NCBI GenBank assembly: GCA_947588945.1 | Contig: CANPZY010000005.1 | Location: forward strand, 1-63,326 | Reading direction: 5' to 3' | DNA length: 63,326 bases | Source: an uncultured Clostridia bacterium | GTDB taxonomy: Bacteria; Bacillota; Clostridia; TANB77; CAG-508 | Shown here: positions 1 through 63,326 of the stretch, piece after piece | Numbering within the stretch: the stretch's first letter is position 1 | Layout of the letters: each line of letters opens with the position of its first letter | Notes under the pieces: generated by a model | What the model was told of the DNA's origin: nothing | The model's database searches: none | Seen by the model: the letters and a program-made list of their open reading frames with translations, nothing else | Made by a program: the position numbers and the translations under genes

Positions 1-827
1 TATCTAATGGTAAAAGCATAAAAATAAATAATTATCAAATGATGAATATGCATAAAACAGCTATTACAGTTTTAGAAAATTATGTTCCAAAAGATTGTGA
101 TAATCGTACTACTGTAATTGGAATTGAACAATACCTTGCAGAAAATGTAAAGTATGATAATGAATCACTAAATAGTGGGCATTCTCATATATCTAAAAGT
201 GACAAATTTCCACAAATGCGAGTAGGACCAGGAGGAGGAGCAAATGGTGCATATAATGCTTTTATTTATAATACTTGTGTTTGTGAAGGTTATACAAGAG
301 CAATGCAATATCTTTTAAGGCTCAAAGGAATAAAATCTCATAATGTTCATTGTATTGCGGGAGAAGATACATTGCATATGTCAACAGATAAAGGAAATGA
401 TATTCATAAAACCTTTGATTTGCCAGATGATGGTTATCACAGTATAATTTCAATAGACGATGTTGATTGTTTATACGATGATCCTTGTTGGAATGCTGGA
501 AGATATCAAAGAGGCGATAAAACAATGCCTTGGACATTATTAACAAAAGAAGAAATATCTAAAGACCATACTTTATCTTTTAATGAAAGAAATATAGATA
601 ATAATACTTTAAAAGTTTCAAGATATACTATACAAACAGCTATACAAAAAATTGCAAAATATAGAGAAGAAAGAAAGCGAGATAGAAGTAAATTTTCAGA
701 GGAAGAAATAGGAAAAGCTACAATCAATACCCCAACGGTTGATAAAGAAAATGCAGAAAAAAGACAGAAAAGAGATGAAAATCAAATGATACAAGAAGGA
801 CAAAAAAATGATAATGAATTAGAATAA
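1..827 (+). CDS. transglutaminase-like cysteine peptidase domain protein. The ORF is open to the window edge, so the true 5' end is probably upstream.
   Basis: Cys-His-Asp arrangement typical of the transglutaminase-like fold: NTCVCEGYTRAMQYLL ... GYHSIISID ... DDPCWN. No in-frame stop lies between position 3 and the ATG at 39. Confidence 0.6.
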   Translation, partial: SNGKSIKINNYQMMNMHKTAITVLENYVPKDCDNRTTVIGIEQYLAENVKYDNESLNSGHSHISKSDKFPQMRVGPGGGANGAYNAFIYNTCVCEGYTRAMQYLLRLKGIKSHNVHCIAGEDTLHMSTDKGNDIHKTFDLPDDGYHSIISIDDVDCLYDDPCWNAGRYQRGDKTMPWTLLTKEEISKDHTLSFNERNIDNNTLKVSRYTIQTAIQKIAKYREERKRDRSKFSEEEIGKATINTPTVDKENAEKRQKRDENQMIQEGQKNDNELE

Positions 828-831
828 TATA

Positions 832-857
832 AAAAGCCATTCGTTTGAATGGCTTTT
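832..857 (+). terminator. Rho-independent terminator
   Basis: aaaagccattc / gaatggctttt, 11-bp stem with a 4-nt loop, directly after the stop codon. Confidence 0.7.
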
Positions 858-1006
858 ACTGACGCTTAGCATCAGTTCGGGTCAGGTCCTAATCTAGTAA
901 ACTATTTCAGACCTAGTAGAATATCTATCTACAATGTATAGTATTCCTTAATTTATTTAATTATACACTAAAAATTAGAAAAAGTATAGTATTTTTTGAA
1001 AATTTC

Positions 1007-1035
1007 TTGAAAAAGTCATATTCTTTAGTTATAAT
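1007..1035 (+). promoter_or_regulatory. sigma-A type promoter (TTGAAA-17-TATAAT)
   Basis: TTGAAA at 1007-1012, 17-nt spacer, TATAAT at 1030-1035. Confidence 0.5.
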
Positions 1036-1041
1036 AAATTT

Positions 1042-1166
1042 ATCAGTTGATTAATCGAATTATTTTTTTGAGCAAAAAGTGGGAGTAAATTTTTTCGCAA
1101 ATAACTTCCTTAAACGCTCCAATTTAAGACAACTTACGAACTTATAAAGGTTTCGTAAGTTTTTTT
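1042..1166 (+). ncRNA. candidate small RNA of about 125 nt bracketed by a promoter and a terminator
   Basis: The consensus promoter at 1007-1035 is followed about 95 nt later by the hairpin aacttacgaa / ttcgtaagtt (1131-1161) plus a T-run. There is no ORF with an RBS. The next gene has its own consensus promoter. Confidence 0.3.
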
Positions 1167-1234
1167 CATTTTAGAAAAGATGAATCGAACTTCATATTAA
1201 TCTAAAATAAAAAACGTAAATTTTTACAAAAATA

Positions 1235-1263
1235 TTGACAAGTGCGAACAAATGTTTTATAAT
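1235..1263 (+). promoter_or_regulatory. sigma-A type promoter (TTGACA-17-TATAAT)
   Basis: Perfect consensus hexamers with a 17-nt spacer, 30 nt upstream of the ORF6N gene. Confidence 0.6.
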
Positions 1264-1292
1264 ATATACAAATAAAAAAGGGATGTGAATTT

Positions 1293-2186
1293 ATGGAAGA
1301 GAATAATTTAATAGTTCAAAACGAGTTATCAAATGAAGATATAAAGAATTTAATATATACAGTAAGAGGAAAACAAGTTATGTTGGATAGTGATGTAGCA
1401 ATGTTATATCATTGTGAGACTAAATATGTAAATCGTGTAGTAAAAAGGAATATTGAGAGATTTCCAGAAGATTTTTGTTTTCAATTAAATGAAAAAGAAT
1501 TTGAAGTTTTAAGGTGCCAATTTGTCACCTTAAACGGAAATGGAAGAGGACAACATAGAAAATATTTGCCTTATGTATTTACTGAACAAGGTATAGCAAT
1601 GTTATCAGCCTTACTAAAAAGTGATGTTGCAGTAAGTGTTAGTGTAAATATCATGAAAGCCTTTATAGAAATGAGAAAATTTATATCTTTAAATGGACAA
1701 GTATTTGAAAGATTAACAAATATGGAATATAAATTACTAGAACATAATAAAAAATTCGATAAAGTTTTCAATCAGCTACAGCTAGAAGATAATATAAAAC
1801 AGAGAATATTCTTTGATGGTCAAATATGGGATAGCTATAGTGTAATTGTAGATATTATAAAAAAAGCAAATAGCAAGATTTTAATAATAGATAATTATAT
1901 AGATGACAGCATTTTAAAAATGTTAGCTAAAAAGAAAAATGGTGTGGAAGTAGTTATTCTAACATCAGATAAAAGCAATATTGAAAATTTAGATATTAAA
2001 AAATTTAATAAAGAATATCCTGTACTAAAAGTAGCCAAAACAAATAAATTTCATGATAGATTCATTGTAATAGATAATAAAGAGATGTATCATTTAGGAG
2101 CTTCTATAAAGGATTTAGGAAAAAAATGCTTTGCAATCAATAGGATTGAAGATATGGAAATTATAGAAAAGATTATTAATTTATAA
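1293..2186 (+). CDS. ORF6N (KilA-N-related) domain protein with a C-terminal PLD-like HxR(x4)D segment
   Basis: N-terminus VRGKQVMLDSDVAMLYHCETKYVNRVVKRNIERFPEDFCFQL is typical of the ORF6N domain. The C-terminus has HDRFIVID ... GASIKDLGKK, resembling an HKD-type motif. Confidence 0.75.
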   Translation: MEENNLIVQNELSNEDIKNLIYTVRGKQVMLDSDVAMLYHCETKYVNRVVKRNIERFPEDFCFQLNEKEFEVLRCQFVTLNGNGRGQHRKYLPYVFTEQGIAMLSALLKSDVAVSVSVNIMKAFIEMRKFISLNGQVFERLTNMEYKLLEHNKKFDKVFNQLQLEDNIKQRIFFDGQIWDSYSVIVDIIKKANSKILIIDNYIDDSILKMLAKKKNGVEVVILTSDKSNIENLDIKKFNKEYPVLKVAKTNKFHDRFIVIDNKEMYHLGASIKDLGKKCFAINRIEDMEIIEKIINL

Positions 2187-2473
2187 AAATACTCATTATT
2201 TTTTATTAATAAAATTTTGTTTTGCTCTAAAATGAAATGAAAATTTCATTCCTGATAAACAACAGATAAAGAGATTGGCTTTGAATTATATGATTGCAAA
2301 AATAAAGATGAGTGTTTATAGAAAGAATAGACAATAAAAATATTGAAATATAAGCAGTTTTATGATATACTTTTTACAATTAGCAAATAAGCTAATTAAT
2401 TTTTATAATCTCCTTTGGGAGTTAAACACGAAGAAACACTGGCAACACAATAATTATTGGAGGAGGAATCAAC

Positions 2474-3130
2474 ATGAAAGAAAGAATTAAAAGTACAATG
2501 AGGTTTTACCTTTTAGCAACACAACTGAAATATAAAATCAGAAGTGGCTGGGATGAAACACATTGGAACGTGAGTAAAGAAAGAATTGAAAGTATTGCTG
2601 AACACATCTATGGAACGTGCATACTGGCATTAAGTATCGACTCTGAATTTGAAACACATTTAGATATCGGTAAAGTAATAAAAATGCTGGTTCTTCACGA
2701 ATTAGGTGAAGTTGTAATAGGAGATATTACTCCTTTTGATAATATCACTCCAGAAGAAAAAATGGAAAAAGAACATGCAGCAATTAAGGAGGTTCTTGGA
2801 GACTTAATTAAGAAAGAAGAATATTTTGCATTATTACTGGAATTTGATGAAAAGAAAACAAAAGAGGCAATTTATGCTTATCACTGTGATAAATTAGATG
2901 CCGACATACAGGCAAAGGTTTATCAGGATATGGGATGTCAAAAATCCTTAGATATGCAAGAGAATAATGTTGTTTTCAAAAGTAAAAAAGTTCAGCAAAT
3001 GGTGCAAGATGGTGCTAAAACAGCATTTGACATTTGGTATGAATGGGACAAGTCATTATATGTAGATGACGAAAAATTTTCTGCTATTCTTGATTATATT
3101 AAAGAAATCAATACTCAGTCGGGCTTTTAA
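2474..3130 (+). CDS. HD-domain phosphohydrolase, YfbR-like 5'-deoxynucleotidase family
   Basis: SIAEHIYG ... LVLHELGEVVIGDITP ... AYHCDKLDADIQ matches the YfbR/HDDC2 layout. The HD dyad reads HE here. Confidence 0.75.
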   Translation: MKERIKSTMRFYLLATQLKYKIRSGWDETHWNVSKERIESIAEHIYGTCILALSIDSEFETHLDIGKVIKMLVLHELGEVVIGDITPFDNITPEEKMEKEHAAIKEVLGDLIKKEEYFALLLEFDEKKTKEAIYAYHCDKLDADIQAKVYQDMGCQKSLDMQENNVVFKSKKVQQMVQDGAKTAFDIWYEWDKSLYVDDEKFSAILDYIKEINTQSGF

Positions 3131-3179
3131 TGTAACTTGTTTTTGAAAAATAAAAAAAGATTACATCTAAAACAAATAA

Positions 3180-3265
3180 TTGTATTTTATGTAAAGTCAT
3201 GTTATAATAAAAACAGATGGTAAGTTTTTAATGCCGTCCGAAACTTCGGAGGCATTAGTCTCCGA
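3180..3265 (+). promoter_or_regulatory. promoter (TTGTAT-17-TATAAT with extended TG) plus a leader with two mutually exclusive hairpins
   Basis: tgttataat at 3200-3208. Hairpin taatgcc-g-tccga aact tcgga-g-ggcatta spans 3229-3257. The alternative pairing is tcggag (3246-3251) with ctccga (3260-3265). Confidence 0.4.
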
Positions 3266-3300
3266 TAAATAGACAAGATGATATTTAAGGAGGCTTTATC

Positions 3301-4341
3301 ATGAACATTGAAAAGAAACGGATTGAAGCTTGGAACACTGGAAATGGTTCTATAGGACACATCACGCTGGACAAATTAGCTATTCCAGAAACTGTAAAGG
3401 TAACTTTGCTCGGGGAACCTATTATTCCTGAGTCTTTCAACTGCTATGGTCATCCAAATTTTACAGAAGAACAGGAAATGCTCTATATGTTTAAGGAGCA
3501 AGAACTCAAAAGGCAGAACGGTGGTAAGTATACTCCATTGAAAGCAGAAATTATTTATGAGGAAAGAATTTTTGATGTACCGAGAAGCACATTTGATACT
3601 GTCAGAGGTATCCAGAACTCTCTGCTTAGTCTTTCTGACTTAAATGAAATGTTGCAAAATAGGAGAATATTTTGCAAGGCTCATGAGGATGTACCACTGA
3701 ATGAATTCATGCTTTTCGGTTGCTTTTGGCTCGACCAGTTTGGTCAAGTCATGTCAGTTGAAAAAACGGCAAAAGGTAAGCTGAAAACGAACGGAGATGT
3801 TGAGGATTATGATGCCTTTAGAAGAAACAACAGTGAAGATTTCACTTTAACCTCTGGAGGATATGACATTCCCACTCATGGCTCAGCTTGCCCTTGTTGT
3901 GGCAAAACGTTCACAATTGATGATGTTAAGAATAACCCCTGTGTATATATCAAGGGTAAGTTCTATCATGACAGTTGTTGGCGTAACTACAGAAGGCTTA
4001 CCGAAGTTGACAAGTTTACTCGCAGAATGGTGGGCCTTATCTATAAGGACACTGAATATCAGTTTGAGTTGTTACCAAATGGCTATTGCAATCAGGACTG
4101 TTGTTCTCATATTCCATGGTTTTTATTCCATACTGTTGACGGTGATATCATAATGGGCTGGAGAAAGAATGTCATATCTATTGAATGGCAAGAAAACTAT
4201 AAGCTTTTTGATATGAGCGAACTTTTCGGCACAGAAAATGTTACCAAGTGGAAAGAAGATGGAAAACGCGGTATTCACGCTTGGGGTGAAAAGAAGGCTT
4301 ACGAATACCTTAAAAAAGTATTTGAAGCTGTAAATCTGTAG
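3301..4341 (+). CDS. hypothetical Cys-rich protein (CPCCGKTF ... CWRNY ... CNQDCCSH), no family recognised
   Basis: 346-codon ORF with RBS aaggagg 7 nt upstream. GC is clearly above the local background. Confidence 0.6.
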   Translation: MNIEKKRIEAWNTGNGSIGHITLDKLAIPETVKVTLLGEPIIPESFNCYGHPNFTEEQEMLYMFKEQELKRQNGGKYTPLKAEIIYEERIFDVPRSTFDTVRGIQNSLLSLSDLNEMLQNRRIFCKAHEDVPLNEFMLFGCFWLDQFGQVMSVEKTAKGKLKTNGDVEDYDAFRRNNSEDFTLTSGGYDIPTHGSACPCCGKTFTIDDVKNNPCVYIKGKFYHDSCWRNYRRLTEVDKFTRRMVGLIYKDTEYQFELLPNGYCNQDCCSHIPWFLFHTVDGDIIMGWRKNVISIEWQENYKLFDMSELFGTENVTKWKEDGKRGIHAWGEKKAYEYLKKVFEAVNL

Positions 4342-4414
4342 TCCTAAAAAATTTGAAGGGCACTTTGTCCTTCGAATTGCAAAAAGAGAATATAAAAAAT
4401 TAGGAGGACAAAAA

Positions 4415-5770
4415 ATGAAGATTACAGAAATGCAAGCTTATAAGAGGCTTGAAGAAAGTTTCAAGGAGAAAGGTTATTCGCAGGGTAAAAAGGATAATAT
4501 GCGGACTTATTTTTTAGAAAATGCTAAATGCAGTCCAGATAATTTAACGCCTGGACATTATGTGGATGCTGTTAAATATGGAAAAATCAAATTTAGAGAT
4601 GTTCCTGGAAGTTATCGGACAAGAGGATTTTTCTTACATACATTATCTGGTACATTTAAAGATATTGTTGAATATGTAAAAGAAAATCCGGAAATGTTTG
4701 ACAGGCAATTCTTTAAAGACCATATTGCAACAGATTATTATAGCCTTGAGTTTGAGCTTAATGATTTTGAGTATATGCCTATTGAGTACATTGATGAAGA
4801 GATGGTAGCATGTGCTATGTTTAGATCTATTGATATGCGCTATATAGAAAGACGAGGCGATTGCGAAGATTGGTTTTATTCTGTTTATAAAAGAAAGCCA
4901 GAAGTTTTGAATCAAGATCTGTATATCCTAGGTGCAAGATGTTTTGCAGAAAAGAGAAACGGTAAAAACGAATTCTTGGATATTACACCTGAAAAGTATC
5001 GAACACCAGAATATTATTTTGCTTTGTGCATTCAAAATCGTACACCGGTGATGGAAGATATTCCAGAAGATGTATTAACAACTAAATTCCTTGTCAGATT
5101 GCTGAATGATAGCAGTGAAAATATTACTTGTTTCAGTGAAACGGCATTGGAAAGAAAAGTACCTATGATGGGAGTTGGTACAATAGAATGTTGGAAAGCG
5201 ACAATAATAAATGATGGATATCAGATTAAAAACATTCCGCTCAATGATGAAAGAGTAGAATTCTTTTTATCTAGGTATGATAAAGATTCTTTTGAATATG
5301 AATGTAGCTTTAAGAATCATTATAAAAAATACCTTCGCCAAAAGAATTCTATACCTGAGCCTAAAAATGGCGCATCCGAGTTAGGAGGAATGTTAGCATT
5401 GGTAGGAGCAATGGCAGGAATGAAACAAGATGATGCAATAAGTATTGGAAATAAAGTTATGAATGATGCAACAAATCGACAAACAATGCTTCCAATTCAT
5501 TATATGTATCCAGTTCCAATGTCATATCAAAAAATGTATGACAGAGAAGAGTATCTTTTAGAAATCTATAAAAAAATTGGTATTTTGATAGTGGATGAGG
5601 CCGATTATTATTACTACAATGCTATTTTGCCTGAGGACATTTCTATAGAGCAGGATAGTAATGGCTACTGGGTAAAAGATTCTAAAGGAAATGAGCTTAT
5701 TCATTATTATGACAGAGGACCTTTCTACGATAGAACCGTTCAAGTCGACCAAATCAATGTAAATCTGTAA
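4415..5770 (+). CDS. hypothetical protein with DUF4116-like repeats (tentative)
   Basis: 451-codon ORF with RBS aggagga. Contains repeated I/YxPxxYxxxExxxxAxxxxxxxxxxIP-like segments. Ends in VNL, like the preceding ORF. Confidence 0.55.
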   Translation: MKITEMQAYKRLEESFKEKGYSQGKKDNMRTYFLENAKCSPDNLTPGHYVDAVKYGKIKFRDVPGSYRTRGFFLHTLSGTFKDIVEYVKENPEMFDRQFFKDHIATDYYSLEFELNDFEYMPIEYIDEEMVACAMFRSIDMRYIERRGDCEDWFYSVYKRKPEVLNQDLYILGARCFAEKRNGKNEFLDITPEKYRTPEYYFALCIQNRTPVMEDIPEDVLTTKFLVRLLNDSSENITCFSETALERKVPMMGVGTIECWKATIINDGYQIKNIPLNDERVEFFLSRYDKDSFEYECSFKNHYKKYLRQKNSIPEPKNGASELGGMLALVGAMAGMKQDDAISIGNKVMNDATNRQTMLPIHYMYPVPMSYQKMYDREEYLLEIYKKIGILIVDEADYYYYNAILPEDISIEQDSNGYWVKDSKGNELIHYYDRGPFYDRTVQVDQINVNL

Positions 5771-5786
5771 CTGTATTTTCAAACAT

Positions 5787-5826
5787 AAAACACGAATCTT
5801 GTTATTGCAGGATTCGTGTTTTTTAT
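5787..5826 (+). terminator. Rho-independent terminator
   Basis: aaaacacgaatc / gattcgtgtttt stem followed by a T-run. Confidence 0.7.
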
Positions 5827-5997
5827 GAACAGAAATAATAAATTATTAGTAATACAAAATATTGCTTTTTTGTAAAATAATACAAATATTGTATAATTAA
5901 TTGCACGTTGGTAACATAAAAATAAAGATAAAGACTTGATAAATTGCATAATATGTGGTAAAATATATTTTGCAAAATTTAATTAGGAGGGTTTGTT

Positions 5998-6339
5998 ATG
6001 AACAAACGGAAAGTAAAAGAGTTCAAAAAAACTCAGCAACACTTAGCAAAGGAAATTGCTAAAGCATTAGAGGTTGAAAAATTCTCTGTGGACTATGAGC
6101 AAACAGCGATTAGGGCAAAGAACGGAAAAATGAGGTTGAGTAATAGTGTTGTATACCCAAACAATGTTATCCGCGAAGGCAAGAAAAGCAGAGTGATTGT
6201 AATTATGCATTTTTTTACAGAAAAGTGCGATGATAAAATAATCGGAAAGATTCTCAAAAGGCAATTTGCTATTGAAAAAGTTTACGATGGGGTAGTAATC
6301 CGGAGTTCATTTAATCCAAACTCAATAGAAAAATATTAA
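5998..6339 (+). CDS. hypothetical basic protein, 113 aa
   Basis: ORF with RBS taggaggg and a TTGATA-17-(TG)TAAAAT promoter upstream. Confidence 0.5.
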   Translation: MNKRKVKEFKKTQQHLAKEIAKALEVEKFSVDYEQTAIRAKNGKMRLSNSVVYPNNVIREGKKSRVIVIMHFFTEKCDDKIIGKILKRQFAIEKVYDGVVIRSSFNPNSIEKY

Positions 6340-6352
6340 ATTAATAGTTTTT

Positions 6353-6393
6353 AAAGGAAGTGGCCACTATAAAAAGTAGCTACTTCCTTTTTT
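6353..6393 (+). terminator. Rho-independent terminator
   Basis: aaaggaagtggc / gctacttccttt stem followed by ttttt. Confidence 0.7.
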
Positions 6394-6502
6394 ATAATGA
6401 ATTATTACATTCATATTAATATTTAAAATTATAATTGCAAAATAATATAAAAAGATGTATATTAAATTTACAATAAAAATTTTAGAATCTATGAGGTTAT
6501 AA

Positions 6503-7267
6503 ATGGAAGGAAAAAAGACAAATAAAAAAGGAAAACATGCAAAAAAAGATAATAAATTAATAAATATAATTCTATTTGTGCTAATTTGTATATTCTTATA
6601 TTCGGGATTTAATGTTACAATGTGGCTTATTAGTGATAGGAAAACTAAGGAATTAGAAACTGGGTTATATGTTAATGTGGTAACAGAAGATGAATCAAAT
6701 TCTGAAGATATAAAAATAGATTTTTCTAAATTAAAGGAAATAAATCCGGATGTAATAGGGTGGATTAAGATTGAAAATACATATATTAATTATCCGATTT
6801 TACAGGGAAAAAGTGATGATTATTATTTAAAAAAAGATATTTATCAAAATTATAGTCTTTCAGGAAGCATTTTCGTAGATAGTAAAACTAATTCAAATTT
6901 TAATGATGACAATACTGTAATATATGGACATAACATGAAAAATCAAAGAATGTTTGCAGATCTTCATAAAATAAATAATGGCGAATTAGGAAATGAAGTA
7001 AAAGTTAACATTTATACAGAAAATGCAGAGATGACTTATAAAGTATTTTCTGTGCATGTAGAGGAGCCAAGTCTAGATTTAATAATAAAAAATTTTTCTA
7101 ATGTTAATGAAAAAATGGATTATATAAATAATGCTTTTCAAAAGAGTAATGTTAATTTTAATGCTGATTATTTAAATACAGAATGTAAAATAATTACTCT
7201 TATGACTTGTGACAATAATAACAAAAGAAGGGTAGTTGTAAATGCCGTAAAATGTGATAATATATAA
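6503..7267 (+). CDS. srtB: class B sortase
   Basis: N-terminal membrane anchor, NPDVIGWIKIENTYINYPILQG, catalytic His (VIYGHNM), TLMTCD Cys motif and a downstream Arg (KRRVVV). Confidence 0.85.
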   Translation: MEGKKTNKKGKHAKKDNKLINIILFVLICIFLYSGFNVTMWLISDRKTKELETGLYVNVVTEDESNSEDIKIDFSKLKEINPDVIGWIKIENTYINYPILQGKSDDYYLKKDIYQNYSLSGSIFVDSKTNSNFNDDNTVIYGHNMKNQRMFADLHKINNGELGNEVKVNIYTENAEMTYKVFSVHVEEPSLDLIIKNFSNVNEKMDYINNAFQKSNVNFNADYLNTECKIITLMTCDNNNKRRVVVNAVKCDNI

Positions 7268-7286
7268 AAATCAGGAGATGAAATAA

Positions 7287-7991
7287 ATGCTTAATCAGTT
7301 TTCAAGGACAGAGTTATTAATAGGAAAAGAGGCAATCGAAAAATTACATAAAGGTAAGGTTGCAGTATTTGGCATTGGTGGAGTAGGTACTTATGTAGTA
7401 GAAGGATTAGTAAGGGCAGGAGTAGGAAATTTTATATTAGTTGATAATGATAAAATTAGTTTAACTAATTTAAATAGACAATTAATAGCAACGAGAAAAA
7501 CAATAGGACAATATAAGGTTGATGTTGAGAAAGATAGAATACTTGAAATAAATCCAGATGCAAATGTTGAAACATATAAAGATTTTTTTATGCCAAATAA
7601 TACAACAATACTAGATAAGACTGTGGATTACATTGTAGATAGTGTTGATACAGTTACCGCAAAGATTGAATTAGCTGTTCAAGCAAAAAAATTAGGAATT
7701 TCAATTATATCAAGTATGGGTACAGGAAATAAATTAGATCCTACAAGATTTGAAGTAACTGATATATATAAAACAAGTGTATGTCCACTTGCAAAAGTAA
7801 TGAGAAAAGAGTTAAAAGCAAGAAATATAGAAAACTTAAAAGTGGTGTACTCAAAAGAAGAACCAATAAAATTAAATAATAATATTGAATCAAGTTCAAA
7901 ACAAGTGCCAGGGAGCATATCATTTGTACCATCGGTTGCCGGAATGATTATTGCAAGTGAAGTTGTAAAAGACATATTAAAAATAAAATGA
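7287..7991 (+). CDS. tcdA: tRNA threonylcarbamoyladenosine dehydratase (ThiF/E1-like)
   Basis: VAVFGIGGVGTYVVEGLVRAGVGNFILVDNDKISLTNLNRQ Rossmann/E1 motif. Size and C-terminus are typical of TcdA/YrvM. Confidence 0.8.
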   Translation: MLNQFSRTELLIGKEAIEKLHKGKVAVFGIGGVGTYVVEGLVRAGVGNFILVDNDKISLTNLNRQLIATRKTIGQYKVDVEKDRILEINPDANVETYKDFFMPNNTTILDKTVDYIVDSVDTVTAKIELAVQAKKLGISIISSMGTGNKLDPTRFEVTDIYKTSVCPLAKVMRKELKARNIENLKVVYSKEEPIKLNNNIESSSKQVPGSISFVPSVAGMIIASEVVKDILKIK

Positions 7992-8029
7992 AATAAAAAA
8001 TATACCAAAATATATAGAAAGAGAAAAAA

Positions 8030-9052
8030 ATGGAAAAAACAAAGGAAAGAAGTTCTAACTTCGAATTATTAAGAATTATTTTAGCGTTACTTGTTATAGT
8101 TGTGCATTATTGCAATGCTTTTATGGGCGGTGCTGAGGCGTACACAGAGAAAGGAACATTTAATTATTATTTTATAAATTTTATGCATAGTGCATCAATG
8201 GTAGCTGTAAATACATTTGTATTGATAACAGGTTATTTTATGTGCAATAAAAAAGAAATAAAAATATCTAAACCATTAAAATTAATTTATCTTACAGTAG
8301 TTTGGGCAATATTAATTTTTGTATTTAGGCTTTTTATAAAACGTGATTTAGTGTTTAGTGAGATTGCTGTATATAAATTTGTACAAACAATTACAGATAA
8401 ATGGTTTATAATAATATATGTAATACTTTATTTACTTATTCCATATATAAATAAGGTAATTCAATCTATAAATAAAAAGCAGTATATAATATTGCTATCT
8501 ATAATGTTTGGATTTTTTGTAGTTTGGCCTACTTTATGGACAAATATTCCAGTAAAAGATAGTGGATTTGGAATTATAAATTTTGTATTTTTATATTTAA
8601 TAGGAGCATTTATAAAAATTTATTATGATGACTTTAATTCATTTTGGTTAAGTTTTATGGTGTATTTATTTAGTACGATTTTTACATTTGTATTTAGAAC
8701 TGTATCAGCAAAAGCTTTTTATTATAATAGTATATTTATAATAATTGGTGCAGTTGCATTATTTGAAACATTTAAAGCAATAAAAATAAAAAATAGTAAT
8801 TTAATTAATAAGATATCAAGCTATGCACTTACTTCATACATAATACATGAAAATACTTTTATAAATGTATCTATTTTTAGAGAATTATTTAAAGAAGCTG
8901 ATTATTATACAAGTCCATATTTATTCTTAAATTTTATATTTACGACAATTGGAATGTATGCATTTTGCATGATAATTGAATCGATTAGGCATTTAGTTAT
9001 GAAAAAATTAGATGATAAAATTGATAATATTAAATATAAATTAAAAGTGTAG
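8030..9052 (+). CDS. acyltransferase family 3 integral membrane protein
   Basis: SSNFELLRIILALLVIVVHY start motif and about 10 predicted TM helices. Confidence 0.7.
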   Translation: MEKTKERSSNFELLRIILALLVIVVHYCNAFMGGAEAYTEKGTFNYYFINFMHSASMVAVNTFVLITGYFMCNKKEIKISKPLKLIYLTVVWAILIFVFRLFIKRDLVFSEIAVYKFVQTITDKWFIIIYVILYLLIPYINKVIQSINKKQYIILLSIMFGFFVVWPTLWTNIPVKDSGFGIINFVFLYLIGAFIKIYYDDFNSFWLSFMVYLFSTIFTFVFRTVSAKAFYYNSIFIIIGAVALFETFKAIKIKNSNLINKISSYALTSYIIHENTFINVSIFRELFKEADYYTSPYLFLNFIFTTIGMYAFCMIIESIRHLVMKKLDDKIDNIKYKLKV

Positions 9053-9134
9053 ATAGATTACAAAAGAAAAAATTATTACGCCTAAAATTTGACAAAAGTC
9101 AACATAAAGGGTAAAATAGTAATAGGTGAATGAA

Positions 9135-10367
9135 ATGTTGAGAAAAGTGAATTGGACAAGATATTTATGTGCTTTAATAATAGCCATAGCTTTAGTTATA
9201 GCTATTATTTTTGCAATTCAAAAAATACATAGTAAAACTTATGAGATAAAACAAGTTTCAACAACCTCAGCATTAGAAATTATTGTACCAGTAGCTAAGC
9301 AAAATAAATCAAAGCAGATTGATTTAGAAAATGTTATATCTCAAAATGAATCAGAAATAATTACAGAAAAAATTGAAAAACAAGAAAAAGATATAGAATT
9401 TACAACTATTTATAGACAAAATGAATCTTTAGCTAAGGGAAAGATTCAAACGCTTCAAGAAGGAAGCGATGGAAGTCAAGATGCAATTATAAAAAAAATA
9501 TATAAAAATGGTGAGATTATTTCAGAAGAACAAATTTCATCAGAAATAAAAAGAGTAGCAATTGATAAAATTGTAGAAATAGGAACAGCACAATATTCAA
9601 ATAATTATGTACCAATAGTTGGTGATGAATTAAAAGTTACATCTAATACATTAGCAGTAAGAGTTGATCCAAATTTTGATGCACAAAAACTTATTACAAT
9701 AGAAGCAGGCGATATTGTAGTCTTAAAAGCTAAACAAGATGATTGGTATTATATTATGTTTAATGGATATCTAGGATGGGCACCAATGGATTGTTTAACA
9801 TATAATAATCCTAATGGACTAGGCGATGGAGACGAAAACAATATTCAATATACAAAAGAAGAACTAACACAAGATTTAGGATTTAGTATGCTTTTAAATA
9901 AAAAAAGTAATTTAAGTTTAGAGCAATTTAGAAAAATTTTAGGAAATGATTCAAGCGACAGAAACAATGTTTTTTCAGAAAATGCGGACTATTTTTACTA
10001 TGCAGAAAAACAATATAATATAAACGGAGTATTTTTAGCAGCAATAGGTATACATGAAAGCGGATGGGGAACATCATCTATATCATTAAAAAAGAAAAAT
10101 TTATTTGGATATGGAGCTTATGATAGAGATCCATCTGGTAGTGCTTCAACATTTAATACTTATGCAGAAGGAATAGATTTAGTCGCTAGAGTTCTAGTTA
10201 AATATTATTTGAACCCAGCAGGAACAGATATATATAACGGTGAAAAAGCAGTAGCTACATATTACAAAGGAGCAACTTTAACTGCAGTCAATAAGTCTTA
10301 TGCAAGTGACAAAAACTGGGCAAATGGGGTTTATAGATGGATGATGTATTTATACAATAAATTATAA
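9135..10367 (+). CDS. cell-wall hydrolase with G5, SH3 and N-acetylglucosaminidase domains
   Basis: G5-like (TIYRQNESLAKGKIQTLQEGSDGSQ ... VEIGT), SH3b-like (LAVRVDPNF ... DDWYYIMFNGYLGWAP), glucosaminidase (NINGVFLAAIGIHESGWGTS ... NLFGYGAYD). The track start at 9126 is GTG. The ATG at 9135 has the better RBS spacing. Confidence 0.8.
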   Translation: MLRKVNWTRYLCALIIAIALVIAIIFAIQKIHSKTYEIKQVSTTSALEIIVPVAKQNKSKQIDLENVISQNESEIITEKIEKQEKDIEFTTIYRQNESLAKGKIQTLQEGSDGSQDAIIKKIYKNGEIISEEQISSEIKRVAIDKIVEIGTAQYSNNYVPIVGDELKVTSNTLAVRVDPNFDAQKLITIEAGDIVVLKAKQDDWYYIMFNGYLGWAPMDCLTYNNPNGLGDGDENNIQYTKEELTQDLGFSMLLNKKSNLSLEQFRKILGNDSSDRNNVFSENADYFYYAEKQYNINGVFLAAIGIHESGWGTSSISLKKKNLFGYGAYDRDPSGSASTFNTYAEGIDLVARVLVKYYLNPAGTDIYNGEKAVATYYKGATLTAVNKSYASDKNWANGVYRWMMYLYNKL

Positions 10368-10467
10368 AAAATAATACAATATTATGGGGATTAAATTGTA
10401 AAATTTACTTGATATTTTGTAAAAGTTATAGTATTATATTATAGGATATAAAGGAGGATAATATATA

Positions 10468-10881
10468 GTGAGAAAGGCAATAATAACTTTAGTAATATTT
10501 ACATATATTTTTGGAATATTTTGCATAGGTTCTTGCTATGCTGCAAATACTACAGGAGAGATAATACCAGAAGAAACAAAAAGTAAACTAGTAGAAATTA
10601 AAGACAATGAACTAAAATCTTTAGAAGATTATAAAGAAACTTATGGCAGTAGTACTTATGGATTAGTTGCTTATATTTTAAATAAAGTTAGAATATATAG
10701 TATTCCATTTGGAATTTTAGGAATAGCAATAAGTGCAATATACCAATATGTTATAGGAATAAGACACTTAGAGGCACATTACAAAGGATTTAACACAATG
10801 ATTGCTGTTATAACTTTACTTGTTATATGTCAAGTATTACCATTGGTATTTGCAATCATAGTAAAAGGTTGGAGGGGTTAA
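10468..10881 (+). CDS. small secreted/membrane protein (signal peptide plus 2 C-terminal TM helices)
   Basis: GTG start 10 nt after aaaggagga. Has a ...SCYA/ANT signal-like N-terminus. The stop lies 4 nt before the next start. Confidence 0.5.
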   Translation: MRKAIITLVIFTYIFGIFCIGSCYAANTTGEIIPEETKSKLVEIKDNELKSLEDYKETYGSSTYGLVAYILNKVRIYSIPFGILGIAISAIYQYVIGIRHLEAHYKGFNTMIAVITLLVICQVLPLVFAIIVKGWRG

Positions 10882-10885
10882 ACTA

Positions 10886-14116
<3,231 letters not shown>

Positions 14117-14139
14117 GAAGAATAAAGAGGTGATATCTT

Positions 14140-15309
14140 TTGGTATTAGCAATTATAATATTATTAGTAATAATTGTAATGATTCTAATGATATATAATT
14201 ATTCAGTTCATAAAAAAATAGATACTTTCTCAAACCTAAATCAAAGGGTAACTAGCCTAAATGTATTGCAAGAATTTATGAATACCTTAGGAGAAACTAG
14301 TTCTATAAAAGAAAAACTAGAAAGTATAAATGATATATTGATAAATAAATATTCCATCAAATACTCAACTATTGTAGTATTTGATGGTGCTGAATATGTT
14401 ATAAGAACATCTAATGTTGACAAAAAGCATTGGGAAACATTAAGAAATCTACAGAATGATCCAGTATTTGGAGACAGTATTAGGACAGCAACACCTAAAT
14501 ATGTAACAGTAGATAATGAAAATGAAAAATTACCATACCAAAAGATGGAGTTTGGAAGGGCAAAGTGTGCAATATTTTTTCCATTATACGTAGATAATGT
14601 TTATATTGGATATTGGATAATTGAAGGAAGTATGCCACATGAATTTGATAAAATAGATACAACAATCTTAGAAGTAGTTAGAAATAATATAGTAACTATC
14701 TTAAAAACAGTAGAAAATCAATCAACAATTGAAAATATAGTTAGAGACGATTTATATTCAGGACTTAAATCAGAAGAATATCTTTATGGAGAAGGAAAGA
14801 AGATAATTGATGGCTATACAACATCTGCAATATGTATTTTTAAAATAGTAAATTTACCAAATATAAATACAGAAATTAGCAGAAAAACAGGTGATAAAGT
14901 AGTTACAGAAGTTTCAAATTATGTAAAAAACAATTTAGCAAAGGAATATGTATTTGTAAGATATATGGGACCAAAATTTGCAATAGTTTTTTCAGGAGCA
15001 GATGTACAAGGGGTAAATAATTTTATGCAAGGGTTAAAAAAGTCAATCGAAAATATGCCAATTACTGTTGCAGAAGATTATAAAAAAGAAATGCAGATAA
15101 ATCAAAACGGACAAAATGTTAATATACAAAATATAAATGATAATGGAAATGTTCAAGTAGCAAATAATGAAGAAGTTGATGTAGTCGTAAATCCTAAAAT
15201 TAGAGTTGCAATTTCAACATATTATAAAGGAACTTCATTAGATGGAGCACTTAAAAAATTAGAAGAGTACATAGATTTGTCAGATGATAATACAATAAAT
15301 ACATTGTAA
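14140..15309 (+). CDS. membrane-anchored GAF-like protein with a degenerate GGDEF domain (probably catalytically inactive)
   Basis: TTG start after aagaggtg. One N-terminal TM helix. RDDLYSGLKSEEYL ... ICIFKIVNLPNIN ... GDKVV ... FVRYMGPKFAIVFSG aligns to the GGDEF fold, but GGDEF reads MGPKF and the DxD metal site is absent. Confidence 0.6.
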   Translation: MVLAIIILLVIIVMILMIYNYSVHKKIDTFSNLNQRVTSLNVLQEFMNTLGETSSIKEKLESINDILINKYSIKYSTIVVFDGAEYVIRTSNVDKKHWETLRNLQNDPVFGDSIRTATPKYVTVDNENEKLPYQKMEFGRAKCAIFFPLYVDNVYIGYWIIEGSMPHEFDKIDTTILEVVRNNIVTILKTVENQSTIENIVRDDLYSGLKSEEYLYGEGKKIIDGYTTSAICIFKIVNLPNINTEISRKTGDKVVTEVSNYVKNNLAKEYVFVRYMGPKFAIVFSGADVQGVNNFMQGLKKSIENMPITVAEDYKKEMQINQNGQNVNIQNINDNGNVQVANNEEVDVVVNPKIRVAISTYYKGTSLDGALKKLEEYIDLSDDNTINTL

Positions 15310-15322
15310 AGGAGGCTATGTT

Positions 15323-15577
15323 ATGGCAACAGATGAAACATTAAGTTTTAAAGTTGAAAGAGAAGAAAATGTTAAAACAAAAGAAATTCTTAAAGAAGTG
15401 TATGAAGCTTTAAAAGAAAAAGGATATAATCCTATAAATCAAATAGTTGGATATATTTTATCAGGAGATCCAACTTATATAACGAGTCATAAAGGAGCAA
15501 GAAATTTAATAAGACAAATAGAAAGAGATGAACTATTAGAAAAAATGGTTAAAGAATATATAGAGTTAGATAAATAA
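15323..15577 (+). CDS. ireB: IreB family regulatory phosphoprotein (UPF0297/YrzL)
   Basis: EALKEKGYNPINQIVGYILSGDPTYITSHKGARNLIRQIERDELLE is characteristic. Sits in the conserved position upstream of ruvX. Confidence 0.85.
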   Translation: MATDETLSFKVEREENVKTKEILKEVYEALKEKGYNPINQIVGYILSGDPTYITSHKGARNLIRQIERDELLEKMVKEYIELDK

Positions 15578-15589
15578 TAGGAAGATAGA

Positions 15590-16015
15590 ATGGGAAGAAA
15601 ATTAGGAATTGATTATGGTACAGTTAGAACAGGAATAGCAATAACTGACGAATTAGGAATAACTGCACAAGGCTTAGAAACAATTGTATCAAACGGGAGC
15701 GACAAAATAATTTTAAAAAGAATAGATGAATTAATTAAAGAATATAATATTGATTGTATTGTATTAGGAAATCCAATAAATATGGATGGAAGTAAAGGAA
15801 AAAGAGCTATGGAAACTGAGCTCTTTTTACATAAGCTTAAATCTCGTTTTAATACTATAAATATAGAACTTATAGATGAAAGATTAACATCAGTTGAAGC
15901 TCATAGAACAATGAATTTTTTGGATATAAATAATAAGAAGAAAAAAGAAATAGTTGATACAATTGCAGCAGTATATATATTAGAAAACTATATAAATAGA
16001 AAAAAAGCCAATTAA
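15590..16015 (+). CDS. ruvX: Holliday junction resolvase-like nuclease RuvX/YqgF
   Basis: GIDYGTVRTGIAITDELG ... GNPINMDGS ... DERLTSVEA. Confidence 0.85.
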   Translation: MGRKLGIDYGTVRTGIAITDELGITAQGLETIVSNGSDKIILKRIDELIKEYNIDCIVLGNPINMDGSKGKRAMETELFLHKLKSRFNTINIELIDERLTSVEAHRTMNFLDINNKKKKEIVDTIAAVYILENYINRKKAN

Positions 16016-16149
16016 AATTTGATAAAAAAGTTAAAAATAAAAGGAAGAGAGAGGATATTTTATTAAAAAGCTTGATTTTTAACACTTTTTGGTATAAAAT
16101 AAATATATTGGAAAAAAATGAATAATTAATAATTAAGGGGGAAATAATA

Positions 16150-16713
16150 ATGGCAGTATACTCAGCAGGAGATTTTAGAAATGGAACAACATTTGAAATG
16201 GAAGGAAATGTATATAGAGTAGTTGAATTTCAACATGTAAAACCAGGAAAGGGATCAGCATTTGTAAGAACAAAAATAAAAAATGTAATAACAGGAAGTG
16301 TTTTAGAAAAAACATTTAATCCATCAGAGAAATTTCCATCAGCAGAAATAGATAAGAGAGAAATGCAATATTTATATGAAGATGGTGGTTTATACTATTT
16401 CATGGATAATGAAACATATGAACAAATTCCTTTAAATAAAGAGCAAATTGGGGAAAGTTTAAAATATCTTAAAGAAAATATGAATGTAAAAATTCTTTCA
16501 TATAAAGGAAATGTATTTTCTATTGAACCACCTATGTTTATAGAACTTGCTGTAACATATACAGAACCGGGATTTGCAGGAAATACTGCAACTACTTCAG
16601 GAAAACCAGCTACATTAGAGAATGGTTTAGAAATAAATGTTCCTATGTTTATTAATATAGGGGATGTTATAAAAATTGATACTAGAACAGGTGAATACAT
16701 GGAAAGAATCTAG
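16150..16713 (+). CDS. efp: elongation factor P
   Basis: [37 protein letters not shown] ... the KPGKG loop is diagnostic. Confidence 0.95.
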
Positions 16714-16728
16714 TTGAAAGGAAAATTT

Positions 16729-17382
16729 ATGGTTGAAGATATAAGCAGATTATTTAATAAGTTAATGGAAGATTTAGAAACTAACATAACTGATAAGGCT
16801 CAAAAGTCTAAAATTAAAAATGAATTAGTCGAACTTGTTTCACTTTTTATCAGTTCATCAAATAATCTTATAAGAATACAAGATAAGCAAGAAATGACTT
16901 TAAATAGAATAAAGAAACTTGAAAGAAAAATATCACAAATTGAAGAAGATATTTATATTGACGATGAGGAAAACAATTATGATAAAATGCATGATAATGA
17001 CTATGAATTTGAGATAAGATGTCCTTATTGTGATTATGACTTTATAATTAGTGAAGAATCTCAAGCTACAGATGAAATAGAATGTCCACAATGCCATAAT
17101 ATAATAGAACTAGATTGGGATGAAGCAAGTGAATGTGCAAAAGACTGTAAAGGTTGCAGTCAACATTGCTATCAAGATGAAGAAGAAACAGATTCTCAAG
17201 TAGAACAACTTTCAGAAGAAAACGAAGAATATAAACCTGATAGTAATGAAAAAAATAATATAAAAGATAATACAAATGATCCTAAAAACAATGAAAACCA
17301 AAATAATGCAAATAATATTCAAGATTTAAAAAAGAATAAAGAAGATAAAAATAAGCAAAATAACAATGAAGATGATATGTAA
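16729..17382 (+). CDS. zinc-ribbon protein with an acidic/Asn-rich tail (resembles the clostridial CD1247 N-terminal domain family, tentative)
   Basis: CPYCDYDF ... CPQCHNIIE zinc ribbon. The ATG at 16729 follows aaagga. The track start at 16714 is a TTG abutting the efp stop. Confidence 0.55.
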   Translation: MVEDISRLFNKLMEDLETNITDKAQKSKIKNELVELVSLFISSSNNLIRIQDKQEMTLNRIKKLERKISQIEEDIYIDDEENNYDKMHDNDYEFEIRCPYCDYDFIISEESQATDEIECPQCHNIIELDWDEASECAKDCKGCSQHCYQDEEETDSQVEQLSEENEEYKPDSNEKNNIKDNTNDPKNNENQNNANNIQDLKKNKEDKNKQNNNEDDM

Positions 17383-17434
17383 ATAATTTTTTAGATTAAT
17401 AAAAATATAAAACCTAAAAAATATATATAATATT

Positions 17435-17569
17435 AAAAAATAAAAATATAATTAATTTTTGTATCTTGTTGTCGCTAAAAGTGGCAAGCCACTTTTGCTC
17501 CATTCGCCCTTCGCGATGCTTCGGTTAATCGCTACACGATACTTCTAATTAATTATATTTTTATTTTTT
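17435..17569 (+). repeat. composite hairpin element, copy A: perfect 23-bp AT stem enclosing a conserved GC-rich structured core
   Basis: aaaaaataaaaatataattaatt (17435-17457) is the exact reverse complement of 17547-17569. The core gtatcttgttgtcgcta ... gctccattcgc ... cgctacacgatac is shared with 40459-40531. Confidence 0.8.
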
Positions 17570-17599
17570 TATAATTTTTAAATTGTAGAAGTTTAATGT

Positions 17600-17960
17600 T
17601 TTTCAGAATTTTAGTTATGAAATCAAATTATTAGAAAATTATTTTTTATTTAATTAATTAAAAAGATTAATAAAAAATAAATATATATAAAATATAGCAA
17701 AATAAAGCTAATTATAGAAGTAAAATAACTATAAAAATTATTACAAAATCGTAAAGAAAGTCGAGTATAAAATCTTGCAAAATCGTTGAGATAAATGGAT
17801 TGCAAGAGTTTATACTTTTTTATTAATCTTTTTACTTAATAAAATATATAGAAGTAAAATATTATAAAGTATTGACTTAATACTTTAAAAATAATAAAAT
17901 TAATATAAATAATAAATATAAAAAATGTAAATAATAAGAAAAGAAGGAGAAAAGCGAAAG
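17600..17960 (+). promoter_or_regulatory. conserved upstream module of pilin-like paralog 1 (18-bp inverted repeats, terminator-like hairpin, TTGACT-17-TAAAAT promoter, RBS)
   Basis: Near-identical to 19262-19573 and 61625-61980. IR at 17660-17677 / 17816-17833. Hairpin at 17773-17807. The -35 is at 17872-17877 and the -10 at 17895-17900. Confidence 0.7.
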
Positions 17961-19151
17961 ATGAGAAAAGTAAATTATAAGGAAATGGGAATCACATTAA
18001 TAGCGCTAGTAGTAACAATTATAATATTGCTAATTTTAGCAGGAGTAACACTATCAACAGCATTAAGCCAAAATGGATTATTTCAAAGAGCAAAGATAGC
18101 AGGAGAAAATTATAAAAGAGCAGAAGCAGATGAAACAGAGAAATTAGGAGAAGTAGAGAAAACAATAGACGAATTAGCAGGAGGAAAAGTAGCAGATAGG
18201 ACAGGATTAAAAATAGGAGATACGGTAAACTATACTTATGATAATGCAGACAACTATGAATTAGAAGGAAAAAATAGTGGATATGGAGAATATGTTAAAA
18301 ATGAAGATGGAACATATAAATTAGATACAGAAAAGAAACAATCAATTGCACAAGTAAGGGATGCAACATGGCAGGTACTAAGCATAAATGATGATGGAAG
18401 TGTAGATTTAGTATGTACGAGTATAGCAGAAGATGGGGCAGACTATTTCAATCAAATGATGTCAGGTTTAGATATGAGTGAAGGAAATAAACATGGAGGA
18501 GTAGCATTTGGAGGAGCGATAGGATATACAAATGGAGTATATTATTTAAATGATATATGTGCAAGACAGTATAGTAATAATTCATTAGGAGTAACAGCAA
18601 GGAATATAAAAATAGAAGATATAGAAAAGCATCTAAATGATTCTGGGAGAGCAACAGTACAACAACTTATAGAGGTAGAAGGAACGAAAGAATATACAGG
18701 AGAAAATGTATATTATCCAAAACTATATGCATATGAAAATGGTTCAGAAATAGATGAAAAAAAATTAACAACAAATGGAATCGGACCTAGTGAAACCGAA
18801 GTATCGAGTGATTCTAGCTTCCAAATACCGATAAGTCATAGTAAAGAGGAAGAAGGATATGGAAAAGCAGGGATAAAACTAGCAGTTAATGGTAATTTTA
18901 TTCAATTGGTTGAATATGATGGAGTATATTTTGATGATAATAGGTTGGATGATTTGCTTTTTAGTATGAATAGTGGATTTTGGGTTGCGTCTCGTTTCGC
19001 TTTTGGTAAAACGCCTGATGATAAGGCGAAATTTGGATTGGATTGTGTCCTAGGTAATGTGTTGTCGGGTCAGCCTATGTTTGATTCTATTGGTTGTATA
19101 GATAGGGTTTTGCGGTTTTTTTGTATGCCCGTTTGTTTCTCTTGGCTCTAG
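17961..19151 (+). CDS. pilin-like protein paralog 1 (prepilin-type N-terminal helix), C-terminus disrupted by a frameshift at a T7 run
   Basis: MRKVNYKEMG/ITLIALVVTIIILLILAGV is shared with the two paralogs. The conserved C-terminal V[RC]P[VF]VSL motif lies in the +1 frame and ends at 19200. Confidence 0.7.
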   Translation: MRKVNYKEMGITLIALVVTIIILLILAGVTLSTALSQNGLFQRAKIAGENYKRAEADETEKLGEVEKTIDELAGGKVADRTGLKIGDTVNYTYDNADNYELEGKNSGYGEYVKNEDGTYKLDTEKKQSIAQVRDATWQVLSINDDGSVDLVCTSIAEDGADYFNQMMSGLDMSEGNKHGGVAFGGAIGYTNGVYYLNDICARQYSNNSLGVTARNIKIEDIEKHLNDSGRATVQQLIEVEGTKEYTGENVYYPKLYAYENGSEIDEKKLTTNGIGPSETEVSSDSSFQIPISHSKEEEGYGKAGIKLAVNGNFIQLVEYDGVYFDDNRLDDLLFSMNSGFWVASRFAFGKTPDDKAKFGLDCVLGNVLSGQPMFDSIGCIDRVLRFFCMPVCFSWL

Positions 19152-19261
19152 TATCCAACTCGTTGAATGTGGTGATGGATCATGGGAAATAACAAAATGA
19201 TTATAAGTAGTAGCTTGTAACGATAAAAGTATGGAATCTCTTTAGATTCTAGGAAAGTTAA

Positions 19262-19573
19262 AAATATTATTAATTAAAAAGATTAATAAAAAATAAATAT
19301 ATATAAAATATAGCAAAATAAAGCTAATTATAGAAGTAAAATAAATATAAAAATTATTACAAAATCGTAAAGAAAGTTAAGCATAAACTCTTGCAAAATC
19401 ATTGAGATAAAAGGATTGCAAGAGTTTATATTTTTTTATTAATCTTTTTACTTAATAAAACATATAGAAGTAAAGTATCATAAAGTATTGACTTAATACT
19501 TTATAAATAATAAAATTAATATAAATGATAAATATAAAAAGCAAATAATAAGAAAAGAAGGAGAAAGCGAAAG
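19262..19573 (+). promoter_or_regulatory. conserved upstream module of pilin-like paralog 2
   Basis: IR at 19276-19293 / 19432-19449. Hairpin at 19385-19427. The -35 is at 19488-19493 and the -10 at 19511-19516. Confidence 0.7.
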
Positions 19574-20707
19574 ATGAGGAAAGTAAATTATAAGGAAAAA
19601 GGAATCACATTAATAGCATTAGTAGTAACAATCATAATATTGTTAATATTAGCAGGAGTAACGCTAACAACAGCATTGAGCCAAAATGGTTTATTTCAAA
19701 GAGCAAAGATAGCAGGAGAAAATTATAAAAAAGCAGAGGCAGATGAGACAGAGAAATTAGGAGAAGTAGAAAAAGAGATAGATAAAATAGTAAATGGAGA
19801 AACTCCACCAGACCCACCATCAAGTGGAATAGGAAGTAGTGACATAGCAGAAGATTTAAAAGAATATCAAGGAAAATATGTAGATATAGGGTTGGATACA
19901 AATGATGATAAACAAGTAAATGATTGGGAAATATTTTATGTAAATGAAGATAGAATATTTTTGATAGCAGCAGATTATGTACCAGTAGAAAATTTAAAAA
20001 AATGGGGAGTAATAGATGGAACATTAAAAAGTAATGGATTCATAGAATATTCTAGTAGCAGTAAATATAGTGTAGGTTGGAGCACGCCTACAACGTTTTT
20101 AAATGAAGGCTTAGCAGATTTAAACTTGGTAATGCATAATGGATATTACTTAAAAGGCCTTACGAGTGCTAGTGATTATAACTCAATAGCAGTATCACAC
20201 TTATTAAATAAAACAGCATGGGAAGGAGTAAAAAATGCAGCGGGTAAGAAGACAAGTATAGATTTTGTAATCGGAGGACCAACATTAGAGATGTGGTGTG
20301 CAGCATGGAATAAAGCTGTAGCTGAAGATGAAACCCTTAAGCAAATTCAAGCTGATGATGTGGGTGCGAGTGGATATTATTTGGGATGTGAAGCGACGAG
20401 CCTGGAGCAAAAGTTTGGATTGTGTGTAAATGGTACGGAATATTCTAATCCAAGTTCAAATGAAATTGAGAAGTACAAGGCTTTTTTTCCTCATACGGCT
20501 ATTTGGCGAGGTTGCTACGGATATTGGTTAGCGTCTCCATCGGCTGAGAAACCTGAGAACTTGTTAAGTGTTTACTTTGGAGGCCTTATAAGAAGCTGGT
20601 TGTATAATAACCACGTTTTGGGCGTGCGTCCCGTAGTTTCTCTAGTATCTGGTGTCCGAATAGAAGAAAGGGCTGATGTGAAGAACGTTTACGATTTAGA
20701 AGAGTAG
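19574..20707 (+). CDS. pilin-like protein paralog 2 with a lectin-like C-terminal domain (YWLASPSAE ... LGVRPVVSL)
   Basis: Conserved N-terminal module. The central DWEIFYVNEDRIFLIAADYVP block and the C-terminal motif are shared with 61981-63117. Confidence 0.8.
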   Translation: MRKVNYKEKGITLIALVVTIIILLILAGVTLTTALSQNGLFQRAKIAGENYKKAEADETEKLGEVEKEIDKIVNGETPPDPPSSGIGSSDIAEDLKEYQGKYVDIGLDTNDDKQVNDWEIFYVNEDRIFLIAADYVPVENLKKWGVIDGTLKSNGFIEYSSSSKYSVGWSTPTTFLNEGLADLNLVMHNGYYLKGLTSASDYNSIAVSHLLNKTAWEGVKNAAGKKTSIDFVIGGPTLEMWCAAWNKAVAEDETLKQIQADDVGASGYYLGCEATSLEQKFGLCVNGTEYSNPSSNEIEKYKAFFPHTAIWRGCYGYWLASPSAEKPENLLSVYFGGLIRSWLYNNHVLGVRPVVSLVSGVRIEERADVKNVYDLEE

Positions 20708-20839
20708 GAGTTAAGGTTGATTAAGTTGCGTACTGCTGGGCCTCGCGTCCAGCCTCGCTCCGATGTATAACGTAATTTTTTAATTTTATAGATTATGTAT
20801 TGTAGAGGAAACTGATATTTTTATAATATTAAAATGGGA

Positions 20840-20865
20840 GCCTAGAATCTCTTAAGATTCTAGGC
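20840..20865 (+). other. perfect 11-bp hairpin with a CTTA loop and no U-tract
   Basis: gcctagaatct ctta agattctaggc. A degraded copy (ggaatct cttt agattc) lies at about 19232-19255, downstream of paralog 1. Confidence 0.6.
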
Positions 20866-20910
20866 TATATTGAATGACTTAGAGCTTTTACATGAAAAAT
20901 TAATAAGTAG

Positions 20911-20939
20911 TTGCATTTTATGTAAATTTGTAGTATAAT
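20911..20939 (+). promoter_or_regulatory. sigma-A type promoter (TTGCAT-17-TATAAT)
   Basis: Hexamers at 20911-20916 and 20934-20939. Followed by a leader of about 130 nt with two 7-bp hairpins. Confidence 0.5.
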
Positions 20940-21078
20940 ATAATTCGGTATTAGTGTGATATATATCAAAGGCAAATTGACTTTGATAGCCTAAAAGTGT
21001 ATATGCACGAATACACTCTTTAGAAAGGAGATAAGAAACTATTAACGGCACCATTCTACAAGCAGGAGGTAAAACTTT

Positions 21079-22506
21079 ATGGATGAAAGGCTTTTAAGTC
21101 TTGTACCAAAGCGCTTCCGATGTCCCTATTGTGGAGAATGGCACGAGTGGAAACTTGGGTATAGGTTAGAATTTTATGATTCGTTTGACTATCAAGCTAA
21201 ATTAGAATGTTCTAACGCACCATATGGTTGTAACGAAGGCGATTATAGAATTTATTTCCGTAATGGCTACTGTTACTATTCCACTGTGAAAATGTGCAAA
21301 AGGGCAAATCAATCAATTAGTGGAAAGATTCCAATTTCTTCTATAATTGAAAGTACAAATGCTCCAACTGTCACTTTTGAAGTACCGTTTACTGCGGATT
21401 GTGATGTGGGAAGCTACGAATGCTCAAGTTGCATGTACAGAAGAAAATGTCTTTGTGTCAAGTTGGGTGACGAAGGTGATAAACGCAACATGAAAATCAC
21501 ATTCGGATTTGAATTTGATCAATCACAATACAATCAATTTTCAAAAACTGCAACCTTAGCACAAAAGGAAAAAGAACTGCAAGAGCGCGAACGGGCTATT
21601 GATAGCAAGGAACAGGCCTTAAAAGAGCGCGAACAGACTATTGACAGCAAAGAACTTGCTTTAAAAGAGCGAGAAGATGCTGTTGCTAGTAAAAAACAAG
21701 TTTCTAGGCAGTCACAGGTAAAAGAAAATAAGGAGGATACAGCTATGGCAAAAAACATTTTTAACGTAAACATGGAGTTTGGTCCCAACAAGGACGAGAA
21801 CATTACAAGTACCCTTATGGGCGTTGCTGTCAAGAACGGCGACAACTGGCGGATTTATGACAAGAAGAAGAAGGAAATCACTGATGTCGGCGACATTCAG
21901 CTCGGCAATCTGCCTATCTTCATTCTGCCCACTACCCAGCTCAGCGAGGGCGATCTTATCAAGGACAACGGAGAGTACTATTTTGTAACTAAGGTTGCGA
22001 CGACCAAGACACCGACTCAGACCTTGTCTGCGAGAACTGGCGAGATGAAGAACGTCGTTCCCATCAAGAACATTCTGGGCTTCAGTTGCTACTCGAAGGT
22101 TATTGCCCTCAGCGATTCACTCAACCTGGGAGATGACTTGGATGTAGAAAAGCTGGCCATTATGTCGGCAATGTGCGGTCAGACTGGCGAGGACGGAGGC
22201 CAGATGAATCAGCTCCTGCCTTTGTTCCTTTTCAAGGATGGGATTGGAGGAGATGATGACATGACGAAGCTGTTGCTTATGTCTTCCATGATGACCTCTG
22301 AAGAAGACGGAGGCCAGATGAATCAGCTCCTTCCTCTGTTGCTTTTCAAGGATAAGCTTGGAGGCGATGATGACACGATGAAGCTGTTGCTCATGTCGTC
22401 CATGATGGGCGGCAATATGGCAGGTTCTAACAACCCTGTTATGGGTTATCTGATGATTGATACACTTCTGGGAAAGAAAGAACATTCTCAGAAGGCCGAT
22501 GAATAA
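21079..22506 (+). CDS. chimeric hypothetical protein: Cys-rich N-domain, coiled-coil repeats, then a high-GC C-terminal module with an internal duplication
   Basis: RBS aggaggt. CPYCGEW ... CSSCMYRRKC. DSKEQALKEREQTIDSKELALKERE repeats. An internal aaggagg RBS precedes the in-frame ATG at 21745. C-terminal duplicated units EDGGQMNQLLPL[FL]LFKD.[IL]GGDDD.(T)KLLLMSSMM. Confidence 0.6.
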   Translation: MDERLLSLVPKRFRCPYCGEWHEWKLGYRLEFYDSFDYQAKLECSNAPYGCNEGDYRIYFRNGYCYYSTVKMCKRANQSISGKIPISSIIESTNAPTVTFEVPFTADCDVGSYECSSCMYRRKCLCVKLGDEGDKRNMKITFGFEFDQSQYNQFSKTATLAQKEKELQERERAIDSKEQALKEREQTIDSKELALKEREDAVASKKQVSRQSQVKENKEDTAMAKNIFNVNMEFGPNKDENITSTLMGVAVKNGDNWRIYDKKKKEITDVGDIQLGNLPIFILPTTQLSEGDLIKDNGEYYFVTKVATTKTPTQTLSARTGEMKNVVPIKNILGFSCYSKVIALSDSLNLGDDLDVEKLAIMSAMCGQTGEDGGQMNQLLPLFLFKDGIGGDDDMTKLLLMSSMMTSEEDGGQMNQLLPLLLFKDKLGGDDDTMKLLLMSSMMGGNMAGSNNPVMGYLMIDTLLGKKEHSQKADE

Positions 22507-22560
22507 ACTGCCAAATAAGTCGGAATTAAGCTGACTTAATAGTTTATATCTCTATTTGAT

Positions 22561-22590
22561 TCCCCCAAGACGTTGTCTTGGGGGAATTTC
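22561..22590 (+). terminator. Rho-independent terminator
   Basis: tcccccaagac gttg gtcttggggga, a GC-rich 11-bp stem. Confidence 0.65.
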
Positions 22591-22722
22591 TAACTATACT
22601 TTATTTTTATGATAAAAACTAATAAATTAATAGACAAATAGATTTTATTGTTGTATACTAAATAGTGTATGAAGTTAGTAAATAGCGTAGTAATGAGAAA
22701 AAATATTTAAGGTGGAAAAGAA

Positions 22723-24528
22723 ATGGATTTTAAAGAGATAATTTCAGAAATGATATTTAAAGTATTAGATAGTACTGAAATTAGTAAAGATGAAATAAAA
22801 AATTATATAGAGATTCCAAAAGAAGAAGAAAAAGGAGATTATGCATTTCCTTGTTTTAGACTTGCAAAAATTTTAAAACAAGCACCTAATATGATAGCTG
22901 ATAATCTAAGAGAGAGAATTGTAGACGTAAATAATGTAAATGCTACAAATAATGAAGTTGATGATAAACAAAGTATTATAGAAAAAATAGAATCAGTTAG
23001 TGGATACTTAAATTTCTTTATTAGTAAAGCTAAAATTGTAGAAAATGCAATAGAAAAATTTAATAAACAAAAAGAGGATTATGGCAAGTTAAATATAGGA
23101 GAGGGAAAAACAATATTAGTTGAATATTCCTCACCTAATATTGCAAAGCCTTTTCATATAGGGCATTTAAAAACAACCATTATAGGTAATTCATTAAAGA
23201 ATATTTATAAAAATTGTGGATATAAAACAATTAGTTTAAATCATTTAGGAGACTATGGAACTCAATTTGCCAAGTTAATTGAAGGCTATAAAAGATGGGG
23301 AAAGGAATATGATTTAAATGAAAATCCAATAGACAAACTTTCAGAAATATATAAAAGAATAAATGAACTTTGTGAAGAAAATGAAAAAGTTTTAGAAGAA
23401 TGTAGAGCAACTTTCAAAAAGTTGGAAGAAGGAGATGAGTATTGCGTAAAGCTTTGGAATGAATTTAAAGATTTAAGTATGAGAGAATTTGAAAGAATTT
23501 ATGATTTACTTAATGTTAAATTTGATTCATACAATGGAGAGTCTTTTTATTCTGACAAAATGCAAGAAGTAATAGACATATTAAATAAAAATGGAAAATT
23601 GACTGATTCACAAGGTGCAAAGGTTGTTGATTTAGAAGATGTAGGAATAAAAGCCCCTTGTATTATTCAAAAAGCAAATGGGTCTTCAATTTACGCAACA
23701 AGGGATTTAGCAGCTATTCTTTATAGAGCGAGAACTTATGATTTTGATAAGTGTATATATGTTGTTGGAGAAGAACAGAATTTACATTTTAAACAAATAT
23801 TTGAAGTTGCAAAATATCTTGATTTAGATGAAAAATATACAAATGGTTTAGTACATGTAAGCTATGGAATGATTATGCTTCCAGAAGGAAAAATGTCTAC
23901 TCGTAAGGGAAATTTTGTAAAAGTTGAAGATTTATTAGATGAAGCAATATCAAAGTCAAAAGAAATAATGCAAGAAAAAAATATTGAAGATAAAGAGAAA
24001 GTAGCTAAACAAGTTGGAATTGGTGCAGTCATATTTGAAGATTTAAAAGAATCTAGAATAAAAAATCAAGTTTTTGATTTAGCAGAAGCACTTAATTTTA
24101 ATGGAGAAACAGGTCCATATATTCAATACATGACAGTTAGAACAAAAAGCGTTCTAGAAAAGGCTAAATTTAATCCAAATAACATAAAAAATAATTTAGA
24201 TAATTCTAATGCTAATGATGATATTAACATAGATAATGATAATATAAATGTAAATATTCTTAAAGATGATGCTAGCATTAGATTAATAAAATTAATTGAA
24301 AATTTTGATAAAATTATTATAAGTAGTATGGAAAAAAATGAACCATCTATTTTAGCAAGATATAGTATTGATGTTGCAAGTGCATACAGTTCATTTTATA
24401 ATGAAAATAAGATAATAAGTAATGATATAGAAAGCCAAAATGCAAGATGTTATTTGACTTATATGACAAAAGTTACATTAACAAATGCATTAAAACTTTT
24501 AGGAATTGAAGTACCAGATAAAATGTAA
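22723..24528 (+). CDS. argS: arginine--tRNA ligase
   Basis: Class I motifs SSPNIAKPFHIGHL (HIGH) and KMSTRKG (KMSKS-like). DALR-type anticodon-binding C-terminus. Contains an Asn/Asp-rich insertion. Confidence 0.9.
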   Translation: MDFKEIISEMIFKVLDSTEISKDEIKNYIEIPKEEEKGDYAFPCFRLAKILKQAPNMIADNLRERIVDVNNVNATNNEVDDKQSIIEKIESVSGYLNFFISKAKIVENAIEKFNKQKEDYGKLNIGEGKTILVEYSSPNIAKPFHIGHLKTTIIGNSLKNIYKNCGYKTISLNHLGDYGTQFAKLIEGYKRWGKEYDLNENPIDKLSEIYKRINELCEENEKVLEECRATFKKLEEGDEYCVKLWNEFKDLSMREFERIYDLLNVKFDSYNGESFYSDKMQEVIDILNKNGKLTDSQGAKVVDLEDVGIKAPCIIQKANGSSIYATRDLAAILYRARTYDFDKCIYVVGEEQNLHFKQIFEVAKYLDLDEKYTNGLVHVSYGMIMLPEGKMSTRKGNFVKVEDLLDEAISKSKEIMQEKNIEDKEKVAKQVGIGAVIFEDLKESRIKNQVFDLAEALNFNGETGPYIQYMTVRTKSVLEKAKFNPNNIKNNLDNSNANDDINIDNDNINVNILKDDASIRLIKLIENFDKIIISSMEKNEPSILARYSIDVASAYSSFYNENKIISNDIESQNARCYLTYMTKVTLTNALKLLGIEVPDKM

Positions 24529-24536
24529 TTAAAAAT

Positions 24537-24576
24537 AAAAAGCTCAAGATGATTTTTTCTACATCTTGAGCTTTTT
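24537..24576. terminator. bidirectional Rho-independent terminator between convergent genes
   Basis: aaaagctcaagatg / catcttgagctttt 14-bp stem flanked by A-runs and T-runs. Confidence 0.75.
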
Positions 24577-24578
24577 AT

Positions 24579-24797
24579 TTAAGAATGAGTTTTTTGAAAT
24601 CCCAAACCATCACCAGGACAGATTATAGTTTCAACTCTTACTTTACTTCTTTTTACAAGATTAACCTTTAAGGAATCTAAAAAATCATCCCTTTGGGTAT
24701 TATCTGTTGTAACCTTAGGTGCTTCTAGATATTTTGTATCATTTTTTTTATGAAATAAATTTTTTATAGCAGAGAAGAACTTGCTAAAAATATTCAT
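24579..24797 (-). CDS. small hypothetical protein, 72 aa
   Basis: ORF 30 nt downstream of the 701-aa gene on the same strand. No family recognised. Confidence 0.4.
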   Translation of the reverse strand: MNIFSKFFSAIKNLFHKKNDTKYLEAPKVTTDNTQRDDFLDSLKVNLVKRSKVRVETIICPGDGLGFQKTHS

Positions 24798-24826
24798 AAC
24801 AATTTTTCCTTTCTATCTTAAAATTT

Positions 24827-26932
24827 TTATAAATCATCTAAATCAGGTTCATCAGAAGATCTATTATTCATATCCTTTGAAATAGTGCCAGAACTTTGAG
24901 ATAAACTGTTAGCTTCCATTTCAATGTTTTGTTCCCAAGGTCTTTTACCATTAGATTTTTGCAAATCTGAGTCATAACATTCAAATTTATTTTCAAATTC
25001 TTCTTGAGTTACTCTAACAAATTCAGATTTATCTTGATCAGCATAGAAAAATCTTTTTCCTTTTTCGCCTAAGTCCATGTAAGAATATATAACAGGATTT
25101 TTAGATTTGTCAGATTTATCATATACAATATCAAAAATACATTTATTCATATTTAATTTTTCAGGGTCAATAAGTTGAGACAATATTGACATTGTAGAGT
25201 TTTGACAGGTTGCAAACTCTGGACAGTATTCCTTAAGTAGTTCAAAATTTTTAAGAATAATATTATCTACATCATTTGGATATTCTTCATAAATTGAATC
25301 AGATTTATTAAAAAAATCTCCTATTGGGAAAAATCCATCTTTATTAGCTAAATCGACACTTACAAATATATTTCTTAGACTTTGCTCATCTAAAGAGATA
25401 GTTTGATCTTGAAGTAATTCATCATATTTATGACATTCTTGATCTAATCCATTTGCGTCAATATCAAATTTTCTAATATCTTCATAACTTAAACAAAAAC
25501 AGTTAGGAAAACCATTAAATCTATGATTAGTTAAATTCCAAGTTGGATCAATTAAAGTATTTCCTCTAATTTTTTCATTATTTTCAGTTGGTAATTCAAT
25601 ATTTATTAATTCCAAAAAAGCATGATTTTTAGTAATAATGGGTTTACTATTAATTCCAACTTGTTGAAGCATATATTGTTCAAGAGTCGCTATTCCATTA
25701 CATATACCATGTTCATTAGAAATTATTTTCCATAAAGCTCTTGGAGTATTAGAATCTCCATTAAACACTTCTGTATGAAAGTTAGGTGTATAACTAATTT
25801 TTTTACCAATAGCATTATCTATTAAAGCAAGTTTTTGTGCATCTGTATATTCTGGGTTAATAGAACTAATTACAGATGCAATCCATTTTTCGCCTTCTAT
25901 ATATTCTTTTCCATAAGAATAAGAAGGAAATCCTCCAACTCTATTCATGACAGAAAGATTAGGACAAATTTCACATATTTTTAATAATTTAGCTTTTTGC
26001 TCATTAGTGAAATTTTCAGGTTCGATTACTATTAAATCATCTAAACCTTTATAATTGGAAATGTCAGAATCTATATTTTTAATTGCTCCATTAAAAGAAG
26101 TTTCAACATATAAAGGACCTTTATATTCATCAGAAAGAGCATTCATTTCTATTAATTTTTCTTTAGATTCTGCACTAAATGTAGCAATGATTTTTAGCTT
26201 TTCTTCTGTTGGCAAATTAAGCATAGGTAAGAGTTTAGCAAGATCTAATTGACTATTAACACTTAATTCTTTTGTAATAGAAAAGGCAGATAAATCATTT
26301 TGAACTAAAAAATCTTGATGATTGACTAAGAAAGTACTTAGTTTCTCAGCACTAATATTTGAAAGAATTTCAATCTTATGGTTAACATTAATAGAAGAAT
26401 TTTCTAAAACATATTCAATTTTTTTATCATCAGATAAAGATAGTTCAATATTTTTTGCATAAAAAGAAGATAATTCATTAGATAAAAAGCTATTATCCTT
26501 TAAAATTTCAATTTTAGAATCATCATCTAAAGTTAAAATTAGATTACATAAATTATTTCCTACAAGATGTTCTTTAACAAATTGCTCATTATGAATTAAC
26601 ATCTTCTTTGTATTATTGTCCATACTGCTACATAAATTAACAATGTCAGAAGAATAAAAATCATTAGAAAAATCTTTATCTAACAAAACTTTAGCTTTTA
26701 TATTGTTATCACTAATTGTATTTAATATAGACATTTTTAAATTGCCACGAAGTCCTTTTATTTTAGGATGCATTAATACGGTGGCTTTTTCAGCATCAGT
26801 AAAAAAATCCGAAAGTATTTGACATAAATCATTTACAGTTAATCTATATTCTTCAAATAATTTGGGATTTGAAAAAACAGCTAATTTATTATCAGAATTT
26901 TGCAAACAAATTCTTAAATCATTTGCATCCAT
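24827..26932 (-). CDS. large protein with a C-terminal-half transglutaminase-like cysteine peptidase core
   Basis: HGICNGIATLEQYMLQQVG ... KNHAFLELI ... LIDPTWN gives the Cys/His/Asp triad spacing of the transglutaminase-like fold. Confidence 0.6.
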   Translation of the reverse strand: MDANDLRICLQNSDNKLAVFSNPKLFEEYRLTVNDLCQILSDFFTDAEKATVLMHPKIKGLRGNLKMSILNTISDNNIKAKVLLDKDFSNDFYSSDIVNLCSSMDNNTKKMLIHNEQFVKEHLVGNNLCNLILTLDDDSKIEILKDNSFLSNELSSFYAKNIELSLSDDKKIEYVLENSSINVNHKIEILSNISAEKLSTFLVNHQDFLVQNDLSAFSITKELSVNSQLDLAKLLPMLNLPTEEKLKIIATFSAESKEKLIEMNALSDEYKGPLYVETSFNGAIKNIDSDISNYKGLDDLIVIEPENFTNEQKAKLLKICEICPNLSVMNRVGGFPSYSYGKEYIEGEKWIASVISSINPEYTDAQKLALIDNAIGKKISYTPNFHTEVFNGDSNTPRALWKIISNEHGICNGIATLEQYMLQQVGINSKPIITKNHAFLELINIELPTENNEKIRGNTLIDPTWNLTNHRFNGFPNCFCLSYEDIRKFDIDANGLDQECHKYDELLQDQTISLDEQSLRNIFVSVDLANKDGFFPIGDFFNKSDSIYEEYPNDVDNIILKNFELLKEYCPEFATCQNSTMSILSQLIDPEKLNMNKCIFDIVYDKSDKSKNPVIYSYMDLGEKGKRFFYADQDKSEFVRVTQEEFENKFECYDSDLQKSNGKRPWEQNIEMEANSLSQSSGTISKDMNNRSSDEPDLDDL

Positions 26933-27185
26933 TATTATTATAAAACCTCTTGAAAATATTTTTTTATTTTACTTAAATTTTATCATTACAAAAATTCTTA
27001 AACAATAACATATTACTTACATTACTATTACATTTTTGTAAATAATTAAAAAGTAAAAAGCATAAATATGATTTAATTAATTTTATTTACAAGCAAACGA
27101 AATTTGTGTATAATATGATAAGTATATAAAATAAGGTTATAAATAAAAAAATGTATAGATAAACAGTAGAAAGGAAAAAGTTTAA

Positions 27186-27650
27186 ATGGTAAAAGTAATG
27201 TTCATATCAAGCAAAGGTGGACATTTAAGCGAGCTAAAGCAACTTGATTTTGAAAAATATGATTATAGTGTGGTAACAGAAAAATCAGAATCTGATAAAG
27301 ATTTAAAAGAAAAGTATGGAGATAAAGCTCATTTTTTACTTTATGGAACAAGAAGAACACCAATCAGATATTTTTTTATATTATTATTTAACTTTTTTAT
27401 AAGCTTAATTTTATTTTTAAAAATAAGACCCAAGGTAGTTGTAACAACAGGAACTCATACAGCGGTTCCAATGTGTTATATAGCAAAATTATTTAGAGCA
27501 AAAGTTATATGGATAGAAACATTTGCAAATAGAAATACTAAAACACTTGCTGGAAGATTAGTCTATCCAATAGCAGATACCTTTGTTGTTCAATGGGAAG
27601 AAATGAAAAAGATTTACCCAAAAGCAAAGTACTGGGGGTGGATTTATTGA
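27186..27650 (+). CDS. Alg14-like (PssD/Cps14G-type) glycosyltransferase membrane-anchor subunit
   Basis: FISSKGGHLSEL ... VVTTGTHTAVPMCYIAKLF ... IWIETFANRNTKTLAGRL. Confidence 0.75.
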   Translation: MVKVMFISSKGGHLSELKQLDFEKYDYSVVTEKSESDKDLKEKYGDKAHFLLYGTRRTPIRYFFILLFNFFISLILFLKIRPKVVVTTGTHTAVPMCYIAKLFRAKVIWIETFANRNTKTLAGRLVYPIADTFVVQWEEMKKIYPKAKYWGWIY

Positions 27651-28117
27651 TTTTTGTAACATTAGGAACTCAGGATAAACATTTTAGAAGGCTTTTAGAA
27701 GCTGTTGAAAAATTAGATATAAATGAAAAAATTGTTGCTCAAGTAGGTTCAACAGAATTTGAATCTAAAAAAATGGAAATTCATAAGTTTATGACGCAAG
27801 ATGAATTCAACAAATATATGAAAGAAGCAAGAGTAATAATAACTCATGCAGGAGTCGGAACTATTATTGCAGGATTAAAAATGCATAAAAAAATGATAGT
27901 TTCAGCAAGAAAAAAAGAATATAAAGAACATGTAAATGACCACCAAGAACAGATTTTAAGAACATTTGCTGATGAAGGATATATAATTCCTTTAGAAAAC
28001 TTTGATGATTTAGAAAAATTAATAGAAAAAGATTTTACACCAAAAGAGTATAAAAGCAATAAAGAAGAATTTAATAAAAAACTAAATAAAGAAATAAGTA
28101 ATATAATAAAAAAATAA
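27647..28117 (+). CDS. Alg13-like (PssE/Cps14F-type, GT28 C-terminal domain) glycosyltransferase catalytic subunit
   Basis: (M)IFVTLGTQDKHFRRLL ... ITHAGVGTIIAG ... NDHQ. The TTG start overlaps the upstream TGA (TTGA). The track ORF start at 27593 is an upstream extension. Confidence 0.7.
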   Translation: MIFVTLGTQDKHFRRLLEAVEKLDINEKIVAQVGSTEFESKKMEIHKFMTQDEFNKYMKEARVIITHAGVGTIIAGLKMHKKMIVSARKKEYKEHVNDHQEQILRTFADEGYIIPLENFDDLEKLIEKDFTPKEYKSNKEEFNKKLNKEISNIIKK

Positions 28118-28180
28118 TAAAAGATGGTAAACTAACTGTAGCAAATGATTAAAATTTAATAATTAATTGATAGGAGAAAT

Positions 28181-29602
28181 ATGAATCAAAAGAAACAATT
28201 AGTTAAAAATACAATGATAATAGCAATAGGAAAACTTAGCACACAAATAATTTCATATATATTACTTCCACTTTATACATCAAAATTAAGTCCAGCAGAA
28301 TATGGAAGTTATGATTTTGTATGTACAGTGTCTTTATTTCTATGTCCACTAATAACTTTATTAATGGAAGAATCTATGTTTAGATTTTTAATAGATGCTA
28401 CAAATAAAGGTGAAGAAAAAAGAATTATCAGTCAAACTATAATTTATACTGTTTTAGGAGTAGTAGCGTTTGTACCACTGGCAATAATCGCTTTAAATTT
28501 GTTTTCAGATTATAGTGGAATGTTTATTTTTGCATTCATTATGTTTGTAATTTCTAATATTTTCATTGGATTAAGTAATGCACTCGCAAGAGGATTAAGC
28601 AAAATAAAATTGTATTCTTTATCTAATTTTATTTTAGGAATAGGAACAATTATATTAAACATCATATTTATAGTATTTTTAAAATCAGGAGCTGAAGGAT
28701 TACTTTGGTCTAACACAATAGCAAATATTGCAACAGCAGTTACAATTTTTGCTATGTTAAAGCTTTGGAAATATATTGGAAAATTCAATAAAAAGCTTAT
28801 GAAAGAAATGGTTCACTATTCGGTACCATTAGTTCCAAATAGCATTTCTTGGAATATCATAAATATGTCAGATAGAATTATTTTAATACAAATGATAAAT
28901 TCTGCAGCTAATGGAATATATGCAATGGCAAGCAAATTTCCTAATATTATAAATGTTGTTTATGGATATTTTTATACTGCGTGGAAAGAATCAGCAGCAA
29001 GAATAACTAAGGAAGATAATAAAGAAGCTTATTACAATAGTATATATCACGACACAAAAAGAATACTTTTTTCGGTTACGATATGTTTAATTGCTATAAT
29101 GCCTTTTGCATTTCCAATATTAATTAATAAAACATATAATGAAGCTTATGTATATATACCAATTATTATGATTTCTACATATTATTCGAATCTATCAAGT
29201 TATTATGGAGGTATATTTGCAGCATTTAAAGATACAAAGATAATGGGAACAACAACTCTAGTTGCAGCATCTATTAATTTAGTCATTGATTTAATTTTAG
29301 TAAAATTTATAGGAATATATGCAGCATGTTTTTCAACGTTGATAGCTGATTTGATTGTTTATTATTATAGAAAAAATAAATTAAAAAAGTATATAAATTT
29401 AAAGGAATTAAAAGTTCTTGGACCTACAATAATAATGATATTCGTATGCTATGCATATTATACAAAATATTTTTTACCAATGCCAATACATTGGATAATA
29501 AGTATAATATCATTAATAGTTGCGGTTGCATATAGCGTTGCAAATAATTATAAAATAATAAAACCTATAGTAAATAGAATAAAAAGTAAATTTTCAAAAT
29601 AA
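28181..29602 (+). CDS. MOP-superfamily oligosaccharide flippase (Wzx-like)
   Basis: About 12-14 TM helices. N-terminal KNTMIIAIGKLSTQIISYILLPLYT is typical of polysaccharide flippases. Confidence 0.7.
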   Translation: MNQKKQLVKNTMIIAIGKLSTQIISYILLPLYTSKLSPAEYGSYDFVCTVSLFLCPLITLLMEESMFRFLIDATNKGEEKRIISQTIIYTVLGVVAFVPLAIIALNLFSDYSGMFIFAFIMFVISNIFIGLSNALARGLSKIKLYSLSNFILGIGTIILNIIFIVFLKSGAEGLLWSNTIANIATAVTIFAMLKLWKYIGKFNKKLMKEMVHYSVPLVPNSISWNIINMSDRIILIQMINSAANGIYAMASKFPNIINVVYGYFYTAWKESAARITKEDNKEAYYNSIYHDTKRILFSVTICLIAIMPFAFPILINKTYNEAYVYIPIIMISTYYSNLSSYYGGIFAAFKDTKIMGTTTLVAASINLVIDLILVKFIGIYAACFSTLIADLIVYYYRKNKLKKYINLKELKVLGPTIIMIFVCYAYYTKYFLPMPIHWIISIISLIVAVAYSVANNYKIIKPIVNRIKSKFSK

Positions 29603-29698
29603 AATGTAATAAAAATATAACAGTATGAAAAATTGATATTATGCAAATAACTAATAGAACTAAAAATTTTTTATTGAGAAAGGAATAATAAATAATAT

Positions 29699-31063
29699 AT
29701 GAAATATTTTGGAACAGATGGGATTAGGAGAATTGCGAATACAGAATTAACTCCAGAACTTGTATACAGAGTTGCTAAAGCTGGAGCTTATGTTTTAGCA
29801 AAACATTCAGAAGGCAAGGCTCCAACAATATTAATAGGAAGAGATACAAGAATTTCAGGAACACTTATTGAAAGTGCCATGACAGCAGGATTTTTAAGTT
29901 ATGGTGCAAATGTAAAGTTACTTGGTGTTATACCAACCCCAGGAGTTGCATATTTAACTAAGAAGTTAAAAGCAGATGCAAGTGTGGTAATATCTGCATC
30001 ACATAACACTTATGATTTTAATGGAATAAAGTATTTTAGTAATAAGGGAACAAAGATTCCTGATAGTATTGAAGAAGAAATAGAAGAGGTTTTAGATTCT
30101 GGAAAGGTAGAAGAGCTAAAAGCTCCAAGTCATGCAATTGGAGTATCGGAAAATAGAGAAGATTTACTTGATGAATATTTATATTTCTTTAGAAAAAATT
30201 TTGAAGATATTTACGAAAATCTTGATAAAGAAAATTTTGTAGTTGCAATAGATACAGCTAATGGCGCAACTTCTGTTATTGCAGATAAAGTTTATACAGC
30301 TCTTGGAATTAAACATTATATTATAAATAATACACCAAATGGAATAAACATAAATGCAGATTGTGGTTCAACACATTTAGATATGCTAAAAAAGTTTGTA
30401 GTAGCAAATAAATGCAATTTAGGAATTGCTTATGATGGAGATGGAGATAGATGTTTAGCAGTTGACGAAAATGGTAATGTGATTGACGGTGATATAATGC
30501 AAGCAATAATAGGAAAATATTTAAGTGAAAATAATAAACTAAAAAATAATACAATAGTTGCTACTGTTATGAGTAATTTAGGGCTTAGTAAATTTTGCAA
30601 AGAGAATAAATTTGAATTAAAGCAAACTAAAGTTGGAGATAGATATGTATTAGAAGAAATGATTAAAGGAGACTATAATTTAGGAGGAGAACAATCAGGG
30701 CACATAATTTTTCTTGATTATAATCCAACAGGAGATGGAATATTAACATCTTTAATGCTAATTATGGTAACTTTAATAAGAAAACAAAAAGTTTCGGAAC
30801 TAGCTAAAATAATAAAAATTTATCCTCAAGTATTAATAAATGCAAAAGTTTCAAGAGAAAATATAGATAAATATGAAAAAGATGCGGAAATTAATTCGGA
30901 GATAGAGAGATTAAAAGAAGAGTTTTCAGAAAATGGTAGAGTGCTTATTAGAGCATCTGGAACAGAGCCTTTAGTAAGAGTTATGATAGAAGGAGAAGAT
31001 CAGGAATATATAACAAAAGAGGCAAAAAAATTAGTAGATTTAATTGAAAAAAAGTTAGGATAA
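29699..31063 (+). CDS. glmM: phosphoglucosamine mutase
   Basis: KYFGTDGIRRIAN, phosphoserine loop VISASHNTYDFNGIKYF, DGDGDR metal loop, GEQSGH sugar loop. Confidence 0.9.
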   Translation: MKYFGTDGIRRIANTELTPELVYRVAKAGAYVLAKHSEGKAPTILIGRDTRISGTLIESAMTAGFLSYGANVKLLGVIPTPGVAYLTKKLKADASVVISASHNTYDFNGIKYFSNKGTKIPDSIEEEIEEVLDSGKVEELKAPSHAIGVSENREDLLDEYLYFFRKNFEDIYENLDKENFVVAIDTANGATSVIADKVYTALGIKHYIINNTPNGININADCGSTHLDMLKKFVVANKCNLGIAYDGDGDRCLAVDENGNVIDGDIMQAIIGKYLSENNKLKNNTIVATVMSNLGLSKFCKENKFELKQTKVGDRYVLEEMIKGDYNLGGEQSGHIIFLDYNPTGDGILTSLMLIMVTLIRKQKVSELAKIIKIYPQVLINAKVSRENIDKYEKDAEINSEIERLKEEFSENGRVLIRASGTEPLVRVMIEGEDQEYITKEAKKLVDLIEKKLG

Positions 31064-31239
31064 TTAATATTATATTTCAAACATGCATAAATATAATATT
31101 ATAGATAAAAATAAGAAGAAATTAATCAAAAAATGTTTTTTATGTAATAATAATGTAATATAAAATTAACACAAAAAATATTGAAAAATAAATATAAATA
31201 ATGTATTATATTTCTAGATTAACAAAGGAGGAAATAATT

Positions 31240-31614
31240 ATGCCAATTATCGATTTTACACAGCCATTTTATTTAATTTCAGCGTTAGTATTATTTTTAT
31301 TATGTTTATATCTATCAAAAAATAACAAAACTAACACAGTAATTTGTATAACATTACTTTGCTTTGTAACATTATTGGTTAGCCATACTATAGAACTAGT
31401 AAATGCAGATATATCAGTAATTAATACATTAGCTATATGTATATTTATTGATGAAATATTTACTTTAGTTTCATTCTTATCATTCTTATGGCTAGATAGA
31501 ATAGAGATAGAAAATAAAAAGAAAGCTAAAACTTCTGGTAAAGGTAAGAAGGAAAAATTTGAAGACAAAGTAATCGAAGATGATGGACTTGACATTTTAT
31601 GGAAAAAAGTTTAA
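31240..31614 (+). CDS. small membrane protein (3 TM helices, Lys-rich tail)
   Basis: The ATG at 31240 is preceded by aaaggagga. The track start at 31201 lacks an RBS. Confidence 0.45.
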   Translation: MPIIDFTQPFYLISALVLFLLCLYLSKNNKTNTVICITLLCFVTLLVSHTIELVNADISVINTLAICIFIDEIFTLVSFLSFLWLDRIEIENKKKAKTSGKGKKEKFEDKVIEDDGLDILWKKV

Positions 31615-31689
31615 TTAATCTTCCTAAATATGTTTGATTTTAATAATATTTATAAAAAGCAAACAGCTTTGTTTAGTAAAAAATTATAA

Positions 31690-31732
31690 AAAGTGAAATG
31701 AATTAAGCGCTGTATTCATTTCACTTTTTTTA
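31690..31732 (+). terminator. Rho-independent terminator
   Basis: aagtgaaatgaat / attcatttcactt stem followed by tttttt. Confidence 0.75.
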
Positions 31733-31828
31733 AAATTATTCATTAATCGAAAAATATTTGATTAAGTAAAAATTTTAATGCAATTCTGTAAAGTTAATTT
31801 TTGGTTTCGACAAAATGCTAAAAAACGG

Positions 31829-31857
31829 TTGACATTACTAATAAAAAGGGCTATAAT
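31829..31857 (+). promoter_or_regulatory. sigma-A promoter (TTGACA-17-TATAAT) of the thrS leader
   Basis: Perfect consensus hexamers with a 17-nt spacer. Confidence 0.65.
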
Positions 31858-31864
31858 AAAAATT

Positions 31865-32113
31865 AGTTAAATCATTTTAACAAAGCTAATAGGAGAAAAG
31901 TAAAATAGAGGTTACTTAAAGAGAGAGTTAGTCATAGGCTGAAAGCTAACTTAAGAAAACATATTTGAAAAACTAACTTCTTATAGTGCTAGTGAATAAG
32001 CTAGACGCATAAGCTACGTTATAAGCTATAAATTAAGTAAAAAATCCGGGTGGAACCGTACTATATAGATAGTACCCCAGAGCATATTAAAAAATATGTT
32101 CTGGGATTTTTTT
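31865..32113 (+). promoter_or_regulatory. T-box riboswitch leader (threonine)
   Basis: AGAGA/GA motif near 31919. ACU triplets at 31972-31978 in the likely specifier region. T-box sequence aatccgggtggaaccgtac at 32043-32061. Terminator cccagagcatat / atatgttctggg plus a U-run at 32076-32113, competing with the antiterminator. Confidence 0.85.
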
Positions 32114-32150
32114 ATGTAAAAATCTCAGGAACATATAGAAAGGATTTATT

Positions 32151-34085
32151 ATGATAAAAGTAACTTTAAAAGATGGTTCTATAAAAGAAGTAGAACAAGG
32201 AGTAAGTATTATTGATTTAGCAAAATCTATAAGTGAAGGACTAGCAAGAGTAGCAACTTGTGCAAAATTAAATGGCAAAGTTGTTGATTTAAGAACTAAT
32301 TTAAATGAAGATTGCAATGTAGAAATTTTAACATTTGATTCTGATTTAGATGGAAAGAAGGCTTATTGGCATACAACATCGCATATTATGGCACAAGCTG
32401 TTAAAAGATTATTTCCAGATACTAAATTTGCAATTGGTCCATCAATAGATGAAGGATTTTACTATGATTTTGATGTAGAAAATAATTTTACAGATGAAGA
32501 CAAAGCAAATATAGAAGAAGAAATGAAAAAGATAATTAAAGAAGATTTACCGATTGAAAGATTTTCTCTTCCAAAAAAAGAAGCCCTAGAATTAATGAAA
32601 GATCAACCTTATAAGCAAGAATTAATAAATGATCTTCCAGAAGGTGAAGAAATATCTTTTTATAAACAAGGTGAATTTACTGACCTTTGTGCAGGTCCAC
32701 ATTTAATGAGCACAGGAAAAGTAAAAGCAGTTAAGCTTTTGTCTAATTCAGGTGCATATTGGAGAGGTGATGAACATAACAAAATGCTTCAGAGAATATA
32801 TGCAATTTCTTTTCCAAAAAATAGTGAATTAGAAGAATTTTTAAAACTTAGAGAAGAAGCAAAAGAAAGAGACCATAGAAAAATAGGAAAAGACCTAGAA
32901 TTATTTATGACTCATGAACTTGTTGGCTCAGGACTTCCACTATATTTACCAAATGGAGCTACAATTAGAAGGTTATTAGAAAGATATATTCAAGATAAAG
33001 AAATAGCTTTAGGATACAAACATGTTTATACTCCAAGTTTAGCTAATACTCAACTTTATAAAATTAGTGGACACTGGGATCATTACAAAGATGATATGTT
33101 TCCAATTATGAAAATGGACAATGAAGAATTGGTTTTAAGACCAATGAATTGTCCTCATCATATGCTAGTATATAAAAACAGCTTACATTCATATAAAGAC
33201 CTACCTTTAAGAATAGGTGAACTTGCACATGACTTTAGATATGAAAATAGTGGAGCAGTATGTGGACTAGAAAGAGTTAGAGAAATGTGCCAAAATGATG
33301 CCCATCTATTTGTAAGACCAGATCAAATAAAAGAAGAAGTAGGACGTGTTTTAAATTTAATAGTTGAAGTATATCAAAAAGATTTTGGATTTCCAGCATC
33401 AGCATTTTCTTATAGATTATCTTTAAGAGATAAAAAGAATAAAGAAAAATACATTGATAATGATAAAATGTGGGAGACAGCAGAAGAACAATTAAGACAA
33501 ATCTTAAAAGAACTTAATATTGACTTCTATGAAGCAGAAGGTGAAGCTGCATTCTATGGACCAAAAATTGATATTCAAATTAAGACAGCACTAAATCATG
33601 ATGTAACAATTCCAACATGCCAATTAGACTTTGCTTTACCAGAAAGATTTGATTTAACATTTATTGGTGAAGATGGTAAAGAACATAGACCTGTAGTTAT
33701 CCACAGAGCAATATTAGGATCATCAGATAGATTTATCTCATTCTTATTAGAAGAAACAAAAGGTGCTCTTCCAACATGGCTTGCTCCTGTACAAGTTAAA
33801 GTTCTTCCAATAACAGATAGACATCATGAATATGCTAATAAACTAGCTGATGAAATGAAAAAATTAGGAATAAGAGTTGAAGTTGATGATAGGTCAGAAA
33901 AAACCGGTTATAAGATTCGTGAAGCTCAACTTGCAAAAGTTCCATATATGCTAATAGTAGGAGACAAAGAAATTGAAGAAAATAAAGTTTCTGTAAGAGA
34001 TAGAAAACAAGGAGACTTAGGTGCTATAGATAAAGACGAATTTATAAAAAATTTAAAAGAAGAAATAGACGAATATAGAAAATAA
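32151..34085 (+). CDS. thrS: threonine--tRNA ligase (full length: TGS, editing, catalytic and anticodon-binding domains)
   Basis: MIKVTLKDGS TGS start. Zinc ligands are present in RPMNCPHH, QNDAHLF and VVIHRAILGS. Motif 3 is GSSDRFISFLLEE. Confidence 0.95.
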   Translation: MIKVTLKDGSIKEVEQGVSIIDLAKSISEGLARVATCAKLNGKVVDLRTNLNEDCNVEILTFDSDLDGKKAYWHTTSHIMAQAVKRLFPDTKFAIGPSIDEGFYYDFDVENNFTDEDKANIEEEMKKIIKEDLPIERFSLPKKEALELMKDQPYKQELINDLPEGEEISFYKQGEFTDLCAGPHLMSTGKVKAVKLLSNSGAYWRGDEHNKMLQRIYAISFPKNSELEEFLKLREEAKERDHRKIGKDLELFMTHELVGSGLPLYLPNGATIRRLLERYIQDKEIALGYKHVYTPSLANTQLYKISGHWDHYKDDMFPIMKMDNEELVLRPMNCPHHMLVYKNSLHSYKDLPLRIGELAHDFRYENSGAVCGLERVREMCQNDAHLFVRPDQIKEEVGRVLNLIVEVYQKDFGFPASAFSYRLSLRDKKNKEKYIDNDKMWETAEEQLRQILKELNIDFYEAEGEAAFYGPKIDIQIKTALNHDVTIPTCQLDFALPERFDLTFIGEDGKEHRPVVIHRAILGSSDRFISFLLEETKGALPTWLAPVQVKVLPITDRHHEYANKLADEMKKLGIRVEVDDRSEKTGYKIREAQLAKVPYMLIVGDKEIEENKVSVRDRKQGDLGAIDKDEFIKNLKEEIDEYRK

Positions 34086-34095
34086 TTTAAAGTCA

Positions 34096-34147
34096 AAAAT
34101 TCTCAGGGAAAAAGTTTAATTAGACTTGTACTTGGGAATTTTTTTTA
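34096..34147 (+). terminator. probable thrS terminator
   Basis: aaaattctcagg / cttgggaatttt, 12 bp including 2 G-U pairs, with a long loop, followed by a T8 run. Confidence 0.5.
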
Positions 34148-34185
34148 TTCACAAAAGTTATATTTTAGGAATATAAGTATGTGAG

Positions 34186-34341
34186 GTGAAAAAAATACCA
34201 ACACTTGGTTCTAACGCACCAATGGGTAGAGCAGGTCAGCCTTTTGAGATAGCCCCTTTATTTATATACTTAGCAAGTTCAGATTCATCTTATGTTACAG
34301 GTCAAGTAATGCATATTAATGGTGGAGAATATAAAGGATAA
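34186..34341 (+). pseudogene. remnant of the C-terminus of an SDR-family oxidoreductase
   Basis: Translates to ...PTLGSNAPMGRAGQPFEIAPLFIYLASSDSSYVTGQVMHINGGEYKG*, the conserved SDR C-terminal segment. There is no Rossmann N-terminus or catalytic YxxxK upstream. Confidence 0.7.
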
Positions 34342-34428
34342 AAGGATTTAAATTATAAAATAAATGCATATAAAAAATGTAAGAAATATAAATGATAAAT
34401 GCACATAAAAAAGAATATATTTTAAAAG

Positions 34429-34486
34429 AAAACAAGATACAATTTAGAGTTTGTACCTTGTTTTTTTTATATGTCAATGTTATAAT
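34429..34486 (+). promoter_or_regulatory. terminator hairpin (34429-34468) followed by an extended -10 promoter (tgttataat, 34478-34486)
   Basis: aaaacaagatac / gtaccttgtttt stem plus T8, then TTGTTT-17-TATAAT with a TG extension. Confidence 0.45.
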
Positions 34487-34573
34487 GAGTACGAAAGTTT
34501 GAACGAAAGAAAGGAGAATTCGTATATAAATTAGTACATTGCAATAAAAACAATTATACGAGAATTTTAAAAA

Positions 34574-35773
34574 TTGAAAGTATCCGAAATTAATAAATTA
34601 GGGAAAGAATTAGAATTATATACTTATGTTGATTATATAGGTAAAGGCTTTCCAATTATTTTACCTAATGGAGCAAAAGTAATTAATATAATTAGAAACT
34701 ATGTTGAGAAAGAAGAAGAAAAAAATGGTTTTGAAATAGTTAGAACTCCAAATGTATCAAAAGCAGAGCTTTATCTTATACAAGATAGATATGAACAAGA
34801 AAAAGAAGAGATGTTTATAATAAAATCAAATGATGGAGAAGAAGAAGAAAAAGAAGAAAACGCTATTGTTCTAAGACCATATGTAGAACCTTTTCATTGT
34901 ACCATTTATAAGACAAAGCCAAGAAGTTATAAATCTTTTCCAATAAAATATTGTGAAACAAGTTCTGTTTATAGAGATGAAAAAGATATAAAAGGAATTA
35001 GTAGGACCAGACAGCTTACACTATCTGATGCAAGCATTTTCACAACAAATGAATCTTTAGAAAAAGAATTAATACAAGTTTTAGAAATGCAGAGAAATTT
35101 TATAAAAAGATTAGGGTTGGATGTAAAGTTTTGTATTTCAACTTGGGATGATAGAAAAAAAGATGAATATATAGGAACTATTGAAGAATGGGATACAACT
35201 ACAAAAGCTATGAAAAATGCATTAGATAATTTAAAAATCCCTTATGAAATAGATAAAAAAGCAAAAATGTATGGACCATTAATTCAAATTTATTATAAAG
35301 ATGAAGAGTTTGCAAGTTTGCAAATAGATTTTGAAATAGTACATAGATTTGATTTAACTTATGCAAATAAAGAAAATAAGAGTGATTTTCCAATTTATAT
35401 GCATATAACTTGTGTTGGAAGTTATGAGAATTTGTTAAGTATTCTTATAGAAAAATATAAAGGAGAATTTCCTTTATGGATAGCACCTCTGCAAGTTTCA
35501 ATTATTCCTGAAGGAGAAGAATATGAGGACTATTTAAATGAGATTGAAGCTAAACTTCTAGAAAATAGGATAAGAGCAAAAATTGATAATTCAGATACAA
35601 ATGTGCAAAATAAAGAATACAAAGCAATAGATTTAAAAATACCATACATAGTTACAGTTGGCAAAGATGAGCTAACTAATAGAAAAATAAAAGTAAGAGC
35701 TAAAAATTATAACAAGATAATGGAATTAGATGACTTAATTAAGGAGGTACTAAGTTGTCAAGCGAAGTATTAG
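34574..35773 (+). CDS. truncated ThrRS-like paralog (class II catalytic core plus anticodon-binding domain only) with a degenerate active site
   Basis: Aligns to thrS from the RDHRKIGKDLELF position onward (EINKLGKELELY). NCPHH reads VEPFH (Cys lost). DAHLF reads DASIF (His lost). GSSDRF reads GSYENL (motif-3 Arg lost). TTG start with a weak RBS. Confidence 0.7.
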   Translation: MKVSEINKLGKELELYTYVDYIGKGFPIILPNGAKVINIIRNYVEKEEEKNGFEIVRTPNVSKAELYLIQDRYEQEKEEMFIIKSNDGEEEEKEENAIVLRPYVEPFHCTIYKTKPRSYKSFPIKYCETSSVYRDEKDIKGISRTRQLTLSDASIFTTNESLEKELIQVLEMQRNFIKRLGLDVKFCISTWDDRKKDEYIGTIEEWDTTTKAMKNALDNLKIPYEIDKKAKMYGPLIQIYYKDEEFASLQIDFEIVHRFDLTYANKENKSDFPIYMHITCVGSYENLLSILIEKYKGEFPLWIAPLQVSIIPEGEEYEDYLNEIEAKLLENRIRAKIDNSDTNVQNKEYKAIDLKIPYIVTVGKDELTNRKIKVRAKNYNKIMELDDLIKEVLSCQAKY

Positions 35774-37935
35774 AATATATAGGTTTAGATTTAAACGAAG
35801 AAAATAAAAATTTAGAAAATAGTAAACCTGAATTTAATATTACTAAATCGTATGATAATAATATGCTTTATAAAGTGTATAGATATGTACCAATTAAAGA
35901 TATTGATATTTTAATTAGTTACACTGATAGAACAACAGATATAAAGGAAAGATACACAACTGCTAAGTCAATTAATGAATTTATAAAAGAAAATAGAGAG
36001 CAGTTTGAAGAAGTATTGAGTTATGCAAAAATAAAAGATATAGAAGAAATTGAAAATATGCAAAAAGAGTTTGAAAAGCATATTCCATATTTTATAAAAT
36101 TTGAAAAAAATTATTTATGGCAGATATATTATTCAAAGGAAAGCAATAGATATTTTATGCTTTTTCCAGCAAGAGATAGAGAAACATCAGTACTTTTTTA
36201 TTTAATAAAAAAGAAAATAGAAAATTCAGATGAAAAAATATATGTACCAATTTGTAAAGAAGATTGTTCAGAAGATTTATTAAAAAGAGAGCAGTTAACT
36301 GATATTGAAAATTATATATGGCTGTTTACAAAAACATGGCCTAAAATTTATGAAGTAAATTTAGATCAAAGTAATATATTATATGTAACTGGTGAAACGA
36401 AGATAAAGGAAGGATTTACAAGCAAATATATAATTAAAATAGATTCTAAGGATAGTGCCGAAATAGAGTATACTTTATTAAAAGCTCTATTTATATTAAA
36501 CACAGAAGCTAATTATAAATTTATTCCTGTGATTGATGATTTAGGAAGACTAAGATTTGAATATGATAATGAAATTATACAAATGGAAAATTTGAGTAGT
36601 TTTATTGAAAATCAAGTAAAAGTTATTATAGAGAAAATTAAGAAATGTACAAAAGATTTTAAACATGGTGATGAAAAATTAAAAAACATAAATGCTGAAA
36701 TAGATAATTTAAATGAAATATATAGAAATCAAGAAAAACAAATTGTACTATTTCTGGATTGTAAAAAAAGTTTTTTTAAAAGGCTTAAATTTTTCTTAAA
36801 AAAGCCAGATAAATCATTAAAAATTAATGAAGTAAAACTAAAAATGAATAAAGTGAAAATATCTGATAAACAAGAAGAGATAGATGATGATGAAATTTTA
36901 GAAGATAATGAAATAATAGAAAACGTTGATATTTATAATATAACAGGAAATTATAATTTATCAGATTTAATTAAAGTTTACAGAAAATATTTAGAAGTAG
37001 AGAAAAAATTAAAAAATATAAACGCCGATATTAAAGCATTAGAAAATAAGCTAAAATATTTAAGCAAAAAAGTTGATAATGCTAAAAAGTATTTGGATGA
37101 AATTGATGAACATAAAAAGAGTATCTTTGAATTTTGGAAATTTACTAAAAAAGATGAAGACTTAAAGCTTAATGAAGGGGAAGAAAATGCCGTTGAAGAT
37201 AGCATAAAAATTGAATTTGATGTAGATGAGGATATGCAAGCATTTGCTAATAAGGTTGATAGTTTACAAAAACAAAAATTAAGCATTGATGAATGTAATA
37301 GCATATTTGCATGCAATTATGTATTAGGTTCGATTAATAGTATTATGATTGGAGAAAATGAAGAAGATATAATTAAAGAAGATTTAGACAAGTTAAAAAA
37401 TAATTATAGAGAAGATAAAACATTTGAAATATTTGGTGATTTAGATGATGATTATACAAAAATAAGAAATTTAAATAATAAAAAACATAGAGAAAATAAA
37501 AAAAATATATATTCAATATTAAGAGTAAATGATAAAACTACTTATGAAGAATTTAAAAATTCAATTGAAAATGTAGTAAGATTATTAAATGAGGCATATA
37601 AAAAGATAACAGCAATAACAGATTTTTCAGTTTATTTTAATAAAAATAATAATGGATATACTAAGGCGGAGATTAATCCTAAAAACTTAAAATATGATGA
37701 AAGCAATATTATATATAAATATAATGTAGCAAAAGATTCAAATATTTTATATTTTAGTAATATTACATATTATGATAATTATAATAAGACTTTACCTAGT
37801 GGAATGGATGAATCAACAGAAGTATTAATTAAGCTTAAGGAAAAGGAAAACTATAAAGAAAATGAAATAAATATTTTAGAAGAAGAAAATTTATATACTG
37901 CTAAAATTAAAAAGATTAAGGTGATAGATTTTTAA
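35755..37935 (+). CDS. unknown 726-aa protein with a central Lys/Glu-rich coiled coil, translationally coupled to the ThrRS-like gene
   Basis: TTG start 7 nt after aaggagg. Overlaps the upstream ORF by 19 nt. No family recognised. Confidence 0.6.
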   Translation: MSSEVLEYIGLDLNEENKNLENSKPEFNITKSYDNNMLYKVYRYVPIKDIDILISYTDRTTDIKERYTTAKSINEFIKENREQFEEVLSYAKIKDIEEIENMQKEFEKHIPYFIKFEKNYLWQIYYSKESNRYFMLFPARDRETSVLFYLIKKKIENSDEKIYVPICKEDCSEDLLKREQLTDIENYIWLFTKTWPKIYEVNLDQSNILYVTGETKIKEGFTSKYIIKIDSKDSAEIEYTLLKALFILNTEANYKFIPVIDDLGRLRFEYDNEIIQMENLSSFIENQVKVIIEKIKKCTKDFKHGDEKLKNINAEIDNLNEIYRNQEKQIVLFLDCKKSFFKRLKFFLKKPDKSLKINEVKLKMNKVKISDKQEEIDDDEILEDNEIIENVDIYNITGNYNLSDLIKVYRKYLEVEKKLKNINADIKALENKLKYLSKKVDNAKKYLDEIDEHKKSIFEFWKFTKKDEDLKLNEGEENAVEDSIKIEFDVDEDMQAFANKVDSLQKQKLSIDECNSIFACNYVLGSINSIMIGENEEDIIKEDLDKLKNNYREDKTFEIFGDLDDDYTKIRNLNNKKHRENKKNIYSILRVNDKTTYEEFKNSIENVVRLLNEAYKKITAITDFSVYFNKNNNGYTKAEINPKNLKYDESNIIYKYNVAKDSNILYFSNITYYDNYNKTLPSGMDESTEVLIKLKEKENYKENEINILEEENLYTAKIKKIKVIDF

Positions 37936-38000
37936 TTGACAGAATATTTTATTATAAATATAATATATAAAAATATAGGAGGATATACATATTAAAAATA

Positions 38001-38519
38001 TTGTATAAAAGATATATGATAAAACCAGATGCCTATTTTGAAAAAATTACAGATATAACAATAAGTTTTTTTGAAGAAAAAAATATAAAGGCTGTAATCT
38101 TAGATGTGGATAATACACTAATGGATTTAGATAGAAAATTACTTAATAATATAGAAGAGTGGATTGAAAATCTAAAAAAAGCAAATATAAAAATTTGCAT
38201 AGCTTCTAATAGTATAAAAAAAGAAAAGATAAAACAAATTGCAGACAAAATTAAAGTACCATATGTATTTTTTTCAATAAAACCTTTCAAAAGAGGTTTA
38301 AAAAAAGCAATAAAAATTTTGCAAGAAGAAAAAGAAAATATTGCAGAAATTGGGGATCAATATTTTACTGATGTAATTGGATCTAAAAGAATGAAATTAT
38401 ATTCAATACTTACAAAGCCGATTTCTGGAGAAAAAACAAAGCTTGGTGAAATTAAAAGAAAGATTGAAAAGAAAGTATTAAAAAAATTAAATATAGAGAA
38501 TTTGTTATCTACAAAATAG
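38001..38519 (+). CDS. yqeG: YqeG-family HAD-IIIA phosphatase
   Basis: AVILDVDNTL ... CIASNS ... GDQYFTDV. The start is uncertain (TTG at 38001 or ATG at 38016). Confidence 0.75.
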   Translation: MYKRYMIKPDAYFEKITDITISFFEEKNIKAVILDVDNTLMDLDRKLLNNIEEWIENLKKANIKICIASNSIKKEKIKQIADKIKVPYVFFSIKPFKRGLKKAIKILQEEKENIAEIGDQYFTDVIGSKRMKLYSILTKPISGEKTKLGEIKRKIEKKVLKKLNIENLLSTK

Positions 38520-38558
38520 TTAATTTATTTAATGAGAAAAGATAATTAGGAGGAAAAA

Positions 38559-39293
38559 ATGTATTTAAATGATATTCATATATTATATTATTTTTTTATA
38601 GGGCTTCTAGGATTTGCAGTAGGACAAGTAATGAATTGGGTTAATATTAGATTAGAAGACCATGAAAAAGTGTTTGGCAAGGAATTTTTTAAAAATTATA
38701 TTCCACATATGAAAATTAATTGTAGTTTAATTTTTTCAACAGCAATAATCTATATAGTATTGTTATATATTTATGGATGGCAAATAAAACTAATTGAATA
38801 TTTAATACTTACTCCATTAATTATATCTGCTTTTGTGATAGATTATAGAAAGCAGATAATACCAAATAGATTAACATTAACTATATTAGAAGTTGGAATT
38901 ATATTTACATTTATTTTAGGATTATCAAATATTAATGATTTGTTAAATGGACTATTAGGATTAATTACAGGTGGTGGAATATTCTTAATAATAACATTAA
39001 TTGGTGGACTTATAGCAGGAAAAGAAGCAATGGGCTTTGGTGATGTAAAGCTTATGGGTGCATTAGGATTAATGTTTGGATTTACTAACATAATATTGAT
39101 TGCAGTACTATCTTTTTTAATAGGGGCAATAATTAGTATAATATTATTATTAACAAAAAAGAAAAAAACAAACGAATACATACCATTTGGACCATTTATT
39201 GTTATAGGAACTTTTATAGTAATGTTAGTTCCACATAATTGGCTATTATTTATATTGTTAAAGATATTTACATTAGGAATGTTTAAAGTATAA
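38559..39293 (+). CDS. type IV prepilin peptidase (A24 family), lacking the N-terminal methyltransferase/zinc domain
   Basis: Polytopic membrane protein with IPNRLTL and the aspartyl motif GFGDVKLMGALGLMFG. Confidence 0.8.
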   Translation: MYLNDIHILYYFFIGLLGFAVGQVMNWVNIRLEDHEKVFGKEFFKNYIPHMKINCSLIFSTAIIYIVLLYIYGWQIKLIEYLILTPLIISAFVIDYRKQIIPNRLTLTILEVGIIFTFILGLSNINDLLNGLLGLITGGGIFLIITLIGGLIAGKEAMGFGDVKLMGALGLMFGFTNIILIAVLSFLIGAIISIILLLTKKKKTNEYIPFGPFIVIGTFIVMLVPHNWLLFILLKIFTLGMFKV

Positions 39294-39362
39294 TTGAAAT
39301 AAAAGTGACTATTATTAGAGTAATAAATAAAATATAAAATATTAAAAGTAAAGGAAAAATGT

Positions 39363-40424
39363 ATGAATAGTAGGATTATTGCAATAAGAGAAAAGATGAA
39401 ATCTTATGGAATTGATGGATTAATTGTAACTAATCAAAATAATATTAGATATTTAATTGATGTTGAAGCAGAAGGAACTTTACTTTTGACAAGCAAGGAA
39501 AATATTTTTATAACAGACGCAAGATATATAGAAAGCGTAAATAACATAATTACAATTGAAGATGAAATAATTGTACTAGATATAATAAATGTTTCAGAGA
39601 GTGACTTAATTAGTTTTTTTGCAGATTGTGAAAAAGTAGGAATAGAAGAAGATAATATATCTTATTCTAAATATAAAAATTTTGTAAGAATGTTTAGATT
39701 AAGAGATGCAGTAGAAACAAATGGATTAATTGAAAAAGAAAGAATAATAAAAGATAAATATGAAATAGAAAAAATTAGAAAAGCCTGTGAGATAACAGAC
39801 AGTTGCTATAAACATTTGTTAAATTATATAAAAGTAGGAATGACAGAAAAAGAGATAGCATTTGAAATAGAAAGATTTTTTCTAGAAAATGGTGCAGATG
39901 GATTAGCATTTCCAAGTATTGTTGCAAGTGGAGAAAATTCTTCAAAACCACATAGTGTTCCAAGTGCAAGAAAAATTGCAAGAGGAGATAGTATAGTTAT
40001 TGATTTTGGCGCAAAATATAAAGGTTATTGTAGCGATATGACTAGAACAATATTTGTTGGCGAAGTAAGTGATGAAATAAAAGAATTATATAATTTTATA
40101 TTAAATTGCCAAAAGAGAGCAACAAATAAAATGAAAAACAACGCCGATGCTCATGAAATAACAGAAAGTGTAGAAAAAGAATTTAACGCAAGAAGTTATA
40201 GCTTAATACACGCATTAGGTCATGGCGTCGGACTAGAAGTACATGAGCTTCCATTTTTAAGTATAAAAAGAGAAAGTGTTTTAAAAGAAAATATGGTGGT
40301 TGCTAATGAACCTGGAATTTATATACCGGGAAAAATAGGGATTAGAATTGAGGATACAATTTTAATTAATGTAATGACTTCGGAAGAGCTTACTAAATCT
40401 GATAAAAATTTGACTATAATATAA
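39363..40424 (+). CDS. M24-family Xaa-Pro aminopeptidase
   Basis: Creatinase-like N-domain plus the pita-bread metal ligands VIDFGAKYKGYCSDMTRT, HALGHGVGLEVHE, NEPGIY and IRIEDT. Confidence 0.85.
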   Translation: MNSRIIAIREKMKSYGIDGLIVTNQNNIRYLIDVEAEGTLLLTSKENIFITDARYIESVNNIITIEDEIIVLDIINVSESDLISFFADCEKVGIEEDNISYSKYKNFVRMFRLRDAVETNGLIEKERIIKDKYEIEKIRKACEITDSCYKHLLNYIKVGMTEKEIAFEIERFFLENGADGLAFPSIVASGENSSKPHSVPSARKIARGDSIVIDFGAKYKGYCSDMTRTIFVGEVSDEIKELYNFILNCQKRATNKMKNNADAHEITESVEKEFNARSYSLIHALGHGVGLEVHELPFLSIKRESVLKENMVVANEPGIYIPGKIGIRIEDTILINVMTSEELTKSDKNLTII

Positions 40425-40433
40425 TTTATTATT

Positions 40434-40557
40434 AAAAATGAAAATATTATAATTTCTCGTATCTTGTTGTCGCTAGAAAGTGATAAATCACTTTCGCTCC
40501 ATTCGCGCTTCGCTTGAGCGCTACGCGATACTTCGAAATTATAATATTTTCATTTTT
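40434..40557 (+). repeat. composite hairpin element, copy B
   Basis: aaaaatgaaaatattataattt (40434-40455) is the exact reverse complement of 40536-40557. The core at 40459-40531 is homologous to 17461-17542. Confidence 0.8.
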
Positions 40558-40688
40558 TTTAAATAATATATAAAATTCTCATTTTTTAATATTTTTCAAA
40601 ATACTACTTGAAAAACTATTATTTTATTGATATTATGATAATGTAACAAATTTTGCGTTATAACAAAATAAAAAAAGGAAGACAAATA

Positions 40689-41372
40689 ATGATAGAATTT
40701 AGAAATGTAAGTAAATCATATACAACAGGACAAGAGGCTGTACATAATGCAAGTTTTAATATAGAAAAAGGTGAATTTGCTTTTTTAGTTGGAAGTTCTG
40801 GATCAGGAAAGTCAACTTTAATTAAATTGATATTAAAAGAAGAGGAACCAACATCAGGCAACATAATCATAAATGGAAAAGATATAACATTTTTGAAACC
40901 TAGTAGAATTCCATATTTGAGAAGAAGTATGGGAATAGTTTTTCAAGACTTTAGATTACTTCCAGATAAGACTGTATATGACAATGTTGCATTTGCAATG
41001 CATGTAGTTAGAGCTACACCAAAGCATATAAGAAGACAAGTTCCTATGGTTTTATCACAAGTAGGACTTGGTGATAAAGCAAAAGTTTATCCTAATGAAC
41101 TTTCAGGTGGGGAGCAACAAAGAGTTGCATTAGCAAGAGCTATTGTAAATAATCCATCTATGCTTATAGCAGACGAGCCAACAGGAAATCTTGATCCAAA
41201 TACTGCGTGGGATATTATGGAAATTTTAAATGATATTAATTTAAGAGGAACAACAGTTGTAGTAGCAACTCATGCTAAAGAAATAGTTGATCAAATGAAA
41301 AAGAGAGTTATTCGTATAGACAAGGGTAACATAGTACGTGATGAAAAAGGTGGGTATGATAGTGAAGTATAA
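40689..41372 (+). CDS. ftsE: cell division ATP-binding protein FtsE
   Basis: MIEFRNVSKSY, Walker A GSSGSGKST, LSGGEQQRVALARA, Walker B LIADEPTGNLD. The track ORF start at 40653 is an upstream extension. Confidence 0.9.
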   Translation: MIEFRNVSKSYTTGQEAVHNASFNIEKGEFAFLVGSSGSGKSTLIKLILKEEEPTSGNIIINGKDITFLKPSRIPYLRRSMGIVFQDFRLLPDKTVYDNVAFAMHVVRATPKHIRRQVPMVLSQVGLGDKAKVYPNELSGGEQQRVALARAIVNNPSMLIADEPTGNLDPNTAWDIMEILNDINLRGTTVVVATHAKEIVDQMKKRVIRIDKGNIVRDEKGGYDSEV

Positions 41373-42261
41373 TAGTTTTGGATATTTAATTAGTGAAGGT
41401 TTTAGAAGTGTTGCAAAACAAAAGAAAATGACTAGTGCCTCAATAATTATAATGTGTGCAACTATGTTTATATTTGGAGCATTTTATTTAATAGGTGAAA
41501 ATGTCAATTTTATAATGGGACAAGTAGAGAGTCAACAAGGTATGAGAGTTATTCTATCTGATGACACCACTGATGATGAGATTGCTAGTTTAAAGACTAA
41601 AATAAGTCAAATTGATGGTGTAAATCAGGTTACCTTTTATTCTAAAGAAGATAACTTAGCCTCAATAAAAGAACAGTTAAGTGAATACCTTGAAATACTT
41701 GATACTTATGATGAGGATAACCCATTTCCAGATGCATATTTTGTAACATTAACAGATTTGAATTTAAATGATTCTGTTCAAGAACAGATTTTGAAATTAG
41801 ATGGAGTGGAAGAAATAGTTGCAAGTGATGATACAATTTCTTCGCTTTCTAGTGTGGCTCATGGAATACAGATGGGTACATTAGGCTTATTAATAATTTT
41901 AATCATAATTTCTGTATTTATTATTTCATATACAATTAAACTAACTGTTTATGCAAGAAGAAAAGAAATATCAATAATGAAATATGTTGGTGCTACTAAT
42001 AGCTTTATTAGAGGACCATTTATTGTAGAGGGTATAATTATAGGAGTTATCTCTGCTGTAATTACTTTAGGAATTATAGGTCTAGCATATAATTCAGTAA
42101 TTAATATGATGCTATCATCAGTGGTAATTCAGAGAATAAATATATCTTTATATAGTTTTTCTGATATATTTGCTAGATTGTTAATCGTATATGTATTACT
42201 AGGAATTGGTATTGGTATTACAGGAAGTATAATTTCTATGAGAAAATATTTAAAAGTTTAA
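41341..42261 (+). CDS. ftsX: cell division permease FtsX
   Basis: Follows and overlaps ftsE. Has 4 TM helices, an extracellular loop domain and MKYVGATNSFIRGPF. The start is ambiguous (41338-41362). Confidence 0.85.
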   Translation: MKKVGMIVKYNSFGYLISEGFRSVAKQKKMTSASIIIMCATMFIFGAFYLIGENVNFIMGQVESQQGMRVILSDDTTDDEIASLKTKISQIDGVNQVTFYSKEDNLASIKEQLSEYLEILDTYDEDNPFPDAYFVTLTDLNLNDSVQEQILKLDGVEEIVASDDTISSLSSVAHGIQMGTLGLLIILIIISVFIISYTIKLTVYARRKEISIMKYVGATNSFIRGPFIVEGIIIGVISAVITLGIIGLAYNSVINMMLSSVVIQRINISLYSFSDIFARLLIVYVLLGIGIGITGSIISMRKYLKV

Positions 42262-42292
42262 AAACAAAAGTATAAAATTTTTGGAGGTATAA

Positions 42293-43459
42293 ATGAAGAA
42301 TAAAATTATATCTACAATAGTTATAGTAATACTCATGAGTACATATTTTATAAATGTGAGTTTAGCAGTTCCAACTCAATCAGAGATAGATGCTTTAAGG
42401 AGAGAACAGCAAAATGCGATTGCACAAAAAAATGCAATTAGTGAAGAAAAGTCTAATGAAAAGAAGAGCTTAGAAGAACTAAATGATGAATTAGACACAC
42501 TTAATAATGAAATAATGAATCTTCAAAATCAATTAAATACATTAAATAATTCAATATCAGAAAAAGAAAGTGAAATTGAAGTAAAACAAGCTGAACTTGA
42601 AGAAAAACAAGAACTTTTAAAGAAAAGACTAGTTGCAATGTATAAAACTGGAGGAATAAAATATTTAGATGTCTTATTAGGTGCAACAAGTTATGTAGAT
42701 ATGCTTGCGTCGTTTGATGCATTAGAGAGAATAGCTGATGCAGACACAAAATTAATAAATAAAGTAACTGATGAAAAAAGAGAACTAGAAAAAATTAAAT
42801 CAGAATTAGAAGAAGAAAAAGCAAAAGTTGATTCAGTAAAAGCTGAAAAAGATGCTAAGAATGTTGAGTTAAAAGCAAAACAAAAAGAAAAAGAAAATAG
42901 AATTGCATCTTTATCAGCAGAAGAGCAAGAGAAAGAGAAGTTAATTGAAAAATATCGTGCAGAGATTCAAAAAGGCGAGCAAGAGATTCAAGCTGAGATT
43001 GAAAGAAATAAAAATGCTAATAAAGGACAAAGTACAGTTGTTGGAAGTATAGATAATTCAAATGGAACTTTAGGTTGGCCACTTCCAAGTGCTTATGCAA
43101 GATATTCATATATTACTTCATATTTTGGACCAAGAGTAAGACCAACAGCAGGAGCTTCAACTAACCATGGAGCAATTGATATAGGAGTTGCCTATCAACC
43201 AGTATATGCATCAGAATCTGGAATAGTAGTAACATCAGGAGTAGTATCTGGTTATGGTAATTTCGTAATGATATGGCATAATGGTAAAGGACAATTATAC
43301 ACAGCTTACGCACATTTATCAACTATATATGTTTCAGCTGGACAAACAGTTAAAAGAGGACAACAAATAGCAGTTTCAGGAAATACAGGAGTTACAACTG
43401 GACCACATTTACACTTTGAGGTAAGATCAGGTGGTAGCCGGTTCAGGAAACAGAGTTGA
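42293..43459 (+). CDS. coiled-coil M23 peptidase (EnvC-like), C-terminal tail frameshifted
   Basis: Signal peptide, long coiled coil, HGAIDIG ... NTGVTTGPHLHFEV. The expected tail GSGNRVDPLNYVIVS is in the +1 frame and ends at 43487. Confidence 0.8.
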   Translation: MKNKIISTIVIVILMSTYFINVSLAVPTQSEIDALRREQQNAIAQKNAISEEKSNEKKSLEELNDELDTLNNEIMNLQNQLNTLNNSISEKESEIEVKQAELEEKQELLKKRLVAMYKTGGIKYLDVLLGATSYVDMLASFDALERIADADTKLINKVTDEKRELEKIKSELEEEKAKVDSVKAEKDAKNVELKAKQKEKENRIASLSAEEQEKEKLIEKYRAEIQKGEQEIQAEIERNKNANKGQSTVVGSIDNSNGTLGWPLPSAYARYSYITSYFGPRVRPTAGASTNHGAIDIGVAYQPVYASESGIVVTSGVVSGYGNFVMIWHNGKGQLYTAYAHLSTIYVSAGQTVKRGQQIAVSGNTGVTTGPHLHFEVRSGGSRFRKQS

Positions 43460-43659
43460 TCCATTAAATTATGTTATTGTATCATAATAAGAGAGTATAA
43501 TAAAATCATAAAAATATAAATTAATTCTAGTATTTTAATATACTTAAAAGGTAATATGAAAAATACTTTGAATTAATTATATTTTTATTAATGTAAGGAA
43601 AAAATTGTAATATAAATAAATTGACTAAATAAAATAAATAATATGTAAAAGGAGAAAAA

Positions 43660-44910
43660 ATGAAAAATATAATAATTAATATATTTTCAAAGTTAATAGT
43701 ATTATTATTAATTATTTTTCTTTTTGCAAATTATGCATTAGCTGATGAAAATACTACAAATATTGTAGAAGGAAATAATGTAACAGAAAATGTAGTAGAC
43801 GGAAATTCAACATCATCTAATAAAGTTCTTACCTTACAAGAACAACAAAATCAAGTTAAAGAGAATCTTAATAAGGCTAGAGAACAATTAGAATTTGTCG
43901 AAGATGAGATTTCGCTATCAGTTTTTCAAATACAGACATTAGAACAAAAAATATCAGAATATCAAGCAGAATTAGATGAAGTAAATAGTAAATATCAAGA
44001 TTTACAAAATAAAGTACAAGAGATGCAGAAAACTTTAGATGAAGTTCAAGCTGATTACGATAAGAAAAATGATTTATTAAAACAAAGATTAGTCGCATGG
44101 TATAAACGTGGAACTATATCATATTTAGATGTGTTATTGAATTCAAAAGATATAATTGACTTTATATCAAGATATTATACAATAAAAAAAATAACTGAAT
44201 ATGATGCTAAAATACTTGATGAAATAAATGATAAGAAAAATATCATTGAAAAGACAACAAATGAACTTAAAGAAGAAAAAGCAAATATGAAATTAATAAA
44301 AGCTCAGGCAGAAGAACAGACTGTAGTTTTAACAAATACAAAAACAATAGTAGAAAATCAAAAGTCAAGTTTAACTGAAAGTGAACAAAAAATAAAATCA
44401 GAAATAGATGCATATTTAAAACAGCAAGAAGAATTAGAGAATTTAATACAATATACAATATATGGTTCAACTTATGAGTTGCAATATGTAGGTGGAATAA
44501 TGATATGGCCAACTCTAGATACATCATATATTACATCTGCATTTGGAAGTAGACTTCATCCAATACAGGGGATTGTAAAAAATCATGATGGAATAGACAT
44601 AGGAGGAAGAATGGGTGATCCTGTGTATGCAGCATCAGATGGAGTAATAATATATTCGGCATATAATACCGGCGGATATGGAAATATGGTAATGATTGAT
44701 CATGGAATGAATGAACAAGGTATAAAAATAGTAACATTGTATGGACATGGAAGTGAATTAGTAAAAAATGTCGGAGATGTAGTAACTAAAGGTGATGTTA
44801 TTATGAAAGTGGGTTCAACTGGAAATTCAACAGGACCACATGTCCATTTTGAAGTAAGAGAAAATGGTGTGGCAGTGGATCCAAGAACATATTTATCAGC
44901 CCAAACATAA
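43660..44910 (+). CDS. coiled-coil M23 peptidase (EnvC-like), second paralog
   Basis: HDGIDIG ... STGNSTGPHVHFEVRENGVAVDPRTYL. Confidence 0.85.
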   Translation: MKNIIINIFSKLIVLLLIIFLFANYALADENTTNIVEGNNVTENVVDGNSTSSNKVLTLQEQQNQVKENLNKAREQLEFVEDEISLSVFQIQTLEQKISEYQAELDEVNSKYQDLQNKVQEMQKTLDEVQADYDKKNDLLKQRLVAWYKRGTISYLDVLLNSKDIIDFISRYYTIKKITEYDAKILDEINDKKNIIEKTTNELKEEKANMKLIKAQAEEQTVVLTNTKTIVENQKSSLTESEQKIKSEIDAYLKQQEELENLIQYTIYGSTYELQYVGGIMIWPTLDTSYITSAFGSRLHPIQGIVKNHDGIDIGGRMGDPVYAASDGVIIYSAYNTGGYGNMVMIDHGMNEQGIKIVTLYGHGSELVKNVGDVVTKGDVIMKVGSTGNSTGPHVHFEVRENGVAVDPRTYLSAQT

Positions 44911-44957
44911 AAATTTTTTAATTTATAATTTTGTTTGAAAGGATAGAAAGTAATATT

Positions 44958-46208
44958 ATGAAGGAACAAAAATTTAAGATTTTTTTTACGATGGTCATTA
45001 CAGCAATAATAACATGCTCAGTGACTTTATTATGGGTTTATGGTGGAACAAATAGCAATTCGGCTTTATCAGCATTAGGTACAGCTTTTAAATCTGATAA
45101 ACTAGTAACAAAGTTAGATATTATACAAAATAAAATTAATAAAGAGTATATTGGTGAAGTAAATGAAGATGACCTTATAGAGGGTGCAATAAAAGGATAT
45201 GTTGATGGTCTAAATGATAAATATTCAGAATATTACACAGTAGATGAAATGGAAGAATATTATTCTGATACAGTTGGTGCATATGTTGGAATAGGAATAT
45301 ATATAACTAAGATTAAGACAACTAATGAGCCATTAATAGTAGGAACTATAAAAGATTCTAATGCTGAAAAAGCAGGATTGAAAGCAGGAGATATAATACT
45401 TGCGGTAGATGGAGTTGAATTTAATGGAAATAATTATGATGAACTTACAGATATGGTAAAAGGAAAAATTGGAACAAAAGTAAAGATAAAAATTAAAAGA
45501 AATGCAAATGATAATTCAAATAATAATGAAATAGTAAATAATAGTACTGAAAATGTCAATGAAGAAATTTTAGAATTTGAAATTGAAAGAAAAAATATAG
45601 AAATGATTAGAGTAAGTTCACAGATGTTAGACAACAATATTGGTTATATTAATATTTCTAGCTTTGATGGAGTAAAAGTTTCAGACCAATTCGAAGAACA
45701 ATATGATAAATTATTAAATGAAGGTGCAAAATCATTAATAATAGATATTCGAGAAAATACTGGTGGAATAGTAGATGAAGCAGTTGAAATAGGAGATTTA
45801 TTAACAGGTAAAGGTGAAAATTTATTAATTGAAGAAAATAAAGAAGGAAAAGAAATCATTTCAAAATCTAAAAAAGATAAAAAAATAACAATGAAATTTG
45901 TTTTACTTGTAGATAAATATTCAGCAAGTGCTTCGGAGATTTTAGCAGGAATAGTTAAAGATATTGTAGATAATGGAACGATTGTAGGAGAAACAACTTT
46001 TGGAAAGGGAATAATACAAACATTGTATGAATTATCAGATGGAAGTGGCTTAAAGATTACAACAGAACAATACTATACTCCAAATCATAATGCAATAAAT
46101 GGAAAAGGAATTGAACCTGATGTAGTTGTAGAGGACTATGAGTTTAATGGAGAGTTAGAACTAGATAAAGATACTCAATTAAAAAAGGCGATGGAGCTAC
46201 TAAAATAA
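44958..46208 (+). CDS. S41-family C-terminal processing peptidase with a PDZ domain
   Basis: PDZ (AEKAGLKAGDIILAVDG), catalytic Ser region LVDKYSASASEILAG and TFGKG. The ATG at 44958 is preferred over the TTG at 44931. Confidence 0.85.
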   Translation: MKEQKFKIFFTMVITAIITCSVTLLWVYGGTNSNSALSALGTAFKSDKLVTKLDIIQNKINKEYIGEVNEDDLIEGAIKGYVDGLNDKYSEYYTVDEMEEYYSDTVGAYVGIGIYITKIKTTNEPLIVGTIKDSNAEKAGLKAGDIILAVDGVEFNGNNYDELTDMVKGKIGTKVKIKIKRNANDNSNNNEIVNNSTENVNEEILEFEIERKNIEMIRVSSQMLDNNIGYINISSFDGVKVSDQFEEQYDKLLNEGAKSLIIDIRENTGGIVDEAVEIGDLLTGKGENLLIEENKEGKEIISKSKKDKKITMKFVLLVDKYSASASEILAGIVKDIVDNGTIVGETTFGKGIIQTLYELSDGSGLKITTEQYYTPNHNAINGKGIEPDVVVEDYEFNGELELDKDTQLKKAMELLK

Positions 46209-46225
46209 TAATAAATATACTAATC

Positions 46226-46256
46226 AAAAAATGCTTGATAAAATCAAGCATTTTTT
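46226..46256. terminator. bidirectional terminator between the S41 peptidase gene and spoIVA
   Basis: aaaaaatgcttgat / atcaagcatttttt palindromic stem with flanking A-runs and T-runs. Confidence 0.75.
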
Positions 46257-47759
46257 TTATAATATTATACAAATCAATCCTCCAGAACCTTCATTTACTA
46301 TACGTTCTAAAGTTTGTTGTAATTTTACTTGCGCATCTTCTGGCATACAAGCAAGTTTATTTTGCAAACCTTCGTTTACTAAACTATGTAAACTTTTTCC
46401 AAATATATTAGAATCCCATATTTTCTTTGGATCGTTTTCAAATTCAGAAAGAAGAGATTTTACTAAATCTTCAGATTGTTTTTCACTTCCAACGATTGGA
46501 GAAACTTCCGTTTCAACTTCAGTTTTTATAAGATGTATGCTAGGAGCTTTAGCTTTTAATTTAACGCCATATTTTGAGCCTTGCTTAACCATTTCGGGTT
46601 CATCTAAAATAAGTTCATCAATAGTAGGAGTAATGATACCATAACCTTTGCTATTTACTTCTTCAAGAGCAGGAGCTAATTTATCATACTTACCCTTTAT
46701 AGAAGCATAATTTGTGAATGTTGAAAATAATTCATATTCATTTGTAATAGGAGTGCCAGACATTTCAGTTAAAATTTTATAAAATAAATTATTATTAACT
46801 GCAAGTGAAACAGTTATATTTCCGGTTCCTAGGTTTATTTCATCAACATTGCAAGAAGTTATAATATTTTCATTATTTTCAGAGGATAATGTTTCTTGCA
46901 TATTAGAAACTACTGAATTTACTTGCTTTATTATTTTTAGGTCAGAAAAATTATGTTTAATTTCATTAAACATTTCTTTTTTTAGCCAATGTTCTTTATC
47001 TAAAGCATCAATCCATTTTGCATACTTTAAGTTGATACGCTGAGTTGGAAATTCATACAAAACTTTGCTAAAAATTTCATTTATATCATCTAAGTTTAAA
47101 TTAGAACAATCAGTTGGAATGACTGGTACTCCATATTTTTCTTCTAAACTAGTAGATAAATCAATAGTATCATTAGAATGAGGGTTAGATGTATTTAAAA
47201 CAATAACAAATGGTTTATTTAGATTTTTAAGTTCTTCTGCAATTCTTTCTTCTGGTACAACATAATCTTCTCTATTAATTTCAGAAAAACTACCATCAGT
47301 TGTAACTAAGATTCCAATAGTAGAATGGTCAGTTATTACTTTTTTTGTACCGACTTCAGCTGCCTCTTGGAAAGGAATTTCTTCATCATACCAAGGCGTT
47401 TTTACCATTCTAGGAATATCATCTTCCATATATCCAATTGCATTGTTTACTAAATATCCAACACAATCAACAAGTCTAGTTCTAAATTTAACATTTCCAT
47501 TTAAAGTGATTTCGACTGCTTCATTTGGGACAAATTTTGGCTCTGTCGTCATAATAGTTCGACCAGTAGCACTTTGAGGAAGCTCATCTACGGCCCTTTC
47601 TCTTTTGTAAGAATTATCAATATTAGGAATAACTAGTAAATCCATAAAATTTTTAATAAAAGTTGATTTACCAGTTCTTACTGGTCCAACTACACCAACA
47701 TAAATATCACCATCAGTACGAGTCGCTATATCCTGATATAATTTTAAATTGTCTTCCAT
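46257..47759 (-). CDS. spoIVA: stage IV sporulation protein A
   Basis: N-terminus YQDIATRTDGDIYVGVVGPVRTGKSTFIKNFMDLLVIPNI ... ELPQSATGRTIMTTEPKFVPNEA is collinear with B. subtilis SpoIVA. Confidence 0.95.
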   Translation of the reverse strand: MEDNLKLYQDIATRTDGDIYVGVVGPVRTGKSTFIKNFMDLLVIPNIDNSYKRERAVDELPQSATGRTIMTTEPKFVPNEAVEITLNGNVKFRTRLVDCVGYLVNNAIGYMEDDIPRMVKTPWYDEEIPFQEAAEVGTKKVITDHSTIGILVTTDGSFSEINREDYVVPEERIAEELKNLNKPFVIVLNTSNPHSNDTIDLSTSLEEKYGVPVIPTDCSNLNLDDINEIFSKVLYEFPTQRINLKYAKWIDALDKEHWLKKEMFNEIKHNFSDLKIIKQVNSVVSNMQETLSSENNENIITSCNVDEINLGTGNITVSLAVNNNLFYKILTEMSGTPITNEYELFSTFTNYASIKGKYDKLAPALEEVNSKGYGIITPTIDELILDEPEMVKQGSKYGVKLKAKAPSIHLIKTEVETEVSPIVGSEKQSEDLVKSLLSEFENDPKKIWDSNIFGKSLHSLVNEGLQNKLACMPEDAQVKLQQTLERIVNEGSGGLICIIL

Positions 47760-48066
47760 TTTTACCTCCTTTAGAGACGCTTTATTAAATTTTAGATAAT
47801 TATATATTCTACTATATTATCGAAACGTTTGTACAAAACTTTATTAAAGTATATTAGTCAAGTTTAAACTTATGACTGTTTTTTCAAAAAATATTTACAT
47901 TAGCTTAAATTTTTTATATAATAGAAATATAAAAAAAGGAATAAAAAAGTTCTTTAATAAATATAGAAAAAAACACTTTTGGATGAAGTTGCATAAAATA
48001 TATAAATATGATACAATACTCTAAGTTTTGTCTTTACCGAAAATATATAAGAAAGGACTGCTAAGT

Positions 48067-49293
48067 ATGAATTACATAGATTTATTAAAAGAAAATAAAC
48101 AAGAACATATTTTAAAATTTTTAGATAAAATTGATGATAAAGATAAAGAAAGATTAATAAAACAAATTGAACAAATAGATTTTAAGCAATTGAAAGAATT
48201 ATATGAAATAAGTAAAGAAGATAAAAATAAGGCAATAATTATAGAACATATTCCATTTGTGGATAAATATAAATTAAGCGAAGAAAGATACAACAAATTA
48301 CAAAGTATTGGGGAAGAAGTTATAAAAAGTGGAAAATATGCTGTTGTTACATTAGCAGGAGGCCAAGGAACAAGACTAGGCCATAATGGACCAAAAGGAA
48401 CTTTTTTAGTAAATATCAAACCAAAACCTAAATATTTATTTGAAATAATTGCTGAAAATCTTAAAAAAGTTAATGAAAAATATAATATTGTTCTTCCTTG
48501 GTATATAATGACAAGTACGGAAAATAATGAAAAAACAGAAGAATTTTTTGAAGAGCATAATTTTTTTGGATATCCTAAAAATAATATATGCTTTTTTTCT
48601 CAAGACGATTTGCCACTTTTAGATGGAGATGGAAAGCTTGTAATTGATGAAAATTATAATATAAAAGTGGCATCTAATGGAAATGGCTCAGTGTATAAAG
48701 CAATGAAAAAAAATGGTGTTCTTGATGAAATGAAAAAAAGAAATATAGAATGGGTTTTTATGGGGGCAGTAGATAATATACTTCTTAATATGTGTGATCC
48801 AATTCTTTTAGGATTAACAATAGATGAAAAAAATGAAGTTGGTTCAAAATCAGTTGTAAAAGCTAATCCATTTGAAAAGGTAGGAGTATTTTGTAAAAAA
48901 GACAATAAGCCTGCAGTAATTGAATATTCTGAGCTTCCAGAAGAAATGGCTAAAGAAACTGATGAAGAAGGGGAGTTATTATTTGGTGAATCACATATAT
49001 CGTGTAATTTATATAGTATTAATGCTATCGAAGTTATTGCAGATAAAAAATTACCATATCATAGTGCACATAAAAAGATAAATTATTTAGATGAAAATGG
49101 AAATTTAATAGTTGCAACTGAACCAAATATTTTTAAATATGAAGCATTTATATTTGATGGGTTTAATTATTTTGATAACCTTTCTATATTAAGAGGAAGA
49201 AGAGAAGAAGATTTTGCACCAATTAAAAATAAAGCAGGAGTAGATAGTCCAGAAACAGCAATTGAATTATATAACAATTATTGGAAACTATAA
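48067..49293 (+). CDS. UDPGP-family (UAP1-like) UDP-sugar/UDP-N-acetylhexosamine pyrophosphorylase
   Basis: VVTLAGGQGTRLGHNGPKGTF nucleotide-binding loop. Eukaryote-type UDPGP layout. Confidence 0.75.
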   Translation: MNYIDLLKENKQEHILKFLDKIDDKDKERLIKQIEQIDFKQLKELYEISKEDKNKAIIIEHIPFVDKYKLSEERYNKLQSIGEEVIKSGKYAVVTLAGGQGTRLGHNGPKGTFLVNIKPKPKYLFEIIAENLKKVNEKYNIVLPWYIMTSTENNEKTEEFFEEHNFFGYPKNNICFFSQDDLPLLDGDGKLVIDENYNIKVASNGNGSVYKAMKKNGVLDEMKKRNIEWVFMGAVDNILLNMCDPILLGLTIDEKNEVGSKSVVKANPFEKVGVFCKKDNKPAVIEYSELPEEMAKETDEEGELLFGESHISCNLYSINAIEVIADKKLPYHSAHKKINYLDENGNLIVATEPNIFKYEAFIFDGFNYFDNLSILRGRREEDFAPIKNKAGVDSPETAIELYNNYWKL

Positions 49294-49339
49294 TAATTAT
49301 ATTTAATAATATATATTTAGGAAAGTGTGAATTTTTAAT

Positions 49340-50008
49340 ATGAAAGAGTGTGAGATAGTTAATTTATATGATTTGAATGAAACTATTGCAAAAGATTTTT
49401 TAAGCAAATTTAAATATCCTTGGGAAGCTTTAAAATATATTGAGGAGTTTATACTTGAGTTAGGACCAAAATTACCAAAAGAAGAATATAATCAAATTGA
49501 TGAAAATATATGGATTCATAAAACTGCATGTGTATATGAAAGTAGCTATATAAAAGGCCCAACGATAATTTGCAAGGGAGCAGAAATAAGACATTGTGCA
49601 TTTATTAGAGGAAAAGCAATAATTGGAGAAGATGCTGTTGTAGGAAATTCTAGTGAATTAAAAAATGTTATTTTATTTAATAAAGTTCAAGTACCACATT
49701 ATAATTATGTCGGAGATTCAATTTTAGGCTATAAGGCACATCTAGGAGCTGGTTCAATTACATCTAACCTAAAATCAGATAAAAAATTGATTATAATAAA
49801 AGGAAAAGATGAGCAAATTGAAACAGGTATTAAAAAAATTGGAGCAATGATTGGAGATAATGTTGAAGTTGGCTGTGGCACAGTACTTAATCCAGGAACT
49901 ATTGTAGGAAAAAATACTAACATATATCCACTGTCATCAGTAAGAGGTGTTGTTAGGGAAAATAGTATATATAAAAATAAAAATGAAATCGTAGATAAAT
50001 TAGTATAA
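49340..50008 (+). CDS. left-handed beta-helix (hexapeptide-repeat) protein resembling the GlmU C-terminal acetyltransferase domain
   Basis: Repeated [LIV]G-x4 hexapeptides (IIGEDAVVGNSSELKNVILFNKVQV ... IGDNVEVGCGTVLNPGTIVG). Confidence 0.6.
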   Translation: MKECEIVNLYDLNETIAKDFLSKFKYPWEALKYIEEFILELGPKLPKEEYNQIDENIWIHKTACVYESSYIKGPTIICKGAEIRHCAFIRGKAIIGEDAVVGNSSELKNVILFNKVQVPHYNYVGDSILGYKAHLGAGSITSNLKSDKKLIIIKGKDEQIETGIKKIGAMIGDNVEVGCGTVLNPGTIVGKNTNIYPLSSVRGVVRENSIYKNKNEIVDKLV

Positions 50009-50255
50009 ACTTATGTATCTCTGATATTATAAATAAAATTAAGTGGAAAGCCAAATTCAATTTGAAAAAACAAGTAAATATTATAAATAGGTCAAGTGAA
50101 AAAGTAAATGCAATTCTGTAAAGTAAAATAAATAAAAATAAAAAAATACTTGTAAATTTATGTATATATTGATATACTAAGAATATCATAAATAATAAAG
50201 ATCATAAATATATGATTACTTAAATTTTTAAAATATAGAAAGGAATGAGTTAATT

Positions 50256-50774
50256 ATGAGTGAAGAAAAAAAGAAAGAAGAAGTAAAAACAGAAAATTTA
50301 GAATCTAACATACAAATTTCTGATGATGTAGTATCAGTTATAGCAGGAATGGCAGCTTCAGAAGTTCCAGGAGTAGCAGAGATGGCAGGAGGATTTGCAG
50401 GAGGAATATCAGAAGTACTTAGTGGAAAGAAAAATATGTCAAAAGGAATAAAAGTTGATATCCAAGATAAAGTTACAAAAATAGATGTTAATATTATTGT
50501 AGAATATGGAGCTAGAATACCAGAAGTTGCTTTTGAAATTCAAAAAAGAGTTAAGAAATCAGTTGAAAATATGACTGGACTTGATGTAGAAGAAGTAAAT
50601 GTTCATGTTCAAGGAGTAAGTACTAACTCAGAGGATAAAAAGGTTCACAATGAGAAAAAAGAAGTAGAAATCAAAGAAGAAAAAGTTGAAGTGGTTAAAA
50701 AAGATAGCAAAAAGCCAGCTTCAAAATCAACAGCAAAAAAAGTTGATACTAAAAAAGTAGCAAAAAAGAAATAG
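50256..50774 (+). CDS. Asp23/Gls24-family envelope stress protein with a Lys-rich tail
   Basis: ISDDVVSVIAGMAASEVPGVAEM ... VNIIVEYGARIPEVAFEIQKRVK. Confidence 0.85.
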   Translation: MSEEKKKEEVKTENLESNIQISDDVVSVIAGMAASEVPGVAEMAGGFAGGISEVLSGKKNMSKGIKVDIQDKVTKIDVNIIVEYGARIPEVAFEIQKRVKKSVENMTGLDVEEVNVHVQGVSTNSEDKKVHNEKKEVEIKEEKVEVVKKDSKKPASKSTAKKVDTKKVAKKK

Positions 50775-50813
50775 TATGTTTATTAATATAACATCTATAA
50801 AAAGGAGTAAAAT

Positions 50814-51557
50814 ATGAAATTTTTAGATAAATTAGGACTTGCCCTATTCTCAATTATAACATTAGTAATAGCTATTGTTCTATGCTTGATAGGATTTGGA
50901 TGGATGGATCCAACTATATTTAGTATATTAATCGGAAAAGTATTAATTTCACAAACTTATACTTATATAATGATAGCAGTTTGTATTTTATTAATGCTTC
51001 TAGCTATCAGATGTATATTTTTCTCAGAAGTAGATGAGAAAAAAGAAGAAGACAATTCAGGTATTTTATTACAAAATGAAGATGGAAAATTATTAATTAC
51101 AGTAGAAACTCTAAAAAATATGGTTAATGGAGTATGCATGGACTTCAAAGAGATTGTAAAATCTGAGACAGAAGTTTCAATTACAAAAGAAAATGAAATA
51201 ATCATTAATGTAGCCATAGATGTTGCACATAACACTGTTATAAAGAATATATCTTCTAAATTACAAACTGAAATTAAAAGAGTGATTAAAATAGCTACTG
51301 GATTAGATATAGAATCAGTTAATGTTAGAATAAGGAATGTAGAAAATGAAGTTGAGATAAACAAAGTTATTAGTGAAAAAATAGCTGAAAATGAAGAAAA
51401 TACTGAAAAAAATAATGATAAAATTATTCAAAAGAACATTCAAGATAATAACAAAAAGAAAATAGAAAAGAAAAATGTTGATACAAAACCAAATGAAAAA
51501 AAGAATACTAGCACTGCAAAGAAATCACAAAATAAAAATACTAAAAAAACAAAATAA
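50814..51557 (+). CDS. amaP: alkaline shock response membrane anchor protein AmaP-like
   Basis: Position after asp23, two N-terminal TM helices, and an Asp23-like C-terminal region. Confidence 0.6.
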   Translation: MKFLDKLGLALFSIITLVIAIVLCLIGFGWMDPTIFSILIGKVLISQTYTYIMIAVCILLMLLAIRCIFFSEVDEKKEEDNSGILLQNEDGKLLITVETLKNMVNGVCMDFKEIVKSETEVSITKENEIIINVAIDVAHNTVIKNISSKLQTEIKRVIKIATGLDIESVNVRIRNVENEVEINKVISEKIAENEENTEKNNDKIIQKNIQDNNKKKIEKKNVDTKPNEKKNTSTAKKSQNKNTKKTK

Positions 51558-51588
51558 ATAATTAGCAAGACGAAAGGGTGTTTTTCAA

Positions 51589-51792
51589 ATGGAAGATTTT
51601 AAAAAATTTTTAAGTAAATATTGGGGCGGAATTTTAGGCGCAATAATAGCAATAATTTTAGCATTTACAGGATTATATAAGTTTATAATAGTAGTTGTTT
51701 TGGTTGTATTAGGAATATGGTTAGGAAACTATTTTCAACACAATAAAAATGACGTTAAAAACAAGCTAAAAAATTTTATAGATAAATGGTAA
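51589..51792 (+). CDS. DUF2273-like small integral membrane protein
   Basis: 67 aa with two TM helices. Third gene of the canonical asp23-amaP-DUF2273 arrangement. Confidence 0.6.
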   Translation: MEDFKKFLSKYWGGILGAIIAIILAFTGLYKFIIVVVLVVLGIWLGNYFQHNKNDVKNKLKNFIDKW

Positions 51793-51858
51793 AAATAATT
51801 AAACTACTATTTTTTAAATAGTAGTTTAAAATTATATTACATAATAAAAGGGGAAAAA

Positions 51859-52293
51859 ATGAACAGATCAAAAGCTAGAGAGGAAGCATTTAAATTATTA
51901 TATAGCTTTCAAGTAGTCAAAGATGATAATATAGAAGAGCAAATATCATTATTTATAGAGCAAGAAGAAATTTCTGATAAAGATGCAATAAAATACATTG
52001 AAAATATTATAAAAGGCGTTATGGAAAATGAAACAAAAATAGAAAAAGAAATATCTGAAAATATAAAGAAAGATTGGTCTTTATCTAGAATATCTAAAAT
52101 TGATTTAACTCTATTAAAACTTGGAATCTTCGAAATGTTATATTCTAAATTGCCTTTCAAAGTCGTTATTAATGAAGTAGTTGAATTATCTAAGAGTTAT
52201 GGTGATGATTCTTCAAAAGCCTTTATAAATGGAGTATTAGCTAGCATTGTAAAAAAATATTTAAATGATGAGAATAGTGAAATAATTTCATAA
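51859..52293 (+). CDS. nusB: transcription antitermination factor NusB
   Basis: [19 protein letters not shown] ... [19 protein letters not shown] ... [18 protein letters not shown]. Confidence 0.9.
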
Positions 52294-52411
52294 TAAAGAA
52301 TGAATATAAATTTTAATTGGAAAGATGAAAATAATGAAATAATTTCATAATAAAGTATATATAAAATATAAATTTTTAAATATAAGTTTTTAAATTGGAA
52401 AGATAAAAATA
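52267..52411 (+). repeat. local tandem duplication spanning the nusB stop and the xseA start region
   Basis: The 32-mer gatga[g/a]aata[g/a]tgaaataatttcataataaag occurs at 52267-52298 and at 52324-52355. The sequence aattggaaagat[g/a]aaaataatg also occurs twice. Confidence 0.8.
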
Positions 52412-53614
52412 ATGGATATAGAGCCTATAACGGTAGAAGAATTAAATAAATACATTAAAACGAAAATTGATGGAGATGAATTTTTAAATAACGTATATGT
52501 GAGAGGCGAAATCTCTAATTTTAAATTACATTATACAGGACATATGTATTTTTCATTAAAAGATGAAAAGTCACTTATAAAATGTATAATGTTTAAAAAT
52601 AATGTTCAATATTTAAATTTTATGCCTAAAGATGGAATGAAAGTTTGCATTTTAGGCTCTGTTTCTGTATTTGAAAGAGATGGAGTTTATCAAATTTATG
52701 CAAAAGCAATGAAACAAGATGGAATAGGTTCACTATATGAAACTTATGAAAAAATGAAAGCAAAACTTGAAGAAGAAGGACTTTTTGACAAAGAGCATAA
52801 AAAGAGAATTCCAATGTTTCCAAAGACTATAGGGGTATTAACTTCATCAACAGGAGCAGTTATTAGAGATATAATTAATGTATCAACAAGGAGAAATCCA
52901 AATGTTAGGATAAGACTTATGCCAGTTCCAGTGCAAGGACCGGGAGCTGAGAAAGAAATTTCTTTAGCTATAAAAAAAGCAAATGAAGAAAAAATAGCAG
53001 ATGTATTAATAATTGGTAGAGGAGGAGGTTCATTAGAAGATTTATGGCCATTTAATGAAGAAACTCTAGCTAGAGCTATTTATGAATCTGAGATTCCTAT
53101 AATATCAGCAGTTGGACATGAAACAGATTTTACAATTGCTGATTTTGTAGCAGACCTAAGAGCGCCAACTCCATCTGCAGCTGCAGAGCTTGCTGTTCCA
53201 AATATTGCAGATGTAAAATATACGATTTCATCATATAAAAATAGATATAAAGTTGCTCTTAAGAAAAAAGTAGAATTAATGAAACTTAGATATGAAAAAT
53301 GTATGGCGAGAAGAGTATTTAAGGAACCTTTACAAAATATAAATGAAAATTATATTTTACTAGATAATTTAATAAAATCTATAAATAAAAATGTTATAAA
53401 TAAAATTAATAAAAGTAGATTATTACTTAATGAAAAAGCAAGCAAATTAGATGCTTTGAGCCCATTAAAAACAATATCAAGAGGTTATGCAATTACTGAA
53501 AAAGATGGAAAAATAATAAAAAGCATAAATCAATTAAAGTGTGGAGACAAGCTTAATATAAGATATAATGATGGAAATGTTAAAGCAAGTGTTGAAGAAA
53601 TAAATAATTTGTAA
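52412..53614 (+). CDS. xseA: exodeoxyribonuclease VII large subunit
   Basis: OB-fold N-terminus (VYVRGEISNFKLHYTGHMYFSLKD), GVLTSSTGAVIRDI and IIGRGGGSLEDLWPFN. Confidence 0.9.
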   Translation: MDIEPITVEELNKYIKTKIDGDEFLNNVYVRGEISNFKLHYTGHMYFSLKDEKSLIKCIMFKNNVQYLNFMPKDGMKVCILGSVSVFERDGVYQIYAKAMKQDGIGSLYETYEKMKAKLEEEGLFDKEHKKRIPMFPKTIGVLTSSTGAVIRDIINVSTRRNPNVRIRLMPVPVQGPGAEKEISLAIKKANEEKIADVLIIGRGGGSLEDLWPFNEETLARAIYESEIPIISAVGHETDFTIADFVADLRAPTPSAAAELAVPNIADVKYTISSYKNRYKVALKKKVELMKLRYEKCMARRVFKEPLQNINENYILLDNLIKSINKNVINKINKSRLLLNEKASKLDALSPLKTISRGYAITEKDGKIIKSINQLKCGDKLNIRYNDGNVKASVEEINNL

Positions 53615-53700
53615 AACTAAAATCCAATTTTAAGAACAATATTTATTTTTATAAAGTATAAATTATTGATTTGATGAAATGAGAAAGGAATAAAACATTT

Positions 53701-53913
53701 ATGAAGGAAGAATTAAATTTTGAAGATGCAATGACTGAATTAGAAAAAATAGCTGAGGAACTTGAAAAAGATGATTTAGATTTAGAAACATCTGTAAAAA
53801 AATTTGAACAAGGAATGGAACTTTCAAAAAAATGTAATGAAATATTAGAGAAAGCAGAAAAGAAAATTACAATACTTATAGATGGTGAAGAAAAAGATTT
53901 TGATGTAAATTGA
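53701..53913 (+). CDS. xseB: exodeoxyribonuclease VII small subunit
   Basis: FEDAMTELEKIAEELEKDDLDLETSVKKFEQGMELSKKC. Confidence 0.9.
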   Translation: MKEELNFEDAMTELEKIAEELEKDDLDLETSVKKFEQGMELSKKCNEILEKAEKKITILIDGEEKDFDVN

Positions 53914-53985
53914 TTTTTGGTTAAATATGGCTGGTTAAAATAAAAAATTAGTATAAATTTATTATAAAAGAAAGGAAAAATAAAT

Positions 53986-55635
53986 ATGAAAGACATTGAT
54001 ATAGCAAGAAATGCTAAATTAGAAAAAGTATGCAAAATAGCAGAAAAGCTAAATATTCCAGAAGAATATTTAGAACAATATGGAAAGTATAAAGCCAAAA
54101 TTTCAATAGACTATTTTGAAAAATTAAAAGACAAGCCTAATGGAAAGCTAATACTAACAACAGCAATTAATCCAACACCTTTAGGAGAAGGAAAAACTAC
54201 ATCAGCAATAGGACTTTCTGATGGACTTAATAAAATTGGAAAGAAATCTGTATTAGCATTAAGAGAGCCATCACTTGGACCTGTGTTTGGAATAAAAGGA
54301 GGAGCAACAGGTGGAGGATATTCACAAGTTGCACCAATGGAGGATATTAACTTACATTTCACAGGTGACATTCATGCAATGACTACTGCAAATAACTTAC
54401 TTAGCGCAATAATTGATAATCATATCTTTCATGGAAATGAACTTGAAATAGAAAAAGTAACATGGAAAAGATGTGTTGACTTAAATGATAGAGCATTGAG
54501 AAAAGTAGAAATTGGTCTTTCAGGAGAAAAGAATTTAGTTCCAAGAACTGATGGATTTGATATAACTGTTGCATCAGAAATAATGGCAATTTTATGTTTA
54601 TCAAAAGATATTAAAGATTTGAAAAGAAGATTAGGCAATATAGTTATTGGTTATAACAAAAAAGGAGAAGAAGTAACTTGTAGAGATTTAAAAGCAGAAG
54701 GAAGTTTAACAGTGGTATTGAAAGATGCGTTAAATCCTAACTTAGTTCAAACATTAGAAAATAATCCTGCAATTGTACATGGTGGTCCTTTTGCAAATAT
54801 TGCACATGGATGCAATAGTATAATTGCAACAAAAATGGCATTGAAACTTGGAGATTATGTTGTTACAGAAGCCGGATTTGGAGCAGATTTAGGAGCTGAG
54901 AAATTTTTAAATATTAAATGCAGAAATATTGGAATATCTCCAGATGCTGTAGTTATAGTTGCAACAATGAGAGCACTAAAATATCATGGAGGAGCAACTA
55001 AAGATGAAGCATCAGAAAAAAATGAAGAAGCATTAAGAATTGGAATTAGTAACTTAGTAAAGCATATTGAAAATATGAAATCTTTTGGATTAAATACAAT
55101 AGTTGCAATTAATAAATTTGAAAATGATTATGAAGAAGAAATAAAAATTCTTGAAGAATATATGAAAAAAGAAGATGTTCAATATAGCTTATTAGAAAAT
55201 TGGGAAAAAGGTGGAGAAGGAGCAATTGATTTAGCTAACAAGATAGTTGAATTATGTGAAAAGCCACATACTTTTAAAAATACTTATGATTTAGAAGATA
55301 GTACTAAAACGAAAATTGAAAAAGTTGCAAAGATCATATATGGTGCACATGGAGTAAAATACACATCAGAAGCAGAGGAGCAAATACAAAAAATAGGAGA
55401 TAGAAAAATTCCAATATGTATTGCTAAAACACAATATTCACTTTCTGATGATCAGAAGAATTTACTATGTGATAAACCATTTGATATTACAGTTCGCTCA
55501 GTAGAATTAAAAGCTGGTGCAGAATTTATAGTAGTAAAGACTGGAAAGATTATGACTATGCCTGGGCTTCCTAAAAAGCCAGCTGCAGAAAATATTGATT
55601 TAGATGAAAATAATAATATAGTTGGAATTTTCTAA
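53986..55635 (+). CDS. fhs: formate--tetrahydrofolate ligase
   Basis: TAINPTPLGEGKTT P-loop and EPSLGPVFGIKGGATGGGY. Confidence 0.95.
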   Translation: MKDIDIARNAKLEKVCKIAEKLNIPEEYLEQYGKYKAKISIDYFEKLKDKPNGKLILTTAINPTPLGEGKTTSAIGLSDGLNKIGKKSVLALREPSLGPVFGIKGGATGGGYSQVAPMEDINLHFTGDIHAMTTANNLLSAIIDNHIFHGNELEIEKVTWKRCVDLNDRALRKVEIGLSGEKNLVPRTDGFDITVASEIMAILCLSKDIKDLKRRLGNIVIGYNKKGEEVTCRDLKAEGSLTVVLKDALNPNLVQTLENNPAIVHGGPFANIAHGCNSIIATKMALKLGDYVVTEAGFGADLGAEKFLNIKCRNIGISPDAVVIVATMRALKYHGGATKDEASEKNEEALRIGISNLVKHIENMKSFGLNTIVAINKFENDYEEEIKILEEYMKKEDVQYSLLENWEKGGEGAIDLANKIVELCEKPHTFKNTYDLEDSTKTKIEKVAKIIYGAHGVKYTSEAEEQIQKIGDRKIPICIAKTQYSLSDDQKNLLCDKPFDITVRSVELKAGAEFIVVKTGKIMTMPGLPKKPAAENIDLDENNNIVGIF

Positions 55636-55752
55636 AAAAATGACTGTTAAAGTAATAATGTATTAAAATATATTTGAAATAATAAAAAAATAACAAGGTA
55701 GAGATAAAAAATTATAAGTAAAATAATGATAGTGAAAAGGATGTAAAAAAAT

Positions 55753-56262
55753 ATGGAGCAAGATAAAAATAAAAAAAGAAGTGATTATATTAGTTGGGAT
55801 GAATATTTTATGGCAATAGCAAAATTATCAGCTATGAGAAGTAAAGATCCATCCACACAAGTTGGAGCATGTATAGTAAGTAGTGATAATCGTATTTTAT
55901 CAATAGGCTATAATGGAGCACCAAATGGATTTGATGATGAAAAATTTCCATGGGCTAGAGAAGGAAACAATTTAGATACTAAATATCCGTATGTGTGTCA
56001 TGCAGAAATGAATGCAATATTAAATTTTAGAGGAAATAAAAAAGATTTAGAAGATTCAAAAATATATGTAGACTTATTTCCATGCAATGAATGTGCAAAG
56101 ATTATTATTCAATCTGGAATAAAAGAAGTTATTTATTTATCTGATAAATATGCTAATTCAGAAAATAATATTGCATCAAGAAAATTATTTAACGAATGTG
56201 GAGTTACTTATAAAAAGATTAATTTAACTGGCAAAACAGAAATAAAGATTGATTTAATTTAA
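55753..56262 (+). CDS. comEB: dCMP deaminase (ComEB-type)
   Basis: Zinc motifs CHAEMNAI and PCNECAK. Confidence 0.85.
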
Positions 56263-56326
56263 ATATATTTTTTAAAGATTAAAATAAAAAAGGAGAAAAG
56301 TATAATTTTTTATACGAGAAATAAAG

Positions 56327-57484
56327 ATGGAAGAAAAGGATAATTTTAAAGACTTAACTATTAAAGAGCAAATTGCAGAGTTAGAAAAAAGATTAGAAGA
56401 AATATCACAAAAAATATATCAAGAAAGAAGTACAGAGATTTTAAGTGGAAGTATTGAAATAGAGGATATTTCATATAATTTAACTTCAGACAATGAGGTA
56501 GTATATGATATTACAATAAGAAATACAAATACAGGTGAAGAAAATCATGAATTTTATAATAAGGATTTAGATAAGATAGATACAGATAAAAGTAAAATAA
56601 AAGAGATGAAGTTAATGGGATATGATACATCAATGGCTGAGAAGCAAATAGAAGAAATGGAAAATTTAGAAAATAACCCTGATAAAATATCTTTGTCAGA
56701 AATAAAAGAACATGATAAAGAAATAGATGAATTATCTAAATCCTTAGGAATTTCTAGAGAAGAAGTAGCGCAATATGCAATAATTGATGCAAACCAAGAA
56801 GTTAAAGTAAAGGCAGATGAATTAGGAGGATTGCAAAATGATTTAATTCCATCAAATGAAAAGGTAAATGTACACTATAATATGAAGGATTTAATTGGTG
56901 GAGATTTTGTATCATACCAGATTGTAAAAACTAATGCAGGTATATATAAATTATTTGGAATAGATAAAAATAATTATGCTCAAGAAATAGGACAAGATGT
57001 AGTAGAAAAAATGAATATAACAAATCAAACAGTTAAATTAATACAAGAAAATGGAGAAGTTAAAGAAGCAAAAATACATGCAGCATTTAGAATAAAATCA
57101 CAAAGTGATGTTGATAGAGATCAAGTTATTGGAATATGTGATGATGGAACTAGTGATATGACATCATTTTATGGAAGAGGTGTAATTACAAATGAGCAAA
57201 TTGTTGCCGAGACAATTCCAAGTAAAACATATTCATCAGAAAAAATAGCAGATAGAGAACATTATTTTGATACCATGGAGAATGGTGTAAAAGAATTTAA
57301 TAGTGTAGATGATCAAATTGAAGAAGTTGCAGAAAGATATGATGTAGATGAAGATGAATTAAGGGAAGAAGTTATTAAATCAGTAGATGATCCTAGCAAT
57401 ATAACAAAAGATGAGATTGAAGATGTTGCTGATTTTTTAGCAAGAGAGCCTAAGTTAGAACCAAAAGAGCCAGGAACTAAGTAA
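56327..57484 (+). CDS. acidic hypothetical protein, 385 aa
   Basis: Long ORF on the co-directional strand. No family recognised. Confidence 0.45.
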   Translation: MEEKDNFKDLTIKEQIAELEKRLEEISQKIYQERSTEILSGSIEIEDISYNLTSDNEVVYDITIRNTNTGEENHEFYNKDLDKIDTDKSKIKEMKLMGYDTSMAEKQIEEMENLENNPDKISLSEIKEHDKEIDELSKSLGISREEVAQYAIIDANQEVKVKADELGGLQNDLIPSNEKVNVHYNMKDLIGGDFVSYQIVKTNAGIYKLFGIDKNNYAQEIGQDVVEKMNITNQTVKLIQENGEVKEAKIHAAFRIKSQSDVDRDQVIGICDDGTSDMTSFYGRGVITNEQIVAETIPSKTYSSEKIADREHYFDTMENGVKEFNSVDDQIEEVAERYDVDEDELREEVIKSVDDPSNITKDEIEDVADFLAREPKLEPKEPGTK

Positions 57485-57504
57485 ATATACAAAAGGAGTT
57501 ATTT

Positions 57505-58251
57505 ATGAAAGCATTAATTACAGGAGCTTCTTCTGGGATTGGAAAACAATTAGCAATTGAATTGGACAAAATAGGATATGAACTAGTATTAGTATCTAGA
57601 GATGAGGAAAAATTAAAAAAAGTTAAAAGTATTTTAAATGGCGAAAACATAGAAATAATTTCCTTAGACTTATCTTATATTGAAAATTGTAAAAAATTAT
57701 ATAGCATGGTTAAAGATGTAGATATATTAATTAACAACGCTGGATTTGGCGTATTTGGAGATTTTACAGATACTGATTTAGAAAAAGAACTTAAACTTAT
57801 TAATACAAATATTACAGCTGTTCATACTTTAACAAAATTATATTTAAAAGATATGATAGAAAAAGATAAGGGATATATTTTAAATGTTGCATCGATTGCA
57901 GGATTTATGCCAGGTCCACTTATGGCGACGTATTATGCTTCTAAAGCTTATGTAGTGAGACTTACAGAAGGAATTAAAGAAGAATTAAATAAGAGAAAAT
58001 CTAAAGTAAGAGTAGGAATTTTATGTCCAGGACCAGTCGATACTAACTTTAATAATGTTGCTGGAGTTAAATTTAATCTAAATTCATTAAGTAGTGAAAA
58101 AGTTGCTAAATATACAGTAAAAAAGATGTTAAAAAATAAATTTATGATTATTCCGGGAGTAAAAATCAAGATAGCAAAAAGCTTAGTAAAATTTATTCCA
58201 GAAACATTGGCTTCAAAATTTGTATATGTAATGCAAGAAAAGAAAAGATAG
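57505..58251 (+). CDS. SDR-family oxidoreductase
   Basis: TGASSGIGK cofactor motif, NNAG and catalytic YYASKAY. Confidence 0.85.
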   Translation: MKALITGASSGIGKQLAIELDKIGYELVLVSRDEEKLKKVKSILNGENIEIISLDLSYIENCKKLYSMVKDVDILINNAGFGVFGDFTDTDLEKELKLINTNITAVHTLTKLYLKDMIEKDKGYILNVASIAGFMPGPLMATYYASKAYVVRLTEGIKEELNKRKSKVRVGILCPGPVDTNFNNVAGVKFNLNSLSSEKVAKYTVKKMLKNKFMIIPGVKIKIAKSLVKFIPETLASKFVYVMQEKKR

Positions 58252-58384
58252 TAAAATATAAAGTTAATGTTAAAAAAAATAATTAACATAAAAAAGTGAA
58301 TTGACAAGTATTTTTTCATTATATATAATAATTAAAGAATCAATATATTTATAAAAATATATAATTTTGAAAGGGGAAAATAAA

Positions 58385-58981
58385 ATGAACAAAACAACTA
58401 AAATCACTATTACAGTAGTTGCAATTATTGCAGTTATTGTAGTCGTAGCAGTAATTCTTGTAAATGGAGGCAAATCTAAAAATAGTAATTTAACAGAAGT
58501 TAGTAGCGCAGATGACTTAATTAATGTAGTTAAAAAAGTATATGACGGTGTAAAGGTCGACTTATATAATGTAGAAAATAGAGAAATCGATTTAAGTGAT
58601 GCAAATATGGTAAAATCTTACACTGGTCTTGAAAATGGAGAGAATTTTGAATATGCAGTTGTATCAGAACCAATGATTAATGCTCAAGCTTATTCACTTG
58701 TAATAGCAAAAGTAAAAGATGGTGTAAATGCAAATCAAGTTGCAAAAGAGATGTCAGAAAAGGTAGATACAAGAAAATGGATATGTGTAATGGCAGAACA
58801 ATTATATGCAACCAATAGCGGTGATATAGTATTTTTAGTAATGACAGATGAAGAAAAAGCAAATGGTGTTTTTGAAAGCTTTAAATCTTTAGCTGGAAAA
58901 ACTGGAGAAGTATATGAAAAGATTACAGGAGATGGTGAATTACCAACTGATACAGATAGAATTATTGATATTGTAGAATAG
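58385..58981 (+). CDS. membrane-anchored extracytoplasmic protein (DUF4358-like, tentative)
   Basis: The ATG at 58385 follows aaagggga. Single N-terminal TM helix. Sits upstream of the MBOAT/DHHW pair. Confidence 0.45.
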   Translation: MNKTTKITITVVAIIAVIVVVAVILVNGGKSKNSNLTEVSSADDLINVVKKVYDGVKVDLYNVENREIDLSDANMVKSYTGLENGENFEYAVVSEPMINAQAYSLVIAKVKDGVNANQVAKEMSEKVDTRKWICVMAEQLYATNSGDIVFLVMTDEEKANGVFESFKSLAGKTGEVYEKITGDGELPTDTDRIIDIVE

Positions 58982-59054
58982 AAATAAAACAATTTTTTCG
59001 CTGGCAAATGATAGATAATATCTATTTTGTCAGCGATTTATTTAAGGAGAAAAA

Positions 59055-60446
59055 ATGGTATTTTCAAGTATTACATTTTTATTTTATTTTTTGCCAATAG
59101 TGCTTGGAGTTTATTATATAGTACCAAAAAAAATTAAAAATATTGTACTTTTAGTTGCATCATTCGTTTTTTATTTTTTTGGAGAACCAAAATATGTATT
59201 ATTAATGTTATTTTCTATTTTAACTACATACATATTTGGTATTTTAATTGATAAATATAGAAAAACAGAAAAATCAAAGATATTTTTAGCTATAGCATGT
59301 GCCATTAGCATTGGATTATTAGTTTACTTTAAATATGCAAATTTTTTAATAGAAAATATTAATCTATGGCTAAAAAATAAAGTAGACTTTATCAATGTAG
59401 CTTTACCAATTGGTATATCTTTTTATACTTTTCAAATGTTAAGCTACTTAGTAGATGTTTATAAAGGTAATGCAAAAGTACAAAAAAGTCTTTTAAAGTT
59501 AGCTATGTATGTGTCGCTGTTTCCACAACTAATTGCCGGTCCAATAGTAAGATATACAACAATACAAGACCAACTAGAAAACAGAACTCATACTATTGAA
59601 AAGTTTGCTTTAGGTGTTAGAAGGTTTATTATAGGACTAAGCAAAAAAGTTTTAATTGCAAATGTGTTAGGAGAGCTTGTAAGCACATTTTTATCAAGCA
59701 ATGAGATGAGCATATTATATTATTGGCTATATGCTATTTCTGCAATGCTTCAGATTTACTTTGATTTTTCTGGATATTCAGATATGGCAATTGGACTTGG
59801 CAAAATGTTTGGATTTGAATTTTTAGAAAACTTTAACTATCCATATATTGCAACAAGCATTACTGATTTTTGGAGAAGATGGCATATATCTTTAAGTAGT
59901 TGGTTTAGGGACTATGTATATATTCCACTTGGTGGAAATAGAACCACAAAAGTAAAGTGGTTAAGAAATATAATGATAGTATGGTTACTTACTGGATTAT
60001 GGCATGGAGCAGCATGGAACTTTGTTATATGGGGACTTTACTTTGGCATTTTGTTAATTGTAGAAAAGATATTCTTAGGAAAATATTTAGAAAAAATTCC
60101 AAAAATATTTTCACATCTCTATGTACTAATTATAGTAATGGTTAGTTTTATAATATTTAATGGTGATAATACATCAATGATTTTACAAAATATAGGTGGT
60201 CTTGTAGGTATAAAAGGTGTGCCTTTTATTTTACCTGAAAGTATATATTATTTAAAAAGCTATTTTATAATCATAATAATTGGAATAATAGGAGCAACAC
60301 CAATTCTAAAAAACATTGCTACATCAAAAAAATTGGAAAAGATAGTAAATGTATTAGAACCAGTATTTTTGCTATGCTTACTTGTAATATGTACTTCTTA
60401 TATTGTTGATGGTTCTTTTAATCCATTTCTATATTTTAGGTTTTAA
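59055..60446 (+). CDS. MBOAT-family O-acyltransferase (AlgI/DltB-like)
   Basis: ISFYTFQMLSYLVDVYKG ... FWRRWHISLSSWFRDYVYIPLGG with the conserved His. Confidence 0.85.
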   Translation: MVFSSITFLFYFLPIVLGVYYIVPKKIKNIVLLVASFVFYFFGEPKYVLLMLFSILTTYIFGILIDKYRKTEKSKIFLAIACAISIGLLVYFKYANFLIENINLWLKNKVDFINVALPIGISFYTFQMLSYLVDVYKGNAKVQKSLLKLAMYVSLFPQLIAGPIVRYTTIQDQLENRTHTIEKFALGVRRFIIGLSKKVLIANVLGELVSTFLSSNEMSILYYWLYAISAMLQIYFDFSGYSDMAIGLGKMFGFEFLENFNYPYIATSITDFWRRWHISLSSWFRDYVYIPLGGNRTTKVKWLRNIMIVWLLTGLWHGAAWNFVIWGLYFGILLIVEKIFLGKYLEKIPKIFSHLYVLIIVMVSFIIFNGDNTSMILQNIGGLVGIKGVPFILPESIYYLKSYFIIIIIGIIGATPILKNIATSKKLEKIVNVLEPVFLLCLLVICTSYIVDGSFNPFLYFRF

Positions 60447-60463
60447 AGAAAGGTAAAAAGTAA

Positions 60464-61546
60464 ATGAAAAATAAAATAATAGCAATTGGCTTTATAACCA
60501 TATTATTTGTATGCTTTACTTTAAACATTGTAAAAAAAGATAAGGAAATATCAATATCTGAAAGAAGAAAATTAGCAGTGTTTCCAACAATAACATTAAA
60601 AAATGTGCTAAATGGCAAAACTTCAGAAGAATTTGATAAATACACTGTAGATCAATTCATTTTTAGAGATTATTTTAGAAGTATAAAATCTTTTTGGTCA
60701 AATTACATATTTAAGAAAAAAGATAATAATGGACTATTTTTAAAGGATAATAGTATTTATAAAATAGAATATCCATTAAATGAAGAATATGTTAAAAAAT
60801 CTGCTGAGAAGATAAAAAATGTTTGTGAAAAATATTTAAATGAAGATATGAATATATATTATTCAATTATTCCAGATAAAAATTATTATTTAGAATCCGA
60901 TTATTTAAAAATAGATGTAAAAGATATGCAAAAGATAATGTCAAAAAGTTTGCCACAAATTAAGTATATTGATATTACAAATGATTTAAGTATTGAAGAT
61001 TATTATAAAACAGATTTGCACTGGAAACAGGAAAGTATTAGAAATGTAGTAAACACTTTCGAAAGTAAAATGAATTTAAAAGATACTTCAAACATTAATT
61101 ATGAAAAGCATGAATTAGGAGATTTTTACGGTACATATTATGGACAATTAGGCATGAGCTTGCCACCTGACAAAATAACTATTTTAAGTGATAGAATAAT
61201 AGAAAATGCAAATTGCTACAACTATGAAACAAATAAAATAGGAACTATATATGATATAAAAAAATGGCAAACATCTTCTGATAAATATGATATTTTTCTA
61301 TCTGGTGCAGTTTCACTTATTACAATAGAAAATAAATTTAATCAAAACGGAAAGGAACTTTTACTATTTAGAGATTCTTTTGGAAGCAGTATAGCTCCAT
61401 TATTGTTAGAAAATTATCAAAAAATTACTTTAATAGATTTAAGATATATTTCAAGCTCAATATTAAGCAATTATATTGATTTTAATAATCAAGATGTACT
61501 ATTTTTATATAGCTCATTAGTTTTGAATCAAAACGTGTTAAGATAA
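60464..61546 (+). CDS. DHHW-family protein (AlgX/AlgJ-like partner of MBOAT)
   Basis: N-terminal anchor, YYKTDLHWKQES (DxHW motif) and LLFRDSFGSS. Confidence 0.75.
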   Translation: MKNKIIAIGFITILFVCFTLNIVKKDKEISISERRKLAVFPTITLKNVLNGKTSEEFDKYTVDQFIFRDYFRSIKSFWSNYIFKKKDNNGLFLKDNSIYKIEYPLNEEYVKKSAEKIKNVCEKYLNEDMNIYYSIIPDKNYYLESDYLKIDVKDMQKIMSKSLPQIKYIDITNDLSIEDYYKTDLHWKQESIRNVVNTFESKMNLKDTSNINYEKHELGDFYGTYYGQLGMSLPPDKITILSDRIIENANCYNYETNKIGTIYDIKKWQTSSDKYDIFLSGAVSLITIENKFNQNGKELLLFRDSFGSSIAPLLLENYQKITLIDLRYISSSILSNYIDFNNQDVLFLYSSLVLNQNVLR

Positions 61547-61624
61547 TAGGAGTTTTCTAGAAAGTTGTTTTAATAAGTTATATTGAAAAAATATAGAAAT
61601 AAAATTTATAATGATATTGATTTA

Positions 61625-61980
61625 TGAATTTTAGTTATAAAATAAAATCATTAGAAAATTTATTTTTTATTTAATTAATTTAAAAGATTAATAAAAAATA
61701 AATATAACTAAAATATAGCAAAATAAAGTCAATTATAGAATAAAAAGAAATATAAAAATTATTACAAAAATGTAAAGAAAATTAATTATAAACTCTTGCA
61801 AAATCATTGATATAAATGAATTGCAAGAGTTTATACTTTTTTATTAATCTTTTAACTTAATAAAACATATAGAAGTAAAGTATTATAAAGTATTGACTTA
61901 ATACTTTATAAATAATAAAATTAATATAAATAATAAATATAAAAAAAGCAAATAATAAAAAAGAAGGAGAAAAGCGAAAG
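61625..61980 (+). promoter_or_regulatory. conserved upstream module of pilin-like paralog 3
   Basis: IR at 61681-61698 / 61837-61854 with a compensatory outer base pair. Hairpin around 61789-61832. The -35 is at 61893-61898 and the -10 at 61916-61921. Confidence 0.7.
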
Positions 61981-63117
61981 ATGAGAAAAGTAAATTATAA
62001 GGAAAAAGGAATCACATTAATAGCGCTAGTAGTAACAATTATAATATTGTTAATTTTAGCAGGAGTAACACTAACAACAGCATTGAGCCAAAATGGATTA
62101 TTTCAAAGAGCAAAGATAGTAGTAGAAAAATATAAAGAAGCAGAGGCAGATGAGGCAGAAAAATTAGGAGAAGTGGAAAAGGAGCTAGATAAAATAATAG
62201 ATGGAGAAACACCACCAGATCCACCAAAAAAACCAGATCCAGTTGAGGTAACAGAAAAAAATCTAAAAGAATTTCAAGGAAAATATGTAGATATAGGGTT
62301 AGATACAAATGATAATAAAGAAGTGGATGATTGGGAAATATTTTATGTAAATGAAGGTAGAATATTTTTAATAGCTGTGGACTATGTTCCAGTATCCCAA
62401 TTAAGCACATGGGGAGTAATGAAAGCATTAAACGATACTGGGTTTCAACGATGTAGAGATGATTATGAATATAATGTAAATTGGAATATGCCTGAAACCT
62501 TTTTGGAAGAAGGCTTAGCAGATTTAAACTTGGTAAAGCATACAACCTATGACTTAAAGGACAATAGGAATAAAGTGAACTCAATAGCAGTATCACACTT
62601 ACTAAATACGACAGCATGGAATGGGGTAAAAACAGCAGCAAGTGCAGATAAACAACAATATATAGATTTTGTAATCGGAGGATCAACATTAGAGATGTGG
62701 TGTGAGGCATGGAATGTAGCTGTAGATGGAGATGAGACCCTTAAACGAATTCGTGCTGATGGTAGTGGTACGAGTGGATATTATGTGGGATGTGAAGCGA
62801 CAAACCATGAGAAAGAGGAGGAATTGTATGTAAATGGTTCGATAGATTCTGCGGTAGAATTAACTAAACTTGATAAGTACGAGACATTTTTCCCTCATAC
62901 GGCTCAATATGAAAGTTGCGACGGATATTGGTTGGCGTCTCCTTCCGCTGAAGTGAACCCTGGATGCTTGATGTACGTGAGGTTTGACGGGGGCGTTAAG
63001 TTGTATGCCACTACCAGTGGCTGGTACTTGGGTGTGCGACCGGTGGTTTCTCTAGAATCTGGAGTCAGAATTGTAAAGAGGGAAGGTGCGAATAAGATAT
63101 ACGACGTGATTATGTAG
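61981..63117 (+). CDS. pilin-like protein paralog 3 with a lectin-like C-terminal domain
   Basis: Same N-terminal 65 aa and central blocks as 19574-20707. C-terminus is DGYWLASPSAE ... YLGVRPVVSLESGVRI. Confidence 0.8.
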   Translation: MRKVNYKEKGITLIALVVTIIILLILAGVTLTTALSQNGLFQRAKIVVEKYKEAEADEAEKLGEVEKELDKIIDGETPPDPPKKPDPVEVTEKNLKEFQGKYVDIGLDTNDNKEVDDWEIFYVNEGRIFLIAVDYVPVSQLSTWGVMKALNDTGFQRCRDDYEYNVNWNMPETFLEEGLADLNLVKHTTYDLKDNRNKVNSIAVSHLLNTTAWNGVKTAASADKQQYIDFVIGGSTLEMWCEAWNVAVDGDETLKRIRADGSGTSGYYVGCEATNHEKEEELYVNGSIDSAVELTKLDKYETFFPHTAQYESCDGYWLASPSAEVNPGCLMYVRFDGGVKLYATTSGWYLGVRPVVSLESGVRIVKREGANKIYDVIM

Positions 63118-63326
63118 TATTTAGGATAGGGTTGAATGGGTGCTCCTGGGCCCCATGTCCAGTCTCGGTCCGATGTGTGAAGCTATTTTTTTATTCCATT
63201 GTAAGAGAAAATTACAAGTGAATTTAAATTTCAAGATAGTGTATTATATAGTGGTTCTTTGTCAAGTTAGTTGACATTAAAAATAATATGTGATAAAATA
63301 TCCTTCGTAGAATTACGGAGGATAAA

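Follow-up and report, generated by a model that had tools for sequence, protein, structure and literature searches.

Nested-palindromic repeats with a conserved branched core behind genes of uncultured rabbit-gut Clostridia: a probable selfish DNA element

Introduction

Bacterial intergenic regions harbour several kinds of short palindromic repeat. MITE-type repeats, among them Correia/NEMIS, RUP, ERIC and BOX, are non-coding, 100-200 bp long and intergenic, have inverted-repeat ends, differ in presence or absence between strains, and may supply terminators or promoters. From copy to copy a MITE keeps its terminal repeats, which correspond to those of a parent IS, and its insertion makes a target-site duplication. 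Hairpin-targeting insertion sequences enter the palindromes themselves, IS1397 and ISKpn1 into REP loops and IS1111-type elements into attC sites; these are autonomous, transposase-encoding elements of 1.2-1.5 kb.

The closest described system is that of REP/REPIN sequences and their RAYT (HUH Y1) transposases (PMC3116915, PMC3337134, PMC3733652), in which high-copy extragenic palindromes lie mostly 3' of genes and the same genome has a cognate single-copy RAYT gene, usually with REPs at its flanks. REPINs show compensated changes in their hairpin spacers, their flanking A/T runs have been taken as co-option for attenuation, and excision of their centre leaves long palindromes (PMC3116915, PMC3337134). 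A further parallel comes from plastid non-coding DNA, in which minute hairpin-loop inversions place the apex in either orientation among close relatives with no dedicated recombinase (Kelchner and Wendel 1996, as cited in PMC12371153).

The family considered here consists of lineage-specific, non-coding, nested-palindromic DNA repeats of 125-200 bp in uncultured rabbit-gut Clostridia, and it appears to be undescribed in the literature. It recalls the REP/REPIN system in its high copy number, its extragenic position downstream of genes, its long compensated hairpin, its A/T runs, the palindromes left after central excision and its vertical persistence at loci. A REP is a short imperfect palindrome with a terminal GTAG or CGTC tag; here the bottom strand reads GTAG directly before the third stem, P3 (GTAGCGCT...AGCGC), in 9 of 10 copies, but that stem is only 4-5 bp long, and in front of hairpin 1 there is CTAG, CTA or AAC in place of GTAG. 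The layout is moreover reversed, with a conserved centre and variable ends where a REPIN has two conserved inverted REPs around a variable middle; the core is asymmetric, its stems P1, P2 and P3 all differing, rather than a doublet of one REP, and the arms are nearly pure A+T. We therefore do not claim membership of the REP/REPIN group, and a published survey of GTAG/CGTC REPs makes no mention of Clostridia or Firmicutes. With MITEs the element shares its non-coding, intergenic nature, inverted-repeat ends and presence or absence between strains, but its arms vary by locus and are only weakly alike, and we found neither an evident duplication nor a parent IS. Hairpin-targeting insertion sequences would offer a parallel in using a palindrome tip as target, if the core alone were mobile, but the unit that would move here is about 85 nt long and has no ORF. 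The plastid inversions concern ordinary spacer of 4-50 bp, whereas an 80-nt conserved and structured repeat module is involved here.

Two copies of a nested palindrome

The window, by which we mean the whole stretch of 63,326 nucleotides analysed, derives from a rabbit-gut metagenome and has a base composition of 27% G+C. Two copies of the element stand out in it. Each is a long, near-pure A+T stem with an A-run on one side and a T-run on the other, and a G+C-rich three-way junction forms its cap (both cores are about 80 nt long, with about 50% G+C). Their parts are as follows.

Copy 1
17401..17457, left arm; perfect 23-bp A+T part at 17435-17457, imperfect pairing outward to 17401
17458..17546, + strand, core with asymmetric spacers (TTT ... 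TTCT), 'long P3' subtype
17461-17465/17538-17542 and 17467-17469/17534-17536, stem P1
17474-17475/17497-17498 (clamp) plus 17477-17484/17489-17496, stem P2
17497-17507, junction motif GCTCCATTCGC
17513-17517/17528-17532, stem P3
17547..17603, right arm; perfect part at 17547-17569 with a T-run at its end, imperfect extension to 17603

Copy 2
40434..40455, left arm; perfect 22 bp, A+T bar one G, preceded by an A-run
40456..40535, + strand, core with spacers (CTC ... TTCG), 'short P3' subtype
40459-40463/40527-40531 and 40465-40467/40523-40525, stem P1, including a T.G pair
40472-40473/40496-40497 (clamp) plus 40476-40483/40488-40495, stem P2
40496-40506, junction motif GCTCCATTCGC
40505-40509/40517-40521, stem P3
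40536..40557, right arm; perfect 22 bp, then TTT

The original prediction had described both copies as perfect inverted repeats of 23 and 22 bp that enclose a common core just 3' of + strand genes, and in these respects it was borne out. The arms are exact reverse complements, with one further pair inward in copy 2 and an extended arm of 57 nt, 81% complementary, in copy 1. The 63 kb contain exactly two occurrences of GTATCTTGTTGTCGCTA and exactly two of GCTCCATTCGC, where 0.08 and 0.20 are expected, and across the whole window only these two copies have a perfect inverted repeat that is 20 bp or longer and encloses a 40-150 nt spacer; the same search in 20 block-shuffles of the window found none. 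Copy 1 starts 52 nt past the stop codon ending at 17382, behind an unknown 222-aa protein gene that closes an ireB-ruvX-efp cluster, and copy 2 starts 9 nt past the stop ending at 40424, behind a gene for Xaa-Pro aminopeptidase and ahead of ftsE-ftsX-pcsB. An A-run, a long stem and a T-run directly past a stop codon are the marks of a Rho-independent terminator. Ordinary terminators of these genomes, however, have 16-19-bp stems that contain G/C and loops of 2-10 nt, in contrast to the all-A+T stems of 22-29 bp seen here and, in the intact element, the 80-nt branched cap.

The claim that the arms are unrelated between copies held only in part: they do differ in sequence, but they are not wholly unrelated, because the likeness of left arms from non-orthologous copies exceeds that of random A+T-rich windows, a crude null against which p is about 0.007 for copies 1 and 2, 0.006 for copy 1 and the element L043a, and 0.014 for copy 2 and the element L043b.

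A family of related elements

A covariance-model search for further copies, as the original prediction had proposed, was made with orthologous loci fetched by their flanking proteins and a model, R1, built from six sequences. In about 370 kb of sequence it identified 10 distinct members, which occupy six loci and come from three or four related lineages, with scores of 98 bits (E 4e-27) for the core of copy 1 and 94.9 bits for that of copy 2. All 10 members are intergenic and downstream of a gene, and at five of the six loci the element is co-oriented with that gene. The upstream genes have no functional kinship (the unknown 222-aa protein after efp, the Xaa-Pro peptidase, an MFS transporter and Ldh), and the flanking genes are housekeeping ones (the efp operon, pepP-like, ftsEX and secA).

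Within the core, the unpaired junction motifs TTGTTGTCGC, GCTCCATTCGC and CGCTAC are invariant, while stems P1 and P2 show compensated changes only. P1 occurs as GTATC/GATAC, GTGGT/ACCAC and GTTGT/ACAAC, and hairpin 1 in at least five compensated versions; its covariation between the window copies, AAAAGTGG/CCACTTTT against GAAAGTGA/TCACTTTC, had been noticed before, as had the change in the closing helix from T-A in copy 1 to T.G in copy 2. Pairing is present in 99.4% of the cells of the model alignment, which is fitted to R1 and hence favours pairing, and both sides have changed in 12 of the 17 modelled pairs. None of 500 shuffles reached the observed pairing, and slid controls fell to 26-48% paired. 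P3 is outside any single column set, because copy 1 has a 10-nt insertion and L026 a shifted 4-bp stem. The second hairpin had been read as GCGAT/ATCGC in copy 1 and GCGCT/AGCGC in copy 2; both stems are there, but they are not equivalent column for column, the 5' arm of copy 1 lying within the insertion. Pairing is Watson-Crick everywhere bar one conserved T.G in P1 and two G.T pairs in a decayed copy. Folded as RNA, the copies give z-scores of -6.9 (copy 1) and -7.8 (copy 2), and folded as DNA the two strands are about equally stable.

Copy number appears to be high. In four runs of one sample, the summed depth of Logan contigs reaches 430-680 over 40494-40535 while the flanks have about 10; core depth is about 40-70 times flank depth in the source rabbit-gut samples, and a sister-species sample shows the same excess over the core. 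This amounts to tens of copies per genome, and the two copies per 63 kb of the window scale to the same order. Scanning genome contigs with the 5' 17-mer of the core gave 21 matches, of which the real ones were only L006 and L007, from the rabbit-gut Clostridia MAG CANQHI01, and the remainder were chance matches in unrelated phyla. One scan of metagenome contigs returned nothing but two chance coding matches (the contig-depth profile suggests that the 3' half of the core would suit metagenome probing better), three scans of viral contigs returned one chance coding match and otherwise nothing, and BLAST against plasmids and phages gave no match to the element. Rfam had no match at its gathering thresholds anywhere in the 63 kb, the best sub-threshold matches scoring 9-20 bits against thresholds of 35-245, a chance level; the element thus belongs to no named RNA family there, as had been supposed. 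A search of RNA runs turned up none that contained the locus. Neither a transposase nor a recombinase was present among the 10 window proteins scanned by domain, and no longer element with the same ends occurred in about 370 kb.

Fates of the element at orthologous sites

At copy 1's locus the element is present in a second sample of the window species, in which ACG replaces ACA. In the three assemblies of the sister species the locus, which there lies between convergent genes, contains just AAAAAAATAAAAATATAATTAATTATATTTTTATTTTTTT, a loopless all-A+T palindrome of 58 bp with a 29-bp stem. This is the empty hairpin that the original prediction had suggested looking for at orthologous sites. 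Had the insert simply been removed, the remnant would be 8 bp (AATTAATT) longer; the observed length is one that insertion with an 8-bp duplication and a symmetric microhomology deletion would give alike. The insert of copy 1 is flanked by the 8-bp AATTAATT, which is itself a palindrome and so uninformative as a duplication, and no target-site duplication flanks copy 2, L043a, L043b or the L026 element. Given that AATTAATT is self-complementary and that the other copies have no duplication, deletion is tentatively favoured for this locus over insertion with duplication. More distant relatives have neither arms nor core at four loci, among them the two occupied only in CANQHI01, where the relatives are at 77-81% identity.

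At copy 2's locus the six window-species assemblies all have the element in the + orientation, as do two of the three from the sister species (L006 and L062). In L025 the flanks are 97% identical to those of L006 over 1.8 kb, and the last 49 nt match the core on the opposite strand. The left arm of L025 is the reverse complement of the right arm of L006, arm mismatch and asymmetric spacer included, and because of this mirroring the inverted segment includes the inner arms. The flip is seen in one Logan contig that ends inside the core. An assembly artefact was considered and rejected for this single contig: the arm shared by the true and false paths is about 22 nt long, shorter than the 30-mer overlap that Logan, which we take to be built with k = 31, would require. 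Four further assemblies, L026-L029, whose peptidase is 69% identical, have a complete, diverged and inverted core between homologous arms, and across lineages this far apart the core at this locus is still about 50% G+C. A third clade, with a peptidase 68% identical, has no element and an integrase-led insertion instead; this insertion follows the peptidase gene at 11300-12208 in L030-L032, is led by a tyrosine integrase, and is accompanied in L030 by ParA/ParB and SpaA-type genes. The end of the peptidase gene appears to be a recurrent integration site. The contig L061 encodes an FtsE identical to that of the sister species, but upstream (1-216) it has an L026-type spacer with an extra hairpin (agagttcaaat...atttgaactct) missing from the window and from L006; close strains thus differ in the structure of the pepP-ftsE spacer.

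Decay and loss can be followed elsewhere. On the minus strand of L006, 5957-6031, lies a decayed tandem second copy (core and right arm) with ATTTTCAT direct repeats at its bounds, eroded mostly by G-to-A and C-to-T changes and missing in the window species. It retains the window-type hairpin 1, while its intact neighbour has a different, fully compensated hairpin 1. In the window itself, one long hairpin is probably a core-less relic of the family:

43501..43595, long A+T hairpin; the preceding gene ends at 43459

Its arms resemble those of copy 1 (p about 0.006), and further in it reads CTaGTAT...ATACTTTG, much like the ends of the element where spacer meets P1; R1 has no match there. The apex of this hairpin, 43530-43552, has 23 nt (aatatacttaaaaggtaatatga) against about 1 nt in the sister species, and hairpin tips appear to be indel hot spots in these genomes.

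Competing interpretations

Judged from sequence comparison, the element is probably a non-autonomous DNA repeat of REP- or MITE-like kind, which also serves as a terminator hairpin and whose core flips by way of its own arms. That it behaves as a DNA-level palindromic repeat, and not as a strand-specific RNA gene, follows from its occurrence in present, arms-only, decayed and inverted states, its high copy number and its strict Watson-Crick symmetry. In such a scheme copies would survive only behind genes, where the stem and T-run could act as an intrinsic and probably bidirectional terminator, the arms presumably performing that work, and any one locus could hold a copy that is present, reduced to its arms, decayed or flipped. 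The flip is most simply seen as passive inversion of a hairpin apex through its own inverted-repeat arms, whether by recombination or by template switching during replication, as in the minute inversions of plastid hairpins (PMC12371153); arms of 18-23 bp would suffice to invert the apex with no dedicated machinery, and a programmed switch would not be needed. The mobile unit is probably the whole hairpin rather than a core entering existing loops, given the likeness of arms between loci, the oddity of a loopless all-A+T empty palindrome, and relatives in which arms and core are both lacking.

The conserved junction may in turn be what a trans-acting enzyme recognises when it copies or homogenises the elements; the best guess is a single-strand-specific HUH/Y1 transposase (RAYT or IS200/IS605-like) acting on a folded lagging-strand template. 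The GC skew of the window's + strand is strongly positive (+0.13 to +0.32), and on this basis the + strand, which carries the T.G-tolerant 'top' strand of both copies, would be the lagging-strand template. Co-orientation bias fits single-strand transposition on such a template, or an RNA-level benefit. Retention of a G+C-rich core under A+T mutation pressure means that selection, gene conversion or repeated re-insertion is needed and that 'junk' alone is insufficient; nor does 'junk' alone explain the predominance of co-orientation, which an RNA role predicts too. A more speculative possibility, which we rate as rather unlikely, is that these repeats represent a new architectural class of bacterial non-autonomous element, a 'centre-conserved' nested palindrome in which an invariant three-way junction, and not the ends, would be read by a structure-specific enzyme and a built-in bidirectional terminator would allow very long vertical persistence behind essential operons. 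The P1 and P2 stems would then co-evolve with that enzyme, as P1 'alleles' (GTATC, GTGGT, GTTGT) coexist within and between genomes.

The most serious rival is a cis-acting structured RNA at mRNA 3' ends, whether terminator, exonuclease block or protein-binding 3'-UTR motif, that is selected on the + transcript and for which mobility is secondary. Much of what is described above would suit it: the element points the same way as the upstream gene in both window copies and at five of six loci, invariant junction nucleotides accompany covarying stems, the P1 T.G pair is tolerated on the 'top' strand only, a G+C-rich core persists over deep divergence at copy 2's locus, and the folds are very stable (the z-scores of -6.9 and -7.8). 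Yet at that same locus the core is inverted in a species-level cluster and in a second lineage with the downstream operon kept, the sister species has an arms-only site, and a tandem copy has decayed. Further, there is no G.U among about 39 hairpin-1 base pairs or in any arm, which is unusual for selected RNA helices, and the element matches no Rfam family and follows genes that are functionally unrelated. We consider this explanation unlikely. The original prediction had offered two readings, and while that of a mobile element in A+T-rich terminator palindromes fits the data, the strand-specific 3'-UTR RNA is weakened because copies have flipped or been lost and their pairing is nearly all Watson-Crick.

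Host proteins may also make use of dispersed palindromes, as IHF and gyrase bind BIMEs, and the copies might similarly be kept as host-domesticated DNA sites whose junction or cruciform is bound by a chromosome-organising or replication/repair protein. Invariant junction motifs, long-term retention at copy 2's locus, the regular occurrence of a copy about every 30 kb of the window, and about equal folding of both strands as DNA are all consistent with such a role. Against these stand the dispensability of copies at individual loci and the lack of a candidate binding protein, and the idea is compatible with a selfish repeat rather than exclusive of it; as an explanation in its own right we find it doubtful.

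A programmed inverton is highly improbable; in it a hybrid promoter, made up of a -35-like GCGACA from the core and a TATAAT from the arm, would be turned towards the upstream or the downstream gene as the core flips. On the minus strand copy 2 does contain a promoter-like match of 10/12 (GCGACA, 16 nt, TATAAT; 40473 to 40446), which would face ftsE of the ftsE/ftsX/pcsB operon once inverted, and both orientations occur in nature. The arms differ between copies, however, so that there is no common recombinase site; copy 1 has no comparable match and the spacing in other copies ranges from 15 to 19 nt; a single orientation is present in six of six window-species and two of three sister-species assemblies; TATAAT is expected by chance in A+T-rich arms; and the core is conserved far beyond the needs of a -35 box.

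Four other candidates were discarded: a small self-cleaving ribozyme (no Rfam match, no hammerhead or twister core motifs), an integron attC site (no R''/R' boxes, RYYYAAC ... GTTRRRY, in the arms or P1, and housekeeping flanking genes), a retron msr/msd (multi-copy, with no adjacent reverse transcriptase), and a tRNA-like element (the window-wide Rfam search returned no tRNA at the gathering threshold).

Implications

Covariation and conserved junction nucleotides in a 3'-UTR position can arise from a DNA-level palindromic repeat, and for elements of this kind orthologous sites should be checked before they are catalogued as RNA motifs. These repeats extend the range of REP- and MITE-like extragenic repeats to uncultured gut Clostridia with small genomes of very low G+C, and do so with an unusual layout of conserved centre, variable arms and built-in terminator. 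Copies are usable as strain markers (present, absent or flipped), and a partner enzyme, should one be found, would help to explain the persistence of structure-specific DNA elements in streamlined genomes.

Other observations

Several other features of the window and of related contigs merit a record. Two homologous G+C-rich segments (up to 68%) with T-run ends, 20706-20781 and 63113-63191, directly follow the pilin-like genes 19574-20707 and 61981-63117, respectively. They share ...CTGGGCC.C..GTCCAG.CTCG.TCCGATGT..., have no R1 match, and suggest either a conserved structured 3' end or another repeat family. An ORF, 21079-22506, is located within a stretch of 50-68% G+C (21000-22500 of the window) in a genome of 27% G+C, contains internal near-repeats (GGCCAGATGAATCAGCTCCT... 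twice) and has only a weak RNase_Y_N match in Pfam; foreign DNA and a gene for a repeat protein are both possible. Short G+C-rich intergenic islands occur at 847-899 and 3233-3273 (gaatggcttttactgacgcttagcatcagttcgggtcaggtcc; gccgtccgaaacttcggaggc...), without an Rfam or R1 match. In a related lineage, a gene for a 378-aa RVT_1 reverse transcriptase (L052, 6304-7440; L053, 226-1362) lies two genes upstream of an AI-2E transporter gene, whereas CANQHI01 and L046 show no counterpart in that position.

Follow-up and report, generated by a model that had tools for sequence, protein, structure and literature searches.

The nearly identical 5′ ends of three genes (c1, c2, and c3) in a 63,326-nt stretch of DNA from an uncultured Clostridia bacterium (contig CANPZY010000005.1; hereafter the window) probably belong to a family of invertible promoter switches that drive proteins with a prepilin-type leader and swappable binding domains. 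As we picture it, the block joins a switch of about 195 bp, a leader of about 115 nt, and some 68-73 codons, with an extended -10 promoter placed by the left repeat of the switch and an intrinsic terminator hairpin by the right one. The 138-bp segment between the repeats would be flipped by a site-specific recombinase whose gene lies elsewhere in the genome. In the orientation found in the window, the promoter would fire away from the gene and the terminator would sit just before it, so that the gene would either be silent or rely on a weaker, fixed leader site for its transcription; inversion of the segment would turn the promoter toward the gene, with transcription crossing the right repeat. 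As a result, a given cell would carry on its surface only some of many alternative binding proteins. All three switches of the window are predicted to be OFF or at a basal level, and we infer the switching itself, the activity of the promoter, and which orientation is ON. The module would remain nearly identical among paralogs because all copies have to work with a single recombinase and a single machinery for processing and export, and because gene conversion or recombination exchanges sequence among the copies, with the payloads free to diverge.

All on the forward strand, the three open reading frames share a prepilin-like N-terminal part and differ in what follows it. In c1 (17961-19151; 396 aa), a prepilin-like leader and stalk (codons 1 to about 73) precede a payload without an assigned fold. 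In c2 (19574-20707; 377 aa), the leader and stalk are followed by a Pro-rich linker and a DUF6273-like globular domain, and c3 (61981-63117; 378 aa) is a paralog of c2 with a 58% identical payload. The N-terminus of the three proteins reads MRKVNYKE[KM]GITLIALVVTIIILLILAGVTL. The block common to the genes amounts to about 520 nt at 88-100% identity, comprising 312-350 nt of upstream DNA (312 nt for c2, up to about 350 nt for c1 versus c3) and the first 68 or so codons (a coding part of about 205 nt). In a sliding identity profile, the three loci are 85-100% identical between about 17640/19262/61660 and about 18150/19765/62170, and past the block roughly 30-50% for c1 versus c2/c3 and 45-90% for c2 versus c3. 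A repeat search of the window returned a three-copy family at 17635/19251/61656 (300 nt, 90-91%) and a further one at 17906/19519/61926. The initial annotation, made from the sequence by eye, had described three genes with a near-identical 5′ module and a much more diverged remainder, and had proposed plotting identity along the loci; the resulting profile is not flat, with identity dropping after the 5′ block. Its estimates of length need slight adjustment, the shared upstream stretch being somewhat shorter than the 370 nt given and the shared coding stretch somewhat longer than the 190 nt. It was also correct in assigning a different central domain to c1, as no homology between the c1 payload and that of c2/c3 was detectable (blastp E >= 0.005; hhalign probability 0.3%), and in placing the third copy beside an O-acylation cluster, c3 being preceded by an MBOAT (59055-60446) and DHHW (60464-61546) gene pair. 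With tblastn, no fourth copy, full or partial, was found within the window.

Upstream of each gene, a repeat search located a pair of inverted repeats whose spacing is 138 nt at all three loci. For c1, the 31-nt left (17647-17677) and right (17816-17846) arms are 94% complementary and enclose a predicted invertible segment at 17678-17815. The corresponding arms of c2 (19267-19293 and 19432-19458) are 27 nt long and 96% complementary, with the segment at 19294-19431, and those of c3 (61670-61698 and 61837-61865) are 29 nt long and 93% complementary, with the segment at 61699-61836. At c1, the inverted-repeat score was 25, whereas shuffled sequences averaged 11.7 and reached at most 16, and across the three loci the scores were 23-25 against shuffle maxima of 16-17. 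The whole switch spans about 195 bp and is followed by a leader of about 115 nt, with a ribosome-binding site, up to the gene. Over 59 copies, the repeat arms are 98.7% Watson-Crick paired with six compensatory pairs and almost no G-U, and such a near absence of G-U fits sites that act at the level of DNA. Moreover, conservation begins exactly at the left repeat, and no conserved promoter lies farther upstream. The upstream DNA had earlier been read as a plain fixed promoter, a reading not borne out here, the anatomy being that of an invertible switch.

Within the segment, the most conserved inner motif is an extended -10 sequence on the minus strand, TGCTATATT, which lies at 17691-17699 for c1, where it points away from the gene, and recurs on the same strand at 19307-19315 for c2 and 61712-61720 for c3. 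We found TGnTAwwwT in 58 of 59 elements, and the TGCTATATT site was the top-scoring minus-strand promoter site in 53 of the 59. A TTGATT lies 17 nt upstream of the extended -10 motif in the majority of copies; in the window clade, the -35 of this inner promoter is poor. In most MAG copies, the ATG comes only 25-40 nt past the right repeat, which leaves no space for another promoter there. At the sequence level, the segment holds a predicted promoter, which would face the gene in just one of the two orientations. A terminator-like hairpin with a T run occupies plus-strand positions 17764-17822 for c1 (arms 17764-17780 and 17800-17816; -20.9 kcal/mol, z = -4.0), with its counterparts at 19383-19429 for c2 and 61784-61838 for c3. 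Compensatory change is seen across copies at 10 of the 14 stem pairs, and on the plus (gene-ward) strand there are 37 G-U against 12 A-C; a hairpin tolerating G-U on this strand fits an RNA terminator. Downstream of the switch, the leader carries a putative fixed promoter-like site on the plus strand, TTGACT-17-TAAAAT, at 17872-17900 for c1 (where it lies within the palindrome AAAGTATTGACTTAATACTTT, 17866-17886), 19488-19516 for c2, and 61893-61921 for c3. This site is restricted to the window clade and kept in 9 of 11 sister-genome copies. It complicates the ON/OFF logic, and the genes could be independent of the switch.

Using nhmmer, we found about 62 elements homologous to the c1 segment in at least eight rabbit-gut Clostridia MAGs related to this genome. 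Each stands immediately before a gene of the family, often with one element per gene in tandem arrays. The common orientation is seen in 59 of the elements, and the opposite one in one full and one partial copy, neither at a locus also seen in the common orientation. In the full copy (L032, from a sister MAG), the inversion of the segment has its limits precisely at the repeats, and the segment can be aligned with c2 inverted in silico; in the partial copy (L039, likewise from a sister MAG), the promoter end adjoins the gene. Both could be fixed rearrangements, and for the inverted switch of L032, the protein encoded downstream was found on a single NCBI contig only. All three window loci have one orientation, unchanged in the same strain from a second sample (L169), and no locus displayed both orientations among L082/L083, L167/L168, and L169, which all have the common one. 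The exact promoter 21-mer had 0 matches in the GTDB species genomes, whose representatives do not include this species. When metagenomes were scanned with the N-terminal profile, 80 more distant loci came up (leader identity 45-64%), from all of which the element was absent by nhmmer; a long upstream repeat occurs in only two of the 80, one of them (L113) again with a 138-nt spacing.

As for how the 5′ module stays alike, homogenisation by gene conversion had been proposed in the initial annotation and finds support, with the modules grouping by genome and not by payload, and with mosaic variants. In particular, within a genome the first 204 coding nt of paralogs share 90-93% identity whatever the payload type, whereas between genomes the figure is only 83-88%, also for matching payload types, and genome-specific residues are common to different payload types. 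The modules of c1 and c2 are 91-92% identical despite their unrelated payloads. Moreover, variant blocks among c1, c2, c3, and L001 back all three possible groupings (runs test p = 0.0014), and the two samplings of one locus (L167/L168) are distinguished solely by changes clustered toward the right end of the upstream element, much like a conversion tract. Together with a non-coding part that has diverged less than synonymous sites, these observations argue against an ordinary duplication, in which old paralogs would have had their 5′ end conserved by strong purifying selection alone, without exchange. We regard this as improbable, even though the c2 versus c3 comparison leans its way: dN is tenfold apart (0.03 in the module, 0.34 in the payload), and the module dS of 0.27 is not far under the payload dS of 0.46. 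Because dN differs so much more than dS, much of the contrast along this gene pair is a matter of protein-level selection, not conversion. The initial interpretation is thereby supported in part. In relatives, the same N-terminal module is found on at least four payload classes. Promoterless 3′ cassettes, which had been suggested as something to look for, were not found in the window by tblastn of the payloads, so that a shufflon- or pilS-like exchange of cassettes is unsupported. This search of the window recovered only the three complete, co-oriented genes, each with the full 5′ module, a layout that does not fit shufflon or silent-cassette variation, and neither silent cassettes nor a DGR turned up in the window by repeat search and tblastn.

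Apart from duplication, the element itself might be a static regulatory region, in which the repeats serve as operator-like sites or as flanks of an insulating terminator, transcription of the genes starts at the fixed TTGACT-17-TAAAAT promoter, gene conversion plus constraint keep the block alike, and the inverted copies are rare fixed rearrangements. This account, which we consider unlikely though deserving of weight, draws on the ideal spacing of the fixed site at the three loci and in most sister-genome copies, on the 21-nt palindrome around its -35 that could bind a regulator, on the single orientation of 59 of about 62 copies, and on the unchanged second sample of the strain. Against it, the whole element is kept even in the majority of MAG copies that have no promoter space after the right repeat, and its best conserved inner motif, the outward extended -10, would have no role in a static region. 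Moreover, the breakpoints of the L032 inversion lie exactly at the repeats, and the repeat arms co-vary perfectly. A unit of about 195 bp with 27-31-nt inverted repeats at its ends, one copy of it in the opposite orientation, also resembles a MITE with terminal inverted repeats inserted upstream of genes. We find this very hard to credit, since all copies stand at a fixed distance before genes of one family, none lies elsewhere in the window, the flanks (leader and N-terminal codons) are conserved along with the element, and no target-site duplications were noted. Highly improbable, too, is a transcribed cis-regulatory leader RNA (riboswitch or attenuator) with the long repeats pairing as a stem. 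While the hairpin does have RNA-like covariation with G-U pairs, the repeat arms have essentially none, conservation starts at the left repeat without a conserved promoter before it, and the inversion in L032 would destroy such an RNA; nor did Rfam give a match, whether over the whole window at the gathering threshold or over 17300-18000 at E <= 1.

On the protein side, the 68-73 or so codons of the module encode a prepilin-like leader followed by a hydrophobic helix and then a long helix that forms the stalk, up to a flexible linker at which the variable payload starts. Pfam N_methyl scored 18.7-18.8 bits for c2 and c3, under the cut-off of 21.2, and had no match in c1. The family profile weakly matches the N-termini of MshA, PilA, and geopilin (E = 0.016-0.05), and NCBIfam has no family for the c1, c2, or c3 protein. 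The Glu at +5 is absent, with Ala at this position (KG/ITLIA) in all three proteins and their relatives. AF2 models of c1 and c2 consist of helix 7-35, helix 40-73, a low-confidence linker, and a separate globular domain, and lack the pilin fold of an alpha-1 helix on a beta-sheet head. For the c2 model (pLDDT 88.8), the sole PDB match was the T. ramosa IgA peptidase (9qa6), matched by the model at E = 2.8e-4 (probability 0.95) and by the c2 family profile at E = 2.9e-4. The N-terminal domain of the 9qa6 chain is DUF6273 (PMC12402451), whose fold has been described as C-type-lectin-like (PMC10743442). While c2 itself has no Pfam match, its relatives P0036 and P0047 pass the cut-off of Pfam PF19789 (DUF6273), and by way of 9qa6 and these relatives, c2 and c3 carry a DUF6273 lectin-like domain, an assignment that excludes c1. 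The c1 payload is modelled confidently (pLDDT 82); neither the PDB nor Pfam gave a match to it, by fold or by family, and its profile is not similar to the c2 type. Elsewhere in the window, a gene at 38559-39293 on the plus strand encodes a prepilin (type IV leader) peptidase (Pfam Peptidase_A24, 67.6 bits), a candidate processing enzyme for the three leaders, which are presumably cleaved. A Pfam search of about 55 open reading frames of the window, essentially all those of at least 120 aa, revealed neither pilus assembly ATPase or platform genes nor a recombinase gene. In the related loci, phmmer queries with Hin, FimB, and XerD sequences and with one integrase yielded no family-linked recombinase, only an unrelated integrase.

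If the switches do flip, surface variation in these uncultured gut Clostridia would come from a large binding-protein family that is phase-variable gene by gene, a form of variation well documented for Bacteroides capsules and Mycoplasma lipoproteins and hardly for Clostridia. This would also account for 5′ ends that are kept alike while the binding domains diverge. The repeats and TGCTATATT provide a defined DNA motif with which to find such switches in metagenomes, with the caution that assemblies give the majority orientation only and that contigs break at these repeated modules. The prepilin-leader lectin-like proteins are flagged as likely host- or glycan-contact factors. More tentatively, and as a conjecture we would sooner doubt than assert, low-GC gut Clostridia may have dozens of alternative surface binding proteins per genome, each built of a prepilin-type leader and an exchangeable domain, lectin-like or other, each with its own copy of one switch family, and all under one master invertase. 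The shared repeats and 5′ modules would double as recombination handles by which switches and leaders pass from one payload to another. The arrangement would then be a Gram-positive equivalent of the Mpi regulon of Bacteroides.

Among gut bacteria, invertible promoters include fimS of E. coli and the capsule and surface loci of Bacteroides fragilis that are flipped by the global recombinase Mpi. Similar to these, the element described here is a short promoter segment between inverted repeats, just upstream of surface-structure genes, and as with gut invertible promoters, there are many similar copies per genome and the recombinase need not be adjacent. In contrast to fimS and the Mpi loci, it also holds a terminator, is evolutionarily fused to a conserved coding leader, and stands before individual members of a single paralog family of low-GC, uncultured Clostridia, and its switching is predicted from sequence. 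In the vsp, vsa, and vlp families of Mycoplasma, which encode lipoproteins, inversions move a single promoter between genes, or poly-A tracts are used. These families likewise combine a near-identical 5′ non-coding region and signal or leader with divergent payloads and a concerted evolution of the 5′ end, and their phase variation by DNA rearrangement is the likeness we draw to the switches here, though each gene here has its own switch. The PilV/Rci shufflon of R64 and the Piv system of Moraxella invert coding cassettes that have no 5′ ends of their own. Pilin-type C-terminal variation behind a constant N-terminus is common to them and to our family, theirs arising by site-specific recombination, whereas the three genes of the window are complete and co-oriented, with no partial cassettes.

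In terms of protein architecture, PilB and PilC from Streptococcus sanguinis offer a parallel, with a prepilin-type leader and helix, a short linker, and a grafted binding module, and as modular type IV pilins they too have many alternative modules on one kind of carrier (PMC8179133). Unlike in PilB and PilC, the AF2 models here are without a small pilin head, the +5 residue is Ala and not Glu, the N_methyl score is under threshold, and no pilus assembly genes are nearby. Surveys of invertible promoters in gut strains do include Clostridia (PMC11892184, PMC11602134). Among Clostridia, the cwpV switch of Clostridioides difficile, acted on by RecV, has a segment of about 195 bp between inverted repeats before a surface-protein gene (PMC2784873). 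It resembles the element here in this layout, in a terminator that sets the OFF state (as predicted here), and in a recombinase encoded elsewhere (as would be the case here), and differs from it in that the cwpV promoter is upstream of the switch with none in the segment, whereas here the motif is inside the segment and nothing is conserved upstream (PMC2784873). Moreover, cwpV is a single locus (PMC2784873), and the switches described here precede the members of a gene family.

Three pilin-like genes, c1 (17961-19151), c2 (19574-20707), and c3 (61981-63117), lie on the + strand of the window, and their products share the N-terminus MRKVNYKE[KM]GITLIALVVTIIILLILAGVTL. The G+C content of this DNA is ~27%, its SpoIVA gene identifies the source as a spore-forming Clostridia bacterium, and the genomes closest to it are MAGs from the rabbit gut labelled "uncultured Clostridia bacterium". 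By searching for repeats and profiling identity in a sliding window, we found the initial annotation to be right in picturing a conserved 5' block followed by diverged payloads (the variable C-terminal parts). Here, the identity along the three loci is not flat, being 85-100% (60-nt windows) within a block that extends from ~17640, ~19262, and ~61660 to ~18150, ~19765, and ~62170, respectively. Past this block, identity is 58% between the payloads of c2 and c3, and the c1 payload aligns with neither (blastp E >= 0.005; hhalign probability 0.3%). The earlier lengths of ~370 upstream and ~190 coding nt were slightly off, as the block measures 312-350 nt of non-coding DNA plus ~205 coding nt.

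The block starts with the left arm of an inverted repeat, 5' of which the compared upstream DNA shows no conservation common to all copies. The arms (17647-17677 and 17816-17846 in c1, 19267-19293 and 19432-19458 in c2, and 61670-61698 and 61837-61865 in c3) are 27-31 nt long, show 93-96% complementarity, and flank exactly 138 nt; their repeat score is 23-25, against an average of 10-12 and a highest value of 17 for shuffles. Within the intervening segment, a hairpin of 14-17 bp followed by a T run adjoins the right arm (-17 to -24 kcal/mol; z = -3 to -6.5), and TGCTATATT, an extended -10 motif on the - strand, adjoins the left arm. In each case, the right arm is followed by a leader of ~115 nt, where a promoter-like site (TTGACT-17-TAAAAT) lies within a 21-nt palindrome 5' of AAGGAG. 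We also noticed a 15-nt direct repeat, TATAGAAGTAAAATA, with one copy inside the segment and one just past the right repeat (17713-17727 and 17847-17861 in c1; 19329-19343 and 19463-19477 in c2), which may serve as a site for an accessory protein or represent the trace of a partial duplication.

A scan of species genomes gave 80 loci, almost all of them in MAGs of gut Clostridia, with at least 11 in Lapin-028__bin79 and >25 in Lapin-015__bin75. An nhmmer profile of the repeat-bounded unit, iterated over these loci and the window, gave ~62 element copies, each with a family gene directly 3', and tandem arrays frequently have one element per gene. In a syntenic species (EF-P gene 86% identical), the element is ~70-75% identical and its layout unchanged; it was not found in more distant human-gut relatives of the protein. 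A second type of switch is situated 5' of another family gene in a window-clade genome (L082:9717-9932), with the CTTAAT-type repeats typical of other MAGs and a different, longer inner segment. Contigs of other samples end inside the repeated 5' module (L169, at the equivalent of window position 19469, and L083), and thus the gene family fragments assemblies.

One bin79 locus, L032, matches the profile (positions 8-200) on the strand opposite to its gene, with the right repeat and leader on the gene strand, and is alignable end to end with c2 once the repeat-bounded stretch of c2 is inverted in silico. Assembler k-mers are longer than these repeats, so such an inverted assembly would presumably depend on reads that support it. 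In L039 from bin75, the TGCTATATT end adjoins the gene and the terminator part is gone. This stretch (L039:1-175), a deletion derivative with its promoter end fixed gene-ward and a second repeat copy in direct orientation, is what would be produced by recombination between directly oriented sites. In all other full copies, c1, c2, and c3 included, TGCTATATT faces away from the gene, as it does in L169, the same strain from a second sample (99.8% identical).

Constraint was assessed from 59 aligned element copies. Watson-Crick pairing of the repeat arms is 98.7%, both sides change together at six positions, and only two cells are G-U and none A-C, which is the pattern predicted for identical DNA sites of a recombinase. 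For the hairpin, compensatory change occurs at 10 of the 14 outer pairs, and G-U is tolerated over A-C on the + strand (37 versus 12 cells), as would fit an RNA terminator acting on gene-ward transcription. Moreover, TGnTAwwwT is present in 58 copies, is the best-scoring - strand promoter in 53, and is preceded 17 nt 5' by TTGATT in the majority; the top + strand sites are weaker and scattered. Since the start codon is only 25-40 nt past the right repeat in most MAG copies, their transcription, judging by this geometry, must originate inside or pass through the element.

From motif conservation and geometry, we infer that the common orientation, with its promoter outward and a terminator barring the transcription path into the gene, would be OFF, and the flipped one ON. 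Were few of the many genes ON per cell, consensus assemblies would be nearly all OFF, matching what is seen. In the window clade, ~85 extra nt past the right repeat hold a fixed promoter-like site, retained in 9 of 11 bin79 copies; if this site is active, the switch would boost expression and not gate it.

Homogenisation by gene conversion, as earlier proposed for the 5' module, is supported by grouping by genome, mosaic blocks, and one cluster of changes. Over the first 204 coding nt, paralogs within one genome are 90-93% identical with any payload (c1-c2, 91%; L003-L004, 93%), versus 83-88% between genomes even with matching payload types (c1-L004, module 83%, payloads 34%, E = 2e-37; c2-L003, module 87%, payloads 50%). 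Residues are likewise genome-specific across payload types, with VVT/ALSQ/AKIAGENYK in the window and VIT/ALGQ/AKYAGEKYKES in bin79. Informative sites of c1, c2, c3, and L001 form spatial blocks favouring all three groupings (8 runs in 22; permutation p = 0.0014, or 0.014 minus edge sites). L167 and L168, one locus in two samples with identical flanks, show ~11 differences within ~80 nt, in the hairpin loop and right repeat (9777-9965 in both), a cluster that looks like a conversion tract; in L167 the repeat arms are no longer perfectly matched. Selection also plays a part, as seen between c2 and c3 from dN (module 0.03, payload 0.34) and dS (0.27 and 0.46), but modules are alike by genome whatever the payload. 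The non-coding switch differs by 8-12%, below the divergence at synonymous sites, an indication that the element itself is constrained.

The leader of the c1, c2, and c3 proteins is similar to a class III (prepilin) signal. The Pfam N_methyl scores of c2 and c3, 18.7-18.8 bits, fall just short of the 21.2 cut-off, the match of the family profile to pilin N-termini from the PDB is weak, NCBIfam gives no match for the leader proteins, and the +5 residue is Ala, not Glu. A prepilin peptidase (Peptidase_A24) gene at 38559-39293 has no pilus assembly genes nearby. The AF2 models (pLDDT 88.8 and 82.4) display long helices (7-35 and 40-73), a flexible Pro-rich linker at the module boundary, and a separate globular domain, with no pilin head. 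At 85-95% identity, the first 75 residues are found again on proteins whose C-terminal parts differ (FGE-sulfatase-like, c1 type, and the type of related proteins P0082 and P0117). The sole match for the c2 domain is the IgA peptidase of Thomasclavelia ramosa (E = 2.9e-4 by sequence profile and 2.8e-4 by Foldseek), whose N-terminal domain is DUF6273 (PMC12402451), a C-type-lectin-like fold employed by phage receptor-binding proteins (PMC10743442). For the c1 domain, no relative of known fold was detectable. The closest protein concept, as a likeness and not a class assignment, is the modular pilin, in which a binding module is grafted onto a carrier leader (PMC8179133).

Other features were observed near the family genes or elsewhere in the window. 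Just 3' of c2, an ORF of 475 aa (21079-22506) with no above-threshold family match is rich in Cys at its N-terminus and has a coiled-coil region; its tandem 114-nt repeat at 22184-22407 encodes units of the GGQMNQLLPLFLFKD type. The gene at 10886-14116 encodes an Asn-rich, low-complexity protein of 1076 aa, has tandem repeats of 48 nt (12927-13095), and is kept in the syntenic L167 and L169 (1056-1059 aa). In L167, from a species syntenic with the window, an RVT_1 reverse-transcriptase fragment (12679-13227, - strand) lies 1.5 kb 3' of a family gene encoding a lectin-like domain, and may be the remnant of a diversity-generating retroelement or group II intron. A G+C-rich, hairpin-like element of ~95 nt occurs twice in AT-rich spacers (17455-17550 and 40455-40535), its inner stem differing compensatorily (AAAGTGGCAAGCCACTTT versus AAAGTGATAAATCACTTT); it matches neither Rfam families nor tRNAs, and may represent a small RNA or REP-like repeat.

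Invertible promoters are known from fimS and the Mpi-controlled promoters of Bacteroides, and the repeat-bounded element is predicted from its sequence to work alike. The variable lipoprotein families of Mycoplasma join a conserved 5' region and signal peptide to divergent payloads, and the c1, c2, and c3 family parallels them in this. A similar working is predicted relative to the invertible promoters in gut surveys (PMC11892184, PMC11602134). Our full-text literature search for invertible promoters or invertons tied to genes for pilins or prepilins in Clostridia or Firmicutes gave no description of this family, which stands out by its dozens of copies per genome, fusion to a coding leader, and clear concerted evolution. 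Like the C. difficile cwpV switch (PMC2784873), the element has a segment of ~195 bp and would be held OFF by a terminator and flipped by a recombinase encoded at a distance, but, unlike cwpV, it has its own putative promoter.

What the first reader, a model, noticed from the sequence alone, without database searches (positions are those of the whole stretch)
34574..37935. Degenerate ThrRS paralog without its N-terminal domains, translationally coupled to an unknown 726-aa coiled-coil protein
About 490 nt downstream of the canonical T-box-controlled thrS is a second ThrRS-like ORF. It begins exactly at the catalytic-domain boundary and retains the anticodon-binding domain (WIAPLQVSIIP ... IPYIVTVGKDE).

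Aligned by eye to the thrS in this window, zinc ligand Cys (NCPHH) becomes Glu/Pro (VEPFH), zinc ligand His (DAHLF) becomes Ser (DASIF), and the invariant class II motif-3 Arg (GSSDRF) becomes Asn (GSYENL). The third ligand His is kept (IYMHIT). Zinc is required for threonine recognition in ThrRS and the motif-3 Arg for ATP binding, so this is probably not an aminoacylating enzyme.

Even so, 399 codons stay open in an AT-rich genome. The ORF overlaps by 19 nt a strongly initiated (aaggagg-7-TTG) 726-aa gene of unknown family. It has no T-box of its own.

This suggests a repurposed pseudo-synthetase, for example a tRNA-Thr or thrS-mRNA binding subunit for the partner protein.
Basis: partly seen in the sequence, partly recalled or inferred. 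Interest (0 to 1): 0.75.

Follow-up and report, generated by a model that had tools for sequence, protein, structure and literature searches.

The report
Dead threonyl-tRNA synthetase copy with partner
A clade of uncultured gut Clostridia keeps, under selection, a shortened threonyl-tRNA synthetase copy that has lost its catalytic residues and is always paired with an unstudied 725-residue protein, so it looks like a new bacterial pseudo-synthetase whose job is unknown.

Summary
ORF 34574-35773 is a ThrRS catalytic core plus anticodon-binding domain, without the N-terminal domains. Zn-Cys is Glu, Zn-His is Ser and the motif-3 Arg is Asn. It overlaps a 726-aa gene by 19 nt (AAGGAGG-7-TTG) and has no T-box.

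It is not a decaying duplicate. More than 120 homologues (50-93% identity) share the degenerate pattern, dN/dS is 0.13-0.16, and its tree mirrors the host thrS tree. In a search of 1.84 billion representatives, all 50 nearest non-family relatives examined are catalytically intact ThrRS. The former active site is remodelled and very conserved (41 family-specific invariant residues).

The paralog was followed by the partner gene at every locus seen, usually with the same overlap. The partner also occurs without the paralog, either directly after a full-length thrS or elsewhere.

The partner has a new N-terminal domain, long helices, and a divergent C-terminal ADP-ribosyltransferase-like fold without a conserved catalytic Glu.

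Best reading: a non-aminoacylating pseudo-synthetase acting as a lineage-specific subunit of the partner. No function or complex was shown.

The parts
31884..32082 (+). T-box leader of the canonical thrS (context only). It is preceded by a perfect sigma-70 consensus at 31829-31857 and ends in a terminator-like hairpin at 32076-32105.
   Evidence: Rfam RF00230, 49.2 bits (below gathering score 93), E 1.1e-8; promoter and terminator scan.
32151..34085 (+). Canonical full-length thrS (644 aa), catalytically intact.
   Evidence: TIGR00418 744 bits; Pfam TGS, tRNA_SAD, tRNA-synt_2b, HGTP_anticodon.
34189..34343 (+). 3' remnant of a short-chain dehydrogenase-type gene, left by a deletion of about 790 bp. 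It shows that the thrS-paralog spacer is not conserved.
   Evidence: 96% identical to the 3' end of a longer ORF between thrS and the paralog in L005; the flanks also align. The dehydrogenase assignment is my reading of the motifs and was not scanned.
34430..34486 (+). AT-rich hairpin plus T-run (34430-34468) followed by an extended -10 element, TGtTATAAT (34478-34486). This is a likely separate promoter for the paralog-partner operon.
   Evidence: Read directly from the sequence. TATAAT boxes lie 25-35 nt upstream of the paralog start in many related loci. Inference; not picked up by the consensus scan.
34574..35773 (+). Degenerate ThrRS paralog (399 aa): class II catalytic core plus anticodon-binding domain, no TGS or editing domains. 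The TTG start has a weak Shine-Dalgarno sequence in this lineage.
35741..35757 (+). AAGGAGG, 7 nt, then the TTG start of the partner, all embedded in the last codons of the paralog (translational coupling signal).
   Evidence: Conserved AGGAGG+TTG in most paralog-bearing loci; the overlap is 19 or 22 nt in 14 loci.
35755..36582 (+). Partner N-terminal alpha/beta domain (residues 1-276). It is the most conserved part of the partner and has no sequence or fold match.
   Evidence: AF2 block-mean pLDDT mostly about 90 or more beyond residue 40, 78-84 for the first 40; invariant residues; no PDB or BFVD fold hit attributable to it; no similarity to the C-domain by hhalign.
36583..37209 (+). Partner central region (residues 277-485): long helices 277-336 and 402-465, with a disordered, variable linker at 352-390.
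   Evidence: AF2 secondary structure and pLDDT; only weak coiled-coil Pfam noise.
37210..37935 (+). Partner C-terminal region (residues 486-726): four helices plus a beta core with a divergent ADP-ribosyltransferase-like fold. Arg579-Glu580, Asn669 and the TLPxGM loop are invariant, but there is no conserved catalytic Glu.
   Evidence: AF2 pLDDT 87, pTM 0.84. The top 49 Foldseek PDB hits are all R-S-E ADP-ribosyltransferase toxins, E 1.6e-4 to 0.16, TM 0.15-0.47. Motif columns by group.
37936..37964 (+). Perfect TTGACA-17-TATAAT promoter directly after the partner stop codon. It marks the 3' end of the two-gene unit; the next gene is a YqeG-like HAD phosphatase.

Best explanation
ORF 34574-35773 encodes a pseudo-synthetase. 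It is a ThrRS-derived class II core plus anticodon-binding domain that can no longer activate threonine or charge tRNA. It is nevertheless kept by selection in one clade of uncultured, low-GC, spore-forming gut Clostridia.

Its former active site has been re-lined with a new set of residues that are almost invariant in the family. The pocket is therefore probably still used, most likely to bind a ligand or a protein segment rather than for aminoacylation.

The protein is made from its own promoter, without a T-box. It shares a translationally coupled operon with a cytoplasmic protein of about 725 residues. That partner has a new alpha/beta N-domain, a long helical stalk, and a C-terminal ADP-ribosyltransferase-like domain that lacks the catalytic Glu.

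I infer that the two proteins form a stoichiometric complex in which the pseudo-ThrRS is an accessory (regulatory, scaffold or ligand-sensing) subunit. The partner is the older, self-sufficient component, because it exists without the paralog in related lineages and often sits right after thrS. The paralog is a lineage-specific addition, probably born from a thrS copy at this locus.

Shown: the degeneracy, the selection, the vertical inheritance, the gene linkage and the fold assignments. Inferred: the physical complex, ligand binding and the origin by local duplication. Unknown: the cellular process served.
For: Degeneracy is family-wide across 120 homologues:
- The Zn-Cys column is variable (Q/S/M/Y/R/E) and Zn-His385 is Ser in 120 of 121.
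- The motif-3 Arg is Asn in 97 of 121 and Arg in only 6.
- SGHW has become x-D-R-x, and the Tyr313, Lys465 and Thr482 equivalents are lost.
- Motif 1 Pro, motif 2 Arg/Glu and Asp383 are kept.
- 41 family-specific residues are at least 97% invariant, concentrated in the old active site.

Uniqueness: in a search of 1.84e9 representatives, the 50 nearest non-family relatives examined keep the catalytic set with only isolated substitutions. That includes many N-terminally truncated but intact ThrRS of 400-434 aa.

Selection: dN/dS is 0.131, 0.152 and 0.156 for the paralog, against 0.039, 0.036 and 0.074 for thrS in the same genome pairs.

Inheritance: the paralog clade is monophyletic and its topology mirrors that of the thrS genes in the same genomes.

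Linkage:
- The paralog is immediately followed by the partner in all 26 paralog-bearing genome loci and in 5 of 5 independent contig look-ups.
- The AGGAGG+TTG partner start inside the paralog 3' end is conserved.
- The thrS-paralog spacer is plastic, holding inserted genes, a deletion remnant, or no thrS at all as in L085.

Partner: a confident AF2 model with an ADP-ribosyltransferase-like C-domain. Its dN/dS is 0.09-0.19.
Against: - No physical interaction was tested, and no multimer model could be run.
- The partner functions without the paralog in most related genomes. The paralog could therefore have a role unrelated to the partner protein, with the linkage being only historical or regulatory.
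- Retention of the motif 2 Arg/Glu and a highly conserved pocket is also what a still-active enzyme with new chemistry would show.
- The paralog is not most similar to its own genome's thrS: 30% identity and 204 bits, against 35-38% and up to 286 bits for some foreign ThrRS. Local duplication is therefore unproven.
- One locus carries a frameshifted paralog (L027) and one a truncated paralog (L017).
Confidence: 0.6

Rival explanations
1. The paralog is still an enzyme with different chemistry. For example, it could form an adenylate or bind a nucleotide and ligate another substrate, using a relocated metal or ligand site, with the partner as substrate carrier or co-enzyme.
For: - The motif 2 Arg/Glu, Arg377, Asp383 and the Gln491/Asp493 equivalents are retained.
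- The ex-active site is more conserved than in thrS. New invariant residues His108, Cys109, His257, Tyr275 and Ser283-Tyr284-Glu285 appear, and His277 is kept.
- Purifying selection acts on the gene.
Against: - The motif-3 Arg, needed for ATP binding in class II synthetases (established knowledge), is Asn in 80% of members.
- The Lys465 and His309 equivalents are gone.
- No known class II-derived enzyme family matches.
Confidence: 0.15
2. The paralog is a tRNA-Thr (or thrS leader RNA) binding adaptor that delivers RNA to the partner. The partner's ADP-ribosyltransferase-like domain would then act on the RNA or on ThrRS.
For: - The anticodon-binding-domain fold is retained.
- The Glu600 equivalent is kept in 92% of members, and the Arg589 equivalent stays basic (K 64%, R 32%).
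- The locus is linked to thrS.
- ADP-ribosyltransferase-fold enzymes acting on RNA exist (my own knowledge).
Against: - The 'EKxGYKIRE' loop and the Arg583 and Arg609 equivalents are variable (residue roles from PMC4756836).
- The acceptor-end contacts (His309 and Tyr313 equivalents) are lost.
- The partner lacks a conserved catalytic Glu.
- The partner works without the paralog elsewhere.
Confidence: 0.1
3. The paralog heterodimerises with canonical ThrRS to regulate or stabilise it, as the inactive SerRS paralog SLIMP does with SerRS2, or as duplicated cyanobacterial ThrRS subunits do.
For: The motif 1 Pro and the N-terminal 'KLGKELE' element are conserved. The gene is often adjacent to thrS.
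Against: The tight, coupled linkage is to the partner, not to thrS. The thrS-paralog spacer is plastic and thrS is absent upstream in several loci (L085, L016, L021). There is no T-box co-regulation.
Confidence: 0.08
4. The protein has no function of its own. The ORF is a relic of a thrS duplication that is kept open only because its translation drives the coupled initiation of the partner.
For: The partner's ribosome-binding site lies inside the paralog 3' end. Selection on the paralog is 2-4 fold more relaxed than on thrS. One frameshifted copy and one truncated copy exist.
Against: - dN/dS of 0.13-0.16 along the whole gene is far from neutral.
- 41 family-specific invariant residues are spread through the protein.
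- In some loci the genes are separated by 18-370 nt and the paralog is still intact.
Confidence: 0.04
5. The pair is a toxin-antitoxin or anti-phage module, with an ADP-ribosyltransferase toxin and a pseudo-synthetase antidote or sensor.
For: The partner has an ADP-ribosyltransferase-toxin-like fold. The operon is two overlapping genes.
Against: - There are no PADLOC hits.
- The partner has no conserved catalytic Glu.
- The locus is single-copy and vertically inherited among housekeeping genes: glmM, thrS, spoIVA, ftsEX.
- The 'toxin' exists without the 'antidote' in most genomes.
Confidence: 0.03

Closest known systems
HisZ, the HisRS-like regulatory subunit of ATP phosphoribosyltransferase HisG
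   Same: It is a bacterial class IIa synthetase paralog that has lost aminoacylation and serves as a subunit of another protein. Like the paralog here, it is kept under selection and linked to its partner gene.
   Different: HisZ derives from HisRS, lacks the anticodon-binding domain, and its partner is a known enzyme. The TIGR00443 hisZ model hits this protein only at E 0.0056. Here the paralog derives from ThrRS, keeps the anticodon-binding domain, and its partner is uncharacterised.
Pol gamma accessory subunit (POLG2) and the Gcn2 HisRS-like domain: class IIa synthetase folds reused as binding modules
   Same: These combine a catalytic-core-like fold with an anticodon-binding-like domain, lack catalytic residues, and work as accessory or sensor modules (my own knowledge).
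   Different: They are eukaryotic, of different origin and with different partners. No sequence relationship was tested beyond the shared fold class.
SLIMP, the inactive SerRS paralog of insect mitochondria
   Same: It is a catalytically dead synthetase paralog retained under selection with a new role (my own knowledge).
   Different: SLIMP pairs with its active paralog. Here the conserved coupling is to a non-synthetase protein.
N-terminally truncated but active ThrRS: crenarchaeal ThrRS-cat, yeast mitochondrial MST1, and many bacterial forms of 400-434 aa
   Same: They share the domain layout of core plus anticodon-binding domain, without TGS or editing domains. PDB hits 4hwt, 3ugq and 1evk align end to end.
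   Different: All of them keep the Zn triad, the motif 2 and 3 arginines and the Lys465 equivalent. This family does not.
C3-like and binary-toxin ADP-ribosyltransferases (C3bot, iota Ia, C2-I, CDTa, Certhrax), including their non-catalytic N-terminal adaptor domains
   Same: The partner's residues 486-726 share the layout of four helices plus a beta core. These toxins are the only PDB fold matches. The partner has an invariant Arg after beta-1 and a [ST]-N at the STS position.
   Different: TM-scores are only 0.15-0.47 and there is no Pfam ADP-ribosyltransferase hit. The ExE catalytic Glu is absent: position 686 is L/V/I outside group A and position 689 is E/K. The partner is cytoplasmic, has no signal peptide, and is embedded in a much larger protein.

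Membership tests
Threonine-tRNA ligase (functional ThrRS, TIGR00418) | Class II catalytic core plus HGTP anticodon-binding domain | tested here: met
   Pfam PF00587 1.8e-23 and PF03129 2.8e-14. The best PDB match is S. aureus ThrRS 1nyq, 3.5e-59.
Threonine-tRNA ligase (functional ThrRS, TIGR00418) | Score above the curated equivalog cut-off | tested here: not met
   307.2 bits against a cut-off of 383.65. The window's thrS scores 744.5 bits.
Threonine-tRNA ligase (functional ThrRS, TIGR00418) | Zinc triad Cys334/His385/His511 (E. coli numbering) | tested here: not met
   Here the residues are Glu, Ser and His. Across the family the Cys column is variable, His385 is Ser in 120 of 121, and His511 is kept in 109 of 121. 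The 50 nearest non-family relatives almost all keep the full triad; three have a single substitution (P0276, P0279, P0291).
Threonine-tRNA ligase (functional ThrRS, TIGR00418) | Class II motif 3 Arg (ATP binding) and the Lys465, His309 and Tyr313 equivalents | tested here: not met
   The Arg is Asn in 97 of 121 members. The Lys is Ser or Ala. SGHW has become x-D-R-x. The Tyr column is variable.
Threonine-tRNA ligase (functional ThrRS, TIGR00418) | Class II motif 2 Arg/Glu and motif 1 Pro | tested here: met
   Arg in 114 of 121 (plus 7 Lys), Glu in 117 of 121, Pro in 121 of 121.
Threonine-tRNA ligase (functional ThrRS, TIGR00418) | Base-specific anticodon-loop contacts (E. coli Asn575, Arg583, Arg589, Glu600, Arg609 region) | tested here: not met
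   The 'EKxGYKIRE' loop is variable, as are the Arg583 and Arg609 equivalents (Arg in 29% at the latter). Glu600 is kept in 92%. Residue roles come from PMC4756836 and my own knowledge.
Pseudo-synthetase accessory subunit (the HisZ / POLG2 / SLIMP kind) | Synthetase fold with catalytic residues lost family-wide | tested here: met
Pseudo-synthetase accessory subunit (the HisZ / POLG2 / SLIMP kind) | Maintained by purifying selection and vertical inheritance | tested here: met
   dN/dS 0.13-0.16. The tree is congruent with the host thrS tree.
Pseudo-synthetase accessory subunit (the HisZ / POLG2 / SLIMP kind) | Conserved genetic linkage to a specific partner | tested here: met
   The partner lies immediately downstream at every paralog locus seen, with a conserved coupled start. 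The reverse does not hold: the partner occurs alone.
Pseudo-synthetase accessory subunit (the HisZ / POLG2 / SLIMP kind) | Physical complex with the partner and an effect on its activity | not testable with these tools
   No multimer prediction or experiment was available.
R-S-E ADP-ribosyltransferases (C3 / VIP2-like), for partner residues 486-726 | ADP-ribosyltransferase fold | tested here: inconclusive
   The top 49 Foldseek PDB hits are all ADP-ribosyltransferase toxins (best E 1.6e-4), but TM-scores are only 0.15-0.47. No Pfam ADP-ribosyltransferase model hits any of 37 members.
R-S-E ADP-ribosyltransferases (C3 / VIP2-like), for partner residues 486-726 | Catalytic Arg after beta-1 and an STS motif | tested here: inconclusive
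   Arg579 is invariant in 78 of 78 and lies right after beta-1. [S/T]668-Asn669 sits at an STS-like position. These assignments rest on secondary-structure order, not on a superposition.
R-S-E ADP-ribosyltransferases (C3 / VIP2-like), for partner residues 486-726 | Conserved (Q/E)-x-E catalytic glutamate before beta-5 | tested here: not met
   Position 686 is Glu in only 16 of 27 group-A sequences and is L/V/I in groups B and C. Position 689 is a mix of E, K and S.
Toxin-antitoxin or anti-phage defence system | Match to known defence or toxin models; mobile or variable genomic context | tested here: not met
   PADLOC gives no hits. The context is housekeeping and syntenic, and inheritance is vertical.
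T-box-regulated gene | T-box leader upstream | tested here: not met
   The only T-box is at 31884-32082, before thrS. There is none in 34086-34573 at E up to 0.1.

The most novel reading that the evidence does not exclude
The remodelled, near-invariant pocket of the dead ThrRS and the catalytic-Glu-less ADP-ribosyltransferase-like domain of its partner together form a previously unknown machine. It would be either nucleotide- or amino-acid-sensing, or catalytic. Examples are a threonine, Thr-AMP or NAD-derived ligand sensor, or a tRNA or protein modifier using non-canonical residues. It would have grown out of an ancestral functional tie between ThrRS and the partner protein in spore-forming gut Clostridia. 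In that case the thrS-partner adjacency in paralog-less genomes would reflect a moonlighting ThrRS-partner interaction that the paralog later took over (sub-functionalisation).
Probability: 0.2. Interest if true: 0.85.

Novelty: new variant of a known kind. Interest (0 to 1): 0.62.

Why it matters
Dead synthetase paralogs reused as subunits are known, but they are few: HisZ, POLG2 and SLIMP. I found no description of a ThrRS-derived one in bacteria in three literature searches, and no curated family covers either protein.

This one is clean. It is the only degenerate group seen among ThrRS-like representatives from 1.84 billion proteins. It carries a conserved new set of pocket residues. It has a fixed partner whose largest domain has no fold match.

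If the complex is real, it gives a defined entry point to an unknown process in abundant uncultured gut Clostridia. It would also be a natural example of how a synthetase active site is rebuilt for a new purpose.

There is a practical point too. Annotation pipelines may call this gene a threonine-tRNA ligase, which it almost certainly is not.

Tried and rejected
- **Decaying duplicate.** Rejected on dN/dS, family size and congruent phylogeny.
- **Defence or toxin-antitoxin module.** PADLOC and PHROGs gave nothing useful, and the partner occurs alone.
- **Sequence families for the partner.** I scanned Pfam on one member and on 37 members, NCBIfam, and a PDB sequence profile. Only coiled-coil noise and one designed protein (8fjg, E 0.008) came back.
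- **N-domain as a second ADP-ribosyltransferase-like domain** (as in binary toxins). hhalign of the N-domain against the C-domain shows no similarity. No PDB or BFVD fold hit can be attributed to the N-domain.
- **Intermediate forms between active ThrRS and the paralog.** None were found among the 50 nearest non-family representatives examined of the best 150.
- **Origin by duplication of the resident thrS.** The tree only gives a long, unplaced stem, and the resident thrS is not the nearest canonical relative. This is unresolved.
- **Another gene replacing the paralog in paralog-less genomes.** A RelA/SpoT-domain gene sits between thrS and the partner in four loci. It has its own terminator, and the partner has its own promoter, so there is no coupling.
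- **Net charge or pI as a proxy for RNA binding.** Not discriminating.
- **An artefact of my own.** The 'not a single ORF' flags for L009 and L011 were wrong; both ORFs are intact.
- **Literature.** Three searches on truncated or inactive ThrRS paralogs and on synthetase-like plus ADP-ribosyltransferase pairs found nothing relevant.

Full report
**1.

The window carries three consecutive genes on the + strand:
- thrS at 32151-34085 (644 aa);
- a 399-codon ThrRS-like ORF at 34574-35773 (TTG start), 488 nt downstream of thrS;
- a 726-codon ORF at 35755-37935 (TTG start) that overlaps the previous one by 19 nt.

AAGGAGG lies at 35741-35747, 7 nt before that TTG.

The 399-aa protein hits Pfam tRNA-synt_2b (1.8e-23) and HGTP_anticodon (2.8e-14), but has no TGS or SAD domain. 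It scores 307 bits on the NCBIfam thrS equivalog, below the 383.65 cut-off. The neighbouring thrS scores 744 bits.

BLASTP between the two gives 30% identity over 395 residues (E 6e-64), starting at thrS residue 244.
- NCPHH to VEPFH (Zn Cys to Glu);
- DAHLF to DASIF (Zn His to Ser);
- GSSDRF to GSYENL (motif-3 Arg to Asn);
- the third Zn His retained.

A T-box (RF00230, 49.2 bits, below the gathering score, E 1.1e-8) lies only in front of thrS, at 31884-32082. It has a perfect promoter upstream and a terminator hairpin at its end. Nothing comparable precedes the paralog.

**2. It is a conserved family, not a decaying copy**

A search of 5.8 billion proteins returned more than 120 clusters of 390-426-aa proteins at 50-93% identity. 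Aligned with the window's thrS, the family shows the following:

| Column (E. coli numbering) | State in the family (121 sequences) |
|---|---|
| Zn Cys334 | free to vary: Q65, S14, M8, Y8, R7, E6 |
| Zn His385 | Ser in 120 |
| Motif-3 Arg | Asn in 97, Arg in only 6 |
| Motif-2 Arg | kept in 114, plus 7 Lys |
| Motif-2 Glu | kept in 117 |
| Asp383 | invariant |

I then compared 33 canonical thrS genes taken from related genomes with the family. Of 89 columns invariant in canonical enzymes, 40 are kept, 17 are switched to a different conserved residue and 32 are free.

Further losses are:
- SGHW to x-Asp-Arg-x, where the His is the His309 equivalent;
- the Tyr313, Lys465 and Thr482 equivalents;
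- most of the anticodon-domain loop 'EKxGYKIRE';
- the Arg609 equivalent.

According to PMC4756836, E. coli Asn575, Arg583 and Arg589 contact the anticodon loop. By my own recollection, the Glu600/Arg609 region reads G35 and U36. Of these, only the Glu600 equivalent (92%) and a basic residue at the Arg589 position survive.

dN/dS (Nei-Gojobori) was measured for three genome pairs:

| Gene | Pair 1 | Pair 2 | Pair 3 |
|---|---|---|---|
| Paralog | 0.131 | 0.152 | 0.156 |
| thrS | 0.039 | 0.036 | 0.074 |
| Downstream partner gene | 0.127 | 0.086 | 0.193 |

The paralog is therefore under clear purifying selection, two- to four-fold more relaxed than thrS.

A neighbour-joining tree puts all paralogs in one clade on a long stem. 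Their internal topology repeats that of the thrS genes from the same genomes, which indicates vertical inheritance.

**3. The degenerate set is unique, and the pocket has been rebuilt**

An exhaustive phmmer search of 1.84 billion representatives found one full-length family representative plus a few fragments. The score then drops from 430 to 288 bits.

The next 50 proteins examined keep the G-H-Y-C-R-E-D/E-H-K-Q-H-R set with only isolated substitutions. They include many N-terminally truncated ThrRS of 400-434 aa. Truncation is therefore common; the loss of the active site is what is special here. No intermediates were seen.

The former active site is more conserved inside the family than in thrS. 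There are 41 family-specific residues at 97% or more, including:
- Asp71 and Arg72;
- Phe107, His108 and Cys109;
- Ser151 and Ser154;
- His257 and Tyr275;
- Ser283, Tyr284 and Glu285.

Asn286, the replacement for the motif-3 Arg, is Asn in about 80% of members.

This argues that the pocket still does something.

**4. Linkage**

Up to two patterns can hit one gene, so this means at least a few hundred genes. All 80 loci kept for inspection come from uncultured gut Clostridia from rabbit, chicken, sheep, human and other hosts.

In the 80 best loci plus contig look-ups I found three arrangements:

| Group | Arrangement | Loci |
|---|---|---|
| A | paralog immediately followed by the partner | 26 genome loci plus 5 of 5 independent look-ups |
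| B | full-length thrS directly upstream of the partner, no paralog | 17 |
| C | no ThrRS-like gene within the available upstream sequence | about 30 informative loci |

In group A, 14 loci have the same 19- or 22-nt overlap, and the rest have gaps that are mostly 2-76 nt.

Three further points follow:
- The AGGAGG+TTG partner start inside the paralog's last codons is conserved.
- The thrS-paralog spacer is plastic. Depending on the locus it holds inserted genes (L005, L024, L029, L087), a deletion remnant in this window (34189-34343), or no thrS at all (L085).
- In group B, thrS is usually followed by a terminator, and the partner has its own TATAAT and AGGAGG. thrS-partner adjacency is therefore synteny rather than an operon.

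The paralog always comes with the partner, but the partner does not need the paralog.

Group-A genomes form one thrS clade, with two B-type genomes nested inside it. This fits a single gain followed by occasional loss.

Synteny suggests that a thrS copy arose between thrS and the partner. Sequence cannot confirm this. The resident thrS (30% identity, 204 bits) is not the paralog's nearest canonical relative; some foreign ThrRS reach 35-38% and up to 286 bits.

**5. The partner**

It has no Pfam, NCBIfam or PADLOC family, and only a spurious PHROG hit. The only name any source gives is 'hypothetical protein'.

AlphaFold2 with 37 homologues gives pLDDT 81.6 and pTM 0.69. The model shows:
- an alpha/beta N-domain at residues 1-276, with block-mean pLDDT mostly about 90 or more beyond residue 40, which is the most conserved part;
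- long helices at 277-336 and 402-465, with a disordered linker at 352-390;
- a C-terminal region at 486-726.

The top 15 Foldseek PDB hits for the whole model are all ADP-ribosyltransferase toxins.

I re-modelled residues 486-726 alone (pLDDT 87, pTM 0.84). The top 49 PDB hits were then exclusively R-S-E clade toxins: C2-I, iota Ia, CDTa, C3, Certhrax, SpvB and ExoS. The best E-value is 1.6e-4, but TM-scores are only 0.15-0.47.

The viral structure library adds phage 'minor capsid' proteins, which I take to be ADP-ribosyltransferase-bearing (that reading is my own knowledge, not shown in the output), and coiled-coil noise.

By secondary-structure order, Arg579 falls at the catalytic Arg position and [S/T]668-Asn669 at the STS position. 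Arg579 is invariant in 78 of 78 sequences. The glutamate position is not conserved: residue 686 is Glu in only part of group A and is L/V/I elsewhere, and residue 689 is E/K/S.

The C-domain is therefore a divergent ADP-ribosyltransferase-like fold. It is not shown to be a transferase. The N-domain has no fold or profile match and is unrelated to the C-domain.

**6. Interpretation**

The data support a non-aminoacylating ThrRS-derived pseudo-synthetase that is co-expressed with, and most simply a subunit of, the partner. It would be analogous in kind to HisZ, POLG2 or SLIMP.

The physical complex, any ligand and the cellular role are all inferred or unknown.

The rivals, in order of weight, are:
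1. a still-active enzyme with new chemistry (the conserved pocket and motif 2 speak for it; the missing motif-3 Arg and Lys465 speak against it);
2. an RNA adaptor;
3. a ThrRS heterodimer regulator;
4. a coupling-only relic;
5. a toxin-antitoxin or defence module.

**7. Novelty and score**

Pseudo-synthetase subunits are a known kind. This one is ThrRS-derived and bacterial. It has a rebuilt, near-invariant pocket and an uncharacterised partner bearing an ADP-ribosyltransferase-like fold. That makes it a new variant, apparently undescribed.

I score interest at 0.62. The feature is real, clean and testable, but its function remains open.

Noticed in passing
window 34189-34343 (+): This is the 3' remnant of a short-chain-dehydrogenase-like gene ('...GRAGQPFEIAPLFIYLASSDSSYVTGQVMHINGGEYKG*'). 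The closest relative, L005, has a much longer ORF here, itself apparently frameshifted near its end. The window has lost about 790 bp of it.
   Followed up: partly
window 37936-37964 (+): A perfect TTGACA-17-TATAAT promoter starts at the base after the partner's stop codon. It lies ahead of the YqeG/PGP-phosphatase-like HAD gene at 38001-38519.
   Followed up: no
window 31884-32105 (+): The thrS T-box scores only 49 bits, well below Rfam's gathering score of 93. It nevertheless covers the full model and ends in a 13-bp terminator. It is either a divergent T-box or the model fits this AT-rich genome poorly.
   Followed up: no
window 34574 (paralog start): In this window and in L005 the paralog starts with TTG and only a weak 'GAGA' upstream. 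Most relatives have ATG with AGGAG. Translation of the paralog may be weak in this lineage.
   Followed up: partly
L001/L002/L051 (thrS near 6110-6180; partner near 9790-9830): Both thrS and the partner are split by frameshifts in three assemblies of one species. The partner's frameshift lies in an A-run (GGAAAAAAAGAA); the thrS position was not inspected at nucleotide level. These are probably assembly errors rather than biology.
   Followed up: partly
L027:4803-5907 and L017:4622-5518: One paralog copy is truly frameshifted (L027) and one is truncated to 298 aa (L017). These are possible cases of decay, or errors in the metagenome-assembled genomes.
   Followed up: partly
L058, L062, L070, L084 (upstream of the partner): In some paralog-less genomes a 288-aa RelA/SpoT-domain (small alarmone synthetase-like) gene sits between thrS and the partner. 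It has its own terminator. Other recurrent neighbours of the partner are MetRS plus a polysaccharide deacetylase upstream, RecN plus LysRS downstream, and SpoIVA on the opposite strand downstream (20 loci). Only the RelA/SpoT and MetRS assignments were confirmed by Pfam; the others are my reading of the sequences or of precomputed Pfam labels.
   Followed up: partly
P0247-P0250, P0275, P0276, P0291: The canonical ThrRS closest to the paralog include a subgroup (P0247, P0248, P0250) of 567-648 aa with Gln at the His337 position. P0247 and P0248 also have Glu at the Asp383 position. Their source organisms are unknown.
   Followed up: no
paralog residues His108, Cys109, His257, His277 (window about 34895-35407): New family-invariant Cys and His residues appear next to the dismantled zinc site. 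They could form a relocated metal or ligand site. No 3-D model was available to check whether they are close together.
   Followed up: no
window 20001-22000: G+C rises to 0.38 against a background of about 0.25. This could be an rRNA operon, but it was not examined.
   Followed up: no

Follow-up and report, generated by a model that had tools for sequence, protein, structure and literature searches.

Diversity-generating retroelements (DGRs) rewrite part of a target gene: reverse transcription of the transcript of a template repeat (TR), with random bases placed opposite the template adenines, yields a cDNA that replaces a variable region (VR). In one of the closest known systems, the DGR of Bordetella phage BPP-1 (Mtd, avd-TR-brt, IMH, and a hairpin/cruciform), the reverse transcriptase (RT) gene is co-oriented and the target, Mtd, has a C-type lectin fold; DGRs are known to have GC-rich hairpins on the 3' side of their VRs (PMC3240598). 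DGRs with a MutS-like accessory (MSL) have also been described as architecture D of Wu et al. 2018, which includes the Legionella DGR, and that survey, in which pilin targets are unmentioned, documents VR indels in multiples of 3 beside AAC repeats (PMC5758913). DUF6273 is a known DGR-target domain, as the VRs of Faecalibacterium phage DGR targets (prophages Lelie, CP11, Roos, and Pioen) map to the DUF6273 C-terminus (PMC11792537). Among pilus-associated proteins, Bacteroides DGRs act on type V pilus adhesins (bioRxiv 10.1101/2024.11.15.621889), and a further survey finds a G-type pilin domain among the scarce VR-bearing domains (PMC11661182).

Here we analyzed a window of 63,326 nt, a contig of an uncultured Clostridia bacterium that encodes three pilin-like paralogs, p1, p2, and p3 (Table 1). 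With a probability of roughly 0.8, an adenine-poor, GC-rich block of about 115 to 160 nt toward the 3' end of every paralog is the VR of a DGR target family, a reading based on homology to true VRs, avoidance of A at synonymous sites, the protein fold, and a hairpin past the stop codon. As in the Faecalibacterium prophages, the VR lies at the C-terminal end of a DUF6273-type domain in a gut Firmicutes host; however, those are phage proteins encoded beside their DGR, whereas the paralogs are chromosomal and multi-copy, with a pilin-like N-terminal anchor and no cassette on the contig. With the Bacteroides adhesins they share the concept of a gut commensal DGR diversifying the tip or adhesive part of a pilus-associated protein, but the pilus system (a type IV-like N-terminal methylation motif here, type V pili there), the phylum, and the variable domain differ.

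Table 1. Positions of the features in the window, with the evidence or remarks for each
Feature	Coordinates	Strand	Evidence and remarks
Inverted-repeat element upstream of p1	17647-17846		equivalent to the p3 element
Paralog 1 (p1)	17961..19200	+	distinct middle domain (p1 type); called ORF ends at 19151
p1 VR homolog	18979..19135	+	A-poor, T-rich; A=0.17; limits approximate; interrupted by frameshift
Inverted-repeat element upstream of p2	19267-19458		equivalent to the p3 element
Paralog 2 (p2), 377 aa	19574..20707	+	p3-type architecture; 64% identical to p3
p2 VR homolog	20524..20636	+	partly ameliorated; A3=0.21
p2 post-stop hairpin	20727..20759	+	inner 7-bp stem intact, outer stem down to 3 bp; within motif 20715-20766
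Type IV prepilin leader peptidase (Peptidase_A24)	38559..39293	+	Pfam E=1.5e-18
29-nt inverted repeats around a 138-nt segment, upstream of p3	61670..61865	.	repeat search; relatives compared
Paralog 3 (p3), 378 aa	61981..63117	+	ORF; pilin-like N-terminal anchor, linker, DUF6273-like C-terminal domain of ~284 aa
p3 VR homolog, WLASPS...GVRPV	62928..63046	+	A=0.14, GC=0.56, A3=0.07; span is that of the L019 TR/VR pair
p3 post-stop bipartite GC-rich hairpin, eroded	63137..63169	+	alignment and pair counts; within motif 63130-63176
Short conserved 3'-flank element AGATAGTGTATTATATAGTG	63234..63253	+	19/20 match to L012 1712-1731

As the sequence comparison indicates, a gene family with TR/VR pairs over exactly this segment is present in related gut Clostridia. 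At three loci of these relatives (L018, L019, and L020), TR and VR are 116 nt long and 19 of their 20 mismatches fall at TR adenines; the L019-type TR encodes WLASPSA-NNSNN-LM-N-V-NYN-G-N-V-NNNNYNNNNY-GVCPV. At three others (L021 to L023), TR and VR are 138 nt long, mismatches lie at TR adenines in 23/23 cases, and the VR differs among the three samples; this p1-type pilin-like protein is the target of an active DGR. A TR remnant in L012 (6/7 mismatches at TR adenines) adjoins bAvd, a MutS-like gene, and a truncated RT. L019 and L021 both have an RT, bAvd, and the MutS-like accessory gene; the RTs of the relatives form one large clade (Pfam RVT_1), and the accessory genes match bAvd and MutS_I. 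The relatives thus resemble BPP-1 in their A-specific TR-to-VR mismatches and in a GC-rich inverted repeat 3' of the VR, and the MSL-containing DGRs in combining a small MutS_I-like gene with avd, whereas the window has neither accessory gene. Unlike the BPP-1 arrangement, target, accessory gene, avd, and TR all face a convergent RT in the relatives. The cassette of the relatives lies immediately 3' of the target gene.

The VR-bearing segments of the paralogs are homologous to VRs with demonstrated TR partners, those of p2 and p3 to the L019 VR, while the p1 type is homologous to the L021 target, and p2, p3, and the L019 VR have a common frame, WLASPS...GV[RC]PVV. In p2, the coding frame from W to VV (20525-20638) is 114 nt long, equal to the stretch of the L019 VR and TR aligned to it, with 22/74 mismatches at non-A template positions; both p2 and p3 differ from known TRs at many such positions. 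The protein database holds no relative more than 64% identical to the window's paralogs.

Since every template A is mutable, the scaffold codons of a TR are A-free and its variable codons are AAC or AAT, so a copy from such a template in a genome with A-ending codons and 27% GC appears as a sudden A-free block of G-, C-, and T-ending codons. The VRs of the window would once have been shaped by a template of this kind. An initial annotation had noticed a composition switch by hand count, and its figures were all reproduced on recount: GC is 28.3% in the first 120 nt of p3 and 50.8% at 62969-63088, and A is 16.7% at 18960-19151 in p1. The sliding windows that it proposed reveal the switch in all three paralogs, with A3 falling from ~0.70 to 0.07-0.27 and GC3 rising from ~0.1-0.2 to 0.4-0.63. 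When counted only among codons having an A-ending synonym (Fisher test), A-ending usage drops from 0.69 to 0.10 in p3 (p=5e-10), from 0.66 to 0.28 in p2 (p=9e-5), and from 0.76 upstream to 0.16 in p1 (p=1e-10); the shift is therefore one at synonymous sites, beyond amino acid content. G-ending codons are used where the genome would favor A-ending ones, and in p3, G3 reaches 0.40, a value explained by neither AAY templating nor AT-biased decay.

Ranked against the 119-nt windows across the whole contig, the p3 core falls within the lowest 0.07% by A content and the top 0.006% by GC content, and the only regions of the 63-kb contig with A at or below 0.20 are 18950-19194 (p1) and 62885-63078 (p3). 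The switch is narrower than annotated. Its proposed start at 62690 does not hold, as 62690-62927 is merely mildly shifted (GC 0.33-0.50), and the abrupt block extends from WLASPS to GVRPV, where it ends suddenly, A being back to 0.37 directly 3' of 63046. This sharp block coincides with the TR/VR span of the relatives, which supports its identity as a VR, and it recurs at the TR span in paralogs and many genomes. The three VR homologs have three different lengths. The 6-nt difference between p2 and p3 had been held against a single shared template, an argument that is weaker than thought given the documented multiple-of-3 indels (PMC5758913). A nearby ORF (21079-22506) contains a 680-nt high-GC3 stretch that is clearly of other origin or under other constraint.

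To compare protein folds, an AlphaFold2 model was built for the C-terminal domain of p3 from 91 sequences (residues 95-378, pLDDT 96.3); it was used in place of a full-length model from a shallow alignment, whose pLDDT of 52 made a fold search meaningless. The sole significant Foldseek match in the PDB is 9qa6 (E=4.4e-5, prob 1.00, TMq 0.38), the T. ramosa IgA peptidase, the N-terminal domain of which is described as DUF6273 (PMC12402451), and DUF6273 proteins of phages lead the viral matches (E=2e-3, prob 0.93 and 0.87). TM-scores of the DUF6273 structural matches are modest. By this model, the domain shares the fold of DUF6273, unlike the lectin-fold target of BPP-1. The structure prediction that the annotation had suggested thus gave a confident model and bore out one of its proposed resemblances, although p3 stays under the Pfam threshold: its C-terminal 95 aa score 13.6 bits to DUF6273 (PF19789; E=0.06) against a gathering threshold of 23.5 bits, and full-length p2 and p3 have no Pfam DUF6273 match. 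Homologues P0013 and P0033 come closer, at 21.6-21.9 bits. The other folds named, C-type lectin and DUF1566, found no significant match (Legionella Lcl C-terminal domain, E=1.0; CD23 lectin, E=4.6). There is no Pfam match to FGE-sulfatase in p2 or p3; an FGE-sulfatase domain scores above threshold only in sister proteins P0061 and P0072, which share the pilin-like N-terminus.

The N-terminus, K-G-ITLIALVVTIIILLILAG, resembles that of type IV pilins and pseudopilins in its hydrophobic helix and in the Gly at -1, but has Ala at +5 where Glu is the conserved residue. It scores 18.7-18.8 bits to N_methyl (PF07963), under the cut-off of 21.2, and a profile search gave weak matches to PilA, MshA, and geopilin; a sequence profile search of the PDB matched this pilin-like N-terminus and nothing in the rest of the protein. 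The very large C-terminal domain is unlike that of a pilin. The leader peptidase encoded in the window is a candidate processing enzyme for these N-termini. The protein would consist of a pilin-like membrane or pilus anchor bearing a DUF6273-type ligand-binding domain, and the VR forms the C-terminal part of that domain.

The GC-rich motif reported after the p2 and p3 stops, GGTTGA...CTGGGCC.C..GTCCAG.CTCG.TCCGATGT, was confirmed, with precisely two copies on the contig. It is a conserved hairpin, an element of a kind known downstream of DGR VRs (PMC3240598), with bipartite stems of 6 and 7 bp and a 4- to 5-nt loop. In the alignment of homologues, 88.5% of cells are paired, compared to 28-42% in slid controls, and compensatory changes are found at three pairs. 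The p3 copy, whose outer stem is broken, folds weakly (-5.8 kcal/mol, z about 0), relative to -10 to -13 for DGR-linked relatives. It starts 90 nt past the VR end and its loop is non-GRNA, whereas published hairpins, including that of BPP-1, lie 4-34 bp from the VR and have GRNA loops (PMC3240598). Because distance and loop depart from the published examples, we infer a homing role rather than assert one: by analogy, the bipartite hairpin may be this clade's version of the cDNA-homing DNA hairpin, and from its position 90 nt downstream it would help the cDNA home to the VR.

Scanning the window for Rfam families and tRNAs produced no match, so the motif is neither a known RNA family nor a tRNA-derived att site. 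We also discarded an intrinsic terminator as its identity, as the homologues lack a consistent T-run and a terminator scan found none there. The hairpin core has no match in viral contigs. Further downstream of p3, the match of the short 3'-flank element to L012 was taken as a hint of a downstream cassette and then downgraded because similar elements follow DGR-less family members; by eye, they are seen after p2, L003, L005, and L024.

The suggestion in the initial annotation of DGR-like adenine mutagenesis is upheld for the gene family, whose homologous loci have TR/VR pairs, RT, bAvd, and the MutS-like gene, and not for the contig itself, which has no RT, Avd, or TR. On the 63-kb contig, tblastn with the clade's RT, Avd, and MSL returned only E>1, and there were no matches to RVT_1, bAvd, or MutS_I among 49 Pfam-scanned ORFs, drawn from a list of ORFs of at least 90 aa with those inside or largely overlapping longer ORFs omitted. 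When the 3' ends of p1, p2, and p3 were compared with the window by BLAST, just the paralogs themselves matched, and in the window and the fetched loci the VRs were the only TR-compatible sequences (each position either A or identical to the VR). Fixed-scaffold TR patterns had no match in viral contigs, nor did a p3 scaffold 22-mer in JGI metagenomes. A phage origin of the paralog protein was rejected, as no viral relatives were found.

Third bases at AAY-derived codons distinguish fresh from decaying VRs. Fresh VRs of relatives have pyrimidines at 16/16 of these positions, and L005 and L007 to L009 keep 15-16/16 of the third bases, whereas p2 keeps 6/16 identical and has a pyrimidine at 9/16. 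Relatives without a nearby DGR (L001, L004, L011, and L024) show the same drift, with C3 of 0.05-0.10 and T3 of ~0.5. In p1, a frameshift lies at a T7 run (19116-19122), after which the +1 frame restores ...FVCPFVSLGSSIQLVECGDGSWEITK and a stop at 19200. Most likely, p1, being frameshifted, and p2, with drifted third positions and A returning, are no longer rewritten; both the p2 codons and the p1 frameshift speak for orphaned, decaying VRs in place of the active process that had been considered. Erosion of the window's hairpins is a further sign of decay. Taken together, the loci form a series of fresh VRs, drifting VRs, frameshifted VRs, and broken cassettes (L012 and L008).

Whether p3 is still the live target of a cassette off the contig is more finely balanced, and we regard it as doubtful. 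The broader proposal that p3, and possibly p2, is live, with the cassette (MutS-like gene, Avd, TR, and convergent RT) past the contig end or elsewhere and acting in trans, is unlikely. The near-complete avoidance of A in p3 (A3 of 0.07 in a genome at ~0.7) argues for recent templating, and its VR 3' boundary, CGACCGGTGG, also occurs in the fresh-looking L008 VR. The contig stops 209 nt past the p3 stop, at a promoter-like site with a GGAGG ribosome-binding site (63317-63321), and the relatives have their cassette immediately 3' of the target; remote targets and multiple-of-3 VR indels are, moreover, documented (PMC5758913). Yet 13/22 variable-position codons of p3 end in a pyrimidine and 9/22 have G or A as third base, an outcome that is impossible under AAC/AAT templating. 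The broken outer stem, the differing lengths of the three VRs, and the lack of TR-compatible sequence in the window, fetched loci, viral contigs, and JGI metagenomes also count against a live p3, as does the clean assembly of its VR, without fragmenting.

Readings that dispense with retroelement templating altogether fare worse. Mosaic horizontal acquisition, by which a GC-richer C-terminal module recombined into AT-rich genes, would account for the mild GC enrichment of the entire C-terminal domain (about 0.35-0.46 versus 0.27) and has a possible parallel in the high-GC3 stretch of the neighboring ORF 21079-22506. It is nevertheless very improbable: the sharp block spans no more than about 119 nt, coincides with the TR span, and recurs in paralogs and many genomes, a pattern that such acquisition does not fit; the avoidance is specific to A at synonymous sites; and the relatives' TRs match the block, TR/VR evidence that refutes this reading. 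That the shift is an ordinary amino acid composition or translational effect of a fold rich in Gly, Trp, Val, Arg, and Pro is next to impossible. The segment does encode G, W, V, A, R, and P in abundance, but synonymous third positions are the most strongly shifted, the drop there in p3 refutes this reading, and the shift halts abruptly within the same domain.

Exchange of cassettes in the manner of pilE/pilS, with the GC-rich motif as recombination site, was another proposal of the annotation, considered here along with a shufflon-like form. In its favor, the pilin-like genes exist in several copies whose 5' modules are identical, their 3' motif is conserved, and DNA inversion occurs upstream of the paralogs. 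We consider this exchange extremely improbable, and a pilE/pilS-type process is unsupported because silent or partial 3' cassettes are absent from the window. The Pfam-scanned ORFs include no recombinase family, the motif, a hairpin in which pairs change in compensation, is not a conserved crossover core, and variation between relatives follows the DGR pattern of A sites. The VR of a DGR target family remains the preferred identity of the block.

Each of the three paralogs is preceded by inverted repeats of 27-38 nt that enclose a segment of about 130-138 nt, and the segment upstream of p3 contains a promoter-like site on the minus strand. The enclosed segments lie at 17678-17815 (p1), 19294-19431 (p2), and 61699-61836 (p3). 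Gut bacteria use invertible promoter switches (invertons), such as the cwpV and flagellar switches of C. difficile. The elements of the window are like invertons in that the repeats flank a short segment upstream of a surface-protein gene and the opposite orientation is present in a relative, the segment being inverted in L006 relative to L004, L003, L001, and the window; no one genome showed the two orientations together. They differ from invertons in that no invertase was identified among the scanned ORFs (no match to recombinase families in the 49 Pfam-scanned ORFs of the contig). Their effect on expression is putative. An invertible promoter switch is their probable identity.

Taken to its full extent, the evidence could describe two stacked variation systems on chromosomal pilin-anchored DUF6273 adhesins of uncultured gut Clostridia: an upstream invertible on/off switch for each paralog and a trans-acting DGR, with convergent RT and MutS-like accessory, that rewrites the ligand-binding tip guided by the bipartite hairpin 90 nt past the VR. 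In this scheme p3 would be a live remote or adjacent target, and p1 and p2 would be in successive stages of decay after template loss. We hold the scheme as a whole to be distinctly unlikely.

The paralogs of the window thus bear the footprint of a DGR target, and activity in the source genome is unproven. In an AT-rich genome, an abrupt drop in A-ending codons across ~120 nt can serve as the fingerprint of a VR even where the assembly contains neither RT nor template, and the decay series of loci could be used to gauge how frequently VRs are orphaned and at what rate the signature fades. Our analysis indicates pilin-anchored DUF6273 proteins as a new class of DGR targets in gut Clostridia. 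Should the inverted repeats upstream of the paralogs be genuine invertons, on/off switching would be combined with hypermutation of the tip in these surface proteins, which would matter for host or phage recognition in the gut.

The contig, all 63,326 nt of which make up the window, carries housekeeping genes such as those for EF-P, RuvX, ArgS, ThrS and SpoIVA, and has 27% GC and 42% A on its plus strand. Along the three pilin-like paralogs (p1 to p3), the fraction of A at codon third positions (A3) falls from ~0.70 to 0.07-0.27, with third-position GC (GC3) rising to 0.4-0.63. The hand counts of the initial annotation are reproduced, both for GC in p3 (28.3% in the first 120 nt, 50.8% at 62969-63088) and for low A in p1 (16.7% at 18960-19151). 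It had placed the p3 switch from 62690; the shift is real, but it is only mild from there onward, and the abrupt A-poor block, with a sharp end, is 62928-63046. Only two stretches on the contig have A≤0.20, namely, the 3' ends of p1 and p3. Among codons with an A-ending option, A-ending use drops from 0.76 to 0.16 in p1 (Fisher p=1e-10), 0.66 to 0.28 in p2 (p=9e-5), and 0.69 to 0.10 in p3 (p=5e-10). As these are synonymous choices, amino-acid content cannot account for the shift and is excluded as its cause.

Features of the pilin-like paralogs, their contig and homologous loci (L numbers) from related Clostridia
Feature	Sequence	Position	Strand	Remark
p1 pilin-like paralog	window	17961-19151	+	ORF as called
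p2 pilin-like paralog	window	19574-20707	+	ORF
p3 pilin-like paralog	window	61981-63117	+	ORF
Upstream inverted-repeat element, p1	window	17647-17846		
Upstream inverted-repeat element, p2	window	19267-19458		
Upstream inverted-repeat element, p3	window	61670-61865		
Upstream inverted-repeat element	L006	6008-6200		
Upstream inverted-repeat element	L004	3556-3757		
Second short element	window	63234-63253; 20770-20800		by eye
Second short element	L012	1712-1731		by eye
Second short element	L024	~11190-11225		by eye
Prepilin peptidase gene (Peptidase_A24)	window	38559-39293		shares contig with paralogs
Sortase gene	window	6503-7267		shares contig with paralogs

The next ORF after p2 (21079-22506, 475 aa) also has an anomalous 3' half, 680 nt at 21829-22506 with GC of ~0.5, GC3 of 0.60-0.74 and A3 of 0.04-0.14. 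This anomaly is larger than those of the paralogs, and its length rules out a variable region (VR). The product, a hypothetical protein without any Pfam family, is widespread and strongly conserved (60-78% identity) in gut Clostridia MAGs, and combines a Cys-rich N-terminus with a coiled coil and repeats of the motif GGQMNQLLPL.LFKD..GGDDD.

Homologues of the paralogs belong to a family found in uncultured Clostridia MAGs, with several members per genome; isolate names starting with "Lapin" suggest the rabbit gut as the source. Their protein alignment shows a constant frame, C.GYWLASPSA...LM.V...G.V...GVRPVV.L, whose fixed residues alternate with stretches in which N, Y, S, D, G and C are frequent. 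In L018, L019 and L020, a 116-nt template repeat (TR) differs from the VR of the adjoining target at 20 positions, 19 of them TR adenines. This TR encodes WLASPSA-NNSNN-LM-N-V-NYN-G-N-V-NNNNYNNNNY-GVCPV, and a 297-aa reverse transcriptase (RT) is convergent to the TR/VR pair. A single 134-aa ORF here (L019 6079-6483), joining accessory residues 2-100 to Avd residues 32-117, is an apparent MutS-like/Avd fusion, despite which the pair keeps a clean A-only pattern. In L021 to L023, all 23 mismatches of a 138-nt TR/VR pair lie at TR adenines, the VR is not the same across the three samples, and the target, a pilin-like protein of p1 type, is followed by bAvd with a MutS_I-like accessory gene and then the TR. 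A broken diversity-generating retroelement (DGR), L012 1836-3421, retains a MutS-like gene, Avd, the 5' half of the TR (6/7 mismatches at template A) and an opposite-strand RT, which is truncated after motif 4, lacks the catalytic YxDD and continues in frame into the TR remnant. The A-poor blocks of the window occupy the same WLASPS-to-GV[RC]PV span as these TR/VR pairs, bearing out for the family the suggestion that the 3' segment is a DGR target.

In DGRs, any TR adenine is mutable, and thus TR scaffold codons avoid A while variable codons are AAY (AAC or AAT). Copying from such a template would leave a VR with hardly any third-position A, and in a genome of A-ending codons it would appear as an abrupt A-free island of G-, C- and T-ending codons. 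The TRs of relatives have A3 of 0.08-0.10, and their fresh VRs have A3≤0.08 and C3 of 0.36-0.55. Published surveys report templates rich in AAC, whose adenines fall on the first two codon positions, and also document MutS-like accessory genes, targets at remote sites and VR indels that preserve the reading frame (PMC5758913).

Two other explanations had been proposed. Cassette exchange of the pilE/pilS type is disfavored, as silent copies are absent from the window and no recombinase family matches the Pfam-scanned ORFs of the window. Plain mosaic acquisition leaves unexplained a 119-nt block matching the template span in many genomes. The pilin-like paralogs are a DGR target family, a known kind, of which the window holds the footprint only.

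The paralog N-terminus is similar to the signal and helix of type IV pilins; it scores below the Pfam cut-off and carries Ala in place of Glu at position +5. The C-terminal 284 residues of p3 were modeled with a pLDDT of 96.3. The initial annotation had proposed a lectin-like, DUF1566 or DUF6273 fold; structure search supports DUF6273, whereas C-type lectin, DUF1566 and CD23 gave no significant match. In the PDB, only the IgA peptidase of Thomasclavelia ramosa matches significantly (E=4.4e-5, probability 1.0), and its N-terminal domain is DUF6273 (PMC12402451). DUF6273 proteins also head the viral matches; p3 scores only 13.6 bits against Pfam DUF6273. Faecalibacterium phage DGR targets carry their VR at the C-terminus of DUF6273 (PMC11792537). 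Sister proteins P0061, P0072 and P0099 are ~80% identical to p3 over its first 90, pilin-like residues, and end in an FGE-sulfatase domain, a classic DGR-target fold. One anchor has therefore been joined to different variable domains. In L007, L008, L009, L013 and L015, the signal and helix are out of frame with the gene body (for example, ...LAGVTLTIALRRKWLI* where ...ALGENGLF... is expected). The break suggests a 1-nt indel directly past the transmembrane helix, which could reflect phase variation, pseudogenes or sequencing error.

The GC-rich motif noted after the p2 and p3 stops occurs in exactly two copies, 20715-20766 and 63130-63176. It is a bipartite hairpin, in which a small internal loop separates the outer stem (5-6 bp) from a 7-bp inner stem closed by a 4-5-nt loop. 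Across eight homologous loci, a small sample, standard pairs fill 88.5% of pair cells versus 28-42% with slid partners, and the changes at three pairs are compensatory (CTGG/CCAG to CTAG/CTAG; GCGTG/CACGC to CCGTG/CACGG). Folding is strong in L005, L006, L008, L012 and L019 (-10 to -13 kcal/mol, z of -2 to -4) and weak in p2 (-6.5) and p3 (-5.8 kcal/mol, z of ~0), where outer-stem pairs are lost. No T-run consistently follows the hairpin across homologues, and no Rfam family matches. GC-rich hairpins 3' of VRs promote DGR homing, but in the published cases the hairpin has a GRNA loop and is only 4-34 bp away from the VR (PMC3240598), whereas the p2 and p3 hairpins both start 90 nt past the VR end; by analogy, the two may be equivalent. 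A second short conserved element (ATAGAT.G.GTATTATATAG-like) is seen 45-65 nt 3' of the hairpin in several members, with or without a DGR.

Neither RT, Avd or MutS-like genes (contig and Pfam-scanned ORFs) nor template-compatible sequence was found on the 63-kb contig; viral contigs and JGI metagenomes likewise yielded no such template, and the protein database no relative above 64% identity. Evidence within the window on present activity is mixed and varies from copy to copy. The p2 VR frame matches the L019 TR stretch in length, but it keeps only 6/16 AAY third bases versus 15-16/16 in VRs of another genome, it shows 22/74 mismatches at non-A template positions, and A3 has risen to 0.21. In p1, a T7 run (19116-19122) shifts the frame, and reading on in the +1 frame recovers the conserved tail FVCPFVSLGSSIQLVECGDGSWEITK, with a stop at 19200. 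A lesion in a pseudogene, slipped-strand switching or misassembly could each explain this. In L002, the counterpart of p1 type (1333-2581) also carries a frameshift, elsewhere in the gene. Loci with no DGR within 10 kb (L001, L004, L011 and L024) show clear drift to T- and A-ending codons. In L008, a 200-nt stretch (1333-1534) beside the target, with FtsZ next, is homologous to the L019 post-TR region and could be what remains of a deleted cassette; this target has no Avd, TR or RT beside it. Given the p1 frameshift, the p2 third-base loss, the drift in DGR-less relatives and the broken cassettes, we interpret p1 and p2 as VRs that have been orphaned.

That p3 is a live target is possible, but less likely than not. 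Its VR A3 is still 0.07; G or A ends 9/22 variable-position codons, its 3' boundary is unlike the CCCGTAG of the clade, and its hairpin is eroded. Only 209 nt separate its stop from the contig end, the place occupied by the DGR cassette in relatives. Within the last stretch of the contig (63271-63326), a near-consensus promoter-like site (TTGACA-17-TAAAAT with TG) and a GGAGG ribosome-binding site (63317-63321) indicate that a gene begins just past the end.

On the 5' side, each paralog has a ~310-nt module, 93% identical between copies, in which inverted repeats of 27-31 nt flank a 138-nt segment containing a minus-strand promoter-like site. The L006 segment is inverted relative to L004, L003 (same MAG), L001 and the window, and the module has the appearance of an on/off switch that works by inversion.

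Among the domains that only rarely bear VRs, one survey counts a G-type pilin domain (PMC11661182), and Bacteroides DGRs reportedly diversify type V pilus adhesins (bioRxiv 10.1101/2024.11.15.621889). Less familiar in the present family are the pilin-like anchor, the convergent RT with a MutS-like accessory gene, the distal bipartite hairpin, the probable invertons upstream and the visible decay series of VRs.
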